Part shown: piece by piece, positions 1 through 64,000 of the stretch | Layout: every line of letters starts with the position of its first letter | Position numbering within the stretch: position 1 is the first letter of the stretch | Assembly (NCBI GenBank): GCA_030390025.1 | Contig: JASTWF010000071.1 | Location: 930,001-994,000, forward strand | Length of the DNA stretch: 64,000 bases | Reading direction: 5' to 3' | DNA from: Squalus acanthias | Lineage: Eukaryota | Translations under genes and position numbers: made by a program | Notes under the pieces: generated by a model | Seen by the model: only the letters and a program-made list of their open reading frames with translations | Told to the model about the DNA's origin: nothing | Database searches by the model: none

Positions 1-478
1 GCAGGTTGAGAGGGAGAGAGAGGTCTGGAGAGATTTAACGCTGTCCTAAGGAGTTTTGGGTCCTGAAAACCACTTTTGAGGTTCCTTAGCACCGAGCTCT
101 TTCCCTGGGCCTATCCATTAGTGCTTCCAACACAATTGCTTTTGAGGTCTCTCCAGGCCGAGATTCAAGGCTGCAATGAGCAGGGTGTGGCTGGCCAGCA
201 AGATGGCCCCTCCCCTTTAAGAACTGGATGGCGCCAGTCTGTCTGGCTTCCATGGTAACTGACATCGCCTGAGCTTCACCAGCGTTCTGAGGTAGCGCCT
301 CGCTCCCCGACGTTAGTGCATTAAGAGAGGTGTGTAGCACCTGATTTAGCGCTCAAATCACCTCCAGGGGTGAGAGAGGCAAATTTTGCGGTTGGAGGCG
401 ATAATTAGCGCCTGGCGCTAAACTTTGCGCCCAGCCGATATTAGCGCCCCAAAATGAGCGATACTCAATTTTTCCCCC
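1..478. mobile_element. Probable end of a GC/CpG-rich non-autonomous DNA-transposon-like repeat (truncated by window start)
   Basis: Cluster of recurring (T)TAGCGCC/GGCGCTAA motifs at 345-450, ending in ...CTCAATTTTTCCCCC followed by TA. The partner end is not visible. Confidence 0.35.
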
Positions 479-775
479 TATTTGTCCAATCATCTAAGAG
501 GTGATCCACTAATTCATCAACAAACTCAAACATGATCTCAACACCAAATTCAACATCACTGTTTGGTGCCTTTTCCTATAGGAGACCTGCCTTGTCCATG
601 TCAAGTGTAACATTTTCCTACAAGCTTCGGTTCCTGTTGTGCCAGCACTATAGAGGCAGTTAAGCAGCTGCAATAATAGCAAAGCTTCCTGTAGACACTA
701 TAATCAAAGAACTGGAGAGAAATGTCAGCAAGTACAAGGGATGTAGACAGGAGAAGAGGGTTGGACAATATTCTT

Positions 776-950
776 AGAACATAAGAATTAGGAGCAGGAG
801 TAGGCCATTCGGCCCCTCGAGCCTGCTCCGCCATTCAATAAAATCATGACTGATCTTCGACCTCAACTCCACTTTCCCGCCCGATCCCCATATCCCTTGA
901 TTCGCCTCTAGTCCAAAGATCTATCGATCTCAGCCTTGAATATACTCAAC
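776..950 (-). mobile_element. CR1-type LINE 3' tail fragment in ELAVL3 last intron
   Basis: AGAACATAAGAATTAGGAGCAGGAGTAGGCCATTCGGCCCCTCGAGCCTGCTCCGCCATTCAAT is near-identical to the tail of the RT-encoding CR1 at 16246-16310. Confidence 0.85.
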
Positions 951-1071
951 AAATTCAAATAACAGTTGTCTAGAATGGGCAGAGCCATTTTGTGCCACAC
1001 AGTCGCTGCTGCGGCTGCTCGCTTCTACCACCAGATGGAGATTCAGAAGCTGGCAGATCCCCCGTCGCTGC

Positions 1072-1415
1072 GACTGCAGCATCGCTGCGACTGCACGCGG
1101 AGGGAGATTCGCTTCATCCTGACTTCCCACGAGCAATGCCAGGGGAGGTCTATAACTTGCAACTGCAGCATCGCGACTGCACGCGGAGGGAGATTCGCTT
1201 CATCCTGACTTCCCACGAGCAATGCCAGGGGAGGTCTATAACTTGCAACTGCAGCATCGCGACTGCACGCGGAGGGAGATTCACTTCATCCTGACTTCCC
1301 ACGAGCAATGCCAGGGGAGGTCTATAACTTGCAACTGCAGCATCGCGACTGCACGCGGAGGGAGATTCACTTCATCCTGACTTCCCATGAGCAATGCCAG
1401 GGGAGGTCGATAACT
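1072..1415 (+). repeat. Tandem repeat, ~4 copies of an 86-bp unit
   Basis: Unit AACTGCAGCATCGCGACTGCACGCGGAGGGAGATTC...GGGGAGGTCTATAACTTGC starts at 1161, 1247 and 1333 (period 86). There is a variant first copy from ~1072. Confidence 0.95.
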
Positions 1416-1478
1416 ATATAAACCTTGAAAATGTATCTGCTGAGGCTAGGGTTTTTGCAAAAAAAATGAAGTGGTTGA

Positions 1479-1850
<372 letters not shown>

Positions 1851-4800
1851 AGGCGCGCACGCAGGGCGCGAGAGAGAGGAAAAAAAATGAAAAACAGAAG
1901 CACCCCTCCGCAACAAAAAAAAACAACAAAAAAAAGTAAAGCAAAATAATCAATACGCCACCAAACACACACAGCAACAGAACAAAACAAAAATCAAAAA
2001 AATATCCATTAATATACCTGGGCTTACAGAGAAAAAAAAACAGACTTTTTTGAGGAGCCAGTGTTAGCATTATATTGATACAGGACATCTTACAACGAAT
2101 AACGAGGAAGCAATTTCATAAACAACTTTGAATACTTTTTTCATAGCTCTTATTATATGAATATAATACATGTAAAACAATACTACGCAGGGGTTTTTTA
2201 ACCCAGCCTAATATTAATAATAATACTTATAACTACCTTCTTTGAAGGTGATTATCTCTTGTAATGATGGGCAGAATAGAAAGCTGGGAAACTTAGAACA
2301 TTTTCACTAAGACCTGTTTTCAGAAGTGTCATGTGGTTGCAATTGATATATATAAAACAAATCTTTTAAAGGGGAATATTTATGAATTGCAGCTCATGAT
2401 TAATTGACCTTTTTTTTCTCTTTTTCTTGTTCCTTCCACGGTTTTATTAACTAAGATCAAAAAAAATGTGCAATACGGAATAGCGAAAATATTAGTCTGA
2501 GCTCTGTCAAACACTAAAGTGCATTACTGTAAATTAATTTTCAACAGTCTTTACTAATTTACTCACAAACCTCTCCGCCGAGTGTTCTGTGCGTGCGTGT
2601 GTGTGTGTGAGAGAGAGAGAGAAGCACATCCAGTTGGTAACTTTGCAACCGTGCATGGGCGATTATACAACCCTTCCCTCCTCTCCCTTCTTCTTGCAGT
2701 GCCTGGCGAGAAAGTCCAATTTCTCAACGTTTCCCAGAAGTTAAAAATGGGGCCCCAGCTTGGATGCATGGTCCAGTCTAGTTGGGTGTGTAAACTATTG
2801 TCCTGTGATCTTATTGGTAGGGCTAGTATTTTTGTAACTCGATAAAGAATGTGCTGTTCCTGCTGCGGCTTATTCTGACCCTGAGTCACCGCGCACTGCA
2901 AGTAGAAGGAGCCCTGCCGACCCATCTGAAGAAAATTGCAAAAAAAAAGGCCAAGTGGATTTTTCTACAGCGTCTGCAGCATGTTTTCAGAACACTTAGG
3001 TATTGAGTCTGTGAGTTAAACTATTTCTTTCCCCCCTCCCCCCCTCAATAGGCTAGAGTTCCCCTTTTCAGTAAGCTTAGTAATCTCATTTTAAAGTGAC
3101 AGTGCCTCACAGTAATTTCAATCCCGTTTAAAAAAATACTCATGGGAGGCGCGTTTGTAGCCTCTGAAAAATTGTTACGTGACCTCCTCCGTGTGGGAAA
3201 TCTTGAAAAAAAACACTAAAACAATGTTTATGGCGTTCACCAAAAACTTGTATGATAACAGAGGGCAGCTGACAGTAGCTGTATGTCCAGTCATCTGGTC
3301 TGTGCCTTCTGGGGCACTTTTGCCAATTGGGTTAGTACCAGGTGTAGTATCTGCGTGTGGGTCTCTTTTATACAGACATATATTAATGTGGAGGCTGGAT
3401 CTTTTACTCTCTGCTTTTCTTGCACTCCCTGGGTTTTAACCTGTTCTCTCTGGTTATCTGTTTCAAGCAAAGCATGTAGATTACCGGCGCAACTCCCCTA
3501 GACAGGATGGAAGGATCCCAGAGCATTCATTCTTAAAGCAATGTGTTGGACATGTCACAGGCATCTTCATAAACAGAGCTACTGGACAACAACCATCCTG
3601 TCAAACTGTTGCAAACAGGTTACTGAGTTTTCAGGAGGACAGATAATGTAAAAATGTTCTTTGATACCCCTATATTTATAAAAGCAAAGCATGCGACTCT
3701 TTCATATTTTAAAAAAATAGCTGTTTACATGGCGGGAGCTCATGAAGTATAATAAGGAGAGAATATGCTTGACAAATGCCTTAGTGGGAAACCTTTGCAC
3801 TTCTCAAATTCCCCTCGCCCCCCCCCCCCCCCCCGTTGTTTTCTTGTGTGCCTCCCGCTGGGGAGGACTGTTCAGTCAATATTCGGGGATAATGCCGTGT
3901 ACTGATTCGACCAGTCTCGCCTCAGCGCCAGCGCCTTCACCTCGGAGCGCCAGGTCCCGTCCACCGTTCGCCTCCGCGGTCTCCACCTTCCTTTCCCGTG
4001 GCGGCCAATTCCCCAAGGTCTTTCCCCCCCCTAAAGTTCCACCGACTTGGGATCATCCCGAGAAGGGGAAACCGCTTTTCAGTCAGTGTCGGTTTCGAAT
4101 TCCCATCGGTATCTTGTCATTGTCGAAGTATAATTACCAAAAAAAAAAATTCAGTGGCAATATTGACCGTGAGAAACTGCAGAGGTCAGCCTCCATTCTG
4201 CATGGAAGGCCTGTGGGATGACGTTAGGTCCCTGTCTTATTGTTGGCCAGCCAGGAGCATGGCAAGCACTGTCCCTGTAGTCTCCTTCCTCCTTGCACTC
4301 CCATTTTAAGACGTGTAACTGTGTCCACCCCAGAAGGAGTAATGGCTGAGTGATCCCTATTGGGATTCAAACCCAAGATCTTATGACCCTTAGTCAATTG
4401 TTTCAACCAACAGACCTACCCAACATATTATGCTGAACATTATACTGCATTATACACAGTGACATTTTCATATTTACAATAAAAGTCATAGTGAGGCGAT
4501 AATAGGGGAAGACTTCCTCTGTCCATTGCCTGTAAGAGTATCATAGACACTTCCCCCGAAGGCAACATCAGTAGAGCGATGCATCAGTTTCGCGCCCCTT
4601 TAAAGTTAAAATTCACATCACGGAATCTGAATGGCCCCCATACACGGTCCAAATAGATGACACGGTCAGGAGGTGTGGGGCAAGACCGTTGCCCCACTCG
4701 TGGTGCCGATGTTGCCGGTAGACTGAGTTTTACAGAGCTCGATTTTAGGACTCAGTCCCACCTTGTGCCAAAACAATCAAATGCCAGGCCAGTTAAAACG

Positions 4801-5147
4801 AAAAGCGGCGAGGTGCTCCCATCCACTCTGTTCAGTATTGCCTGATTAACACAAGTGAATATAAAAGTTAGCGCTCGCATACACACCACATGCATGCGCG
4901 CACACACACACACAGAGTGGGAAATTCACCTACAACAATCTGTGTCTTACTGTATTCCAGCCCAAACTAACAGTTCCCATTGAAGAGACAGAATACTGTG
5001 GTAGACAATGCTGGCAATCAATGGAACAAGCCCTCTCGCCACTCACTCACATCCACACCACACGTCAGTTAAGGGTAGCAATAGTGAGACTGGTACTAGT
5101 AACACACACTCACTGGTGCAGTACAATCCACATCTTATCTTTCATGT

Positions 5148-5149
5148 AT

Positions 5150-5193
<44 letters not shown>

Positions 5194-5210
5194 GTACATA
5201 CACACATACG
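5148..5210. repeat. (CA)n(TA)n compound microsatellite
   Basis: Direct reading: a cacaca run followed by a tatata run. Confidence 0.9.
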
Positions 5211-6280
5211 TGCGCACAGACACATGTATACACCCCCAGCTGGTCATAGACTAACGCAGGTACAATATCCTGATAAATGCTCATGCTAATAGGAAAAGTG
5301 CGCAGATTCTCACAGTGAATCGTATTGGCACAGTATGTTGGCTCTTGCCTTCAGACACTGGGTTTCCCAGTGAGTTGCTGATTTCTCCACCAGCCCGTCA
5401 CAGTAAAACATTCCACATTTTGTCACTTCCTACAGAAAACCCCCGGTTCTCCTTAAAGGTCCAAGCTCTTTACAGGAGAATACCTTTAACTACCTTTTTC
5501 CAGCATCAGATGCCGCTTCTCTTTAAACCCCGCATACTTTCTGACCATGTGGCATTTCCTATTTGGCATGCGAGCGGCGAGAAAGTTCCCAGCGTTTTTT
5601 TTTTTGCGAGGTTCTCAGCCCTGTTGGGAACAGGGGATGCTGGAAATGTGGAGCAGGGCAGTCAGCAGGTGAAAGAGAAACATTGGGGAGTGGGGGGCGC
5701 GGAGGGCGAAGGCTTTCAACTTTGACTTTTCGTCAGAACCTCTCTGATGCTGTCTGACCTGCTGTACTCTTCCAACATTTTCTGCTTTAATTTCAGGTTT
5801 CTGCCATTCACTGGGGGAAGAGGGGGGCGGTTACATCAATGCAGTGGTTTTATGACTATTTTGGCGACATGGCTGGGGGGAATTTGCTGCTATATTTCCC
5901 TGCTTCCGACAATTTAAAATAATCAACCAAATGATGTCAGTAATCGAGTGTTGGCCTTAAAGCAGTGGGTGATTAGGGCAGTGAAGTATATGTATTGGCT
6001 CATTAGGGAAATAAACATGAATATCACCTCCCGGGTTAATCCAATTTTAGACAAGGAACTACTGGTTGCGATACGAGCTTTCAAATACTTAATGCATTTA
6101 CATGGCATCCCGTTGCCCACTATTTTAACAGAGGCGTTAACCCATTTAAAATATGTGTTAACTCCCCTGCAGGTAAGGGAATCAAACATGAACGCATTTA
6201 GCATTCATGAACAGTGATTTCTAGGCTTGAGTATTTTTGAGACTTCCTGTTGGTCACTTCTATTTCATGTTGTCGCGATT

Positions 6281-6628
6281 TAGAATCATAGAATCATACA
6301 GAGCAGAAGGAGGCCATTCGGCCCATTGTACCAGTGCCGGCTCTTTGAAAGAGCTCTCCAATTAGTCCCACGCCCCCTGCTCTTTCCCCACAGCCCTGCA
6401 AGTTTTTCCTTTTCAAGTATTTATCCAGTTCCCTTTTGAAAGTTACTATTGAATCTGCTTCCACTGCCCTTTCAGGCAGTGCAGTCCAGACCACAGCAAC
6501 TCGCTGTGTGTAAAAAAAAAAGTTCTCCTCATCTCCCCCTCTGGTTCTTTTGCCAATTATATTCAATCTGTGTCCTTTGGTTACTGACCCTCCTGCCAGT
6601 GGAAACAGTTTCTCCTTATTTACTCCTT
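6281..6628 (-). mobile_element. CR1/HER1-type LINE 3' end within the putative ELAVL3 3'UTR
   Basis: TAGAATCATAGAATCATAC tail, GGAGGCCATTCGGCCCAT, and a minus-strand ORF fragment VWTALPERAVEADSIVTFKRELDKYLK typical of the CR1 ORF2 C-terminus. Confidence 0.85.
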
Positions 6629-9600
6629 ATTTAATCATGTTTTTGGTGGCATTGGCAACACCAAGAGGTGAAGACTAAAGTATAATGGGAATGCCAACCT
6701 TCTATTACTTTTAATAGGTTAACAGTAACACCTGCTGTGCAGTCCTCCCACCACTGGTGTGCGCTGTAGCATGCCCTGTCCAGGTCTGTCCGCCACCTCG
6801 TCCTGTTACACCTTTGCTGCCTGGTTGGTAATCTGGTGGAGCGGATCGCTTCCTCACCCCCCCCCCCCCCTTCCCCCACTATTCCCCATTGCCCAATTTC
6901 CATTCCATTGAAATCAACAGGATGAAAATTGGGCGGGTTCTACAACGGGTTGGCAATCTGCTCCGCCAGGGTAGCGCCTAGCGGCAAATTTGAAAATGAC
7001 CCTCGCCGTTCCCTCTAACCATGAGCAATGCCACAGGAGATTCACTGATATCAGAAAAGTAGAATATGAATTCCCCCCCCCCCCTTCCTTAGTTTTACCT
7101 TGGTACATAATTACTCACGTATTTCTTGGCCGCCACTGACCAGCAATAATAGTCCCTGCACCTTCACTACATGACATGAATTGAGACAGTTCAAGGATGT
7201 GATAAGGCGTCAGATATCAGTCAGGTGCAAGGAGACCACAGCTCGCAGTATAAAAGACGAGAGTTATCAGAATTTCTAGTAAATAGTTGAAGGTCACCCA
7301 GGCACAAAGGCTCGAACACACCCAGTAGCGATGTCATTGCAAAGAGAGGTCAATCTTCAAAAAGACATATTGGAATCATCTGTGTTTTACCTACTATTGA
7401 CACAGAATTTAAAGTGACAGTCCCACAACCGCTTCGTGCCACAGTATTGATTATATCGCATAACCTCCACTTTCCCCTTTTTTTTGGTGGATAGATTGTT
7501 ACAGTTGCAATGCGTTTAAAATAGAGTAACCTACAGGGATTGAATTCAGTTACGCCTGCTCCTCTTCCCTTCTCCTGGCACGCTGGAGATAGTCCAAGAT
7601 ATCCATTTTTGTATGTGTGAGAGGGCAGGGGAATACAAATGGGTGCAGAAATGTGTGACAATCGGCAGCTTTGTTGCTAATTCGGAAATGTTTTGTATAT
7701 TGGGCAGGAGGTCTGCAGGAAAGGCTGCTGTCTGGGAATGGGAATATTTGGTTGAATACATCTTGTGTGGAGATGTACCTTGCACGTGTATATAAATATC
7801 CTGTAATAGATATCTTAGTTTCTCTGTCGATGTATTAATTCATCGTGGGGATTCAGGCTTTTTATTTTTAAGTCCTGGATTGAGGTGCAGTGAGTATATC
7901 CTGCCCCCCACCCCCCCACCCCTATGGAAATTTTTCATGCTGTAGTTTCTAAAGGTGTCTTGAAACAGGAGCCTCTCCAACTCCAATTACATTGACAACC
8001 AAAGTGACTTAGACAAGGCTCACTCCATCAATACAACTCTGGACTCTGTTTACATCAGCATTTGACCTCGGACATCAGGATCTGCCCGGGGCTGAGGTGG
8101 CCTCATCCCAAGTGTCAGAGGTCGAGAGTAGATGTTGATGTCACTCCAGGGCTGTTTTGAGATCTCTACGAGTGTCACTCTTGTGTCAAATTCAGGGTCA
8201 AGTGCAGAGGCTTTGTTCCAGTTTCAAGGGTCTACACTACAAAGTTCTCCTTGGAGTTGAATCCATATCGGATTCCCCAGCAACGAATTTTGCAGTTTAT
8301 GTGAAGCTTCAGTATTGCTGGTAGTATTGGTTTGGGATAGTACGTAGGGCAGACGCTACCCATCATTACTGTTGTACAGTAGGCCTTCACTATAACACTC
8401 TCTGATATATCTTCACCTCCAATAGTACACAGATTGTTTGTGGCTCCCTCTAACAGGGAAACCAAATAAATTACTCTCTCTATAACACACTAATACACCA
8501 CAACCTCACGCATAGTACCTTGTTCATGGCTCCATCAGTAAACTGTATCAAACACTCTGTACAGTACATCTGTCACTGATATACCATAACCACCAATAGC
8601 TCGCGCACAGTTTATGTCTCCATTATTAATAGACACCATCTAAAGCACCCCATTTATAAAGGGTTTGTCGCTATAATACTCCATGATACACTACGCTCTG
8701 TGACATGCATTGCTTATGGCTCCCTAATTGATAGAGAAGCCATAAAAGTCTACACCCCTCACTATAACACGCTTGTTGTTTTATGACTGTATGAGTCTAT
8801 CCAAGAGACTATACTTTAATAAACCAGTCAGGAGTGTACAATAGGTAACTTACATGGTTTATTTTACTGCCACGGCATTGAGTTGGGACGGTTAGCAAAA
8901 TGATCAGGGCAACAGAACAGCAAGAAAATAATTGGCAAGTCAAACTTTATGGCAATTTATGGGACTGAGATGTTACGGTTATTTACAGGAAAAATAATAA
9001 CCTTAAAGCCTTGCTAGTTTATCTCTATGAAGAAAACCAAGGTCATCAAAGACTGAAAGGGAAGTATATTCGACAGAATTGCTCCACAATCACTCAACAG
9101 TACAATAAGTACACTTACTGGGTGTCTTTCAGTTGCCTCATTGCTGGGTTAAACTGCTGGCCAGAGGGTGCCTGGGAGCAATCACTTTCTGCAGGACTCC
9201 CCTTGATGTGACACCATGGATCAAGAGGGCTTTGTGTAGCTCGCTATTACTAGTCATGATGCCACATAAGGGAGAACGCTGCACAAATTGCCACCAAACT
9301 ATCTCCAGACGGCAAAATATTAAATTCAGACAAGCCAGTGATAGCACAGAAGGTTTTTGCTTTTAACATTTATTTATTCTTGGGGCAACTCAGCTCAATG
9401 GACTTCCCCTTTAAGTTGAAAACCTCATCGGTTTTCAAAGCAATTGAAAATTGACTTGTTGACCCCCCCCCCCCCCCCCATCTAAATGTAATTGGGAGTT
9501 GGTTTGAAAAGTGAACATATTGACTGCCCCCCCCCCCCCCCTCCCACTTTACAATGGTTCCTTAGTGCCATCTAGCATTTGGCATTAAAACGCCTCTCAA

Positions 9601-12600
9601 ACATGCATTTCACCTTTTTTTTTAAAACACAAAATCCAGAATGCAGAGTGAGTCACATCGTTCGAGAAGCAAGTGTGTTCTGGATTGTTACCAGGGTCGG
9701 AAACGTCATTGCATCGCAGGTAGAGTTAAATCATGACCATCGACTATTCTTATTTAAGTATGCCTTGCATACATCTGCCAAAGACAGTTATAGAGAGGGT
9801 CTACTGTATTCGTAACAACATAAATGTCTCTAACAATCCTTTGAATGTGGAAGGACAGACAAAAGAGAAATGAAAGGTATTAATGTATAGGGTTTTTTTT
9901 TAAAGAAAAAGATTCATAAGTGATCCCCTTTATGATGATCTAAAAATCCTGAAGACCTGTTGAAAGAACATGATGCAGACTTCTAACCATTTGTCTCCCC
10001 CCTTCCAAGCTCTTCCTATTTATTGTGATAGATAGATTATTGTAAAAAGTCCTTATTTCCATGCTGGGGATGGGAGGGTTCTAACAAACAACATTGGCAA
10101 AACATTTGATGACTTTTCATATTATAATAAATCTTGCCAAAGAGATGATCTCTTTGATGTGAATGGGTTTAAAAAAATCTATTTTTATAAAAAAGAAAAA
10201 GACCTCATTGAAAATTTTTACAGAACCTTGATCGAAAAAAAAAGAGAATATTTTGACAGGCTATGTTCTTTTAGTGGGAGGGGGAGGACAGTTTTGTCAC
10301 GTGTGCTCTAGGCTGATAACTTTTTAAGACTTAAAAAAAATGGGAGCATAAAACACATTGTTTTCGAGCAAGAATTGTCGATACTAAGTTTGTACTCAGT
10401 GATGCAGAGAGCATGTAGTTTGATGGGGAGCACTCTCTCAACAGTACAGGTTCCACACAGTGACATCATAACAGCTGACAAGGTTTGGTTGAGGCCTTCC
10501 TATTTAGTTGCCGTGACAGATCGACATTCTTAAAGAGAAGATTGCCAAAAAAAAAAACCAAGTGACTTTTCAACCGGTTGGCTTTGCCGGTCTTGGAAAC
10601 TAGTTTGCTTTCAACAAGATGGGCAAATGATCAAGTTCCAAGGTCCTTCCTTCATTTTGTTCCTTCTAGAGGTATAAGGTTTTCTTCTTCCATCGCAGCA
10701 TTCACTGAGCTTCAAAGTCGTTCATTGTATATGAAGGGCTTGAGTTGTTTCTGAGACCCCCCACCCCCCATAGGACGCTACTTAAATGCACATTTTCTTA
10801 TCCAACTTAGATATCTGTCCCCCAATTCGTAAGACATTATATGCTAATATATATAATGAAAAATTCAGTCAAATGCAGGGTTTTTTTTCCTCCCCAAAAT
10901 TTATAGTTCATTTGCACAGTTGTAGAGAAGCATTAGACTCTATTAGCATGTACTTTAAATCCTGTCCCCTTTAGTTTGTGCATTTGTGTACAGATCTGTC
11001 CAATATGTGGATAACTAACTAGTGTTGGTTGGCACCAACACAGTCACAATTGGTATAGAGCAGCACCAGTCCATCACTGGTCCTAAAGGGTTTCCTTGAA
11101 GTTGAGCAAGGCTAACTGGACAGGCTAGCTTAGCTGGGAGGACTGGGTCTTACTGATTCAACCGGGCCTAGTCTCAATATTGCAGCCTGGCCTCCTCAGA
11201 CCGCTGGCACACTTGCAAAATGGTGTAGGAAGACCAGACAATATAGCACGCTCCGTCTGCCGTCTTTGCTGGATTTTAGACTTCCAGCAATCTACCGATG
11301 GGGGAAAAAAAAAGTGAACGAATTGGGATCATTGGGGCCGATTAGGGTAGCAAGGGGAAACGGGTCCAATTACCCTACCTGCATACAAAGGACAAAATGA
11401 AAGGAAAACGCGATGAAGTCAAGTTTTTTTTTTATTTTTGACACTATTCTCTTTAATCAAAATAGTTTGATCATTCGTCTGAGGGCCTCCGTATATTTAT
11501 TTATCTTTACCACCTCTTTAAGATAAGTTGTTCTTCCTACGTTGGGGGCGGTAGGTGCTAGTTGACTCTTTGTGTGTTCCTAAGGAAATGTTTTCGGAAA
11601 GCCACTGATGCAAGCCCTACCTATCCTTTTCAAAGCCGAGCAAAGCACTAAAGGCTCTGTTACGTTTGAAATAAAAGCTTTTGATTTTGAATTTGGCTTT
11701 GCTTTGACCCATGTTGACTTTGTGTGTGGGGGAGGGGCTTTTTTTTTTTTAATTTCCCCACCCCTCCTCCAAGACTTGACTATTGCCAAACTTGCCAGTT
11801 AGTTTGCATTCTCACTATTTTTTTAAAAAAAACCAATTTCTTTCTTAACGTCAGATGTTTCTTTGTGTCCGGAACTCTATGTGTAAGACATGGGTCTCAT
11901 TTTGTTAGAATAGTTTTTAAGATAAAAAAAGGGGAAAAAAAAGATTTTCTATTGTTTTAAAACCGTGTTAAGTGTATTGTACGAATCTGTGGTAGCTTAC
12001 ATTGCAAGAAAAAAAAACACTTAAAAAAAAAAGCACCATGACCTAGGTCATATTTTGGCAAATTATAGCTTCTTGTAGCTTAACTTATTCAGAGGTTGAA
12101 TATATATTATCGCATTGTAAAAGTCGTTCTGTGTATATTTATGTTTTCTTTATATTTGCAAGTTTTAAACAAAAAAACGACTTTAATTTTTACCAATAAG
12201 TGGTTTAGCTTAATTTATTCTAAAGGGAACAAACTTAAAGTTTGAGGATGGCTCTCCTTAGTCAAGTACACTGATAAAAGTGTATGTCGTGATTCATACG
12301 AAACAAAAAATATTGAGTATTAGGAAGTTACTTTGTGCGATAGTTGTTATAACTTTGCTATTACTTTCGTCTTGTTAAACATTTTCAGTCTTATCCTAAT
12401 AGTAGTGTCGATGGAATTTAACATGTTATTGCTTGGTACCTCTTTGGTTTTATTTTTCCTCTATGCCAATCCTCTAATGGCGCAATGAGTGAGTGGTGAC
12501 GAACAAAAGGAAATTTAAAAAAAAATAAAGTCTCGGAGATATTCGTGGACGTTTTGTGGACAAGGGAAGTCCAATTGACTGGATTATCAATGACAAGTGG

Positions 12601-12917
12601 GGGGGGGGTGGGAGGGAGGGGAGTTCAGGGTTCAGAAAAAAAAGTGAACAAAATGGAGCCCTGGACTTGGTGGCTTGTGTGTACAAAGCATTATCGGGGA
12701 GGCACAGATCTTTTTTCTCTTTGGTGTATTTAGTTGGGGGAGGGGTAAAAGTTCCTACGATCCTTTAACTTAATATTTATTTCGATGGTAAATTATGGCT
12801 GATTTCATGTTGGAACAAACTTGCTAGTTTAGAGTATTTATTACTGGGAATACAAATGTGGAAGCTGTAAACATTTTTCATTGAACTGTTTGATTATTTG
12901 TACTTTTCATGCCAGAC

Positions 12918-12970
12918 AATAAACTTCAGAATCTTATTGCAGAGCTTCACGCTGTTGTGTTGTTGTTTTT
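12918..12970 (+). terminator. Distal polyadenylation signal of ELAVL3 (AATAAA plus GU-rich downstream element)
   Basis: TGTA at ~12899, AATAAA at 12918-12923, then GCTGTTGTGTTGTTGTTTTT at 12951-12970. Dense repeats resume shortly after. Confidence 0.7.
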
Positions 12971-14218
12971 GACCCTCTCGGCAGAATTGACATTGCTCCC
13001 AGGTCGTTAGTGACCTTTTCCCGCAGATGAGGAGAATGGCGCATGTTGGAAAAATATTACTCCCTCCCCCCATTTTCCTGCCATCTTCTCAACCTCCTCT
13101 TTTACAACGGTGGCTACACTTCGAAAGTACTGCATTGGCTGTAAAAGCGCTTTGGGACGTCGAGAGGTCGTGAAGGGCGCTTGAGAAATGGATGTTCTTC
13201 ATTCTTCTCTCCTGAAGCTGCTGACTCCTGCTTGGGGGTGGGGGGGGGGGGGAAACAGTTTAAGGTTTCCCCCCACCTCGGATGTTAAGCAGCCAATGCC
13301 CAGTTTCTCACGGCCCCAATTTTAAATGGGGGAAGGGGGTGGGGGGGAACGGGTAAGGTGCGCACTAGCCCCGAAGCGGGCGGAGAACCGGGAATGAGGA
13401 GGCCCGCACAAACCCCGCCACGTCCAACACCTGTCTGACGGGCGGGAAGTTGGCGGCAGGCCGCAACTGGGGCCCTGTGGGAAATTCTCCGACTCTTTTA
13501 TCAGTCTAGCTGCAAGCTATGTGATCAATCTACTCCACGCAATCTCCTCGCTATGAATTTGTGCAGTGTGCAAGCTCATCGTAATTATACTTAAGTTTGT
13601 CCGAAAGTCAGGCAAGACATCCCCAGCTTTCAGTTGCTCATTTTCACGGGTCACAGTATTGGAACCCTGCCCAAGCACCTGCTCAGAGTTTGTTGGGTCA
13701 ACTGTTCATCGCGGTCAGTCAGAATCAGATCAAAACTTTGTGCTCACAGATGACATTGCCTCAGTGCGAGCTTCAACTAGGGGCCCAGATACAGGGCAGC
13801 CCAGGAAATTCAGGAACAACCAGGACATTAGCAGGTCACATGTAGAAGAGTAGCTAAAGGAGGGAACGCAGAGGTACCATTTCAGGCGATAATTAGTATA
13901 TTCTTAAACACTTATTCTGATTTAAAAGTAAGTAGCCATGATTTCTTGCACGAAAATAAATCATGATGGAATAGTTACCGGGTCCCCCTTAAGAGGAAGC
14001 AAAGCCAAGCTGAAATTAGAGAAATGTCACAGACTGTAACCCCGGATATTTTCACTGTCAGCTCCAAGGTTTCATCAGTGTTAAAGAGGTGAATGCCAGG
14101 TGATTTTACCAAACAAAATTAAGACAGAATAAATCTCAACATCGACTATTATGTAGGTTTTGAGTTCATTTAATTAATTATTCTATTTTTTATATACTGT
14201 GTTTATGATACATATATA

Positions 14219-14640
14219 GTGTCAGCTGTGGCTCAGTTGGTAGCACCCTAACTCGGAGTCAGAAAGTTGTGGCTGATACTGAGGGAGTGCTGCACTGTTG
14301 GAGGTGCTGACTTTCGGATGAGACATTAAACCGAGGCCCCGTCTGCGCTCTCAGGTGGATGTAAAAAGATCTCACGGCACTATTTCTAAGAAGAGCAGGG
14401 GGAAGTTATCCCCGCCCGGTATCCTGGCCAATATTTATCCCTCAACCAACATCGCTAAAAAAAAATTATCTGGTACATGATCACATTGCTGTTTGTGGGA
14501 GCTTGCTGTGCGCAAATTGGCTGCTGTATTTTCTACATTATAACAATGGCTACACTTCAAAAAGTACTTCAATGGCTGTAAAGCACGTGGGACTTCCTGA
14601 GGTCATGAAAGGCGCTATATAAATGTAGGTCTTTCTTTAT
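14219..14640 (+). mobile_element. tRNA-derived Deu-domain SINE (SacSINE1-like)
   Basis: tRNA-like head TGGCTCAGTTGGTAGCAC, Deu core GGATGAGACATTAAACCGAGGCCCCGTCTGC...GGCACTATTT...AAGAGCAGGGG, and tail ...GAAAGGCGCTATATAAATG. Confidence 0.85.
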
Positions 14641-16004
14641 ATATTAAAAAGTCTAGTGCATATCACTTAGGGCAACATAACATCAAAAATATAGGAAGCC
14701 CCGCTCTTTATGCTGGTTCCTTCTATCATGGAGCCAGGAATTTTCAATGACAATCTGGAAGTTTCTCTTACTGATAGCAATGAATCTTAGGACGTGCCTA
14801 CTTACAACAATTGCAATTTGTGTCTTCAGACAAACAGGCCACTTAAACACTGCTCCACCTCAGAAGCAGGATAATATGAGGTATAATTTCTCACATTACA
14901 ACAGTGACTCTACTTCAAAGTACTTCATTGGCTGTAAAGCGCTTTGAGGCGTCCGGTGGTTGTGAAAGGCGCTATAGAAATGCAAGTCTTTCTTTTTCTT
15001 TTTATAACACTCTCGTCATTATAAGAACAGCATATCCTCCGTTTACTATAAGCAATTTGTGTTTAATTATATTTACACCTTTTCCCGACATCTTAACTGT
15101 ACTTAAATCAAGACTCATCGCATCATCTCCGACACGAACGCATTCAGTCCCAGCACCTCTCCTCATTTTGCACAATCCTCCCTGCCTTCCGCAATCCATG
15201 GGCTTTTAAAACCCAGGCTTCGAATCACAGAAACAATCCTTCTCCATTACCTTTGTCTTCTTCCCTAAAACTTTTGAACCTCGACCCTTCACCTCACCTG
15301 ACTTTCTTTCTTTTACCACCTGGATCACTGATGTGTCAAGTAAGCAGCGTTCGACACATTGCTTTTGATCACTAGACAATGTTGCAGTCAGCCAGTGAAA
15401 GATGCTCATTAACTCTAAAGAGGGCATGAGCTTGTGTAGGAAGTTAGAGCAGGTTGAAAGCAGCTCTCAAGTGGGGTTAGATTACTGCTGGGCCATTTTT
15501 TGTGCGTGGAAGGGGAGGAAGAACATTAATCCAAATTTAATCAACCAGCGGGGCAGGCAACTCAAAAAACGCTTTGTTCAAAATTAAACACCACGTTTCA
15601 AATGCAGCAGCACTTCTGAAAAATAGGGAGGTGAAACCCTGAAACTGTTTGCGCAAATTTGTGTTATTTAACAAAAATGGCTGGAATGCTTCAAAAGGGA
15701 GAGAAATTGTCACTTAAATTCAACAGCCACTTGTCTTAAAGGGGAGATGCACATATTTGAATCACCAAATTGTCATTAGTATAGAGATAAACGAATGATT
15801 TACATTTATAAACCGCCTGATCATGCCTCAGAATCATCTTCAAGCACTTCACATATATTGAATTACGAGGAACTACAGTGATTTATATAGCCTAATGCAG
15901 TAGTCATTTTGGTCACAGCAAGAATGATCCCACAAATAATGACAGACCAGTTAATCTGGGTTTTTTTTGGTGGTGTCGATTTAGGGAGAATGTTGGTCAG
16001 GATA

Positions 16005-16245
16005 CCAACTGCACAGTTCTGGTCTTGAAAAAATATTTACAAGGATGATACCAGATCGGAGAGGTGATACCTATCAAGGAAGATTGAACAGGCTGGGGCT
16101 CTTTTCTCCAGAAGAGAGAAGGCGGAGGGGTGACCCGATAGAGGTCTTCAAGATTATGAAAGGGTTCGACAGGGTTGACGTGGAGATGTTTCCACTTGTG
16201 GGGGAGACCAAAACTAGGGCCATAAATATAAAATAGTCACTAATA
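16005..16245 (+). mobile_element. CR1 LINE ORF2 3' fragment (left half; continues at 18089)
   Basis: ORF 16045-16236 reads RLNRLGLFSPEERRRRGDPIEVFKIMKGFDRVD. It breaks at GTCACTAATA and resumes as ACTAATAAATCCAATAGGGAATTC at 18089. Confidence 0.85.
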
Positions 16246-17545
16246 GAAACATAGAAGATAGGAGCAGGAGTAGGCCATTCGGCCCCTCGAGCCTGCTCCG
16301 CCATTCAATGAGATCATAGCTGATCATCCAAATTCATTACCCTGTCCCTGCTTTCTCCCCATATCCCTTGATCCCTTGCGCCTTAAGAAATATATCTAAC
16401 TCCTTCTTGAATATATTTAATGAATTGGCCTCAACTGCCTTCTGTGGTAGAGAATTCCACAGGTTCACCACTCTCTGGGTGAAGAAATTCCTCCTCATCG
16501 CTGTCCTAAATGGCTTACCCCTTATCCTTAGACTGTGACCCCTGGTTCTGGACTCCCCCGCCATTAGGAACATCCTTCCTGCTTCTAGTCTGTCTAGTCC
16601 AGTTAGAATTTTATAAGTTTCAATGAGATCCCCTCTCATTCTTCTCAACTCCATCGAGTATAAGCCCAATTGCCCCAATCTCTCTTCATAAGTCATTCCT
16701 GCCATCCCAGGTATCAGTCTGGTGAATCTTCGCTGCACTCCCTCCATGGCAAGAACATCCTTCCTCAGATAAGGTGACCAAAACTGCACACAATACTCAA
16801 GGTGTGGTCTCACCAAGGCCCTGTACAACTGCAGCAAGACATCCTTGCTCCTGTACTCGAATCCTCTCGCTATGAAGGCCAACATACCCTTTGCCTTTTT
16901 AACCACCTGCTGCACCTGCATGCTTACCTTCAACGACTGGTGCACAAGGACTCCCAGCACTTTCCCTTTTCACAATCTATTGCCATGCAGATAATAATCT
17001 GCCTTCCTGTTTTTGCCACCAAAGTGGATAACCTCGCATTTATCCACATTATACTGCATCTGCTATGCATCTGCCCAATCACCCAACTTGTCCAAATCAT
17101 ACTGGATTTTCTCTGCATCCTCCTCACAACACACACGCCCACCCAGCTTTGTGTCGTCTGCAAACTTGGAGATATTACATCTAGTTCCCTCGTCTAGATC
17201 ATTAATATATATTGTGAATAACTGGGGTCCTAGCACCGATCCCTGCCGTACCCCACTAGTCACTGCCTGCCACTCAGAAAAAGACCCGTTTATTCCAACT
17301 CTTTGCTTCCTGTCTGCCAACCAGTTCTCTATCCAAGTCAGTACCTTACCCCCAATCCCATGTGTTTTAACTTTGCACGCTAATCTCTTATGCGGGACCT
17401 TATCGAAAGCCTTCTGAAAGTCCAAATACAGCACATCCACTGGTTCTCCCTTATCTATTCTACCAGTTACATCCTCAAAAAACTCCAGATTAGTCAAGCA
17501 TGATTTACCTTTTGTAAATCCATGTTGACTTTGTCCGATCCTGTC
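16246..17545 (-). mobile_element. 5'-truncated, relatively young CR1 LINE (RT domain plus C-terminus, few frameshifts)
   Basis: ORF 17063-17587 has QHGFTKGKSCLTNL...YLDFQKAFDKVPH...QGSVLGPQLF...KFADDTK. ORF 16337-16960 has LYRALVRPHLEYCVQFWSP. Flanked by the 10-bp duplication GTCACTAATA (16236-16245, 17543-17552). Confidence 0.95.
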
Positions 17546-17557
17546 ACTAATAAATCC

Positions 17558-18088
17558 GAAGTCGCACAACACCAGGTTATAGTACAACAGTTTTATTTGA
17601 AATCACAAGCTTTCGGAGCGCTGCTCCTTCGTCAGGTAAAGTGAAGGAATACAAATCAGCAAAGCATATATAGAGAGAACAATGTGTAGCGTACAATGTC
17701 AGACGACTACAGTAAATCTTTCTGACTGCCCTCCATCACTCCTCGGCAGAGATACAATCAGGTCAGTCAGGAAGGCATTACATCAAAGACACAGCAGAAT
17801 ACAGCTAAGACAATGAGGTGGGGTCACAGGGGGTCCAACGTGTCAAATGCTGCAGTCTGTATGGTTAAGCTTTTTACTTTTTAAAAAAAAACTGGAAATC
17901 ACATCTGTGAACAAGCCAACGACGACTCGAGTCTGGATGACTCTACGTCATGTAGCGTGACATGAAACCAAGATCCCGGTTGAGGCCATCCTCATGAGTG
18001 CGGAACTTGGCTATCAGTTTCTGCTCGATGATTTTGCGTTGTCGTGTGTCTCGCAGCCCGCCTTGGAGAATGGCATCTCCGCATCATG
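17558..18088 (-). mobile_element. Truncated Penelope-like retroelement (GIY-YIG C-terminal remnant plus terminal repeat with hammerhead ribozyme)
   Basis: Minus strand 18071-17943 encodes ILQGGLRDTRQRKIIEQKLIAKFRTHEDGLNRDLGFMSRYMT*, an E..I...T...GLN motif like the GIY-YIG end of Penelope-like elements. Hammerhead core at 17603-17639. 12-bp duplication ACTAATAAATCC at 17546-17557 and 18089-18100. Confidence 0.8.
17603..17639 (-). ncRNA. Minimal hammerhead ribozyme motif
   Basis: Minus strand reads UUAC CUGACGA A GGAGC AGC GCUCC GAAA GC UU GUGA: conserved core, 5-bp stem II, palindromic AAGCUU stem III and stem I UUAC/GUGA. Confidence 0.75.
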
Positions 18089-18330
18089 ACTAATAAATCC
18101 AATAGGGAATTCAGAAGAAACCACTTTATCCAGAGAATGTGGAACTCACTACCACAAGGAGTTCAGGTAAATATTATAGATGCATTTAAGGGGAAGCTAA
18201 ATATACACGAGGGAGAAAGGAAGATGCTGATGGGGTTAGATGAAGAGGGTGGGGAGGAGGCTCACGTGGAACATAAACACCGGCATGGACTAATTGGGCC
18301 GAATGGCCTGTTTCTGTGCTGTATATTGTA
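18089..18330 (+). mobile_element. CR1 LINE 3' end (right half of the element starting at ~16005)
   Basis: NKSNREFRRNHFIQRMWNSLPQ...IIDAFKGKL, then tail GGGCCGAATGGCCTGTTTCTGTGCTGTA. Confidence 0.85.
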
Positions 18331-18875
18331 CGTGATACCGAGCGAACTCGCTGATCTTGAAATAGTGCTGCACATCCACCAGAAGAGGCAGGTGGGCTTT
18401 CACTTTAATCGCCACTTTCAGATTTTTTTTCTAGCATTAATTCATTATAACGTATATCCATCATATGTGGGTCAGAAGGCCTCTTTGAAGGGAAGAAAAT
18501 GGAAGGACAAAAAACAATAACTCTCAGGACATATGCAAACCCATTCCTGTAACCCACAAGTGTACATGAGCTTTACATAGCACCCACTCCTGCAAACATT
18601 GTATCCAAAGAACAGTTACTCCCTCAGGTCTACACTGCAATGTTGGCCAAGACTATTGGCTCAAGTCTTAGAGAGGGGCTTGAACCCACAACCTTCTGAC
18701 TCAGAGCAATGAGTCCTACCAACTGTTATCCAGCTGTTAGTGAATAATTCGGACAAAGGGTCTCCACCTGAAATACCAACTCATTTTGCGCTTTCATTTT
18801 TTAAATATATTTCCAGCATTTTGTGTTTCTATTTCAGATTTGTGACATTCCTAAGCTTTCTCTAATCGCCTCTAC

Positions 18876-19574
18876 CAGGGGTTGCCAACTCTGGCTGAAT
18901 ATATTCCTGGAGGTTTCATCGTATAACATCCTGCCCCCAACTGCCCTGCCCCCACACGCCCATCATTAGTCACCCAGCACATACATTCTTGTTGTGCCCA
19001 GCCTTCCCATGGCCAATTGAAAAGCAAAGGCCCTTCAATCCCCAATTGGCTGATTCCGTCAGTCCAACAGCCTTCTTCCCCATCGCCAATATTTTTATAA
19101 CTATTAAACAGACCTGTTCAAAGAAAATAAATAACACATTTTTCTTTAAAGCGCCTCGGAGTCAGAAGGTTGTGGGTTCGAGTCCCATTCCTGAGACTTG
19201 AGCACAAAATCTAGGCTGACACTCCAGTGCAGTGCTGAGGGAGCGCTGCACTGTCAGAGGTGCTGTCTTTCGGCTGAGTCGTTAAACCGAGGCCCCGTCT
19301 GCCCTCTCGGGTGGATGTAAAAGATCCCACGGCACTATTTCAAAGAAGAGCAGGGGAATTATCCCTGGTGCCCTGGTCAATATTTATCCCTCAATCAATA
19401 TCGCAAAAAAAAAATGACCTGGTCGTCATCACATTGCTGTTTTGTGGGAGCTTGCAATATAAATGTAAGTTTTCTTTTTACTATTTTTCTCCCGAGATGC
19501 TCGCAGCAACATCCAGGAGATTAATCTTCAGCTCCTGGAGACTCCAGGCCAATCATGGAGGGATGGCAACCCTA
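18876..19574. mobile_element. hAT-type MITE interrupted by a Deu-SINE (~19153-19480)
   Basis: TIRs CAGGGGTTGCCA...TGGCAACCCTA with 8-bp TSD GCCTCTAC (18868-18875) / GCCTCCAC (19575-19582). Internal Deu core AAACCGAGGCCCCGTCTGCCCTCTC. Confidence 0.75.
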
Positions 19575-20064
19575 GCCTCCACTGGGTGAGAGAATCAGTG
19601 CAAACAGATACTCGGTACATAAGAATGCCCAGATCCACTCTATGACAAAACCAGTGACCCCCAGCAGTTTGTTGCAGGAGCTTCAAGGTTCTACAGATGT
19701 CGAGTAGGAACAATGATGGAATAATAGCAGTGGGGGGGGGCGCGGCGCTCAGGAAACGGTTGAACTGGCTTTGTGTTGCCTCCCAGAAGAGACTCTGCTC
19801 AAGAATCCTCCCCCAGCAAGTAGACAGCTTGCTGTTCTACACAATGAAAAAGTCTACCTCACAGTACTGACACCAGCTAATCATGCAGAGGCAGCTGCAA
19901 TGGAAAATAGAGCTGAAGTGGGGGGAAATAATGGCCTCACTTCAATTAGAAAATTCCTTTCAATTCGGATGCGTTTCTGGAATATGGGGAGGGAAGGGGC
20001 AGAGTAACAACAGGCCGGCTGGCAAATACATGACATTCCTACCCAAAGTGAGATAACAACAATT

Positions 20065-20840
20065 TGCATTTATATAACACCAGTAATGTAGAATAACGTT
20101 CTGAGGCGCTCTACAGAGGCATATTCCGACAAAGTGGACACCCAGCAAAAGGAGATATTAGAAGGGGTGATTAATAGCTTGGTCAAAGAGGTGGGTTTTA
20201 AGGAGGGTGTTAGAGGTGAGGGAGGTGGAGATGTGGAGGGAATTCCAGAGCGTAAGACCAAGATTTCTGAAGGCACGGCTGCCAATGTTGGGGTGAAGGG
20301 GGATGGCACAAGAGACCAGCATCAGAGGAACGCAAAGTTCAGAAATAGGGAATGGGAGAAGCCATTAAGGGATTTAAACACAAGGACAAGAATGTTAAAT
20401 TAGGAGCCAACTTTGGCCAGCGAGACGATGGCAGCAGGCGAGTAGGACTCGACAGGATACGGCCAACGGCTTTGGATAAGCTGGTTTGTGAAGGGTGGAA
20501 GGTGGGAGGCCAGCCAGCAGAGTATTGGAATAGTCAAGTCTGGAAGTGGCAAAGGCATGGATGAGAGTTGGAGCAGTAGATGGGCTGAAGCCGGGGGCAG
20601 GTGGACAGATGATGTTACGGAGGTTGAAGTATGCAGTCTTGGTGATGGAGAAGATAGTGGGAGCTCAGCTCGGCACCAAATAGGAGAGTGAGGTTGTTTC
20701 AACCCAAGGCAATGACTGAGGAGGGGGATGGAATCGGCGGTGAGGGTAGGGAGATTGTGGCGGGGGCCGAAGATGATAACCTTAAACTTTCCTAATGTTT
20801 TAACTCGAGGAAATTGTGGCTCACCCAAGACTGGATGATG
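20065..20840 (-). mobile_element. Decayed L2 LINE 3' fragment
   Basis: CAACAATTTGCATTTATATAACACC tail and AGCTTGGTCAAAGAGGTGGGTTTTAAGGAG match the reverse complement of the L2 at 46590-47440. Confidence 0.75.
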
Positions 20841-22122
20841 ACATGGTCAAAGGGGCAGGAGGTAGATGAGGAACTTGCAAGGAAACAGGAAAACTACCAA
20901 GAACCATCTACAGCAACACTGAAAATTTTCAGTCTTATTAGTGAAGGGGAAAAAGAACACCAGCTTATAATGCAAAAGTAAAAAGTTAAGATATTGAACC
21001 TTAGAAACAAGTCACGGATATGCGTATTATTGAATGTTTAGGCTAATGTGAAAGCAACTAATGCAACCTGAATTTTTTTTTTTTTAAAGCCATGCAGATC
21101 ACAAGGTCCCAGGTTTGATCCCCAGTCTATGTTGAGTTAACAGACCTCAATTGGGCAGTGCAACCGGCTTCAGCACCGTGGGCTGGTGAGAAGGAAGAGG
21201 TTGGGGAAACAGAACTAAGGTTGCTGATTCGGATCGCTGTCTGGTGATCCCCTGCTGGACAGTGCGGGTGCGCGCACGTCCAATGAGGAAAGGACCATCC
21301 GCAGGTGATAGCTTCCGTGGTAATAGCCTGTTGACACTCACACAGAGAATGGCCACGTGGCTGAGGTACCAGAGAGTTTGGTGGGGGGGGGGGGGGTGGG
21401 GTGTGAGGAGTGGTACCCACCATCTCAGCACTTTCAGGAAAGGAGGGGAAAAAATACCATCTCAATTTATTTCACAGCTCTCAGTGGACATTTTTTGGTG
21501 ATTGTTTATTACAAAACACATGCAAACCTATTCTGCTAATGGCACATCCTGTGTTACATGCAAACCTACATTGTACTAATTTTGGTTCTCTTACAAACAC
21601 TCTGCTAATGGCACATCCTGTGTTCGCAGAAGGACATCAAGTACCCGAGTACCCATGGTAACTCGATTGTTTTCTCTACTACGGATGGCCCCATGGGATA
21701 ACTAACATTGACGCAATGGCAAAAATGAGTAGTTTTCTAGAGAGCGAGATGGTGTTAAAATCCCCTTAGCAACAGCTGCAATCATTGCCAATTTACAACT
21801 TACACCTTGGGAAACCTCAGCAGAGAAAATTATTAATAGTTTCTAGCCCCCAAAAACCTGGGAAGGGAATGGTTAGCAACAGCGGTGCAAATGATTTAAG
21901 GCTAAGGTGAAGCCGAGGGTTAAATCTCCAGGAAGCAAAGATGGGAATACCAGAGTAGCAATCGCCATTACAGAGCATCGCAATCAACCCCAACTCCTCG
22001 TCTTTGTGGTAACTTTGGTGTCTCTAAGAAAGGTATACAGAAATCTCCAATTATGGTGCAGACAGACTGTCAAGAAGGTGCAGTGCAGATTCACCAGAAT
22101 GATACCTGGGCTAAATTATGAG

Positions 22123-22496
22123 AGGTCGCACAACACCAGGTTATAGTCCAACAGTTTTATTTGAAATCACAAGCTTTCGGAGCTATCGATTTGCTCCTTC
22201 CTCAGGTGAAGTAAATTAGATACAGAATCTCCAAAGCATATATAGATGGAAAACAAAGAATGTGTACTTTACAATTGCAGACCAATAAATTAAATCATCC
22301 TGACTATCTGCCGAGGTGTGATAAAGCTAATGCTTTGGAGATTCTGTATCTAATTTACTTCACCTGAGGAAGGAGCAAATCGATAGCTCCGAAAGCTTGT
22401 GATTTCAAATAAAACTGTTGGACTATAACCTGGTGTTGTGCGACCTCTCAATTTTGTCCACCCCAGTCCAACACCGGCATCTCCGCATCATGACCA
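22123..22496. mobile_element. Penelope-like terminal-repeat insertion forming a perfect 121-bp inverted repeat
   Basis: Arms 22119-22239 and 22330-22450 are exact reverse complements and belong to the same family as 17558-17640. 12-bp duplication CTAAATTATGAG at 22111-22122 and 22497-22508. Confidence 0.85.
22360..22402 (+). ncRNA. Minimal hammerhead ribozyme motif (mirror copy on - strand at 22167-22209)
   Basis: UCAC CUGAGGA A GGAGC AAAUCGAUA GCUCC GAAA GC UU GUGA. Confidence 0.75.
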
Positions 22497-23138
22497 CTAA
22501 ATTATGAGGACAGGTTGCAGAAACTAGGTTTGAAGATTGAGGTGTTTATGATGATTAAAGGATTCAATAGGGTAGATAGAAACTATTTCTTCTCGTGGGA
22601 AGAAATTAGGACAAGGCAGCATCATAAAATTAGAGTCAGGCCATTCAGGGGTGATGTCAGGAATCTCAAAGAGTGGTGGAAACTTGGAACTCTTCCCCCA
22701 AATAGCTGTTGAGGCTAGATCAATTGGAAATTTCAAAATTGAGTGATTGATTATTGTTAGGTAAGGGTATTGAGGGTTACAGAGCTAAAGCAGGTAAATT
22801 GAGTTAAGATACAGATCAGCTGTGATCTAATTGAATGGCGGAACAGGCTCGAGGGGCTGAACGGCCTCCTCCTGTTCCTATGTTCTAAGTACCCTCTATG
22901 TTCTAATGCTATAATGTTGAATATGCACAGCAGTTTTTTTTTTTATAAACACAGCAACCAATATTTTCCTGATCCCAGCCATGCAAAACCACTTCATGAA
23001 GCGCCTCCGATTCCTTCTGCAACAGAAACTGCCCATTTACATTGGACATTAGAATAGAAAAGCTACACGCAAATAGGTTGCCGCTCGCAGTTTTGAAGCT
23101 GCAATTTGCAAATTTATTGCCGGTTGTCATGCCTTTCT

Positions 23139-23493
23139 CAGTGCTGTCCAATACCGTAGCCACTAGCCATGTGTGGCTATAATTGGGAATCCAGATGTGG
23201 CTAATGGCATTTCCAATTTGAAAATAAAATCCTTAGGCATGTGATCTCAATACTCGTTCGTATGCATGTGTTTGTGTGTACTTCAACCTTTGTAAAAAGG
23301 AGACCCCTAAAGCAGTGTACGAGTGCTCTTTCATTGTTATGAGTGCTTTAATTCCTTGGTTACTGAATGGTGATACATGTTGGTTAAGTAAAGATACACA
23401 TGTATTATCAGCATCGGTATCATTGGCATGTATAGAGTTTTCCACTAAAATTAGTGCATGTGGCTAGTCAGAAATTTCTATTGGACAATACTG
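23139..23493. mobile_element. hAT-Charlie-like non-autonomous DNA transposon (MER3/MER33-like)
   Basis: TIRs CAGTGCTGTCCAATA / TATTGGACAATACTG with subterminal GTAGCCACTAGCCA..TGTGGCTA repeats. No clear TSD remains. Confidence 0.7.
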
Positions 23494-23502
23494 GTATATG
23501 AG

Positions 23503-23983
23503 GGTCTCGGTAGCATAGTGGTTATGTTACTGGACTAGTAATCCAGAGGCCTGGACTAAGGATCCAGAGGCGCGAGTTCAAATTCCACCATGGCAGCTGG
23601 GGAATTTAAATTCAGTTAATTAAATAAATCTTGGGGGGGGGGGGGGGGGCGGAGAGAAAACACTAGTCTCAGTAAAGATGGCCATGTTGTAAAAACCCAT
23701 CTAGTTCACTAATGCCCTTTAGGGAAGGAAACCTGCCGACTTACCCGGTCTGGCCTATGTGACTCCAGACCCACAGCAATGTGGTTGACTCTTAACCGCC
23801 CTCAAATGGCCCAGCAAGCCACTCAGTTGTATCAAATCGCTACGAAAAACAATACCTTCACCACACAGGACTGCAGCGGTTCAAGGCGGCGGCTCATCAC
23901 CACCTTCACAAGGACAATTAGGGGATGGGCAATAAATGCTGGTCTTGCCAGCGACGCCCACATCCCAGGAACGAATAAAATAA
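23503..23983 (+). mobile_element. tRNA-derived SINE with a 3' tail shared with the LINE at 48200-49240
   Basis: A-box-like TAGCATAGTGG and B-box GAGTTCAAATTCC. Tail CACCACCTTC...CAATTAGGGGATGGGCAATAAATGCTGG...CGCCCACATCCC..GAATAAAA. Confidence 0.75.
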
Positions 23984-25569
23984 AAGATCAAGTGGGAAAA
24001 CTGTTTGACTGGCCTTTACAGGCAGGCTGTGCTGCAACGCCTGGGAATAAGAGTTGGTGCTACCTCTGGAGGCATCCACAGTGATCATCTCTTTTCATTA
24101 GCCTCAGAATCTCCAGAGACAGCAACGCTGCCTCATTTACTTTACCAAGCTGACACCAACCTGTGCTTGCCGTCAGTGGCCTCTGCGGTAACGTGAACAG
24201 AGTAATAAATGGCTCAGAAGAGCACCAGTCCGAGCAAGATTCGCCTCGAGTTCCTGAATGGCTGTCCAAAATTATTAATGAAATTTCCTTCAACTCTAGC
24301 ATGGCCCGGTGCCTCTCCAATCTAATAAGTGAAGGCCTGTTCAATCATTTTGGTTGGAAGCACCGCCTGCACTTGCAAACGAGGCTTTACTGATCCCACT
24401 GATGAAGATATGCTATCAAGACAACGAGAGAGAAAGAAACAAAAACAAAACACGCATTATTCATTCCAGCTCCATCCACCAGTTTATTTTGTTTTGTCAC
24501 CATTTGGTATTCATTGAACGCTGTGCAATTTTACGAGATCATGGCAGCACGTGATTGTAAACAGCTGACAGGACAGACAGGCGCTGAAGAGGGGGGGGGG
24601 GGAAACAACTGGCAATGTTTGGTCACCTCTGGAAAGACGTCTGATAAAAAAATACAATGATCCTATTTCAAAAAATTTTAAGACACGATTGTTTGGTCAC
24701 AGACACTGGAAGGAATACAAAAGCTGGGTTTGACTCAAGTGCAATAAAGGTGCAACTGGGGACTCCTGGGTGTGTGCTTGAATCAGATTTGCCTCGATAG
24801 ACTGGTTGGGAGGGAAGAGGGACAGTAAGCCATGTGGGAAGCACAATTGAGCAGCAAATCAACGAGACCAAAACCCACTAGGCTGTAAGATCAGAGCGTT
24901 AACTGCTACACAAGGCAACCCATTTATTACAAATTCTCAAGTGGTATATACCTTCTGGGTACCACTGTCATTATAGAAGAACAAAGAGGCAAAAAAAAAC
25001 TCAGATATTTGCCTCTCGGAAGAAAAAAAACCCCCTGGAAATCGGTTCCACTCTGCCTGAATCCAGCCAGCTGAGTACTGAGCGACACTGACATTTGTTA
25101 GAGAAACCTGTCACCCAAACTGCCAAGGTCTCCCATCGAGGGAGGACTGCGAGGTTCCGAGCGTTTACAAAAAGAGAGCAATTGTGCGGGGGGTGGGGGT
25201 GGGGGGGGGGGGGGGTGAGTAAAATAACTGTCAAAACAAAATTTTAGCAAAGACATTAGTTGGTTATGATATCATTTCAGTACTTTCACATTTAGGATTT
25301 TTCTAACATTAATATTTTGTGGGACCTGCCTTCTTGGGGGGGGGGGAGGGAGGGAGAGGGAGGCAGTGAGAGAGAAGAAAGGAAGAACATTCTTCATAAA
25401 CTATGACTAGGTTGAGGAAGCAGCATGCACACAATCTCGAGCCCAGACCTGAACTAGATTTTTTTTTTTTTAAATGTGACTTACGACTCCTTCACAGGAA
25501 CACCGATAGCCAACTGCACACACAGCAGTGCCAATCAGCCCCATTGATTTTCTCCTCTAAACTTTATAA

Positions 25570-25930
25570 TCAAGTCTTAGAAAATTTCAACTTTATTTCA
25601 CTGAAGCATAGCATATTGGCTGAGATTGGGTACTGAGCTGAGCCACTGCTTCGTAGATCTGGGAAGTGGAGGGGAGAAGAGAAGAGAACTACTGCGTCAT
25701 TAAAGACAAGAGATTTGTGATTTAGTGCCAAGTGACCAGTGATGGAGGGGGGGCTCACCAGATGTTCTGGGAACAAAGGGCACCATTTTGGAAAACTGCC
25801 CATTGGGGAGGGCTTCAATTTAAAAAAAAAGGAAACTAGTCCGAAGGAAAAAGGTGCCTGCTGGGTTAACAGTGCTGCAGGCCCCACCAAATTCATCTTG
25901 TCTGTTTCTTCACAAAGAGGTTCCATCAAC
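25570..25930 (-). other. PRKCSH: Putative non-coding terminal exon of PRKCSH
   Basis: Strong minus-strand acceptor TTTTTCTTTCCTGTGTAG|GTTGATGG at 25931, matching the donor 24 nt after the stop codon. AATAAA (plus TTTATT) at 25592-25597. The 3' end is approximate. Confidence 0.55.
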
Positions 25931-26299
25931 CTACACAGGAAAGAAAAAATATCATTCAGAAATCAATGCAGAAGAAATTAGAATTGTTTTTCTTTAAAAA
26001 CTTGTCTAAATTGGTTTGTTCCCATCATCCAGTGCACACTGTCTTCCCCAGTTGGCAGGATCAGATGCTAATCTGTCCAAGGCTGCTCAAGCCAGCCAGG
26101 TAGGTGTGACACCGACAGTGGCTGCCACATGTGCAGATTTTTCCCTGCCTCCCTCCATTTGGGGCGGTCCGTAGTGCATCCCTTAAAATGGAATGGCCAG
26201 GATTGGGAATACTGGGAAATTGGGTACATCAGCATAGACCTGCATCCTACATTTTGCAAGACATTTCAGTGAAGAGTCTACGCTACATCCAACTACAAG

Positions 26300-26445
26300 T
26301 CCCATTCTGACGAAAGGTCATCGACCTGAAACGTTAACGGTTTCTCTCTCCACAGATGCTGCCTGACCTGCTGAGTATTTCCAGCATTTTGTTTTTAATT
26401 TCAGATTTCCAGCATCCGCAGTATTTTGCTTTTGTACAAGTACAG
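26300..26445 (+). mobile_element. Penelope-like terminal-repeat remnant (second family) with hammerhead motif at 26305-26338
   Basis: UU CUGACGA A AGGUC AUC GACCU GAAA CG UU AA followed by CTCTCCACAGATGCTGCCTGACCTGCTGAGTATTTCCAGCATTTT. Degenerate copies at ~5740, 18750, 30040-30160, 31550 and 49630-49780. Confidence 0.7.
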
Positions 26446-27094
26446 TTCATGTGCCCAATAGCCTTCTCTCATTTCATACCTTATGCTCTTGTAGTCCACT
26501 TATCCATTAAGAATTTCAGATTCGAAGCAGTGTTACATAACTGAAAGATCATATACTGAATTTAATATGTATAATCCTTTACTCTCTCTGTTCCCTGAAT
26601 ACCAGGCTGAGTATCAGGCAAGTGGCTGCTTCACACCCTTTGGCCTATGCAACTCTTTGGCCAATTAAGTTACGAGAACAGATCAGAAATGCAGTCACTC
26701 AGGTCTCCCCATTGCGCACAGTCTGAAAGTACACGATAGTGTTTCCCCACTATAACAGGTGATATCTGTAGCATGCTTAGCAGTTGTTAAGCAGAATGCC
26801 ATCAGTACATACAGCATGAAAGCACTCTCGCTTTCCCTCCTACTTCCCCATTGTTTCCCCTGCCATCCATCATTTGAGGCAGATAATGGTGACCTGCTCC
26901 CATCATGGAGGAAGCCGCATCACTGAATTGCTCTCAAAAGACCAACAGCCTGCTTAACAACAGCAATGACAACGGGGATAAGTACATGAACAAAATGGTC
27001 CTGGGAAGGGAAATGGGTGAGGAAGAACACAGTCGGAATTCAACGTCCGTGCGAGGGGCGCTTGGCTCACCTGTTATGCCCACTTGCCCAATTC

Positions 27095-27235
27095 TCACAG
27101 TTCATCGTGGTCTGAGCCTCCTTCGTCCATTTCCTCCTGGCAAAGGGCTGGTGTTGAAAACTCCATCAGGTATTCACAGCGGCTGGGCTCTGATGTGGAT
27201 AACACAGCAGTCTCTTTGCCACAAGACAACTTAAC
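27095..27235 (-). CDS. PRKCSH: PRKCSH last coding exon (MRH domain end plus HDEL)
   Basis: AG|VKLSCGKETAVLSTSEPSRCEYLMEFSTPALCQEEMDEGGSDHDEL*TGA. The exon continues 24 nt to a GTGAGC donor at 27070. Confidence 0.96.
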   Translation of the reverse strand, partial: VKLSCGKETAVLSTSEPSRCEYLMEFSTPALCQEEMDEGGSDHDEL

Positions 27236-27334
27236 CTGTTAGCAATTGAAATGATATTAAAGCCATGCTCATTCAGCCAGGCTAAAGGTTAAAGTAGCCT
27301 GCACTTTTTATGCATTTGTTCCCTCCATTTTGGT

Positions 27335-27975
27335 GACAGATGGGCTCAGTGGTAGCGCACTCATCTCTGGGTCAGGTGGTCATGCATGGGTTCAAGCCCT
27401 TGACCAGAACTTAAGCACATAACTGAGGTTGATACTCAATTCATTACGGAGCAAGTGCTGCACTGTCGGAGCTCATTTGTGCACAGCAAGGTACCACAAA
27501 CAGCAATGAGTGATTGAGGGACAAATGTTGGCCAGGGCACCAGGGAACTCTGCTCTTCATCGAGTTAACAGCACAGAAACAAGCCATTTGGCCCAACTGG
27601 TCTGTCGGCGTTTATGCTCCACACAAGCCTCCTCCCACGATACTTCATCTAACCCCATCAGCATAACCTTCTATTCCTCTCTTCCCCATGTACTTATCTA
27701 GCTTCCCCTTAAATACATCTATGCTATTTGCCTCAACTACTCCTTGTGGTATCTTCTTTGGAAAAAGTGCCACGGGATCCTTTATGTCCATCTGAACAGG
27801 CGGGGCCTTGGTTTAATGTCTCATCCTAAAAGACAGCGCCTCAGTCAATGCAGATATCCTTCAGTACTGCACTGAGGCAGCAACCTGGATTATATGCTCA
27901 AGTAATGGTGTGGGACTTGTACCCACGACCTTCCACCTCAGAGCCAAGTGCTAGCAACTGAGCCATAATGACACC
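27335..27975. mobile_element. Composite: Deu-SINE head (+), Deu-SINE (-), and an inserted CR1 tail (~27560-27750)
   Basis: GGCTCAGTGGTAGC...GTGCTGCACTGTCGGAG on +; reverse Deu core AGTGCCACGGGATCC...CCTTGGTTTAATGTCTCATCC; CR1-like CAGCACAGAAACAAGCCATTTGGCCCAAC. Confidence 0.7.
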
Positions 27976-28090
27976 GAACTGACTTGCAACAAAATGACTG
28001 CCTATAGAATCACCTGCATCTTCTGTTTCTCACGCACGTGACAACAAACTATCCACTGTGCTGCACAAATACAAATCTAGATGCACTTAC

Positions 28091-28190
28091 CAAAGTGGAT
28101 CTGTTTGGCCCCTGCCAACAGCCAGTACCATGTTCATACTTCATCATACTAAACTTATTGCTTTCTGGTCCAGCCCAAGAACCCCACAAG
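28091..28190 (-). CDS. PRKCSH: PRKCSH coding exon (MRH domain)
   Basis: AG|(G)LWGSWAGPESNKFSMMKYEHGTGCWQGPNRSTL|GTAAGT, 100 nt. Confidence 0.96.
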
Positions 28191-28267
28191 CTGCAAGCAC
28201 ACAAAAAAAAAAGCTATTAATACATTCCAACAACATAAGTGTGCTTGTTGCAAAATGAACTAAATTA

Positions 28268-28578
28268 ACACGGTGGCATAGTGGTTAGCACTGTTGCCTC
28301 ACAGCGCCAGGGACCCGGGTTTTCGAATCCGGCCTCGGGTGACTGTCTGTGTGGAGTTTGCACATTCTCCCCGTGTCTGCGTGGGTTTCCTCCGGGTGCT
28401 CCGGTTTCCTCCCACAGTCCAAAGATGTGCGGGTTAGGTTGATTTGGCTATGATAAATTGACCCTTAGTGTTAGGGGGGATTAAATACGTGGGGTTACGG
28501 GGATAGGGTGGGATATGTGTCGGTGCAGGCTCGATGGGCCGAAATGGCCTCTATCTGCACTGTGGGGATTCTGTGATT
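28268..28578 (+). mobile_element. HE1-like V-SINE (elasmobranch SINE)
   Basis: tRNA head GGTGGCATAGTGGTTAGCACTG...GGGTTTTCGAATCC, V-domain GTGTGGAGTTTGCACATTCTCCCCGTGTCTGCGTGGGTTTCCTCCGGGTGCTCCGGTTTCCTCCCACAGTCCAAAGATGTG, and CR1-like tail GATGGGCCGAAATGGCCTC. Confidence 0.9.
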
Positions 28579-28584
28579 AACATT

Positions 28585-29350
28585 GGAACATATGAATAGG
28601 AGTAGGCTATTCAGCTGCTCAAGCCTGTTCTGCCATTCAATTCGATCATGGCTGATCTGTAGCTCAACTCCATTTACCCGCCTTGGTTCCATATCCCTCA
28701 ATACTCTTGCCGAGCAAAAATCTATCCATCTCAGTTTTGAAATTTTCAATTGACCAAGGAGTGTTCCAGATTTTCACTACCCTTTTTGTGTGAAGTGCTT
28801 CCTGACATCAACAACAACTTGTATTTATATAGCACCTTTAACGTAGTAAAATGTACCAAGGCGCTTCAAACAAAATTTAGCACCGAGCCACATAAGGACA
28901 TATTAGGACAGGTGACCAAAAGCTTGGTCAAAGAGGTAGGTTTTTAAGGAGCGTATTAATGGAGAGAGCAGTAGAGAAAGGTAGAGAGGTTATGGGGGGG
29001 GGAAACTGCAGAGCCTGTGAATGCACAGCCACCAATGGTGGAACGATTAAAAATCTGGAAGGCACAAGAGGCTAGAATTGGAGGAGCACAGAGATCTCCG
29101 AGAGTTGTAGGAGGTTACAGAGATAGGGAGGGGCGAGGCGGGATTTCAAAAAATCGAGGCATTACCAGAATGTAGGTCAGTGGGCACTCCTGAACGGCCA
29201 AGCTCTAATTTTAAGGTTATGCCCCCTTGTTCTGGACTTACCCCACCAGAGGAAATAGTTTCTCTCCATCTACCCCATCAACTCCTTTCATCGTTTTAAA
29301 CACAATTAGATCACCCCTTAATCTTCTATACTCAAGGGAATACAAGCCTA
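28585..29350 (-). mobile_element. CR1 3' fragment split by an L2 tail insertion (~28808-29185)
   Basis: CR1 tail AGGAGTAGGCTATTCAGC...; L2 tail CAACAACAACTTGTATTTATATAGCACCTTTAACGTAG; CR1 resumes at CTAATTTTAAGGTTATGCCCCCTTGTTCTGG. Confidence 0.75.
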
Positions 29351-31289
29351 ACAAGATGAAGCTTTCCCCAAAGGTTCAGTGGGTAAATGTACCACATCTA
29401 GTACTGGGCTACACAGGCCTCATGGTTTTAGATTCAATCTTGGTCTGAGCTCAGTTACCTGATCTCAGATGCGCTGCATCTTGTCTCAATGCCCCCGAGC
29501 TAGGGGTTGAGGGGGGGGGTTTAAACATAACAAGCAGCTATTGCTGCTGGAAGGTGCACACGTGTGTCGGACAATGGCAGGACTGGTTTCACCTAAAATA
29601 CATTCCATGGGCAAGTGGCATGTTGGCATTCAACATTTCTCCTGCACATGAAGAATGACCACTTGGATATAATACCAGAGGACAGCCAGCATCTGTGAAC
29701 CCATTTTCCAGCACAAGCCATTGCAGTCGAGAGAGGGGCGAAAATGTGAAAAAGTTAAAACGAGCAGACAAAACGTGTCTCATCTGGTGTTCAGGGGCAG
29801 CAGCGGGGAAGTGTTCCGGAGTTCACCAAGTGGAACAACACTGAACACGTTTACAACTACCAACCGAAATAAATCCTCACTTAACACGTTTACTATTCAC
29901 TGGAACCAAAGCAATTCTTTCCCTTGGGTGCCCGAAATCAAACTGTGCACCCTGTACCTATGTGAATAATTCGGTTTTGAGAAGGAAGGGCTGGGGTTGG
30001 GGATCTCAGCCTAAACATCCCTAGACCACGAGACAAGGAGAAATAATACAATAGAAAATGTTGGAAACACACAGCAGGTGCACTAGCGCCTGAAAGGAGG
30101 ATACGCAAACATTTTAAGCGCAGGCACTTCCCAGTTCCGATGAAGGCTCTCAATGCGAAGCATTAAAAATTGAAACAGAGTAAGATATAGGGTTGCAAGA
30201 AGAGAGAAGGGCATTGGGATTCGTTTTGGATTGTTCTAGCGAAGAGCCGGCACAGACATGATGGGCTGAATGGCCTCCTTCTGTAATGTAAACTTCCACG
30301 GTTAACCAATCTTTTCTCAGATGCTGTGTATTAGCAGCAGTTTTCGTAATTACAAATTTTCAGCACTGGCAGCTGTCCATTAATTCTACTATTGGGTATA
30401 GGCAGCAATAGGAGGCAACGATATGGTCTCCATTTTCTCTTTGGCGGCGAGACTACTCAAGCCTACTTGGTACTTCCGTTCCCCTTTTTTCTTTAAAGAT
30501 AGCATTTAAGAAAAAGATGATAACCAGTCGCTAGCATGTTAGAACTGGAAAATCTAGGCATCCCCTTCCGTAGCATTCAAGGTTTAGATTTAGCATTGCT
30601 TCCATAATGTGTTTCATGTAAAGATTCCGTGCTTGAAATATATAAAGGATTTTTTTTTTGGTAAACATTTCAAGAGATAATAGATTCTATTAAGAGTTTT
30701 AGAAATCATCTTCTACAAGTCAAAAGAAGGGGGAAAAGAAATCATTCGGCTTTAACAGTTGTTCAACTAAGGAATGGTTATAAAAGAATATGATTAAATA
30801 TTTAACAGCTTCATTTTTTTTTCAAAGCAATTCTGAGATACCCTGGACATTTTAACATCAGTACAAATTTTTTTTGAAAGAAGATTGAAACAGTAGTTGA
30901 CAAAAAGGAAAGAGGTTATTACTACAAAAATACAGGGGATTGACTTTCATTCTGTCCAGCAAAAAGCATACTATATGAAATATATGCTTTCAAGGTCAAA
31001 AAACAGCACTTTTCTCTCAGGCACCTTGGCTGACATATGTTACCCATCACATAATAGATCAAAGTGTAGATCAGCCCAATGGCAGACAGAACTAGTTGAA
31101 ATTTGGAGCATCATTAGGTGGAGTGAATGAATTTTTCAGCCTCCAGATTGGTCCCAGGTTCTGCGTGGTTACAGTTCACTACTTGGGAAGACGGACTCAG
31201 CCAGACCTGCTTTAAGTGGCACAGCCGGCAGAGTGGTCCGCACCCCTGGGGTCTTCCACCATGGTCCCGGGCCACGGGAGCCTTCACTG

Positions 31290-31670
31290 CATTGCCAGAT
31301 TTTGCATGCTCTCCCACCACCCCCCGCTGTGACCATTTATACCTCCTCTGCTCCCATCTTTTCTTTCTTTACTTGTCCCACTAATGCCCGCTTTTGTCTT
31401 GCACCATCATCCCTTTTGTCATTTTAAATCACTCCTGCCCTCCACCTGATCAGAGCTTGCTCTTTTGTTCTTTCCCTGCTCCCACCAATCCCCACCCTCT
31501 TTGACTTGGACCTGCTATTGTTTAAAAGCTGTTCATCTCCAACATCTTCCAGAAAGATCGACTTGAAGCGTCAACTCTGTTTCTCTCTCCAGAGGCTGCC
31601 TGACCTGCTGAGTGTTTCCAGCAGTTTGTTTTTATTTCAGATTTCCAGCATCCGCAGGTACCTTGCTTCG
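31290..31670 (+). mobile_element. Decayed Penelope-like 3' region and terminal repeat (same family as 26300)
   Basis: Pyrimidine-rich body, then GATCGACTTGAAGCGTCAACTCTGTTTCTCTCTCCAGAGGCTGCCTGACCTGCTGAGTGTTTCCAGCA. The ribozyme core is broken. Confidence 0.6.
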
Positions 31671-32113
31671 AGCGGCATACTTTGACGCGTTACTCCTATC
31701 TCATCGTGCAGATAGATTTGTGCAGTACTAATTGCTATTCGAAACCCATGATCAGATTAGAGAGCGGCATGGATGGTCATCAAGCAGTCTGGCTCGAACC
31801 ACTCTGAGCTGCTGGCATGAGGATAAATAAGCCAACTTCAGGCAGGTTGGTTGCAATATGGGCAAGCTAGTGGCATACCAAAGCATTGCGATATACAGTG
31901 CTCCAACATAGAGACCTGAACTCCTAATCTCAGCTGGACCAGTCAGTGAAATCTGACCACACATAATTCTGAGAAACTGACGTGGATAAAAATCTGAGTG
32001 TCGACCCATACTATTTTCTACAATTTGAAGTGAAGAGGAGGAAACATAATTGAAAAAGTAAAAAAAAAGTTAAAGTAAAAAGTTAAATCCACTGTACAAA
32101 TCGATTATCTTAC

Positions 32114-32188
32114 CCTAGACTAGTTTCGGAACCTCCATGTTTCGGCTTTTGTGCCACTTTGTTGAATGGACAGAGCTTGTAGACGTAC
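32114..32188 (-). CDS. PRKCSH: PRKCSH coding exon (MRH domain)
   Basis: AG|(E)[24 protein letters not shown](G)|GTAAGA, 75 nt. Confidence 0.96.
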
Positions 32189-33059
32189 CTGTAAGAAACG
32201 GAGAACCATCGTTAAACTCAAAATCCTGAACCACGTTCAATATTTCATTACTTCTAGCCCAGGGATGTTCACATGTGCCACCACCCCACCTCTTCCCCTC
32301 CCCCCCCCACCCCCACCCAAGCCCTCGAAGCCCAGACAACTCAATTCCATTTTCCCTTATATTTCCTATTTGCTGGTTTGCCCGGTTTGAATTTCGTACA
32401 TCGGGAGGTTTGGAAAGGACTGTTTTGAGGCTGTTGCCCTATGAGTGGATAAATCCTAAATTAAAACACAGATCCACGAGCAACTTGATATATGCAAAGT
32501 TAATCAGTATATGGACTTAAACGAATAGTTCCGAGGCTCCATACTGCACACTTATGCAGCGCACAAAAGACAAAAGCTTGGACACGCAAGTTCTAGCCTA
32601 TTCCTACCTTCCCCTTCACAGAGGACTTGAAAGTAGGCTGCATATAGTGACACCACTATTCCCGGCCACAGTGGCGATGATTGGGTAATTCCTCTGTCAA
32701 TCACACCTGGAGTAACCGCACTTCTGCAGGTGACTGGGATTGAATTTGGAATGTGTAACTATCCATCATTCACTGCGTTCTGCTGGAGAAATCATCCCTG
32801 CTTTTATTGGGAGACTTGGCTGTAGTTTCGGTCAGGAGTTCGGTTTGCTGTAGTTTGGAGAGACTCTTTAAATAGACACTGTTTGCCGCAAGTCCTGCCG
32901 TAAGTCTGGCCCCACCTCCAACTCATTGGCTGACACAGTGGGGACACTTTGTTGAAAGTATAGTAACAAAGCAGCGTAATGGGAACAACCTGATCAATGC
33001 TCTACCAGAGCACTTCACAGCATCAAGGCTGGGAAGAATGTTTCCTTCTCGTTACTAAA

Positions 33060-33412
33060 AGCAAAGATAGACTTGCACCCATCACGTCCTCAGGACTTTC
33101 CAAAGTGCTTTTCAGCCAATGAAGTACTATTTGAAGTGTAGTCACTGTTCTAATGTAGGAAACGCAGCAGCCAAATTGCACACAGCAAGGTGCCGCAAAC
33201 AGCAATGAGATAACAACCAGATTTATTTATTTATTTATTTAATTTTTTTTAAAGATTTTGGTTGAGGGATAAATGTTGGCCACGGCAGTACAAAAAACTC
33301 CCCAGCTCCTCTTCGAATAGTGCCCTGGGATCTTGCACGTCTACCCGAGAGCGCAGATGGAACCTCGGTTTAACGTCTCATTCGAAAAGACGGCACCTCC
33401 AACAGTGCAGCA
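33060..33412 (-). mobile_element. Deu-domain SINE
   Basis: Reverse-complement tail (CAGCCAATGAAGTAC..TTGAAGTGTAGTCAC) and Deu core (CTCTTCGAATAGTGCC...CTCGGTTTAACGTCTCATTCGAAA). Confidence 0.8.
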
Positions 33413-35644
33413 TACACGTGTAGCATTAAATTTCCTGGTAATCAACTGCAAATTTCTCAAATCAACTTGATGTAATGGTTTAAAATCATTGATCCTTTAG
33501 TGCAATTGTCACGCAATGACAGAGCTCACTGACCACACAAATGGACCCATAACTGGAAACATTAAGAGGATATTCTTTAAAATTAAAGATTTTTTATAAA
33601 AGTACTGCAATAGATAACACCACATGTCCCTCCATTCGCCTTGGGTGGCACAGACACCTCTTCCCTCTTTCAAAACCCTCTTGGACCATACTTAGAGACA
33701 CCTCCCCAACCTCTTCCCACCACGATTTGGCGGCCATTATTGCCTCTGCGAAGCGCTTTGGTACATTTTACAATGTGGATTGAGTGTCAATTTGTTGCTG
33801 TTATCACACTGACAAAGTACTCATACTACAACTAATATTTACATAGTGCTTCTCACAATGAAAAGCACTTGGCAAGGTAGGACCTGATCTAAAAAGAGGG
33901 TAGAAAAATTTAGGTGGGGGGGGCAGGGAAGAAGGGAGAAAAACTGAAGATATGACAAAAGAGAGAGGCTGTTTAATAGGCTTCTGAAGATAATGAGAGA
34001 GAAGGCAAAGTAATCAAGATGGGAATATTCCAAGGGGCAGTGATGGAGCAACTCAACGAATAGCCTTTAACAATGAATTAAATGAAATGCACTTCAGCCT
34101 CAAGTTTATTTATGGTGTCAAGAATTGGAAGCGTTTGCTCAGTTTCCCCTCAGCACTTGTATGCAAGCACCTCGCCTCCATTTGTAATGGAGAAACTGAA
34201 GAAACAACTCGCTAGTCCCATCACCCTCTCCTCCCACTAACAAGCTGTGCCGCCATGGTGACTAGGAATATCAGCAAGAAATAATTCACTTTGGAAATTC
34301 ATAGATTCATAAAGACACAGCTTATTTTGAAAGCTGAAAAGATTTTCAAGTGTTAGGAAGGCCAACAAGCTTCACTGCACAAAGTACAAATGTATACAAG
34401 GGGGAACAAGAGTGAATGCTGAAAGTAAGGAGTTACCACAAATATCTTAACTTGATGATTTGGTTCTGTTTCATAGAGTACTGCAATGGCAGGAATGCTG
34501 CAAGGGGATTAAAAAAAAAGTTACCAACGGTCATTAACTTTGACAGCATTTTGTCTATTTGGGGGTTTTTTTTAAAAAAAAATATGAAACATAATCCCAG
34601 TTTAAGCAACCAAGTCTCACAATGACACCCTGGAGGAGTTACTGACAGATAGTGCAAGGCAGCTGAATTACCAAGAGATGGTCATTATCCAGAGGTGCTT
34701 CACTGATCTTGTCATTTTGACCGGGAGAGATTCCAGATTAATCCAGCTCCCCCGCACCATCAAGAATCACAGCTCCTCCAAATCAGTTCTCCTAATACCA
34801 TCAGCACCGACTGCTGAAGCAAAAGGTACGCACACCATCCCTATCTCAGATGTCAGAAAAATATTTACTGAAAAATGGCATGATCAGTTTTACTGATGCT
34901 AAATTTGCTCTCAGTATGTGGGAAACTCTGGCAAGGCCATATTTTCCAGTTTATCCTACGTGCTGGTGGGAAGGTCTCCCATTACTGCATACAAACTTCA
35001 GACTTTTAAACTCAACCCTGAAGCCAATATATATGTAAGGGTCAACCAGAACATCTGTCATAATGTTGGGTTCTCAAATAACTAAAATCACAGGATTCTG
35101 TCAAGGTTCAAAAATCCTGGAAGCTATGAAAATCTTATGAGCCCATATAATCTCATGATATTTCTACTGCTCCACAATATCACCACCAATTAGGGGGGCT
35201 GCAGACCAGAAGTTATCAGCTAAGCATGCCAAAATTCTGCATCCATCCAAACAGAGGGGGTCAAATCACATACAGTGCAGCTTACCGTCCAACCACCGTT
35301 ACCCTACAGAACCGTGTGCCTGCCCAATACGGAAATATGAAAAAAAGGACCGAATAAAAGAAGAACTACATAGTAGCAGTGGTCGATTGAAACAGAGCTA
35401 TGCTGACAGGCTGACCAACAAAAAGAGGTCGGCAGATGAGGTATGATGGGATGGTATCTGCAGAATCCTGGTAAACACAGCAACCTTCAACCAGCTGCTG
35501 TTAATCGTCCATCTAAATACAAGAGTTTCATTTAGTGCTTTTAGTAAATCATGCAATAGCCACAAGTGAACTGCCCTATTGCAGATAGGGAGAGGGGGGG
35601 GGGGGGGTGTGATCGGATTGTGAGGGAGAGAGGAGGGATCGAGA

Positions 35645-35826
35645 NNNNNNNNNNNNNNNNNNNNNNNNNNNNNNNNNNNNNNNNNNNNNNNNNNNNNNNN
35701 NNNNNNNNNNNNNNNNNNNNNNNNNNNNNNNNNNNNNNNNNNNNNNNNNNNNNNNNNNNNNNNNNNNNNNNNNNNNNNNNNNNNNNNNNNNNNNNNNNNN
35801 NNNNNNNNNNNNNNNNNNNNNNNNNN
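35645..35826. other. Assembly gap (182 N)
   Basis: Run of n characters, preceded by G/GA-rich low-complexity sequence. Confidence 1.
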
Positions 35827-37946
35827 TCATTAGTCACAAAAGCTCAACATCCCCAAAGCAAAATGTTTTGGAGCTGAAGTCACGTGAACTGTGGTTTACA
35901 GATTAAAGGCCTGAATTTGAGATAAACCACAAGGGCCAGATAAATATTGCATGAAGTAGAGCACTCCACTGTCTGACCGCTCATTTTCATATCGAGGCTG
36001 TCCGATTTGAAGAGATTCCATGCTGTTCTTCCACTCGGGTTATATATTTTATGCATGGCTGCAAGGCCTTTAAACAAGCACTGCAGAGTTTTCACCTCAA
36101 GTCTGAAAGTTGGGTGAAAAAACTCTACAGACTTCCCAAACAGTGGTCGGATAAACCAGGGGGGGGGGGGGGGGGGGTGAGGGAAAGAAAGAGAAAGCCA
36201 GATCCTGAACACAAGCCACAAAATAAATAATTCATACTAATGAATTACACAAGTGCAGTGACTTATTGTGCAGACAGAGGCGGCAGCCATTCTGCATCAA
36301 CGTTGTCCCAGAAATAAACAATGAAATGAATGAATTCATCTGCTATTTTTTTTAATTTTTTTTTTTTAAGTGGGTGTTGGTAAGGGAGGGACATTGCTCA
36401 GGACAATTCAATGCTCCTCTTCAAATATTGCCATCAGATGTTTTAACATCCACTTAAAAACATGTACGCCTGTTTGGTTCAAGCTTAACACCTCATCCAA
36501 AGGATAGGACCTCTGATGACACAGCACCTCCTCAGTACTGCACTGGACTGGTGTGCAGAGATGTGGGGCTCGAACTCGTGACCTTCTGACACCCAATTAA
36601 TTTAACACTAATCTCCTCTCGGCTTTCATACTACACAAATCTTATAAATTCCGGCGCCACCGTCATTGCGATCACTTCAGATACATAATGGACACAAACA
36701 GATTTAACAAAAAAAAAAATCTTTGAGATTCTTCACTTGTAGAACGTCAAAGTAAAATAGCAACTTCGATAAATGTTATGGCTGGGGTTTTATGCTTCTG
36801 TGCTCACCAGTCAGGGAATGGGCAGGGGGAAAAAAAAAAAAACCACAGGCTGGGCAGCAGTGAACCCCTCATCAGGAGTTTGATAGTAATTATCTGCTGC
36901 TACACTTAAGAACTTCCTGCCTGAAGTTTTCGTTTCTAGTAGATTAGATACATGAAGGCGAATCAGGGTCCATCCACTAACAATGTCACAAATCGCCACT
37001 CAGCATTTTAGCGCTCCCAGTTGTGCCGATGTGAACGAGCACTACAGAAGAAACAGGCATTTAAATATATTCAGCTGCGCTGGCAGCGCACAAGAATCTA
37101 TTCCCAAACACCTGCTTCAAAAGCAGCGAGGACATAAATTCAGCAAGTATATTTTTTTTTAAAAGTGTAACCTGCCAAAACGAGGCTGCTATTCCTAATA
37201 CCAACTTGGCATTAACAGATATTTGTTCAAACACACTAGCTGCTTTCATACTTTGTCTGATCCTGTTTTCAGATGACTGGCTTCAGTGCGCCACCGTCCC
37301 CTTTTACACTGCGCACGCTGTACAATATGGAGACCCGGAGCGGAAAATAAAACACAGGATCAGCTGCCTGGGTTTACGTTATTGAAACCAGCAGTCTTAA
37401 ATCGAAAAACATATTTTTGCAGGTCGATGAAGCTGTTGGTTCCCTGAACATCAGGGTGTTTGTTACACCATGGAGGGCCGCCAACGGATAGAGAACTGCA
37501 CATCTGCTGTCAGCGACACTCCTATCGTGTCGGAGCACCTATGGGTTGAGCCAGCTGCAGAAGCTTAGCATGTGCGATCAATATGAGGGGGCTTTAGAAA
37601 ATAATCAAACCTATAAATGAACCCAGCAATAATCACAAATGCTGTAGTTTAATGCATGCTAAGAACTTGGGACATTTTACTGTGTTAAAGGTGCGATATA
37701 AAACGCAAGTTGTTGATGATGGATTGCTTCAGGTGAAGAAAAAACTAGATCCCACATTCCGTATACTTCTGATTCAGTTTGCCACCGTCGCCAGGACAAC
37801 GCAATGACATCATATTTTTCCCCGTCTTGAAGTTATTTCCTCAGGATCATGATCTGTTCATCTCGGACCCTCGTCAGCTATATTGTGAGTCCACAAAGAG
37901 CCTACCGAAAAGGGAGGGGGGGAGGAAATCAAAAGATGCTACTCAC

Positions 37947-38036
37947 TCATTTGTCGTCATTTCATAGCACTGGTTGAACATGTACGCAAATTCTCCATCG
38001 GGTCCAAAGTCAACTGTAAGCTCCTTCTCGAGGCTC
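37947..38036 (-). CDS. PRKCSH: PRKCSH coding exon
   Basis: AG|(G)SLEKELTVDFGPDGEFAYMFNQCYEMTTN(E)|GTGAGT, 90 nt. Confidence 0.96.
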
Positions 38037-41000
38037 CTATAAAACAGCAGCGGAACGGTAAATCAAGGTGTATTTTCTAGGATGGGGCTTTTTTTTTTTT
38101 TATTGCCTGCTTTGCCAAAGGAATCATCACAGTATGTTAAAAACAATCAGAATCATAGTACCCAAATTCCCCATCCCACTGGCAAATGCAACAAATCAAA
38201 AAAGAGTCAGGAAAATAAAATTTAATTTCGACATCTGATTAAACAAAGTCACACTTTCAAATAAAAACGACAACCTGATAATACTGTAGAATACCACTGA
38301 TCCCGTCGCTCAGTACTGTCGTCATTATTGTTTAAATCATAGTTAACTAAACATTCCCTACCGAGGTGACTTCTGTACTTTAGCCAATGTCCCTTTAGGA
38401 TTTTTTTTGTTCCAGTGTCAGAGAAGCAATGAGACTGTTCAGAACAGAATCCTTGCTTCCTGCGATGCACAGGCATGGATAGCTATGCTTCGTCTGGAGC
38501 AGGACAATCTGCTAGAGTCAATTTCTGAGCGTTCTAAGTATTTGGGGGGGGGGGGGGGGGGATCAATTTGCAAACTATGCAGAACATTACATACCTTATG
38601 TTGCGTGCATTTATTGCACATAAAACCATATCTCACCTATACTATACTTGTGCTCCAAAGCAAGATGTTGGCATATGCAGCAACCCAAGAATCTGAATTG
38701 GACGATACTAATTTTCCATTTGTGCTGTTACTGGTTCAGTTGGGCCAACAGCAGAGACACTACAATTGTCCTCAGTTGGTGGGTGCAAGGAAAAGAGGAG
38801 TAAAAAAATAAAAATGGACCAGAGTCCTACTGCATGGTTACTATGCAGCAACCCCTGCTGGGGTTGTATAGGTGTGAATGTCAAGACGAGGCAGAGATCG
38901 TTCCCGGCTGCGATGCCCCAAAGCGATGAAATAGCCCGTCAACACTCGCAATCTAGCCTCGAGCACGAAGAATTACCAAGGGACCAGAGAGCTGATCCCA
39001 TTTGTGGAGCTGTACCTCAGAAGCAGTCACTGCCTTCAGGGGAAGAAGGGAGAAACTTTTTTTATTTTAAAAGAAATCTGACTTGCAAAAGGAATATTTC
39101 AAAAAACACAAAAAAAAAATGCTGGCAAAAAACAAAATGAATTACCCATATGAAAGTGTTATGTTGTTATATACACTTCCACTTGCCCACAATTGGATTT
39201 TTCCAGTACAGTATTAGGTTTGGAAGTTGGTACTTTCTATCTGAAGTCCTGCATGTTGAATCTAGAATGTAGACTAACAGCACCCGACAACAATTTGATG
39301 GGATTCAAGATAGAGAGATTGACTGTCTGTATGTGGAACTTTTGTGGGCCACAGTCACAACGGCATCTATGAGCACTTTCTTGGCTGTAATGTAATCGTC
39401 AGTCCCATGCTGCAAATTACTTTTCGCGGTAATTCTCTGTGTTTCCTTGCACATTAGGCTCTGTAAACCGAATGCCCGAAGAAAAACAATGGAAACCTGG
39501 ATCTGGACTTTGACCAGACATTTTTACACACCTGGTGCAGGTTCCCAGTACCTATAAAAAAAACCTGATGAGATTTTATATTATACACGGGTAGGGTGTA
39601 CAATTCCTCGCTGGCATGGTGTCACATCATCACAGTGACTATTTCCCAATGCTGCCAGCGCACGACTCTCAGGTGCTGCAATTTGCAATGATTTACATGT
39701 TGTACCCACTGCTCCATAAAAACCAATCACCCAAGTACATGAACCAACTCAGATATAACCTCCCCCCACCACCAAATTACTTGCTTCCATCCAAAAGGTC
39801 ACCAAAACCACAAAAATCCCCAACAAATTCCAAAATAATGAATTAAATAGGCAGGTTTCCTCAGTCCAGCAGTACCTTCCTAAGCAACCGATTGAAATGT
39901 CACAGAAACGACTCAAGAGTTTCCTGTCCTCTGTAATAATCACCTCCCCTACCAACAGCACAACGTCACATCCTGGACTACTTCCTCCAATATGAGCGGA
40001 AAATACCAACCACTTCACCATGCCAAATATGAAGGCACATAGGTCTGCACAAAAGCAATTTTTTTTTTATATAAACGAAGTGTCGGGGGGAAGAAAGTAG
40101 CGGTGTTCGGGCGATACCAAACTTGGGTTGGAAAAGTCAGTAGATTCTAGTGGAAAGGCAAGGAAGGAGGTAAGGAACCCCTCAGTGAGGAGTCTAGATT
40201 GCAACACCAATCAGATGCAAGAGTTAAGCTTAGCTCAGTACTATACTTGGTGCTAACTGGTGGATCACCCATGGCTTTGCCCACAAAGCAAGTTTCCCTC
40301 CGAGTGCATTAGTGACGCTGCAGGTATAAGTGCGGGCCTCTAAAGCTTATGGAGCTCCATCTGGTAGTTGGTGTGCAGCTGACTGCGTGCCACAGAATGA
40401 CGTCCAAATAAGGGAGTGCGCGACTGGCGTAGTATACTTAACATATTGCAGAAAAATAAAGACTCTCTAGAATGTAGGGCAGGGCTTTATTAGTAAAGCA
40501 GAAATGGTCTGATGTGTTGACAAGTTCAGATTATTAGTCAAGGCAGACTAATACCCGAAAGTGCCCATCAGCCCACCGTACTGAGCTTCCTTCAGCTTTG
40601 AACCAGTCAGCCTCAACACACTCAGGTACAGCCATATTCAGCCTAATGCTGACAATTAATAACATTTCTAATAACCAAAGTAGAGTAAGAATTCAATAAA
40701 CTATGCAACAAAAGCTTGTTTCACTGAATACCTTTTTGAAACAAAAGAACGTAGTAATTTCCAATTTGGCCCATATAAAGGGAATTTTCCCTTTAAAAAA
40801 AAAACGCACTCAGTTCAATCGACAGTAAAGCGTTTCAAGAGGAGAGTTGCTGGTGTGGCCGATGCAATATTCCAGCATTCATATTCTGCACCTCCCTGCA
40901 CCAAATGGAGAGCCCAAGTTCTCTCCATTACTTCCGAATACAAATAGTGAACCAAGGTAAAGCCACTGGAAGCAGATCAGTTCTACCTCCTGTAAACACA

Positions 41001-41646
41001 AGTTATAGAGACATTGCATATTTGGCTGGCTCTTTTGTGGGCCAGATTTGAATTTGGTTTTGGAAGGTTATCTTGTCCCCTGGGGATAGACTCAGCAACT
41101 CTTATATTAACATTTCAGTACTGCACAGGAAATCGCTTAAATCACACCAATTATTATTATTTTTTTTTTTTTTAAGTTTAATGTCAAATATTTCTGCCAT
41201 CCAGGTCTTCGGTGACAGATCACGTTGGAGAATTACCTCCTGTGTTAACTATGTCAAGCGCCCTCAGTCAGTTACAGCACAGATAGATGTACTGTAAAGA
41301 TCCTTTATGCTCTGCCTTAACTACCGCAGAAGAGCACCTTTTCTTTTCCTATGTCTTCTCTGCCCCCTCCAACCACCAATTCGCCTTACGATAACAGGAG
41401 TTTAGCAGTATTTTATCTTCAACGCTATATCTGCTAGTCCCTCAGCTTTAATGGGGAGACTTGCAAATAGCAAATCACTCAAGTTTTTGAACTACTTCAA
41501 GCTCTGGGCCCACAGATGCTATTGTGGCTTCTCTGAGAGAGATTTTCTCAGCTTAATTAAAAAGATGTTCCAGGTTTTTGAAATGCCAGACGCATTACTT
41601 GCATTGAATATCAAACAGCCAATGTTTTATATTCGAGGTACATTAC

Positions 41647-41716
41647 CCGATTGCATTCTCCACCTCCTTCAGCGACTTCTCTGCTTCGGCTAATTCATTT
41701 CTAGCTTTGTCAGCAA
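41647..41716 (-). CDS. PRKCSH: PRKCSH coding exon
   Basis: AG|(V)ADKARNELAEAEKSLKEVENAI(G)|GTAATG, 70 nt. Phases fit both neighbouring exons. Confidence 0.93.
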
Positions 41717-43649
41717 CTGAAAAGCAAATGACATGCAGGTAAACAGGCAGTAGGCTAAACACAGCATTAAACGGGATTCCAACAAGCATGACAACTTTGC
41801 TGTAGCACAACAGGTGTAAACTTGTTCAGTATGCATCGGTCACCCGCCCTTGATTTCTCCACAAAAAGGAAAAGGTGATGATAATAGCATTAGTATAACA
41901 CCTTGCATGTCAAAATGTCTCAAAGTGCTTTGCACAATTATACGAGCAGAGGTATTATTCGGTAAACTGCAGAACGCTGGCAAATCAATGTACTGCAGTA
42001 GGTTATATGTCTACATACTCCAAAAGTCACAAAGAAAAAGGCAGTGAGTCATCACTCGAGCATCTCTGAGAAACTGGGTACACCGATACTGGCAGAGGTG
42101 TCAAGGCAAGTCACATGTATGCCAGTAGCCTGGGATTCTGGAAATGGGAAAAGCTTTTTTTTGGTTATATAAAACAGTCACTTCAGAAAGCTGAAATTAT
42201 TTACCTTAAATCTGGCTGTTGCACGACTGGTTAAGAGTTTACAAGACAGCTCCGAGAAATAGGCTGCCCGGCTGCATGCATGGAGGCAATGAATCCTTTA
42301 ACGCAAGTGTGATTATCTAGCATTAACGTACACGGCTACATACATCCCAGCACCTCCCCACTGATCATCCTCCTCCTCCGCCTCCCCCCACAAGGTATTC
42401 TACTCAATTTCCTTCAGTCACAAGTCAACTTTCATTGCTGCTCACAGCAGGGAGCTGCCCTTGCATTGTTCGGATGAGATGTTAAACGGAGGCCCTGTCT
42501 GCCTGCTCAGGTAGATGTAAAAGATTCTATCGCACTATTTGAAGAGGAGCGGGGCAGATGATCGGATGTGGGCAAAATTTATTCAACAGCACTAAATACA
42601 GATTATCTAGTCATTTATCTCATTGCAGTGTGCGTGCAAATTGGCTGACAGATTAGCCTGTGACTACACCTCAAGAGTAATTTGTTGACATCTTGAGAAC
42701 ATTAAAAAGGTGCTACATAAAAATAAATTCATTCTTTCTTAATAAGCATGTTTCTGTGCTCCTATACAACTAGAAATTGCTTCCAATGACTTCCTCTCTC
42801 CTCACGCCACGCTAAGTACTTCTTCATTTATCTCGACTGTCATGCAGACCAGAAGGAATTACACGTGGAATCTCAAGTACAAGATGATGTTCCTTAGCAT
42901 CTAGCTTGCAAAACGAAGTGTAAATATTGGTTTCACAAGCTGGTGGGGGAATCATGACAGATTCAATGATGGAATCAGACAGTGAGGGGCATCAAAAAGT
43001 AGTCTTGGGGCTGTTTATGCACCAACTTTCAGAGTTCTATAAGCAACAAGTGGCGCATCAACCAGAACAAGTGTTTGATGCACAAAATTTGCTGGGATTT
43101 ACACGAGAAATATCCCAGAAGTTAATTCCATACTATGTGCACTGTAGCATAAATTGGTCACTCTGCAATTTAGCGCTACTCACTGCAATGCTAGAAGAAG
43201 TAACTAAGGTTGTAAGAATTACTGGGGTGCTCCCTTGATGATCTACTGGATAACGATGGCCCCTAGTGTCGCAGCAAGGGATTGGGAGCAGAAAGTCTCA
43301 GGTTCAATTCCTGGTCCGTGCCGAGATAGCCGCTTTCAACAAGAGCTAAGGTTGGGTTACCTCAGCACCCATGAACTAAAAAGGCCAAAGAATCAGCCCA
43401 GGTCCTTCTCCAAATTGCTATCCACTGACCCGTGCTGGAAGAAGCATTTGTGTGGACGCAGATGAGCAATAGGATCCAGCTCAGATATGATGCCCTCCAC
43501 TGTCAAATAGTCTACCGTCATTCATTGGGCTCACATCAAGAACGGCTGCGAAGGACCAGCAAGAGTTAGTGCATTCGGGGGGGGGGGGGGGGGGGAAAGA
43601 AGGATAACTGGCAAAAAAAGTTTTCAAAATTAAACGGTTAGTCTCTAAA

Positions 43650-44070
43650 GGACTTGCAATAACATCGCACCTTTTACCTCCAGACATCTTAAAGCACTTC
43701 ACAGCCAACCAATTACTTCTGAAATGTAGTCATTGTTATGTAGGCAAATGCAGCAGCCAGTTTGCACAGTTATGATGAATGACTGGTTAATCTATTTTTG
43801 GTGACGTCAGTCGATGAATAAATAAATGTTGTCCAGGACACCTGGGCAACTTCCATGCTCTTCTCCGAACAGTGCCACTGGATCTTCGATATCCACCAGA
43901 GGTCGCCTCGATTTGACGCCGTATCGGAAAGACAGTACCGCTGGCGATGCTGTACTCACTCAGTGCTGCATTGGAGCGTCAGCCTACAGGATATTCTCGA
44001 GCCCAGGAATGGGGCTTGGAACCAACGACCTTCTGACTCGAAAGGGGAGCGTGCTACCAATGAGCCACGT
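43650..44070 (-). mobile_element. Diverged Deu-domain SINE
   Basis: AAAGCACTTCACAGCCAA...CAGGACACCTGGGCAACTTCC...GACCTTCTGACTCG...GTGCTACCAATGAGCCAC. Confidence 0.7.
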
Positions 44071-46589
44071 TGAAAGTGAAAGTCATGGCACAACGCACTG
44101 CTCCGTCAGCATTTACTGCAATTCAACACCAAGCTTCAGAATTGGCAAAAAAAAAACAGCTGAAGTCTATGCAGGAGGATGCTGGTGGAGATGATGAAAA
44201 GAGTGAAAAATAATTACACATCAAGACTATTGAAGACGACAAGGGAAACTGGCAACGTTCCATAAAGAAAACCTAGTATTTGAAGGGGTTAAGAAAACCG
44301 CTCTTAAATGGGTCTCGAGTGTGTAGCTACATGCTCACAGCAGGGCCAGGCTCCTGCACGATATGGCGCCAGAAAGGCTGCAGCCTTGAGCCGAGAGCCA
44401 GCAATTTAGGTTGGAAAATGCTGCATTATCCTCCCAGCAGGAACCAGCACCTGCCGTCCTCGGAGACAATGACATCAGCTTTATGCACGCTGACACAGCC
44501 ACTTACACAAACACCGTCTTCTCTTCGGGGACCACAGCTACTCCATATTTCATGACAATCGATTTTTTTTTTTTTTTAAACATTATCACTATGCAAAAAG
44601 AAATTTAAAAAAAAACCCACAGCAAATCCATTTCCGCATATGAAAATCGCACAAGTGTGCAGAATGATTTTAAAAAAAAACTAAATAAAATGTTGTGCTG
44701 ACTAGGAACGGGAGCAAATTCAATGATTAAAGAGGTTATCTTGAGCATATTACGTCTCAAAGCGCTAGGTGCCAGGCTGCCTGCTAGTAAAGTGGCAGAT
44801 TGATGGGTTTCACCCCAGGTCATCAACTGGGTCAGAATTTCGGGGACAAAACAGGTCACAAAATACAACACTAATTTCACTCTTTGACAGGGAAGTGACT
44901 AAATATACGGAGGTCTCTTGTGATTAACAATTAGATTTTTTTTTTTCCTCTCAAGTTGTTCAATTATAATCCTCAATATGGGGCTCCCTTTTCCAGCAAA
45001 TTGAATGCAGAGCAGGGGGAGGCGAGGGTGGGGACGGAGACATACTCTCCTTACTTACGGTTGTCAAGGGTCTTAAGAGATTTAATCCATTAAGCAGGAC
45101 CCCACTAGACTAATTTGGCAATGTTGCTGAGAGAAGTTGAAGGAGACCAGATGGGACAGAAGTGCATGATTATGAAAAAATATACAACATAGATATAATT
45201 TTAAAAAAACACCCGTACATCAGAAAAGTCAGGGACAGACTAGCCCCAAAACTCAGCCCTCCGGTATTCTAATTCCTCCAACACAGCATCCAGCTGCACT
45301 TTGAACAATACCAATGTTTCTGTCTCTATAACCCTGATTATGTCAAACATTTATCACTCTTCCCTGCCGTTTTAAGTTACTTTGCACTAATTTTCATTTA
45401 TGCGCTCTGTCCTACCTTCCTGGCTTGCTTTGAAGCAATAATCTGGGTTTAATTTAATCTACACGATTGAGTATTTTATATACGCTGATGAATGCCTCCT
45501 TAACCACACCTTCTTTCTTAGCCTGTAAAAACAGAGGCCTTAATCTTCCTCACAGCTCAACCTCTGCACAATTAGGAGCAGCTTGTTGCCCATCTCGGTA
45601 GAAGCCTTCTTGGTACTTGTAATATTTGTCAACGCTTGTTGTAAGTTGCTACTTATTTGGAACAAGTATAAAATAGCCCATTCATTACCACCAGCACTTT
45701 GCTGATGTAATATAAATGCTTTACGTTTCCATTGCTTCTTAAAAAAAAAGAGGTATTATTCACACCCTCCATTTTGAAAATAAAATGTTTTCAAAATGGC
45801 AGCTGCAAAGGAAGCCCACAACTTAAGGAGTCTTACCTCTTTTCATCTAAAATAATTTTCCATTACAAGGAGGCTTGATAGAAACCAAACAGATATTTAC
45901 AGGGCAAATAAGCCTCAAGCCGAAAGGAAAATTCTGACTCCTTCTGTCAATTCTATGTTCTAGGATCAAAAAAAATTCAGATAAGCCTTCGCTGCTCATT
46001 TTGTAGTTTCAGGCCTTGAACTTCAAAAAGAAAAAATTCTCTTCGGTTTGTCAAATGAATCGGTATCCAGCGGACTGCTCCACAAATCTAGGTCACTTTC
46101 ATAGATGGAAGCCTGAAACCACCCTGGTACAAGGATAAGTGCTGGCAGAAAGCTGCTGGCTCAGCCCTGACCCGTCCTTTGATGTGTTTAAAAACGAAAG
46201 ATAAAGAGGATAAAGCAAGGAAGCAGAAAATAAAAAAAAGGAACACTGCCAGCGGTTTTCTGCAGCAGCAGCAGCTTTGCTGAAATAGAACGGTGAAGCC
46301 TGCAGTGGCCTCTCCTTGTCCTGACCTCTCAAAACAAGAATTGCTCAGCAAAGAAATAAAATTATAGAAAAGCTGAAGCTGCTCAGTTCCCATTATGTTC
46401 TCTTCCCACAATGTCAGATCTGGAAACAGGAATTTTGACATGCAATGGATATCTGAAGATTTTTCAAAAGCCATTTAAGCAGAAAGCATTCCATGGACCA
46501 CAAATTCACATGGCCAATAAAATGAATCATATCTAGTATAGAGGACCCTGCACAACAAATAACAGTTTCTGCGTACTTATTTACAGTCT

Positions 46590-47440
46590 CTAAATTGTCA
46601 CACTGCTGGCCCGACATCCAGTACTGGATGAGCAGAAATTTTCTCCAACTAAATATTGGGAAGACCAAAGCCATTGTCTTGGATGCCCGCCACAAACTCC
46701 GTTCCCTTGCCACCGATTCCATCCCTGGTAACTGTCTGAAGCTGAACCAGTCCGTTCGCAACCTTGGTGTCGTATTGATCCCAAGATGCGCTTCCAACCA
46801 CATATCCGCACCATCACCAAGACCGCCTACTGCCGCCTCCGTAACATCGCCCAACTCAGCCCGTCTCAGCTCATCTGCTGCTGAAACCCTCATCTACGCC
46901 TGCGTTACTTCTGGACTGGATTATTCCACCGGACTCCCATCTTCCACCCTCCATAAACTTGAGCTCATTCAAAACTCGGCTGCCTGTGTCCTAACTCACA
47001 CCAAGTCCTGTTAACCCATCACCCTGTGCTCACTGACCTACAGCGGCTCCCGGTCCAGCAACGCCTCAATTTAAAAATTCTCATCCTCGTTTGCAAATCC
47101 CTCCCTGGCCTCACCCCTCCCCACCTCTAACCCCCTCCAGTGCTACTACCCTCCAAGATCTCTGCGCTCCTCCAATTCTGGCCTCTTGCGCATCCCCTAT
47201 TTTAATCACTCCTCCACTGGCAGCCATGCTTTCACCTGCCTAGGCCCTAAACTCTGGAATTCCCTCCATAAACCTGTCCACCTCTCTCCTCCTTTAAGAC
47301 ACTCCTTAAAACCTACCTCTTTGGCCAAGCTTTTGGTCATCTGCCCTGTAACATGCAGCTCGGTGTCAAATTTTGTTTGATAACGCTCCCGAAGTGCCTT
47401 GGGATATTTTACTACATTAAAGGCGCTATATAAATGCAAG
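46590..47440 (+). mobile_element. L2 LINE 3' fragment
   Basis: ORF 46595-47014 has DIQYWMSRNFLQLNIGKTKAIV...VRNLGV...AETLIYACVTSGLDY...LELIQNSAACVLT, then LGPKLWNSL and tail AAAGGCGCTATATAAATGCAAG. A Deu-SINE tail follows to ~47560. Confidence 0.88.
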
Positions 47441-48199
47441 CTGATGATTAGTTCCTACATTACAATAGTGACTACACTTCAAAAAAAAAAGTACTTCATT
47501 GGTTGTGAAGTGTTTTGGGACGTCCTGAGGTTGTGAAAGGCACTATGTAAATTCAAGTCTTTTTAGTTTTATGATGCACCTTTTGGAAAAAAAAAATATG
47601 AACCACTTAAATTATTCCTTGCTACCCAAAAAGTTGAGACATAATCAGAGTGCAGATACACACACATTGAGGGGAGGATTTTCTCTGGCTGCCAGGTGTC
47701 AGCGGCATCGTAAGCATTGCAGGAAGATTCCATATACTTAACATTTCAGGGACATTTTAAAATGCCAAGGACAGATGTACAATTTTACTGGCAATAAAAA
47801 AAAACTTCCTCCATTGCTTTATTTGCTGGTAACCATGTCAATTTTAGTTACTACATCAATTAAACAGTGCAAATGTTTACTATGTGGAATGCACTGCCAT
47901 CATGAGAAAGAATGAACTGAGCACTGTAAGTGTGATTATTACAACACAGAATCAAACTAGGACAACGAGATGACTAAATCGTGATCAACACCCTCTGAAC
48001 CTCTCAATGAGTCAGCTGCATATATAGACTTCTTGCCGCCTCCTCCTTCCACCTTTAGTTTTTAATGATTTCTTGCATTTTAAACTAAAACTGCAGCCCA
48101 AGGCAGCATCTTTGAAATCCTGCACAACTTTTATACGGCCCTCTCCTCTTTGCCTATCCATGTAATCCTACGCAACACTATTGTAGTAGTCAGCTGCAA

Positions 48200-49240
48200 G
48201 TGAGGTCAGAAGTGGGGATGTTCGCTGATGATTGCAGTGTTCAGCTCCATTCGCAATTCCTCAGATAATGAAGCAGTCCATGCCCACATGCAGCAAGACC
48301 TGGACAACATCTAGGCTTGAGCTGATGAGTAGCAGGTAACATTCACGCCACACAAGTACCAGGCAATGGCCAACGAGAAAGTCTATCCACCTCCCCTTGA
48401 CAGTCAATGGCATTACCATGGTCAAATCCCCCCCATCAACATCCGAGTGGTCACCACTGACCAGAAACTTAACTGCACCAGCCACATAAATAATGTGGCT
48501 ACAAGAGCAAGTCAGAGGCTGGGTATTCTGCAGCAAGTAACTCACCTCCTGACTCTCCAAAGCCTTTCCACTACCTACAAGGCACATGTTAGGAGTGCAA
48601 TGGAATACTCTCCACTTGCTTGGATGAGTGCAAGAAGCTCACCATCCAGGATAAAGCAGCCCGCTTTATCAGCACCCTATCCCACCACCTTAAACCTTCG
48701 CTCCCTCCACCACCGGCACAACATGGCTGCAGTGTGTACAAGATGCACCGCAGCAACTCCCCAAGACTTCAACAGCACCTCCCAAATCAGAGGCCCCGAC
48801 CACCTAGAAGGCCAAGAGCAGCAGGCCCATGGGAACACCACCAATGTTCTCTTTAAGCTGTGCGGTTGCGCAGCTCTGCAGCTCTCGCACAGCCGGCTCA
48901 CCGGCTTTTAAATAGGAAAAACCACACATGCGTGGTACTGAGTGGGCCATGCAACCCCTTAAAGGGGTCACGCACTCAAAAAAAATTAAAAGGAACATTG
49001 AACACCAGCACCTCCAAGTTACACACCATCCTGACTTGGAAATATATCACCATTCCTTCATGGTCGCTGGGTTAAAATACTGGAACTCCCTACCCAAAAG
49101 CACCGTGGGAGTACCTTCACCACACGGACTGGAGTGGTTCAAAAAGGCAGCTCACCACCACCACCTTCGAGAGCAATTAGGGATGGGCAATAAATGCTCG
49201 CCTTACCAGCAACGCCCACACCCGGTGAATGAATAAATTA
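48200..49240 (+). mobile_element. Decayed CR1-group LINE 3' fragment (RT FADD motif), interrupted by a MITE
   Basis: GGGATGTTCGCTGATGATTGC (MFADDC), then YKAHVRSAMEYSPLAWMSA and KYWNSLP; tail CAATTAGGGATGGGCAATAAATGCT. Confidence 0.8.
48842..49000. mobile_element. hAT-type MITE (159 bp)
   Basis: TIRs CAATGTTCTCTTTAA / TTAAAAGGAACATTG with 8-bp TSD AACACCAC / AACACCAG. Confidence 0.85.
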
Positions 49241-52200
49241 AAAATCAAGCTGGTCAGCAAGTGGGTACCTAGAGTCCCACAGTATTCACCAGTAAGCATT
49301 ATCTTGGTTTCAAACAAGAAATGACATATGGACTTGAAACCCAGCTTTACTTAGACGATCTATTATGCATTACAGCATAAGGCTATATAAAAGCAGCAAG
49401 CAACCGGATATGAAATCTGCAATGAGTAAAATTATTCATACACCTAACCGAGTGCAGAACACCAGCTAAAAGGCAAAAATTACACCTGGCACACGTCTAG
49501 CTCAATGTCAATTATTGTACACTGATATTATATAAATTGGTCATGGTGTATGCTGCCCACACATGGAGCGGAAAATTGTGGAAAAGGTAGATTGCGCATG
49601 CAGCACAAGGAGCTAGTATAAATATGCTTGAAATAAAAACGGGGAATGCTCAGCAAGTCAATCAGCATCTGAACGAGAAAGACAAGTTAAGGTTCCGGGT
49701 GCCACACTTAATCAGAACTCTCCTGGGCATTTCGAGGAATGTGTTTGCTTCAGACTTCCAGCATTCACAGTTCTTCCTTCTGTCCCAGTTAATTTGTGCA
49801 ACGTTTTCATTTGGGTGTAGCAGCAGCTTCGTAAATAGCATGTCTCCAAAGCAAAGGCTATTTGTGCCCGCTGCTTCCGTGCAATCCATAAATGCATAGA
49901 CGCCAACTGTCGCCGTTTACGTGTCTTGCCCTGTACGTGTCGGGGTGCAAGGCAGCACCCAAGTACAAAAAAAACACACACACACGCTACTTAATCTGCA
50001 TTTCCCTCACCTAAAAGCAGCTTTAGTTGGGATGAAACCCGAACCCAGAATGCAGCCCAGCCAACAGGTCTCAACCTGCCGCAACCCTGGTTTCATTTTG
50101 TATTTGCGTCGTGTAAACAAGCATCAGACACCCATATGAATTAAATGGCGACACACCTGCGAATTATAAAGAGCGAGGCAGTTGTAAATAAAGTGGCGAC
50201 GCACCTGCTCGCTCCTCTTGGAAGCATGAACATTTATCACGGGTATAACTAAAATAAGTAGACAACTTGCAGCCCCCAATGGTGATCCTGTAGGATTTCA
50301 CCTTGTGTTTTGTTTCTATAATTGCAGGGACGTGCCCCAATGGAAATTGACACTTAACGTTTGATGAATTGTCAGATGGCATCTAAATCGCTGTTGTGAC
50401 TGTTGCTACCCAAAGGGGATTTTTTATTTTAACGATGCGGTTTTCACTTCTAAAAACAAGTCAAAGCGCTATCCCAATGGCCCATTGAGTAAAAGCACCC
50501 AAGTTTGATATCTCTGTTGTTGACCTCAGCCAGAGCAACAATTGGGGCACCGCAATTAGCATCAGTGCCAGTCGGCGAAGACAAGAGAAACAAAAGTATT
50601 GTGCAATGAACCTAAGTGCACGTGGATGTCAAGCAAGGCCAGGTTAGGCTCGGCTGTGATGCCTCCAGCAGTTAAATAACCTGCTGTCAATGGCTGGGTA
50701 GGCTTGTACATGAAAAAAATGGCTGTAGCGAGGCTGCAACTCCTTATGGAACAATACTCCAGCATGAGTCAGCAGGGGGAGAAAAAATAAAGAACAAAGA
50801 GCGTGTTACGCCAGTCCCAAAATAAAAAAATAACTGCTGGAACCTCCATTTATCTGCACTCCAATTGTCCACCATTCTGTATTTACTTTTACAGGGTTTT
50901 TTTGCATATTGTAGCCTCATATTCACTATTTGTGCCGTACTGACTTCATTCCCACCACTAGAGTATCGCTGTACCATATATGCAAGCTGAAAATTTGGGA
51001 ACTCTCCGGTTTCCAGCAATTCCCGTTATTCACCAAAAGGTCTCTTCCATTATGGCTGATAATTGAGGTTCCACTTTAAAACTGACAAGCTTTGTTTCCT
51101 TGCAAATAATTCACTTTGTATCATTCTATAAATCTCTCTGATGTCAGTGTTTATATGCAACAGATCACTAACCAGGCAGACCGGGAAATGCACCCTCTGC
51201 TTAGACTACCGCAAGGTTAAGAATGCATTTCCAAGCAGTCCAAAATATTATTATTTTTTTTTTTTTTTAATATCGGCTTCAAACCCATTTCATTATTACA
51301 CCCACTTTAATTTCATATCGTTAGTCTGACTACCACTTTCACATAACCCAAGAATAAATGGGGCTCTCCCACAGACGCAGGAGAGCTTCAGTCACCATCA
51401 GAGACAGAAAGGTCCCAGATTTGGTTCCTCGTTTGTGCCGAGGGGTCTGACTCAGCCTGGATGGTGAAAGACTCGCTGCAAGTTGGCCGCAGCACCACGG
51501 ACATGGGGAAGGGGGGAAATGGCCCTCTTTCCTACTCCAGACCACTGTTCAGGAATCCCTGGTGGAAGTGGCTTGTATGGATACTGGCTGAGGGCAGCAC
51601 CAGGTTCAGTACTGATGCCCTCTGCTGACACTCCACTGAAGTTGTGCACAATGACCAATTACACAAGGTATCAGAGGGCGACAGTCACTTGTGCACGGTA
51701 AGGAGAGGAAGAGAAAATGAGAGAAATATACTTTTGCGGGGAACATGAAAATATTGCTAGCTGGGTATAAAGCACACTTTTTTTTTAAAGATCTGTGTAC
51801 AAGTGCACAATTCTGTATTCTTACTTTCAAGTAATATACCAACACGAGAACTGAGCATACCACTGGGATGAATTGAGGGCAGAAAATTGACAAGAAAAAG
51901 AAAAATGGCAATCAAAAGCAGGCGTGTTGAAACTTCAATTTTTACCTTGCGGACAGGAAGGCTAAAATTTTCATACAATTTGTGTGAATATTCTCGGACG
52001 TTTCCTTTACCATGGTTTATATTGCGCAGAACCAAGAATAAGGCAATGGTCAAGTCAACCAAAGGAGGAATACAATAAAACTTTCATTTATATAGTGCTT
52101 TTAACACAGTAAAAGGTCCCGAGAGAGAGACCGAGGTTTAGGGAAGGAATTGCAGAGCTTAGGGCCTAGGCAACTGCTAATGGTGGAGTGATTAAAATTG

Positions 52201-52254
52201 GGCTGTACAAGAGGCCAGAATTGGAGGAGTGCAGAGGTTTCAAAGGGTTGTAGG

Positions 52255-52373
52255 CAATGTTCCCTTTATGCTGCGCAGCCAGTGAGACAGCTTTTAAATA
52301 GGAAAAGCCAAACATGCACGGTATTCTGAAGGGGCCACACACACCCCAAAAAAAAAAGTTCAAGGGAACATTG
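52255..52373. mobile_element. hAT-type MITE, same family as 48842, inserted in an L2 tail (~52070-52254)
   Basis: CAATGTTCCCTTTA...AAGGGAACATTG with TSD GTTGTAGG / GTTGCAGG. Confidence 0.85.
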
Positions 52374-52859
52374 GTTGCAGGGCAGAAAAGGCACATAATA
52401 GAAGAAAGTGAAACAGGGAGGTATTAGAGGGCATCTAACCAGATGTTTGTCAGATTGAAGTCCTGAGGCCAGCTGCGCTCAGGATCTAAACTTCAGAGTT
52501 GGTCGATGCTTCGTCACTTGAACGCGAGGTCACTCCCTGGAGCATCACCCCCAGAAAAAGATTCAACTTTCAACTGAGGAAAAATGAACACAACTCTTTA
52601 CAAACTCACTAATGAGCACCTCAGGTGGAGGTGGTCAGGTCTGAAACCTGCATTTTCCCCAATAAAACAGATGAAATGGAGAGATTTTTTTCTCTTCATT
52701 GTAGGGCAGGGACGGGGAAAGAGAGAGACCAAGGAGAGAGAATAAGTAGCAACATTCCTTCCCCCCCCCCCGCCGCCCCCCGAGAAAAGTTCCGATATTC
52801 TTTGTCTCAGTTTAAAGTTGATTAGACCAGTAAAAGACAATTTATTTTAAAAAACATAC

Positions 52860-52950
52860 CATCAATCAGAGCTTGCGTTTCTTCATCATACGCTGGCATT
52901 TTCTCTTCCCCTGCATCTTGCTTTTCTGCAGAATGAGAGGTACGTTGGTC
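52860..52950 (-). CDS. PRKCSH: PRKCSH coding exon
   Basis: AG|DQRTSHSAEKQDAGEEKMPAYDEETQALID(V)|GTATGT, 91 nt. Resembles the KMPPYDEQTQAFID region of PRKCSH. Confidence 0.94.
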
Positions 52951-54252
52951 CTACAAAGAAAAGGCTCATTACTTGTCCGGGAGACCAAGTGACACAAAGT
53001 GTTAGATGTGAACAAAAATGTAAGAACTAGATTGTCTTTAGAGACCAGAGTTTGATTGGCAATACACCAGAGGCTGACTGGTACCCAAAAAGAATGAGTG
53101 TTATGACACATGATAATGGAAAAGTCCAGTATACGGTGCATTTAAACAGCAAGTAAATTAAAATTTTAAAAATACGCAATAAATTTTCAAAAACACTTGG
53201 GCGATAAGTCAACAAAATCAGATGTTTATATATTTAACATGTCGCCTGAATAAACTAAACTTGGGCTCAATATCTTGTAGCGTATTAGCCCAGTAAGTAC
53301 ATACTTTTATTAAAAAACAAATTAGGTAACTATGAAGACCTCGGAAACAGCACTTCCTGCAGGAACACCAAGGCCACACTGCAGCTCTCCATTAGCACAC
53401 CAGCTGACATCTGCTAACAAGAGAGTGGGAATCAAACTTGGGACCTTAAGAATCTGTGTGGCTCAATTATTCACTGGATCAACTCACTGGGAGCAGAAGT
53501 TGGCAATGTTGCCATTAAAAATTAAATACTGCAAAATGCAAACCTGCCACTATTGTCAGCACCTCGCATACATACCCAGATTAACTAGTGATGACAGCTA
53601 GAATTCTGATTTCAAAAGCAGCACGAGATCACAATTATTCTATTGAAATAAAATTTGAGTTTTTCTTTTTCCTCGAGTGAGATGCACAGAAATCAAATAC
53701 TTTCCCCTCGGGTTCACCAAATTTCACGGCAAAAAGTGTTTAGACTGAACAGATAAATCGCAAATTAAAAATTCAACAGAATAAAACCAGTGGGCTAAAA
53801 CCACGGAACACACTCACTACCAATTGTGCCATCAGAGTGCCACTGCCTCCGCCGTTCCTTTGATGGTCGAGTGTATAAAGCGAATGGTTTACCGCTGCGC
53901 CATACAGAGCAGAAAGCTCGAGGTTTCATTCCCCAATCTGTGCCGAATTAGTGGACTCCGCTGGCGCAGCAGTTCAGCTGCTGCATTTGCACAGGCGGGC
54001 TCGGGAGGGAGGGAACAGAGTGGAAATCCTAGCTCCCGCTGCTGTTCGGTAACGCCTGCTGGAAAAGTGCACTTGTGGCCATCTGCCGAGAACAGAATCG
54101 AGCTGCACTGTGAATAGACTGCCGACAACGCAGGGGCAGCCGCTGTACGGTGGAGGCCCTCGGGAGGGCTTTCTACACGCTGCGGAACGGAGTCAGCAGC
54201 TTCAGTAAAGGTGGCAAGAAAATTTGGTGGCGTGCGGAGGGAGGAGTCTGGA

Positions 54253-54655
54253 CACATAAGAACATAAGAAATAGGAGCAGGAGTTGGCCAATCGGCCCTT
54301 CTAGCCTGCTCCGCCATTCAATAAGATCATGGCTGATCTGATCCTCACCTCAAATCTAAAGAACACAAAAAATTCCCATCCTTGGGAACATCCTTACCGC
54401 ATCCACCCGATCAAGCCCCCTCACAATCTTATATGTTTCAATAAGATCGCCTCTCACTCTTCTGAACTCCAATGAGTAGAGTCCCAATCTACTCAACCTC
54501 TCCTCATATGTCCACCCCCTCATCCCGGGGATTAACAGAGTGAACCTTCTTTGTACTGCCTCGAGAGCAAGTATGTCTTTTCTTAAGTATGGACACCAAA
54601 ACTGTATGCAGTATTCCAGATGCGGTCTCACCAATACCTTATATAACTGCAGCAA
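54253..54655 (-). mobile_element. CR1 LINE 3' fragment with internal deletion
   Basis: ORF 54356-54730 has LQLYKVLVRPHLEYCIQFWCPYLRKDILALEAVQRRFT; tail ACATAAGAACATAAGAAATAGGAGCAGGAG. Confidence 0.9.
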
Positions 54656-55589
54656 TAATATAACATGGCAAAGATTTACGGTTGAATTGAAATTGTGTGA
54701 CAGCTGCAAAGGGAACAACACGAAAAGCACTCAAAGCTGCCTCTAATTCAACAAACGTAACCATGGGGTTCAAAAAGAATCATAAGCAGGGTTGATGTGG
54801 GCAAAGAAATGCTACTAATACTTCTATTTTCATAGGGATCATGTTCCACTTTCAGTTGACAAAACTGAACACAATGGCTATGGTGAAAATTCCCATGCAT
54901 ATCCAGGTAGCTTATGCTAGTATTTTTTTCTTTTCAAAGGATCACCCTCAGGCACTCATTTGAATTATTATCTAAAACCAAATTACTGACTGGGAGTGAA
55001 TTCAAGAGAGATTTTTCAATTCATATTGAACTGTAACAATATCACAATGAATTGGCTGCTCAGGGGATTGAGATTTATAAGAGAGAACCCACTCCATCAC
55101 TCGTGCAGTTGTATTTGAGGGTAGCTAAGAAAATACTCGGAATTTCCAGCTTTCTCGGTCACCACCGTAGTCAGTCAGTGAGCTTTCCATGCTGTGGCAC
55201 TGCACAGGCATTGACTTTAAAGTAGAAACAACATAAACATCATTTTCATTTCGGAAACCTCCCACTACAAATCGACAGGCACACAAGATTCCTCACAGAA
55301 AAAAATTTAAGAATCATTCCAGGGAATGTGAAGTGACATGGGAACACTATTCTTTTTGAAGTGACCAAATGCCCCATTTTCTCTCCAGGCAGTCATGCAC
55401 CAAGACTTGGAGCAGGGGGTGGGATGGGCAGGCTAATGGTATGGGAGAACAGAACCCTGGTAGCCAGCCTACAACAATGCTGCGGAGTGCTTGGTGCTGA
55501 AGAAACACCATAGGATAAAAAAAAGTACCTTTGGGGAGGAGTAAGAGATGGAATCTGCATCCCACTAGGTTTGGCTCTCCAATATGCTG

Positions 55590-55592
<3 letters not shown>

Positions 55593-55639
<47 letters not shown>

Positions 55640-55648
55640 AAGAGAAAG
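55593..55648. repeat. (GA)n microsatellite
   Basis: Direct reading. Confidence 0.9.
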
Positions 55649-55724
55649 AATACTGCACAAGTGTAATGATGTTTTATATCAAGGAGGAGTTCGAGCTTAG
55701 GAACAGTCCACTACTGAGATCATG

Positions 55725-56880
55725 ACAGAGGGAACGGCTGGAGGTACTAAATGAACACTATGCATGTCTTCACTAAAGAGGATGCTGCCAATGTAACAGT
55801 AACAGAGGAGGCAGTAGCAATATTGGATAGGATAAAAATAGATAAAAAGGGGAAGTACTTAAAAGGTTGGCAGTACTCAAAGTAGAAAAGTCATCCTGTC
55901 CGGATAGGGTGCATCCTAGGTTACTGAGTGGGTGAGTAAGGGTGGAAACTGCGAGGCCCTGGCCCCAATCTTCCAATCCTCCTTAGATACAAGGATAGTG
56001 CCAGAGGACTGGAAGAATGCAAATGTTACACCACTGTTCAAAAAAAAAGATATATAAATTACAGGCCAATCAGCCCAACATCGGGGAAATTTTTAGAGAC
56101 AATAATCCGGGACAAAATTAATTGGCACTTGGGAAATTATGGGCTAATAACTGAAAGTCAGCACGGATTTGTTAAAGGCACATCGTGTTTGACTAGCTTG
56201 ATTGAGTTCTTTGATGAATAACGGAGAGAGAATATATATATATAAGACCATGGGATTAGAGACAGTGGCAACGTGGATACCAAATTGGTTTAAGGGACAG
56301 AAAGCAGATCATAGTGAACAGTTGTTCTTCAGACTGGAGGGAAGTACGCAGTGGTGATCCCCCAGGGGTCAGCATTAGGACCACTGCTCTTTTTGATATA
56401 TATTAATGACCTGGACTTAGGTACACAGTTTGCAGATGACACAAAGCTTGGAAATACAGTAAACAATAAGGAGGATTGTTTACAGACTTCAGGAGGACAT
56501 AGACAGACAGCTGAAATGGGCAAACACATGACAGATGAAATTTAACATAGGGAAGTGTGAAGTGCTACATTTTGGTAGCAAGAATGAGAAAAGGCATTCT
56601 AAACTAAATGATGCAATTTTAAAAGGGGTGCAGGAACAGAGAGACCTGGGCGTGCAAGTACTCAAATCTTTGCAGGTGGCAGGACAAGTCCCTGGCTTTA
56701 TTAAGAGAGTACAAAAGCAAGGAAGTTATGCTAAACCTTTATAAAACACTGGTTCGGCCTCAGCTGGGGTATTGCGTCCAATTCTGGGCACCGCACTTTA
56801 GGAATGACGTCAATGCCTTAGAGAGGATGCAGAAGAGATTTACTAGAATGATACCAGGGCTGAGCGACTTCAGTTATGTG
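55725..56880 (+). mobile_element. Decayed CR1 LINE RT region
   Basis: Fragments [64 protein letters not shown] and LYKTLVRPQLGYCVQFWAP, with many frameshifts and deletions. Confidence 0.9.
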
Positions 56881-57292
56881 CTGTATCTTTCTATGATTCT
56901 ATCAGTTGCCATTTAGCTGGCAAAATAGTGAAGGATAAAGTACAATTCTCTTTTTGTGGATCAGCTGCGCAGCACCAGAGAGGTGGGGGTTTTTTTTTTC
57001 CCTCTACTGTCGACAAGCCAGAATGCTTAGGGGCAGTCATAGCAAGGCAGCTGCCATGGTTACAGTTAGTGCTTGCTGATTGAAAGACTGAGTACACAGC
57101 TCTTAACTGCTGGTGGTATGTGGCAAACTAGCTCTCGCTTGACCATTATCTCACACATAAAGAGCATCTCTCTTCTGCTGTTTTGAGCCTCATACACTGT
57201 GTAATATTCCCAAGTGAATTTAATGTGCCCAATTTTTATGCATTTAAATCCTGTTGTGCAAGCAAACAACTACCTCGCTTTTCTTTAATTAC

Positions 57293-57493
57293 CTTAGAAT
57301 CTTCTTCGCCTCCATCATCCTCATCCTCCTCCTCCTCTTCATCATCAACACTGTCATCATCTTGCTCCTCGCCACCACCACCATCGTCGCCGTCGTGGTC
57401 ATCCTTCCGCCATTCATCACGGTGCAATTTCGCATTGCTGTCTGCCCCCTCTTCCACAGGAATATCTGGGGGAGTTGGGCTTTCAGTGACTGC
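57293..57493 (-). CDS. PRKCSH: PRKCSH coding exon (Pro/acidic tract)
   Basis: AG|AVTESPTPPDIPVEEGADSNAKLHRDEWRKDDHDGDDGGGGEEQDDDSVDDEEEEEDEDDGGEEDSK|GTAATT, 201 nt, phase 0-0. Confidence 0.9.
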
Positions 57494-58072
57494 CTGTCAG
57501 AGCAAAGGAAAAGCTGGTCTGAACAGAAAGCCTGTGGCTCAGCAAGGTGCAAACAATGCAGATGTACTAAACTAAAAAATATTTTAATGCCTTGAGCGCC
57601 AACTCCCCCGATGGCCTAGTAGGTAAAGGCACCTGCCAGTGTCGGATTAAGCCACAGGAGGCAGAAAGGCCAGAGTGCAACTCTCTGGGTGTGCGGAGTT
57701 ACCTGATCAAAGTAGAGCCAACAGTCAGGGCACTATAATTGGTCCGAACACCCAACATTCCCTCTAAGCTGCGCAGCAACTACATTAGGAAAGTAAAAAA
57801 TGTAACAGAATTCCCACTCCCAATTGCTATCCAGTGACTCCAACATGGGTCAGTGTCAAATGGCTCTCCATGTCCAAACAGCCTCCCAACCCTGACCATC
57901 TAGGCTCGTACTTGTCAAACACCCATTTGAGTGAGGGTAATCAGCATCCAGAGAACCATACCTCAACAAGAAAGCATAAAGCGTGCATGACATACGTAGC
58001 AAATTTAATACATTAGATAGCTATATGTGGCGTATCTTTGATCCAATTTGTATTCAAATGAAATTCACCAAC

Positions 58073-58159
58073 CTCAGACTTGTACTTGTCCTTGATACCT
58101 GGCCAGACAGCTTCCAGGAAGCTGGTAACATCAACCTGATTGGTACCTCCCAGTAGAGC
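58073..58159 (-). CDS. PRKCSH: PRKCSH coding exon
   Basis: AG|ALLGGTNQVDVTSFLEAVWPGIKDKYKSE|GTTGGT, 87 nt. Confidence 0.93.
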
Positions 58160-59164
58160 CTGTAGGAAAACTCATTTTTTTTCAGTTGATATATAGTTAG
58201 ATATTTAATTGCCATACAGAAGAATCGTTCATCTCTGTCAACACCCTCTTTGATCACACTATTTTTCCAGGAGTCAAGCTCTGCCATATTAAAAGTTACA
58301 ATTTAGAAACCTTTGATTCCTCCCAATCTTTGGAGACTTCTGCAAAAAATGAAAGGCACCCTGCGGTTCTCTATATTTCTCGAATTCCATCTTCCAGTAC
58401 AGCATTAAAAATTTACAAAGTCATTTTTGCAAATATAATGTAATCGGAAACCTGGCGTGTTTTGAAAGCTGTGGGGAAATAGGAAATTCAGTACCCAAAG
58501 AGATCAGTCTGCCCGCAACCTGCAAATCCACTCACCAGCCAATACTGCAGTCGGTCTCTCTGCAGCAGAGTCTACACGGCTGCTGTAGACTGGCCTGGGA
58601 GGCATACACTCAGGAGGACATTTTGCTTTGTTTGGGGGGGGGGGGGGGGGGGGGGGGAGGGAGTTGGGAGAGAGCAAGCAAGAGTGCATGCATGAGAAAG
58701 AATGCAAAAGAAAGCGAGGGGGCAGAAAAAAAAAATGGGCAGTAGTGGAAGAATTTTGGAGCAGAGAGGGGGCAAAAAGCCGTCTGATGTGGATCAGCTC
58801 AGTAGATCTAGTGACGATGGGCTTTAGTCCTATTTGGAAGGTCCAGCTTCAAACAGCTGCCTCAAATGTAAGTAAATAAGGCTTATTTTTTCTCCAAGTC
58901 ACTAGAGCCAATCCTACACTGCTGGTTAACAATTCTCTCAGCAGTGAGTGAAGAAAGAAAAGAGAAGCAAAGGAAGGAAAGATTCAGAAGACCTGCAAGT
59001 GATGTTAGCCAATAGAGGGTACCGCTAAGCATAGCAATGAAGACACACATAGTCCAGATCTGCCACCTTCACCCTCTCCCTATGCCTGAACTGAAGAACA
59101 ATAGTGTGGGAAAAAAAAACAGGTGATTAAGCTATAGTAAAACTACAAACACAATTTGTCATAC

Positions 59165-59243
59165 CTCGGCTTCTTGCTCAGATAACACAGCATCTCCATC
59201 GCTGTCTAACTCCACATGAGTCTGAATTTCATTCAATGAAACA
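59165..59243 (-). CDS. PRKCSH: PRKCSH coding exon (EF-hand region)
   Basis: AG|(L)VSLNEIQTHVELDSDGDAVLSEQEAE|GTATGA, 79 nt. Confidence 0.95.
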
Positions 59244-59284
59244 CTGAAATGGAAAAACAAAATTCCATTCACTTTTTTCCTTTC

Positions 59285-59743
59285 CTTTATAAAAAAGACT
59301 TGCATTTCTAGAGCGCCTTTCACAACCACTGGACGTCTCAAAGCGCTTTACAGTCAATGAAGTACTTTTGAAGTGGAGTCACTGCTGTAATGTGGGAACG
59401 CAGCAGCCAATTTGAGCACAGCAAGCTCCCACAAACAACGATGTGATAATGTTTTAGTGATGTTGATTGAGGGATAAATATTGGCCAGGACACAGAGGAT
59501 AACTCCCTTGCTCTTCTTCGAAATAGTGCCGTGGGATCTTTTACGTCCACCTGAGAGAGCAGACGGGGCCTCGGTTTAACATCTCATCCGAAAGACGGCA
59601 CCTCCGACAGTGCAGCACTCCCTCAGCACTGCACTGGAGTGTCAGCCTAGCTTTACGTGCTCAAGTCCCTGGAGTGGGATTTGAACCCACAACCTTCTGA
59701 CTCAGGAGGCGAGTGTGCTACCCACTGAGCCACGGCTGACACT
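59285..59743 (-). mobile_element. Full-length, low-divergence Deu-domain SINE
   Basis: Reverse complement has the complete head (GTGTCAGCCGTGGCTCAGTGGGTAGCAC...GGGTTCAAATCCCAC), Deu core and tail (GAAAGGCGCTCTAGAAATGCAAGTCTTT). Confidence 0.9.
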
Positions 59744-60591
59744 TAGAGGGAAGCTCATCTTGAAATCAATGCTAGAAGAACTATTGGTGCCGTATGCTAG
59801 AGGACCGCAGCACATCATTCCTAAACCAAACATGAGCTGGGTTGGAATAAAGGCAGAAAAAAATAATACAAATTGCACTCTGAATTTAATTTGATCCAGT
59901 AAGATTGTGGTCTCTAATCTTGGATACTAACCTCACCATGAATCTAATATGGGAAGAATACTGCAAATAGGAGAAAAGGCTTTGCGGTTCTTTTCTCTTC
60001 TTGAATTCTACTAATCCTTTTTTTGATTCCAGCCTCTTGCCCAAAGGTAATCACTTTAGTAGGTGGGCCAGCAGACTGTAGACTTTTCCAAAGGATACAA
60101 TCAATTTTACTTTCTGATCAAGGGAAAACATCAACCTATAATATGGTGAGACATGCCATTTCAATTTGCTCCTCTTCAATGCAGTACACTTGACTATCAT
60201 AGGCACAGTGGTGTAACACAACCAAGGGAGTTGAACCACTTGCAATTTATTCAGTGTAGGGGAGGGAAAAAAAAAAATCTATATTACCAGACCATGTTTT
60301 TAAAAGCATGCTCAAAATGCCGAGGGATTCCAAGTCAAAGTGCCGCTGGTGTAGACGCAGACATCTTCGATTTGGTCAGCTTGCTCAAAAAGATTATGCA
60401 GAAGATTTGCGAACGCCAAGCAGGAATAAACACAGCTGCCATTTTGGACAATGTGCCACTCGAGGTAGAAGCATGATCAGTAATCAGTGCCACTAACTCA
60501 ATGAGGACGCAGGGGTGACTGCTGTAGTTAAGCAGACTTTGGTTTTAAAAGCTGCAAAAAGGGCAATCAGAACACAAGCTGATAAACTCAC

Positions 60592-60676
60592 AGGCCGTCT
60601 TCATTGTCATCCAGTTCCTTGAAGGTTTCAGCAGCCTTCGCTTTCTCCTTCTCTAACTTGTGTGCAGCTTGGACCT
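60592..60676 (-). CDS. PRKCSH: PRKCSH coding exon (first EF-hand); most 5' exon recognised in window
   Basis: AG|(E)VQAAHKLEKEKAKAAETFKELDDNEDG(L)|GTGAGT, 85 nt. Joins the next exon to give the loop DDNEDGLVSLNE. Confidence 0.94.
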
Positions 60677-62958
60677 CTGTTAAAAGAAAAGGCATATTAA
60701 GAGCCACCTAAAGCAACTTTGGGAATATGTGGCCAAGCCCTACAAATAAAAGCAAGCCTACCACATACATTATAAGTCAAGACCACCCTGCTTTTTTTTT
60801 TAAATTACAAGCTTCTCTATTGTTTTTTCTGTCGCATCTTCTTAATTGCTTGTTACTGAGGAAGTCAAAATATTGTGACACAGTATGGAGTACAATAAAT
60901 CTGGGTAAGCCATAACCCAAAATAATAGCCTTTTGTCACCATCAAAAGGCATTAATACTCTTTAGCGAACATCCCCACGTCAAGGACGTGTAGCACGGCG
61001 ACAGCTGCGGCTAACACAAATAAAAAGCTACAAAACTGAATCGGAAAATACTACAAAGAAAACCACACAGATCGGAGGGAATTCAAGGCCATATTACAAT
61101 CTCGGTTTAGATGCCGGTTTTAAAACCCACTCAACCTTCACTCCTGCAGCTTAGGATGTCATCTGACCCCCCACCCCCCCCCCCCCCCACCACAAACTCC
61201 ATGACATTACAACCACGGACTCTTTGGCCAGGTATTCATTATGCGCTCTCTCTGTACAAACACACTATAACCACAGTACTGAATCATATTCTCCCTGCAC
61301 AGTGGAGTGACGGCTCACACAAGTTTAAAAATAATTTGCTCGCATGAATTATTTATTAGCTGGCGAGCCGCTCTTGGTTTTCTGGAGCACCAAGTGGCAC
61401 GCGAGGATTTGAGGTATCTTTTATTTGAGGAGTGAAAAGAACCGCTCGCCAGTGACAGGGATTTCCAGGCACACACTCACTAATGCAAATGGAATCAGTT
61501 GCTCAGTTTTGTAAAAAAAAGTCTTTCACAACAAAGGCAAAACAGCAGTAACATGTCACTGCCAAGCTGCAGGAACACACTCTGCCAACCAAGCGAGATC
61601 CCTCCTCAGTCACCGTTAGAGGAGGGCCAGGGCTGCTTGTTCCGCAAGAGATGGCTAGCTGTTACAAGCGAGCAACACAACTGAGGGGAGATCAACAAGG
61701 AAACTTCAAATAAAGAGCGCAATAGAGACAGAGAAGAGGGAGAGAAAAAAAAAGAGACATAGCAAGAGACAGATTGATTTGTGCGTGACCCTGTTTAAGT
61801 TTAAGCCACAATGTTAACATGCCTTTATCTTTCAGATCCTCAAGACCTGCGCATTTTCAAGCATTTTCTGCGTTATACGAAAACAAAGGGCTCATGGGAG
61901 TGAAATTTCTGATTTGCGGCTGCAAACAGCAACACGTATGACATGAACTCGCACATTCCCATCACTTACTGAATGTGTGATCGAAATATAAAGTGTTTAG
62001 TGGCCTTCAAACAATTTTAATTTTGTTTTGTATTTCTTGCAAGATCACTGTTAAGATTGTAAATTAGTTCATTTCCGCCCCCCCCAACTTTTACAGTTCA
62101 CAATACATTTTTCTTGCACCAATCTCCAGCCAAGGGGACACACCAGGACTCCGCCAGTACCACTCTTACTACAAGAGTTGCAGTGGTCACCCTTAATCCT
62201 TCCCTTTGAGTAGGGAAAGCCTTCACCTTCAACCTTCCCACTCCATCAGCTTGGTGAAGATCAGGAACTCGCCAGGTGTGAAAACTGGAGCGATATCATA
62301 TACTTGTATCCTACCACTCCATGCAGTACAATATTTGCTGGTAAACCAACACACTTTGTTGATGTGTCTACAGTTTTGAAATCAAATGGGAAGAATATTG
62401 TTTTGTTGTTGGGTATTGATGTACTTTGAAAAACTATACCCAAACAGGTTTTATCTGCAAGACTGCAGAAGGCATTTACATCTAACGCACAGATAGCACA
62501 ACACAGCTAAATGCCAGCTCTAAAGATAAGCAGCAAGTCTGAAGATTATGTAACTGAAACAAACTAGTTTTCTATATATTCTGTGAAGATAGGGGTGACA
62601 TCATCTGCTAGCCAAGTTCACAAATGCACTGACTTATCACTGATAAAAAGAGGGGAAGGAAGATAATGTTTTGGACAGGAATATTTTGTCAGAGGGGCAA
62701 AAAGTGGAGTTTGGCACCACCATGTGGATAGACATAAAATGTATCTGGCGTTCTGATAAGTAAATTCAGCTGTCGGCTCCCCCAGTGGCTCAGTGAACTC
62801 ATCCAATGGGTAACATCAACGTACAAACCAGCAAAGTCCCAGATTCAATTCCCACAGCCTACGCAGACTTGTTTGATTGCACACGTGACAACAGCAGTCG
62901 AGTTGTGTCAATTGACCACTGGGTTTGAGAGACAGGGGAAAAAATGGCCACTCCTGAC

Positions 62959-63097
62959 CAATGTTCCCTTTAATTATTTTTGGATGCGTGGCCCCTTTAA
63001 GGGGCTGTGCGGCCCGTTCAAAATAGCAGGCATGTGCGTTTTTTTCCCTATTTAAAAGCCGGTGAACCGGCTGCACAGGAGCTGCACGGCCAAGCAG
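62959..63097. mobile_element. hAT-type MITE (family of 48842, opposite orientation, one TIR deleted) inside an old SINE-like repeat
   Basis: CAATGTTCCCTTTAA...CCTATTTAAAAGCCGGTGAACCGGCTG, flanked on both sides by CTCCTGAC (62951-62958, 63098-63105). Confidence 0.75.
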
Positions 63098-64000
63098 CTC
63101 CTGACTGCTATACTGCTACTGAGAATGCTTGGATCATGACAGGATCGGGTTTAGCTATGATGCCCTCCACAGTCAAACAGGCTGCTAAGATTCACCATCG
63201 AGGTCCACACATCAATTACTTAGGCATGGTAATACAGGATAATCCCAGCCTGTGGAACCCTACCCCTGAAAGCACTTTATGTCTTCAGCAGTAGAGGGAA
63301 GGAATTGGGAAGAACAAAACCAATAAATAGTTTTCTGATGAATGTTGGACATCCTAGAGAATTAAGGGCTAATAATCAAACTTCCTTGTAACTTGGAACA
63401 ACAGGCTCTCTGATATAAACAAGATAGCTTCAGGGTGCCACAGGAGAAAGCATAGCCTGTCTTCTGCTTTTGATGTCGGAGTATCATCTACAAGAAATGC
63501 TTGTATAAGGAAATAAGTGACTGGGAAGAGATCAACCATGGATGATTAAAGTATAACTTTAGTGGCTAGTGTAATAAACATAGGCAGAGGGATCTATTAA
63601 CTATAGTGTGGAAAGATAACATTAGAACAGTTGAGTCAGGAATACTTGTTTGTGAAAAGAATCTTTGAAGTAAACAACTTCGACTGTTTACGTTAATAGA
63701 CTGTTTTCAAAGGATTCAGGAACAGATACATCATGAGATGCACCTTATCTGTGACATGTACCTTTGATGTAGGCAAAATATGGTGTATAAAGGAGCAAGG
63801 TTATCAACAGTTCTTCAGAGGGCTCGAAAGATAGGACCAGAAACCGAAAGCCACTCTGCGCCCAGTTGGGCCGATCACCTATACTGTGCATCAATAAAGT
63901 CTGTTCCGTATACTCCACCATCAAGTGTCTTGTGCTTACTCGAAACGGGTCGTGAACCAGAGAAGGCAGGAGGTTGACCAACAGCTCAATGTTAACAATG

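What the first reader, a model, noticed from the sequence alone, without database searches (positions are those of the whole stretch)
17558..18088. Penelope-like element with GIY-YIG remnant and an intact minimal hammerhead ribozyme
Seen: a stop-free 42-aa C-terminus (…EQKLIAKFRTHEDGLNRDLGF…) below the ORF-track cutoff, followed on the same strand by CUGACGA-stemII-GAAA-GC-UU with a palindromic AAGCUU stem III and then AATAAA. The other end carries GCATCTCCGCATCATGAC in opposite orientation, the same tail seen at 22478-22494. Established: Penelope-like elements encode RT plus GIY-YIG endonuclease and carry minimal hammerheads thought to cleave as dimers. Inference: a recently active shark family whose ribozyme has an uncommon CUU cleavage triplet.
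Basis: partly seen in the sequence, partly recalled or inferred. Interest (0 to 1): 0.7.

Follow-up and report, generated by a model that had tools for sequence, protein, structure and literature searches.

The report
Shark Penelope transposon fragment with hammerhead
This is a broken 531-base copy of a Penelope-like jumping gene, most likely from a shark; its tiny, likely self-cutting RNA motif and flipped end-piece follow the published pattern for such elements, so it is an ordinary member of a known family.

Summary
17558-18088 is a 5'-truncated Penelope-like element (PLE) between perfect 12-bp target-site duplications. The 42-aa peptide is about 93% identical to the endonuclease C-terminus of a Heptranchias perlo RT+GIY-YIG ORF with Neptune-type zinc-finger motifs. 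The hammerhead fits the published minimal PLE consensus at every position (3 hits in the window, 0 in 200 shuffles). The 'opposite tail' is the end of the PLE pLTR 'tail': it runs into the ORF start codon, and a second insertion at 22123-22496 shows it in its natural place. Both insertions have the known layout of one tail-less inverted arm plus one tailed arm, likely from priming at two RT start sites. CUU is a minority triplet but already published (3 of 56 PLE hammerheads; U17 in 24 of 56). The pairing palindrome is AGCU, not AAGCUU. 'Recently active' is only weakly constrained, given slow shark mutation rates. Cleavage is untested, and stem II covariation could not be tested with two independent copies. 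Verdict: a new member of a known kind, low interest.

The parts
17546..17557 (+). Left target-site duplication of the PLE (ACTAATAAATCC); overlaps the right TSD of a neighbouring CR1 insertion
   Evidence: 12/12 identical to 18089-18100; about 2e-5 by chance allowing 5 nt of slack at each boundary
17558..18072 (-). Long arm: 5'-truncated PLE copy (ORF end, 3' UTR, pLTR with hammerhead) that stops 49 nt after the predicted ribozyme cut and lacks the tail
   Evidence: aligns with both arms of copy 2 at 80-84% and ends at the same place within 4 nt
17943..18071 (-). Last 42 codons plus stop of the PLE ORF: last strand and helix of the GIY-YIG endonuclease, including the EQKL glutamate and the GLN asparagine (their catalytic role is inferred from family knowledge)
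   Evidence: 93% identity to H. perlo P0003, E 4.8e-16; tblastn 38/42; model of relative P0008 residues 190-279 aligns to I-TevI 1ln0_A, Z 6.7, rmsd 2.9, 78 residues
17715..17775 (-). Predicted 3' UTR hairpin (-23.3 kcal/mol; no shuffle control); the matching region is where the two arms of copy 2 join
17640..17672 (-). TATA-like TATATAT (17672-17666) and initiator-like TCACT (17644-17640), 21 nt apart; putative pLTR promoter, untested
   Evidence: the same pair with a 20-bp spacer is described for A. vaga Pen2a (PMC3846280); TATATAT is kept in copy 2 (22244-22238), TCACT is not
17603..17639 (-). Minimal type I hammerhead motif; predicted cut between 17607 and 17606 (triplet CUU); helix III possible only as an AGCU/AGCU dimer
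   Evidence: descriptor hit, 0 in 200 shuffles; 9 of 9 pairs formed in both independent copies; fits the consensus in PMC4209133 Fig. S3
17592..17597 (-). AATAAA, 9 nt after the predicted cut; part of the AU-rich 3' flank of PLE hammerheads; function as a polyadenylation signal untested
   Evidence: no poly(A) at the end of either insertion
18072..18088 (+). Short arm: the last 17 nt of the pLTR tail, ending in the ORF start codon (ATG 18086-18088), in opposite orientation to the long arm
   Evidence: 19/19 match to 22476-22494; reads HLRIMT, as in H. perlo P0136 HLHIMTTIDT
18089..18100 (+). Right target-site duplication; the first 2 nt (AC) could also come from the element
22111..22508 (.). 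Second insertion of a related subfamily: TSD CTAAATTATGAG (22111-22122 / 22497-22508); tail-less inverted arm 22123 to about 22312 (-); tailed arm about 22330-22496 (+); hammerheads at 22205 (-) and 22364 (+); 46-nt tail 22451-22496 with ATG at 22490-22492; target is a CR1 piece
   Evidence: the CR1 frame reads RMIPGLNYE on the left and LNYEDRLQKLGL on the right
15988..18330 (+). Host CR1 LINE 3' fragment (CR1-A), split into 15988-16245 and 18089 to about 18330 by the PLE and by a second CR1
   Evidence: the frame ends GHKYKIVTN on the left and resumes TNKSNREFRRN on the right
16246..17542 (-). Second CR1 insertion (CR1-B) with TSD GTCACTAATA (16236-16245 / 17543-17552) at almost the same target site as the PLE
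   Evidence: Pfam RVT_1 E 3.5e-20; TSD

Best explanation
This is a 5'-truncated insertion of a Penelope-like retrotransposon, likely of the Neptune clade and likely from a shark, which likely arose when both ends of a 12-nt staggered cut primed reverse transcription at two neighbouring internal sites of uncleaved element RNA. Shown: 12-bp TSDs; a 515-nt arm (end of the endonuclease ORF, 3' UTR, hammerhead) that stops 49 nt after the predicted ribozyme cut; a 17-nt arm in the opposite orientation that ends at the ORF start codon; and the same layout, with longer arms, at 22123-22496. Inferred: the element's RT-endonuclease, supplied by a full-length copy elsewhere, nicked both strands of an AT-rich site. 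One 3' end primed at the proximal site and gave the long tail-less arm. The other primed at the distal site, at the AUG, and made only 17 nt before the two cDNAs were joined. All three hammerhead-bearing arms run through the predicted cut site, so the template was uncleaved or re-ligated RNA. The hammerhead would cleave slowly and only as an AGCU-paired dimer or with help from the element's protein, in tandem transcripts of active copies. This lone, intergenic copy cannot encode the protein and is probably inert.
For: Peptide hits: 20 of 21 candidates at E<=0.01; the named ones are shark proteins, with P0003 (RT plus endonuclease, 643 aa) at 93%. P0003 carries ADKGG, RYIDD, the linker CHSNLCKTC (CX4CX2C) and VVYLIRC-x3-C-x4-YIG with downstream H...H. 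This matches the CX2-5CxxC plus CCHH definition of Neptune/Nematis, and the linker is absent from Penelope/Poseidon (PMC8557442). The survey of 35 species found Neptune and Poseidon across five vertebrate classes and reported no Nematis. Pfam GIY-YIG hits 7 of 18 alignment members at E<=0.01. The tail reads QHRHLRIMTT against VHHRHLHIMTT in H. perlo P0136 (9/11), and Mustelus P0137 begins MTTIN. An inverted 5'-truncated copy plus a 30-40 bp tail at one end is the described PLE layout (PMC8557442; PMC3846280; PMC2377424). Purified Anolis Poseidon cuts and extends both strands, starts RT at two internal sites that bracket the tail, uses uncleaved RNA, and needs protein for hammerhead cleavage (PMC11167929). 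Distances agree: distal start 98-99 nt after the cut here against 82-89 nt in Anolis (my count). Between the two subfamilies the changes fall in N7, loop II and one U-G/C-G stem I pair, and the core is unchanged.
Against: No cleavage, transcript or transposition data. Only two independent copies were available, and no genome of this species could be searched. The clade call rests on motifs in relatives, not on a tree. The focal peptide alone has no Pfam GIY-YIG hit. Pfam scores for relatives were weak (P0008 21.7 bits against a cut-off of 22.6; P0003 none). The structure model is of modest confidence (pLDDT 58.5), Foldseek gave nothing at E<=0.001, and Z 6.7 lies in the range that the tool warns can be a common arrangement. 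Folding z-scores of the hammerhead regions are not significant (-0.4 to -1.3). The tail here (46-51 nt) is longer than the published 30-40 nt. The twin-priming model was shown for a Poseidon element, not for Neptune.
Confidence: 0.85

Rival explanations
1. The element is as described, but the hammerhead in this copy or subfamily is a weakened passenger that does not cleave in vivo.
For: U17 triplet and a 4-bp stem I with two G-U pairs. The 6-bp AAGCUU duplex (-4.3 kcal/mol) is predicted to be more stable than the 4-bp AGCU duplex (-2.5) and would tie up core residues A14 and U17. The unconstrained dimer fold swaps stem II instead of forming helix III. Minimal PLE hammerheads cleave poorly in vitro even as dimers (PMC4209133). 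Ribozyme-dead mutants still insert, and no RNA-seq ends were seen at the cut in Anolis. Naiad PLEs spread without canonical hammerheads.
Against: The core is intact in two subfamilies that differ by 16-20%, with changes at tolerant positions. U17 occurs in 24 of 56 natural PLE hammerheads.
Confidence: 0.3
2. The hammerhead mainly serves translation: in tandem copies it sits in the 5' UTR, and cleavage yields an uncapped mRNA that is translated, while uncleaved RNA serves as the RT template.
For: The first AUG after the predicted cut is the ORF start, 91 nt downstream, with A at -3. A TATA/initiator-like pair lies just 5' of stem I. Self-cleavage by type I hammerheads in viral 5' UTRs drives cap-independent translation, and HDV-like ribozymes are cited for a similar role in non-LTR elements (PMC13725137).
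Against: No data for any PLE. In Anolis Poseidon the cut lies inside the ORF, so cleavage would remove the start codon there. The viral motifs have a full helix III, which this motif lacks.
Confidence: 0.12
3. The unit is a non-autonomous short element (a retrozyme monomer or SINE-like family) that moves with this fixed structure, rather than a chance truncation of a full-length PLE.
For: Non-LTR retrozymes derived from pLTRs are reported in one chondrichthyan, with a mean length of 363 bp (bioRxiv 10.64898/2026.07.22.740005).
Against: It carries an open ORF end cut in mid-domain. The two insertions have different arm lengths and junctions. There is no tandem array in 15000-24000, and each strand of an insertion has only one hammerhead.
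Confidence: 0.05
4. The motif has been co-opted by the host, as a cleavage or termination signal for read-through from the convergent neighbouring genes.
For: The hammerheads at 17635 and 22205 are both on the minus strand, the sense strand of the PRKCSH-like gene whose last exon ends near 27095, and both carry AGCU.
Against: They lie about 5 and 9.5 kb past the stop codon, inside nested LINE fragments. No conservation or expression evidence was obtained.
Confidence: 0.03

Closest known systems
Neptune-clade Penelope-like elements (EN+ PLEs with CX2-5CxxC linker and CCHH motif; PMC8557442)
   Same: [quoted passage not shown]
   Different: Only the last 42 codons remain. The targets here are AT-rich CR1 sequence, not (TA)n microsatellite. 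The tail is 46-51 nt. No tree was built.
Poseidon PAc of Anolis carolinensis (PMC11167929)
   Same: Two internal RT start sites bracket the tail, at similar distances from the hammerhead cut; AT-rich targets; insertions read through the uncut ribozyme.
   Different: In PAc the ORF starts inside the hammerhead and the tail lies about 110 nt into the ORF, with triplet GUC. Here the hammerhead is 91 nt upstream of the AUG, the tail ends at codons 1-3, and the triplet is CUU.
Penelope of Drosophila virilis and Pen2a of Adineta vaga (PMC2377424, PMC3846280)
   Same: [quoted passage not shown]
   Different: The D. virilis motif has a short canonical-like helix III and an intron. No intron is evident here.
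Minimal PLE hammerheads (PMC4209133), especially the Chrysemys picta and Philodina roseola motifs
   Same: CUGANGAH, G10.1-C11.1, no helix III, a palindromic 15.2/16.2 pair, GAAA-GC-UU core, U-rich 5' and AU-rich 3' flanks.
   Different: No chondrichthyan is among the 56 listed motifs. Stem II is 5 bp with a 3-nt loop (9 nt in copy 2).

Membership tests
EN+ Penelope-like element | C-terminal GIY-YIG endonuclease of PLE type | tested here: met
   Peptide 93% identical to the C-terminus of P0003, which has VVY-C-C-YIG and H...H; GIY-YIG in 7 of 18 alignment members; weak structural match to I-TevI. The GIY and YIG motifs themselves are truncated away in this copy.
EN+ Penelope-like element | Telomerase-related RT in the same ORF | tested here: inconclusive
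   Absent from the window (tblastn). Present in relatives: RVT_1 E 5.2e-9, ADKGG and RYIDD in P0003. No PDB sequence match at E<=0.1, and no tree.
EN+ Penelope-like element | pLTR with inverted 5'-truncated arm and tail at one end | tested here: met
   2 of 2 insertions in the window
EN+ Penelope-like element | Target-site duplication, no poly(A) tail | tested here: met
   12/12 TSDs at both insertions; host CR1 frames overlap across the duplication
Neptune clade | CX2-5CxxC linker upstream of GIY-YIG plus CCHH motif, endonuclease C-terminal | tested here: met
   Linker motif in 6 of 6 relatives checked (P0003, P0008, P0009, P0010, P0023, P0025). That region is missing from the window copy, and the motif is shared with Nematis.
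Neptune clade | RT phylogeny with reference Neptune elements | not testable with these tools
Minimal type I PLE hammerhead | Core CUGANGA, extra nucleotide 9.1, G10.1-C11.1, GAAA-NN-UH, stems I and II | tested here: met
Minimal type I PLE hammerhead | Palindromic positions that allow an intermolecular helix III | tested here: met
   AGCU is self-complementary, with a predicted duplex of -2.5 kcal/mol
Minimal type I PLE hammerhead | Covariation in stems among copies | tested here: inconclusive
   2 distinct sequences: 0 compensatory pairs, 1 one-sided change (U-G/C-G), stem II invariant. The genome-collection scan gave no further copy.
Minimal type I PLE hammerhead | Self-cleavage (dimer-dependent or protein-assisted) | not testable with these tools
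   Needs an in vitro assay.
Rfam hammerhead families | Score above the gathering threshold | tested here: not met
   0 hits; a motif with no helix III is not expected to fit these models (inference)
Non-LTR retrozyme | Non-coding tandem repeats with a hammerhead in each unit | tested here: not met
   ORF remnant present; no such tandem array in 15000-24000

The most novel reading that the evidence does not exclude
In shark Neptune elements the hammerhead is a 5' UTR switch. Transcripts start just upstream of it, and slow dimer- or protein-dependent cleavage 91 nt before the AUG makes an uncapped, translated mRNA. Uncleaved RNA is the template, primed at two sites, one on the start codon itself, with short primer-template pairing. 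Because ribozyme, tail and ORF do not overlap here, this family would let the open question of what PLE hammerheads are for be tested cleanly.
Probability: 0.12. Interest if true: 0.65.

Novelty: new member of a known kind. Interest (0 to 1): 0.2.

Why it matters
As it stands it matters little: it extends a documented PLE hammerhead and tail architecture to a shark family. My searches found no paper describing that family, but repeat libraries such as Repbase and Dfam could not be checked. The useful detail is the 17-nt tail-only arm. It is a clear genomic footprint of the two-site priming shown in vitro for a Poseidon element, here in a likely Neptune element. It also places the distal start on the ORF's AUG. 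If the translation reading held, it would give a function to a very widespread ribozyme class.

Tried and rejected
Rfam: no hammerhead hit. Pfam on the 42-aa peptide alone: only MbeB_N at E 0.043, rejected as chance. PDB sequence searches with P0003 and with alignment A3: nothing at E<=0.1; the best of 6 weak rows was an RNA-directed DNA polymerase at E 0.49. Foldseek: no match at E<=0.001; I-TevI and UvrC GIY-YIG domains appear at ranks 16-17 with E 0.64. Scan of 185,579 prokaryotic genomes for the hammerhead pattern, in the hope of contaminating animal DNA: 1 match, in a Desulfobacterales contig with no stem II, taken as chance. The viral and metagenome contig collections were not searched, and cluster members of P0003 could not be listed, so copy number and species remain unchecked. 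More copies in the window: blastn, nhmmer and a relaxed core scan found none beyond the two insertions; two other core-like strings (26307+, 37844-) failed the descriptor. The first pair count used a mis-registered structure and was discarded; it was redone. An empty-site blastn found no window CR1 spanning either junction, so the empty sites were confirmed by reading frames instead. The bacterial promoter/terminator scan found 0 sites and is not relevant to a vertebrate. Primer-template pairing: overlaps of 4, 2 and 1 nt at three junctions (P about 0.014), and an extended gapped match at the proximal junction of copy 2 (44 of 5,986 random sites score as well; 35 of 2,093 AT-rich ones). The focal proximal junction showed none with a proxy template. 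This is post hoc and is kept only as a hint. AATAAA as a working poly(A) signal: not supported, since neither insertion ends in poly(A). Lunse et al. (RNA Biol, dimer cleavage) was not held by DOI or PMC id; I saw only its title in a reference list. Two paper searches for rate data on U17 or CUU gave nothing usable, so the statement that U17 is slower than C17 is recalled and comes from no call.

Full report
Context. The window is vertebrate DNA. An ELAVL-like last coding exon lies at 1479-1850 (+; RRM_1 E 7.9e-23; the gene name is recalled from its sequence). The last exons of a PRKCSH-like gene lie at about 27095-28195 (-; PRKCSH_1 E 3e-7 and 8e-5, ending HDEL). The finding sits between these convergent genes, about 15.7 kb and 9 kb from their stop codons. 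I found no exon between them but did not search for one exhaustively. The host is probably a shark, because the named hits to the peptide are Heptranchias perlo (81-95%), Mustelus asterias (80-83%) and Scyliorhinus torazame (80%). The species was not determined.

Observation. The minus strand carries 42 open codons at 17946-18071 and a stop. About 300 nt further on is CUGACGA-A-GGAGC-AGC-GCUCC-GAAA-GC-UU, closed by a 4-bp stem I and followed by AATAAA. A descriptor modelled on the published minimal hammerhead found 3 sites in the window (17635-, 22205-, 22364+) and none in 200 dinucleotide-preserving shuffles. Rfam has no match. The 18-mer at the other end is shared with 22477-22494.

The peptide. 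A search for longer relatives returned 20 hits among 21 candidates. The most informative is P0003 (H. perlo, 643 aa, 93%), which has RVT_1, ADKGG, RYIDD, a CHSNLCKTC linker and a VVY-C-C-YIG...H...H endonuclease. By PMC8557442 (passages), the CX2-5CxxC linker with CCHH and a C-terminal endonuclease marks Neptune or Nematis. Neptune is therefore the likely clade, though no tree was built. Direct domain evidence is modest. Pfam GIY-YIG hits 7 of 18 aligned proteins at E<=0.01, not the peptide itself. An AlphaFold model of the Mustelus relative P0008 (pLDDT 58.5) aligns residues 190-279 to the I-TevI catalytic domain (Z 6.7, rmsd 2.9, 78 residues, rank 3) and 159-280 to T4 EndoII (Z 5.2). Foldseek found nothing significant. 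The peptide corresponds to the last strand and helix of that domain. tblastn with six shark PLE proteins found no other ORF remnant in the window except the 11-residue match at the tail of copy 2.

Anatomy. The insertion is bounded by ACTAATAAATCC at 17546-17557 and 18089-18100. Inside are a 515-nt arm on the minus strand (17558-18072) and a 17-nt arm on the plus strand (18072-18088). A second insertion at 22123-22496, bounded by CTAAATTATGAG, explains the short arm. There an inverted arm and a direct arm are identical over 121 nt, but only the direct arm continues through a 46-nt tail that ends in the shared 18-mer. The tail-less arms of both insertions stop at the same place within 4 nt, 48-52 nt after the predicted cut. 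The tailed arms stop 2-8 nt into the ORF. In frame the tail reads QHRHLRIMTT, against VHHRHLHIMTTIDT in H. perlo P0136, and Mustelus P0137 starts MTTIN. So the tail is the 5' UTR end and start codon of the next unit of a tandem transcript. The first AUG after the cut is that start, 91 nt downstream. [quoted passage not shown]

Target. Both insertions sit in CR1 LINE 3' fragments, and the CR1 frames overlap across each duplication. The focal site was hit twice: a 1.3-kb CR1 on the minus strand (16246-17542) has its own TSD GTCACTAATA (16236, 17543), which overlaps the PLE's left TSD. The sequence fits either order of insertion.

Mechanism. PMC11167929 (parts 1-3 of 4; supplements 1-2 gave only figure lettering) shows that the Anolis Poseidon protein cuts and extends both strands at AT-rich sites. 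It starts RT at two internal sites that bracket the tail, uses uncleaved RNA, needs protein for hammerhead cleavage, and is predicted to be a dimer. The two shark insertions look like the genomic product of that reaction: one strand primed at the proximal site, the other at the distal site, and the two cDNAs were joined head to head. The distal start is 98-99 nt after the cut here and 82-89 nt in Anolis (my count). All three hammerhead-bearing arms cross the cut site intact, which fits an uncleaved template. These steps are inferred from anatomy. Short overlaps of 4, 2 and 1 nt between target and template at three junctions (P about 0.014) and one longer gapped match (0.7-1.7% of random sites) hint at primer pairing. 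The focal proximal junction showed none with a proxy template, and the test was post hoc.

The ribozyme. PMC4209133 (main text parts 1-2 of 4; whole supplementary PDF text) gives the consensus CUGANGAH-GNNNNN..NNNNNC-GAAAN-palindrome-NUH with U-rich and AU-rich flanks. The motif fits throughout. I counted the 56 motifs of Fig. S3 by hand from the extracted text, where the GAAA column is printed apart and the Hydra row is ambiguous. Position 17 is C in 25, U in 24, A in 6 and G in 1. The triplet CUU occurs in 3 (Philodina, Oikopleura, Chrysemys), and the turtle and rotifer motifs have the same GAAA-GC-UU core. None of the 56 is from a cartilaginous fish. So CUU is a minority form already in print. 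Helix III in a dimer would be AGCU/AGCU. The longer AAGCUU duplex is predicted to be more stable (-4.3 against -2.5 kcal/mol) and would mispair the core, and the free dimer fold swaps stem II instead. Between the two subfamilies all 9 pairs hold, with one U-G/C-G change and no compensatory change, while N7 and loop II (3 against 9 nt) vary. That fits selection on the fold but is only two sequences. The folding z-scores were not significant.

Age. In favour of youth: perfect TSDs, 121/121 identity between the arms of copy 2, an open ORF end, and CpG o/e of 0.76 against 0.37-0.43 in the flanking CR1 pieces; 2.4% of 579 other windows of the same length reach that value. Against a firm claim: 117 identical sites allow up to 2.5% divergence, or about 18 million generations at 7e-10 per generation (9-90 million across the paper's confidence interval; PMC10587355, passages). 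Inverted arms may also be homogenised. The starting CpG content of each family is unknown. The focal 3' UTR does not translate to the read-through C-termini of the H. perlo models P0002, P0013 and P0015, so it is a different subfamily or species.

Comparison and novelty. It works like a canonical EN+ PLE insertion and meets every membership feature that the fragment allows. RT phylogeny and cleavage were not testable. PLEs are already recorded in sharks (PMC8455134 and PMC4350176, passages). Searches for Penelope+shark+retrotransposon (15 papers), Penelope/chondrichthyan/Heptranchias (6), hammerhead+shark+ribozyme+retrotransposon (4) and Neptune+Penelope-like+shark (0) showed no description of this family in their listings. 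Repeat databases and subscription papers, including Lunse et al., were not available. PMC6765202, PMC8969392 and PMC6155905 were read as passages and agree with the general picture. The boldest reading not excluded is that the 5' UTR hammerhead drives translation of cleaved RNA, as shown for viral type I motifs (PMC13725137, passages). No evidence here tests it, and the Anolis layout argues against it being general.

Verdict. A real feature, correctly identified in outline: a new member of a known kind, interest 0.2.

Noticed in passing
window 16236-17557: A CR1 (16246-17542, -) and the PLE inserted into the same ~15-bp spot of an older CR1, with overlapping TSDs (GTCACTAATA and ACTAATAAATCC). 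It may be an AT-rich insertion hotspot; the order cannot be read from the sequence.
   Followed up: partly
window 22111-22508: Second PLE insertion of a related subfamily with a perfect 121-nt inverted repeat, two hammerheads (CUGAGGA, 9-nt loop II) and the full 46-nt tail.
   Followed up: yes
window 22295-22332: The junction between the arms of copy 2 contains a short sense piece that matches the focal 3' UTR hairpin region, followed by a jump to the TATA-like region: a likely template switch at the hairpin plus an internal deletion.
   Followed up: partly
window 22107-22122 and 22447-22462: The target strand of copy 2 resembles the start of the tail (4-nt exact overlap, then a gapped match); 44 of 5,986 random sites score as well.
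   Followed up: partly
window 17615-17627 and 22372-22390: Both stem II regions contain a 6-nt palindrome (AGCGCU in the focal copy, AUCGAU in the loop of copy 2), which could promote intermolecular pairing; this may be chance.
   Followed up: no
window 17635 (-) and 22205 (-): Two hammerheads with the same AGCU palindrome lie 4.6 kb apart on the strand of the PRKCSH-like gene, so a long read-through transcript could in principle carry both.
   Followed up: no
window 1479-1850 (+) and 27095-28195, 57289-57615 (-): Convergent ELAVL-like and PRKCSH-like genes; the acidic stretch near 57340 (-) is probably a PRKCSH exon.
   Followed up: partly
proteins P0002, P0015, P0037, P0009: Several RefSeq shark gene models (XRCC5, FAM204A and EPN2 isoforms, and a PYRIN-domain model) end in or include PLE ORF pieces: exonised PLE fragments or annotation artefacts.
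   Followed up: no
window 18618-18706, 19155-19243, 59617-59705, 14234-14272, 44011-44039: A dispersed repeat of about 90 nt (77-90% identical), probably a shark SINE.
   Followed up: no
window about 35600-35800: Assembly gap; the window holds 182 N.
   Followed up: no

Follow-up and report, generated by a model that had tools for sequence, protein, structure and literature searches.

The window analysed here, 64,000 nt of the Squalus acanthias contig JASTWF010000071.1, holds the ends of two protein genes. On the plus strand the last exon of an ELAVL-family gene (1479-1850, an RRM exon) ends at position 1850, and on the minus strand the last two coding exons of PRKCSH (28094-28195 and 27095-27235) end at 27095. 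The two ends are convergent and 25 kb apart, as an earlier sequence-only reading of this DNA had held. Human ELAVL3 presumably has the same neighbor, PRKCSH. An acidic stretch near 57.3 kb on the minus strand is probably a further exon of PRKCSH. Directly upstream of the ELAVL exon, at 1114-1382, an 11-mer recurs four times, every 86 nt, which points to a tandem repeat, and an assembly gap of 182 N is present at 35645-35826.

Between the two genes, 20.3 kb from the ELAVL stop codon and 4.6 kb from that of PRKCSH, a 398-nt unit (22111-22508) interrupts a CR1 LINE fragment. For the left flank of the unit (22068-22110, plus strand) alignments were obtained with CR1 copies located at 16.7 kb and 56.8 kb, and for the right flank, the CR1 3′ end (22509-22890, plus strand), with copies at 28.6-29.3, 16.3, 0.8 and 54.3 kb. 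Both flanks align to adjoining positions in one CR1 3′ region. A 12-nt direct repeat with 75% A+T brackets the unit, at 22111-22122 on the left and 22497-22508 on the right (both plus strand), and the duplicated word maps to the same place in CR1; it had been called a 12-bp target site duplication (TSD), and this is borne out. By chance a 12-mer was shared at equal spacing in 6 of 20000 random placements. Other CR1 copies have about 9 extra bases immediately to the left of the duplicated word, so that the empty site is one that we infer.

Within the unit, the segments 22119-22239 and 22330-22450 are exact reverse complements, 100% complementary over 121 nt and 90 nt apart. This confirms the perfect 121-bp palindrome reported from the sequence, and the complementarity extends no further on either side. 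The two arms form the only perfect close inverted repeat within the window. The end of the left TSD overlaps the beginning of the left arm by 4 nt, and the palindrome formed by the element only is accordingly 117 bp. The whole unit has a predicted fold of −240 kcal/mol (z = −29.5), equalled by 0 of 100 shuffles, and the predicted hairpin energies on its two strands are −240 and −249 kcal/mol. The longest open frame on either strand does not exceed 50 codons, in agreement with the view that the unit has no coding sequence.

The unit is not symmetric. The 90 nt between the arms had been regarded as a spacer, but separate, independent DNA is rejected here: the segment 22122-22305 aligns unbroken, at 80% identity, with positions 17558-17727 of a second insertion in the window (the sister copy), and thus the left arm simply carries on inward through the spacer. 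In addition, a tail of 46 nt (22451-22496, plus strand, 65% A+C) lies outside the right arm only, which does not fit a symmetric unit with terminal inverted repeats. In the ribozyme sense the order is left TSD, inverted pseudo-LTR (pLTR) piece, sense piece, tail and right TSD. The inverted piece (22119-22329, minus strand, about 211 nt) consists of the left arm and the spacer, is 80% identical to the sister copy and has no tail. The sense piece is the right arm, a 5′-truncated pLTR of 121 nt (22330-22450, plus strand). The 5′ ends of the two pieces abut at the center of the unit, i.e., head to head. A MITE or DNA transposon, which has inverted repeats at both termini around an unrelated core, is rejected on the 46-nt tail outside the right arm and on the core that continues the left arm.

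The center is apparently more complex than one flip would make it, as its innermost 16 nt (22307-22322, plus strand) are reversed relative to the sister copy, which they match in opposite orientation at 15 of 16 positions. Either a hairpin loop was flipped between subfamilies, or the sense piece in fact begins at this segment and a jump or deletion comes after it; the latter implies that about 70 nt were skipped, and the comparison is between two copies only. With the junction drawn at 22329/22330 microhomology is absent, and a stem of 5 bp with a 4-nt loop (22323-22336) spans it. Further to the right a stem-loop is predicted at 22416-22473 (plus strand), closed by a 9-bp helix (22416-22424/22465-22473), with an energy no better than that of shuffles (z = −0.14); the start point of the inverted copy falls in its apical part. 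The tail contains an ATG (22490-22492) that may be the start codon of the element.

Both strands of the window were searched for hammerhead motifs, defined as the core plus a stem II of at least 4 bp. Four hammerhead-like cores were found, at 22364 (plus), 22205 (minus), 17635 (minus) and 26307 (plus). The first two lie one in each arm, where a minimal hammerhead had been proposed, and the motif is indeed there: both have an extra base, the stem II GGAGC/GCUCC, a 9-nt loop and GAAA. The core at 17635, in the sister copy, has an identical stem II with a loop of 3 nt. The plus strand motif (22360-22402) is a minimal type I hammerhead with a 4-bp stem I and a 5-bp stem II with the 9-nt loop. It comprises the core (22364-22370), the extra A (22371), GAA (22391-22393) and a palindromic AAGCUU, and the predicted cut is after 22398. 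Its mirror on the minus strand (22167-22209) has a predicted cut after 22171. The core C3-A9, the extra base before G10.1, G10.1-C11.1, G12-A14, the palindromic 15.2-16.2 and a short helix I, all features of minimal hammerheads, are present. An Rfam search at E≤1 gave no hammerhead family match anywhere in the window and yielded two microsatellite-driven miRNA matches near 5.2 kb and nothing else; thus the ribozyme call rests on the motif and its context.

As described in the sections of Cervera and De la Pena 2014 (PMC4209133) cited here, minimal hammerheads reside in the end repeats of Penelope-like elements (PLEs), with dual motifs about 100-700 bp apart on opposite strands. The two motifs of the unit, about 160 nt apart on opposite strands, are inside that range. 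They share with metazoan PLE motifs the conserved core, the extra base between 9 and 10.1, G10.1-C11.1, the 4-bp helix I and the palindromic 15.2-16.2 (PMC4209133). They differ in helix II, which is 5 bp with a 9-nt loop as opposed to 7-8 bp in Schistosoma, and in host, as cartilaginous fishes are not named among the hosts in those sections (PMC4209133). The stem II loop regions of the unit and the sister copy (22372-22390 and 17614-17627; 9 versus 3 nt) each contain a 6-nt palindrome, ATCGAT and AGCGCT respectively, which could add to dimer pairing. The predicted self-duplex of 22355-22405 has an energy of −33 kcal/mol.

The sister insertion (17546-18099) lies between a minus strand CR1 RT fragment and a plus strand CR1 3′ end. 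It has an 11-nt TSD (17546-17556/18089-18099), an inverted piece of about 514 nt and a 17-nt sense tail (18072-18088) that is identical to 22476-22492 in the tail of the unit. Both copies present in the window agree, to within 1-4 nt, on the pLTR position where the inverted piece starts; in both, the tail ends at most 5 nt from the common ATG, and the TSD is AT-rich and 11-12 nt long.

The sister insertion also contains, on the minus strand at 17943-18071, the last 42 codons and the stop codon of a Penelope-type RT/GIY-YIG protein. The 42-aa peptide matched 20 of 21 candidates, the named ones being from sharks, and 39 cluster representatives at E≤0.001; one long repetitive match (P0025) was rejected as false. 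The peptide is identical at 38 of 41 positions (93%) to the C-terminus of its best long match, a protein of 643 aa (P0003) that has an RVT_1 domain. The peptide is also 83% identical to a GIY-YIG protein. A second protein (P0005) has a GIY-YIG domain above the Pfam cut-off, a third (P0008) has one just under it, and an 881-aa RT protein (P0026) is a full-length relative with the same C-terminal stretch. RT followed by GIY-YIG, as predicted in these relatives, is the Penelope domain order. The 42-aa peptide alone gave no Pfam GIY-YIG match, and no further pieces of a Penelope-type ORF were found elsewhere in the window. In a search among shorter proteins for a shark protein N-terminus, 0 of 63 candidates scored with residues 1-130 of P0026. 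The RT/GIY-YIG link of the unit is seen via the 80%-identical sister copy only, no full-length DNA copy having been found, and the approximately 215 nt between the sister stop codon and the aligned pLTR are putative element sequence.

A protein-led locus search found no loci in prokaryote genomes and three distant loci in plant metagenomes (29-31% identity), which were excluded from the analysis. Ribozyme-flank and tail patterns had 0 matches in viral contigs, prokaryote genomes and metagenome contigs. Two database isoforms of Heptranchias perlo, named XRCC5 and FAM204A (P0002 and P0015), end in the C-terminus of this Penelope protein family; these are either exonised element ends or gene-prediction artefacts.

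The anatomy of the unit, the end points that it has in common with the sister copy and the link of the sister copy to a Penelope-type protein end are the basis for its identification. The unit is very probably a single, heavily 5′-truncated Penelope-like insertion in CR1, with pLTR pieces head to head, a tail and a 12-nt TSD. The sequence-only reading had pointed to a Penelope-like inverted arrangement with a TSD, and the inverted pLTR, the tail at one end and the 12-nt repeat bear it out. A hammerhead-bearing pLTR, a head-to-head inverted 5′-truncated copy and a short TSD at an AT-rich target, all features of PLE insertions, are present. The tail, at the right end only in both copies, measures 46-50 nt, somewhat over the 30-40 bp that accompany an inverted 5′-truncated copy in the typical PLE structure given in the cited part of Craig et al. 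2021 (PMC8557442).

Insertions of PLEs that are oriented head to head and have palindromes at the junction are described in the cited part of Arkhipova et al. 2013 (PMC3846280). There, Pen2 and Pen2a of Adineta vaga have an inverted pLTR that is shorter than the direct one, a 31-bp tail and TSDs of 8-10 bp. The unit resembles them in its head-to-head inverted pLTR, one-end tail, short TSD and small junction palindrome, and in its insertion into another retroelement. It differs in that nearly all of the element is missing, so that the inverted copies are 90 nt apart, and in its TSD of 12 rather than 8-10 nt (PMC3846280). Thus the unit is a well-preserved example of a described Penelope insertion layout.

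How such a layout arises is less certain. In the parts of Frangieh et al. 2024 (PMC11167929) cited here, both target strands are cut and extended by a Poseidon protein with a preference for ATT, and synthesis begins from two sites, one at each boundary of the tail; the protein is a predicted dimer, and the anole ribozyme cleaves only in its presence. For the Anolis carolinensis element PAc, subtraction of +26 from +111-118 places a start site 85-92 nt past the ribozyme cut (PMC11167929). The ends of the unit are 49-52 nt (inner) and 98 nt (outer) past the predicted cut. Like PAc, the unit has two fixed starts that bound an A+C-rich tail past the ribozyme and an AT-rich target that contains ATT; the PAc ORF starts in ribozyme stem II, whereas the first ATG of the unit is at the end of the tail (PMC11167929). 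Inverted insertions are not derived from two-strand priming in the cited parts of the PAc study (PMC11167929).

On a two-strand priming route, the element endonuclease would make one cut in each strand of an AT-rich target, with a stagger of about 12 nt. Reverse transcription would be primed from the bottom strand at the outer start site, where the tail ends (22496), and from the top strand at the inner one (22447-22450), aided by the 4-nt match, after which the two cDNAs would be joined. The left target strand (22105-22122) is also loosely complementary to the start of the tail (22447-22463) past the 4-nt match, with a 2-nt bulge, and this could have steadied the priming. In the unit, the outer cDNA would have reached a length of 167 nt and passed the inner start, so that 121 nt were copied twice and the palindrome would be the outcome; this double copying would require either a second RNA or a second reading of the same one. 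The sister copy would differ in that its outer cDNA stopped after about 17 nt, leaving halves without overlap and no palindrome. One rule, two-strand priming, would thus cover both copies, and the ribozyme on each strand would be a by-product of the insertion layout. For the unit itself the chances of this route and of all others are about evenly balanced. The broader proposal, that Penelope palindromes form by overlapping twin priming, with cDNA overlap alone setting palindrome versus plain inversion and junction stems marking the joining, is offered tentatively, at somewhat below an even chance. In the literature searched, which included few subscription journals, neither this shark family nor twin priming in PLEs was the subject of any paper found.

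The main competitor concerns the mechanism only and leaves the identity of the element unaffected. An antisense strand may have folded back and self-primed at a natural hairpin of the pLTR; the palindrome would then have been longer at first, and a jump or deletion would later have shortened its right arm on the inner side. The model given for head-to-head PLE inversions in the cited part of PMC3846280 is of this kind, with an antisense template that primes itself. The segment 22307-22322, which compared with the sister copy runs in the sense direction and begins at a predicted hairpin arm, also agrees with it, as do the 5-bp stems that cross the junction in both copies, compared with 3.3% of 20000 random joins. 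The rule for these stems was set post hoc, and they are a lead only. Against fold-back, the sister copy has about 514 nt inverted and 17 nt sense without overlap, which would need a large, precise deletion, and the fixed outer ends match the two start sites seen in vitro (PMC11167929, in the parts cited). Fold-back self-priming is thus rather unlikely, though a distinct possibility.

A functional role at the RNA level was also considered, in which the insertion is a regulatory element: read-through RNA from PRKCSH or ELAVL would form a duplex subject to dicing or editing, or the ribozymes would contribute to transcription termination. The strong hairpin predicted on both strands and the convergent genes are in keeping with such a role, and in transgenic Drosophila siRNAs matched inverted Penelope regions (PMC3681739, in the part cited). 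That read-through RNA would fold into a 121-bp duplex and bury the ribozyme, as had been suggested, is supported by prediction: the pairing probability of stem II is 0 in the whole unit versus 0.95 in a single arm with the tail, where that of stem I is about 0.3. A nascent read-through duplex could be open to Dicer or ADAR, as with any inverted repeat, and with the Drosophila precedent (PMC3681739) dsRNA or siRNA from the unit would not be new in kind.

Other observations speak against a regulatory role. Each strand of the unit has one hammerhead, in a head-to-head arrangement, and on either strand the antisense arm is transcribed ahead of the sense ribozyme, with stem II predicted to be lost. 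In the cited sections of PMC4209133 a single minimal motif had no detectable cleavage in vitro, and dimers had little; the anole motif was cleaved only with protein (PMC11167929). Both motifs are therefore predicted to be silent in the unit, because a same-strand partner is needed and transcription always passes through the complementary arm before it reaches the motif. For the same reasons, with one motif per transcript, the bidirectional terminator of the sequence-only reading is unlikely and is rejected here. Downstream of the PRKCSH stop codon, the minus strand of 23300-27100 has 3 AATAAA and 3 ATTAAA, and the plus strand after the ELAVL stop codon has 13 AATAAA and 6 ATTAAA; these are common words, and they weakly suggest that mature PRKCSH and ELAVL RNAs end before the unit. 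There is no sign of selection. A regulatory function of the insertion is very improbable.

It is highly improbable that the unit belongs to a dedicated non-autonomous palindromic ribozyme element, retrozyme- or MITE-like, that is amplified as a unit. The unit has no coding capacity, and non-autonomous PLE derivatives are known in vertebrates (bioRxiv 10.64898/2026.07.22.740005, in the part cited). Non-LTR retrozymes are, like the unit, non-coding, PLE-derived and intergenic, with type I hammerheads; in contrast, they are defined by head-to-tail tandem ribozymes on the same strand, and the unit has one per strand, head to head (bioRxiv 10.64898/2026.07.22.740005). With no same-strand tandem units a non-LTR retrozyme is rejected. 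In addition, the tail flanks just one of the arms, the other arm runs on into the spacer, the sole sister copy has a different center and ORF sequence, and the window contains no second perfect close inverted repeat. The non-autonomous, ribozyme-only class that had been proposed thus gives way to a simpler reading, a 5′-truncated copy of an ORF-bearing family whose sister copy reaches the protein C-terminus. An assembly or sequencing artefact, such as a fold-back chimera, would account for arms that are 100% identical, but with a TSD at both ends, a CR1 register kept across the insertion, a one-sided tail and an inverted piece that starts at the same base as in the 80%-identical sister copy, it is hardly credible. 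Of 24 sequencing runs listed as matching 21300-23500, 5, from 2 studies, contained 0.58 of the sequence words of that stretch, and no RNA run was among those listed; such word sharing does not bear on the inversion, on presence or absence of the insertion, or on expression.

The age of the Penelope-like insertion is bounded loosely. The arms show 0 differences in 121 columns, which gives a 95% upper bound on divergence of 2.45%. At the epaulette shark rate of 7e-10 per base per generation (PMC10587355, in the part cited), a rate of another species, this corresponds to up to 17.5 million generations, or 8.7-87.5 million over the published interval. The sequence would allow a recent insertion. 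The unit had been called very young, and this is not borne out, as 0 of 121 differences only bounds divergence below about 2.5%, or up to about 17 million generations. Furthermore, arm-to-arm repair could keep the arms equal. A caution follows for sharks: perfect arms do not mean a recent insertion, and a ribozyme on each strand does not mean a terminator.

As a single locus the unit matters little, since Penelope-like insertions are already characterized in print by this layout; its value is that of a clean worked example. Together with the sister copy it fits the 2024 in vitro result, in which both strands are cut and extended from two start sites, and the two copies suggest a countable, genome-wide test of how inverted ends form. 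If twin priming is true, shark genomes would be a large natural record with which to decide how Penelope elements finish integration, set against the printed model of antisense self-priming.

Two further repeats in the window should be mentioned. A diverged close inverted repeat at 18619-18706/19155-19243 (79% over 89 nt) is probably two dispersed repeats in opposite orientation. The fourth hammerhead core belongs to a minimal motif at 26307-26345 (plus strand), in a different repeat family, with a 5-bp stem II and a palindromic AACGUU; it lies 0.75 kb past the PRKCSH stop codon, on the opposite strand. Relatives of this repeat at 31557-31668, 5746-5801, 18808-18841 and 49642-49783 had no match in the core scan.
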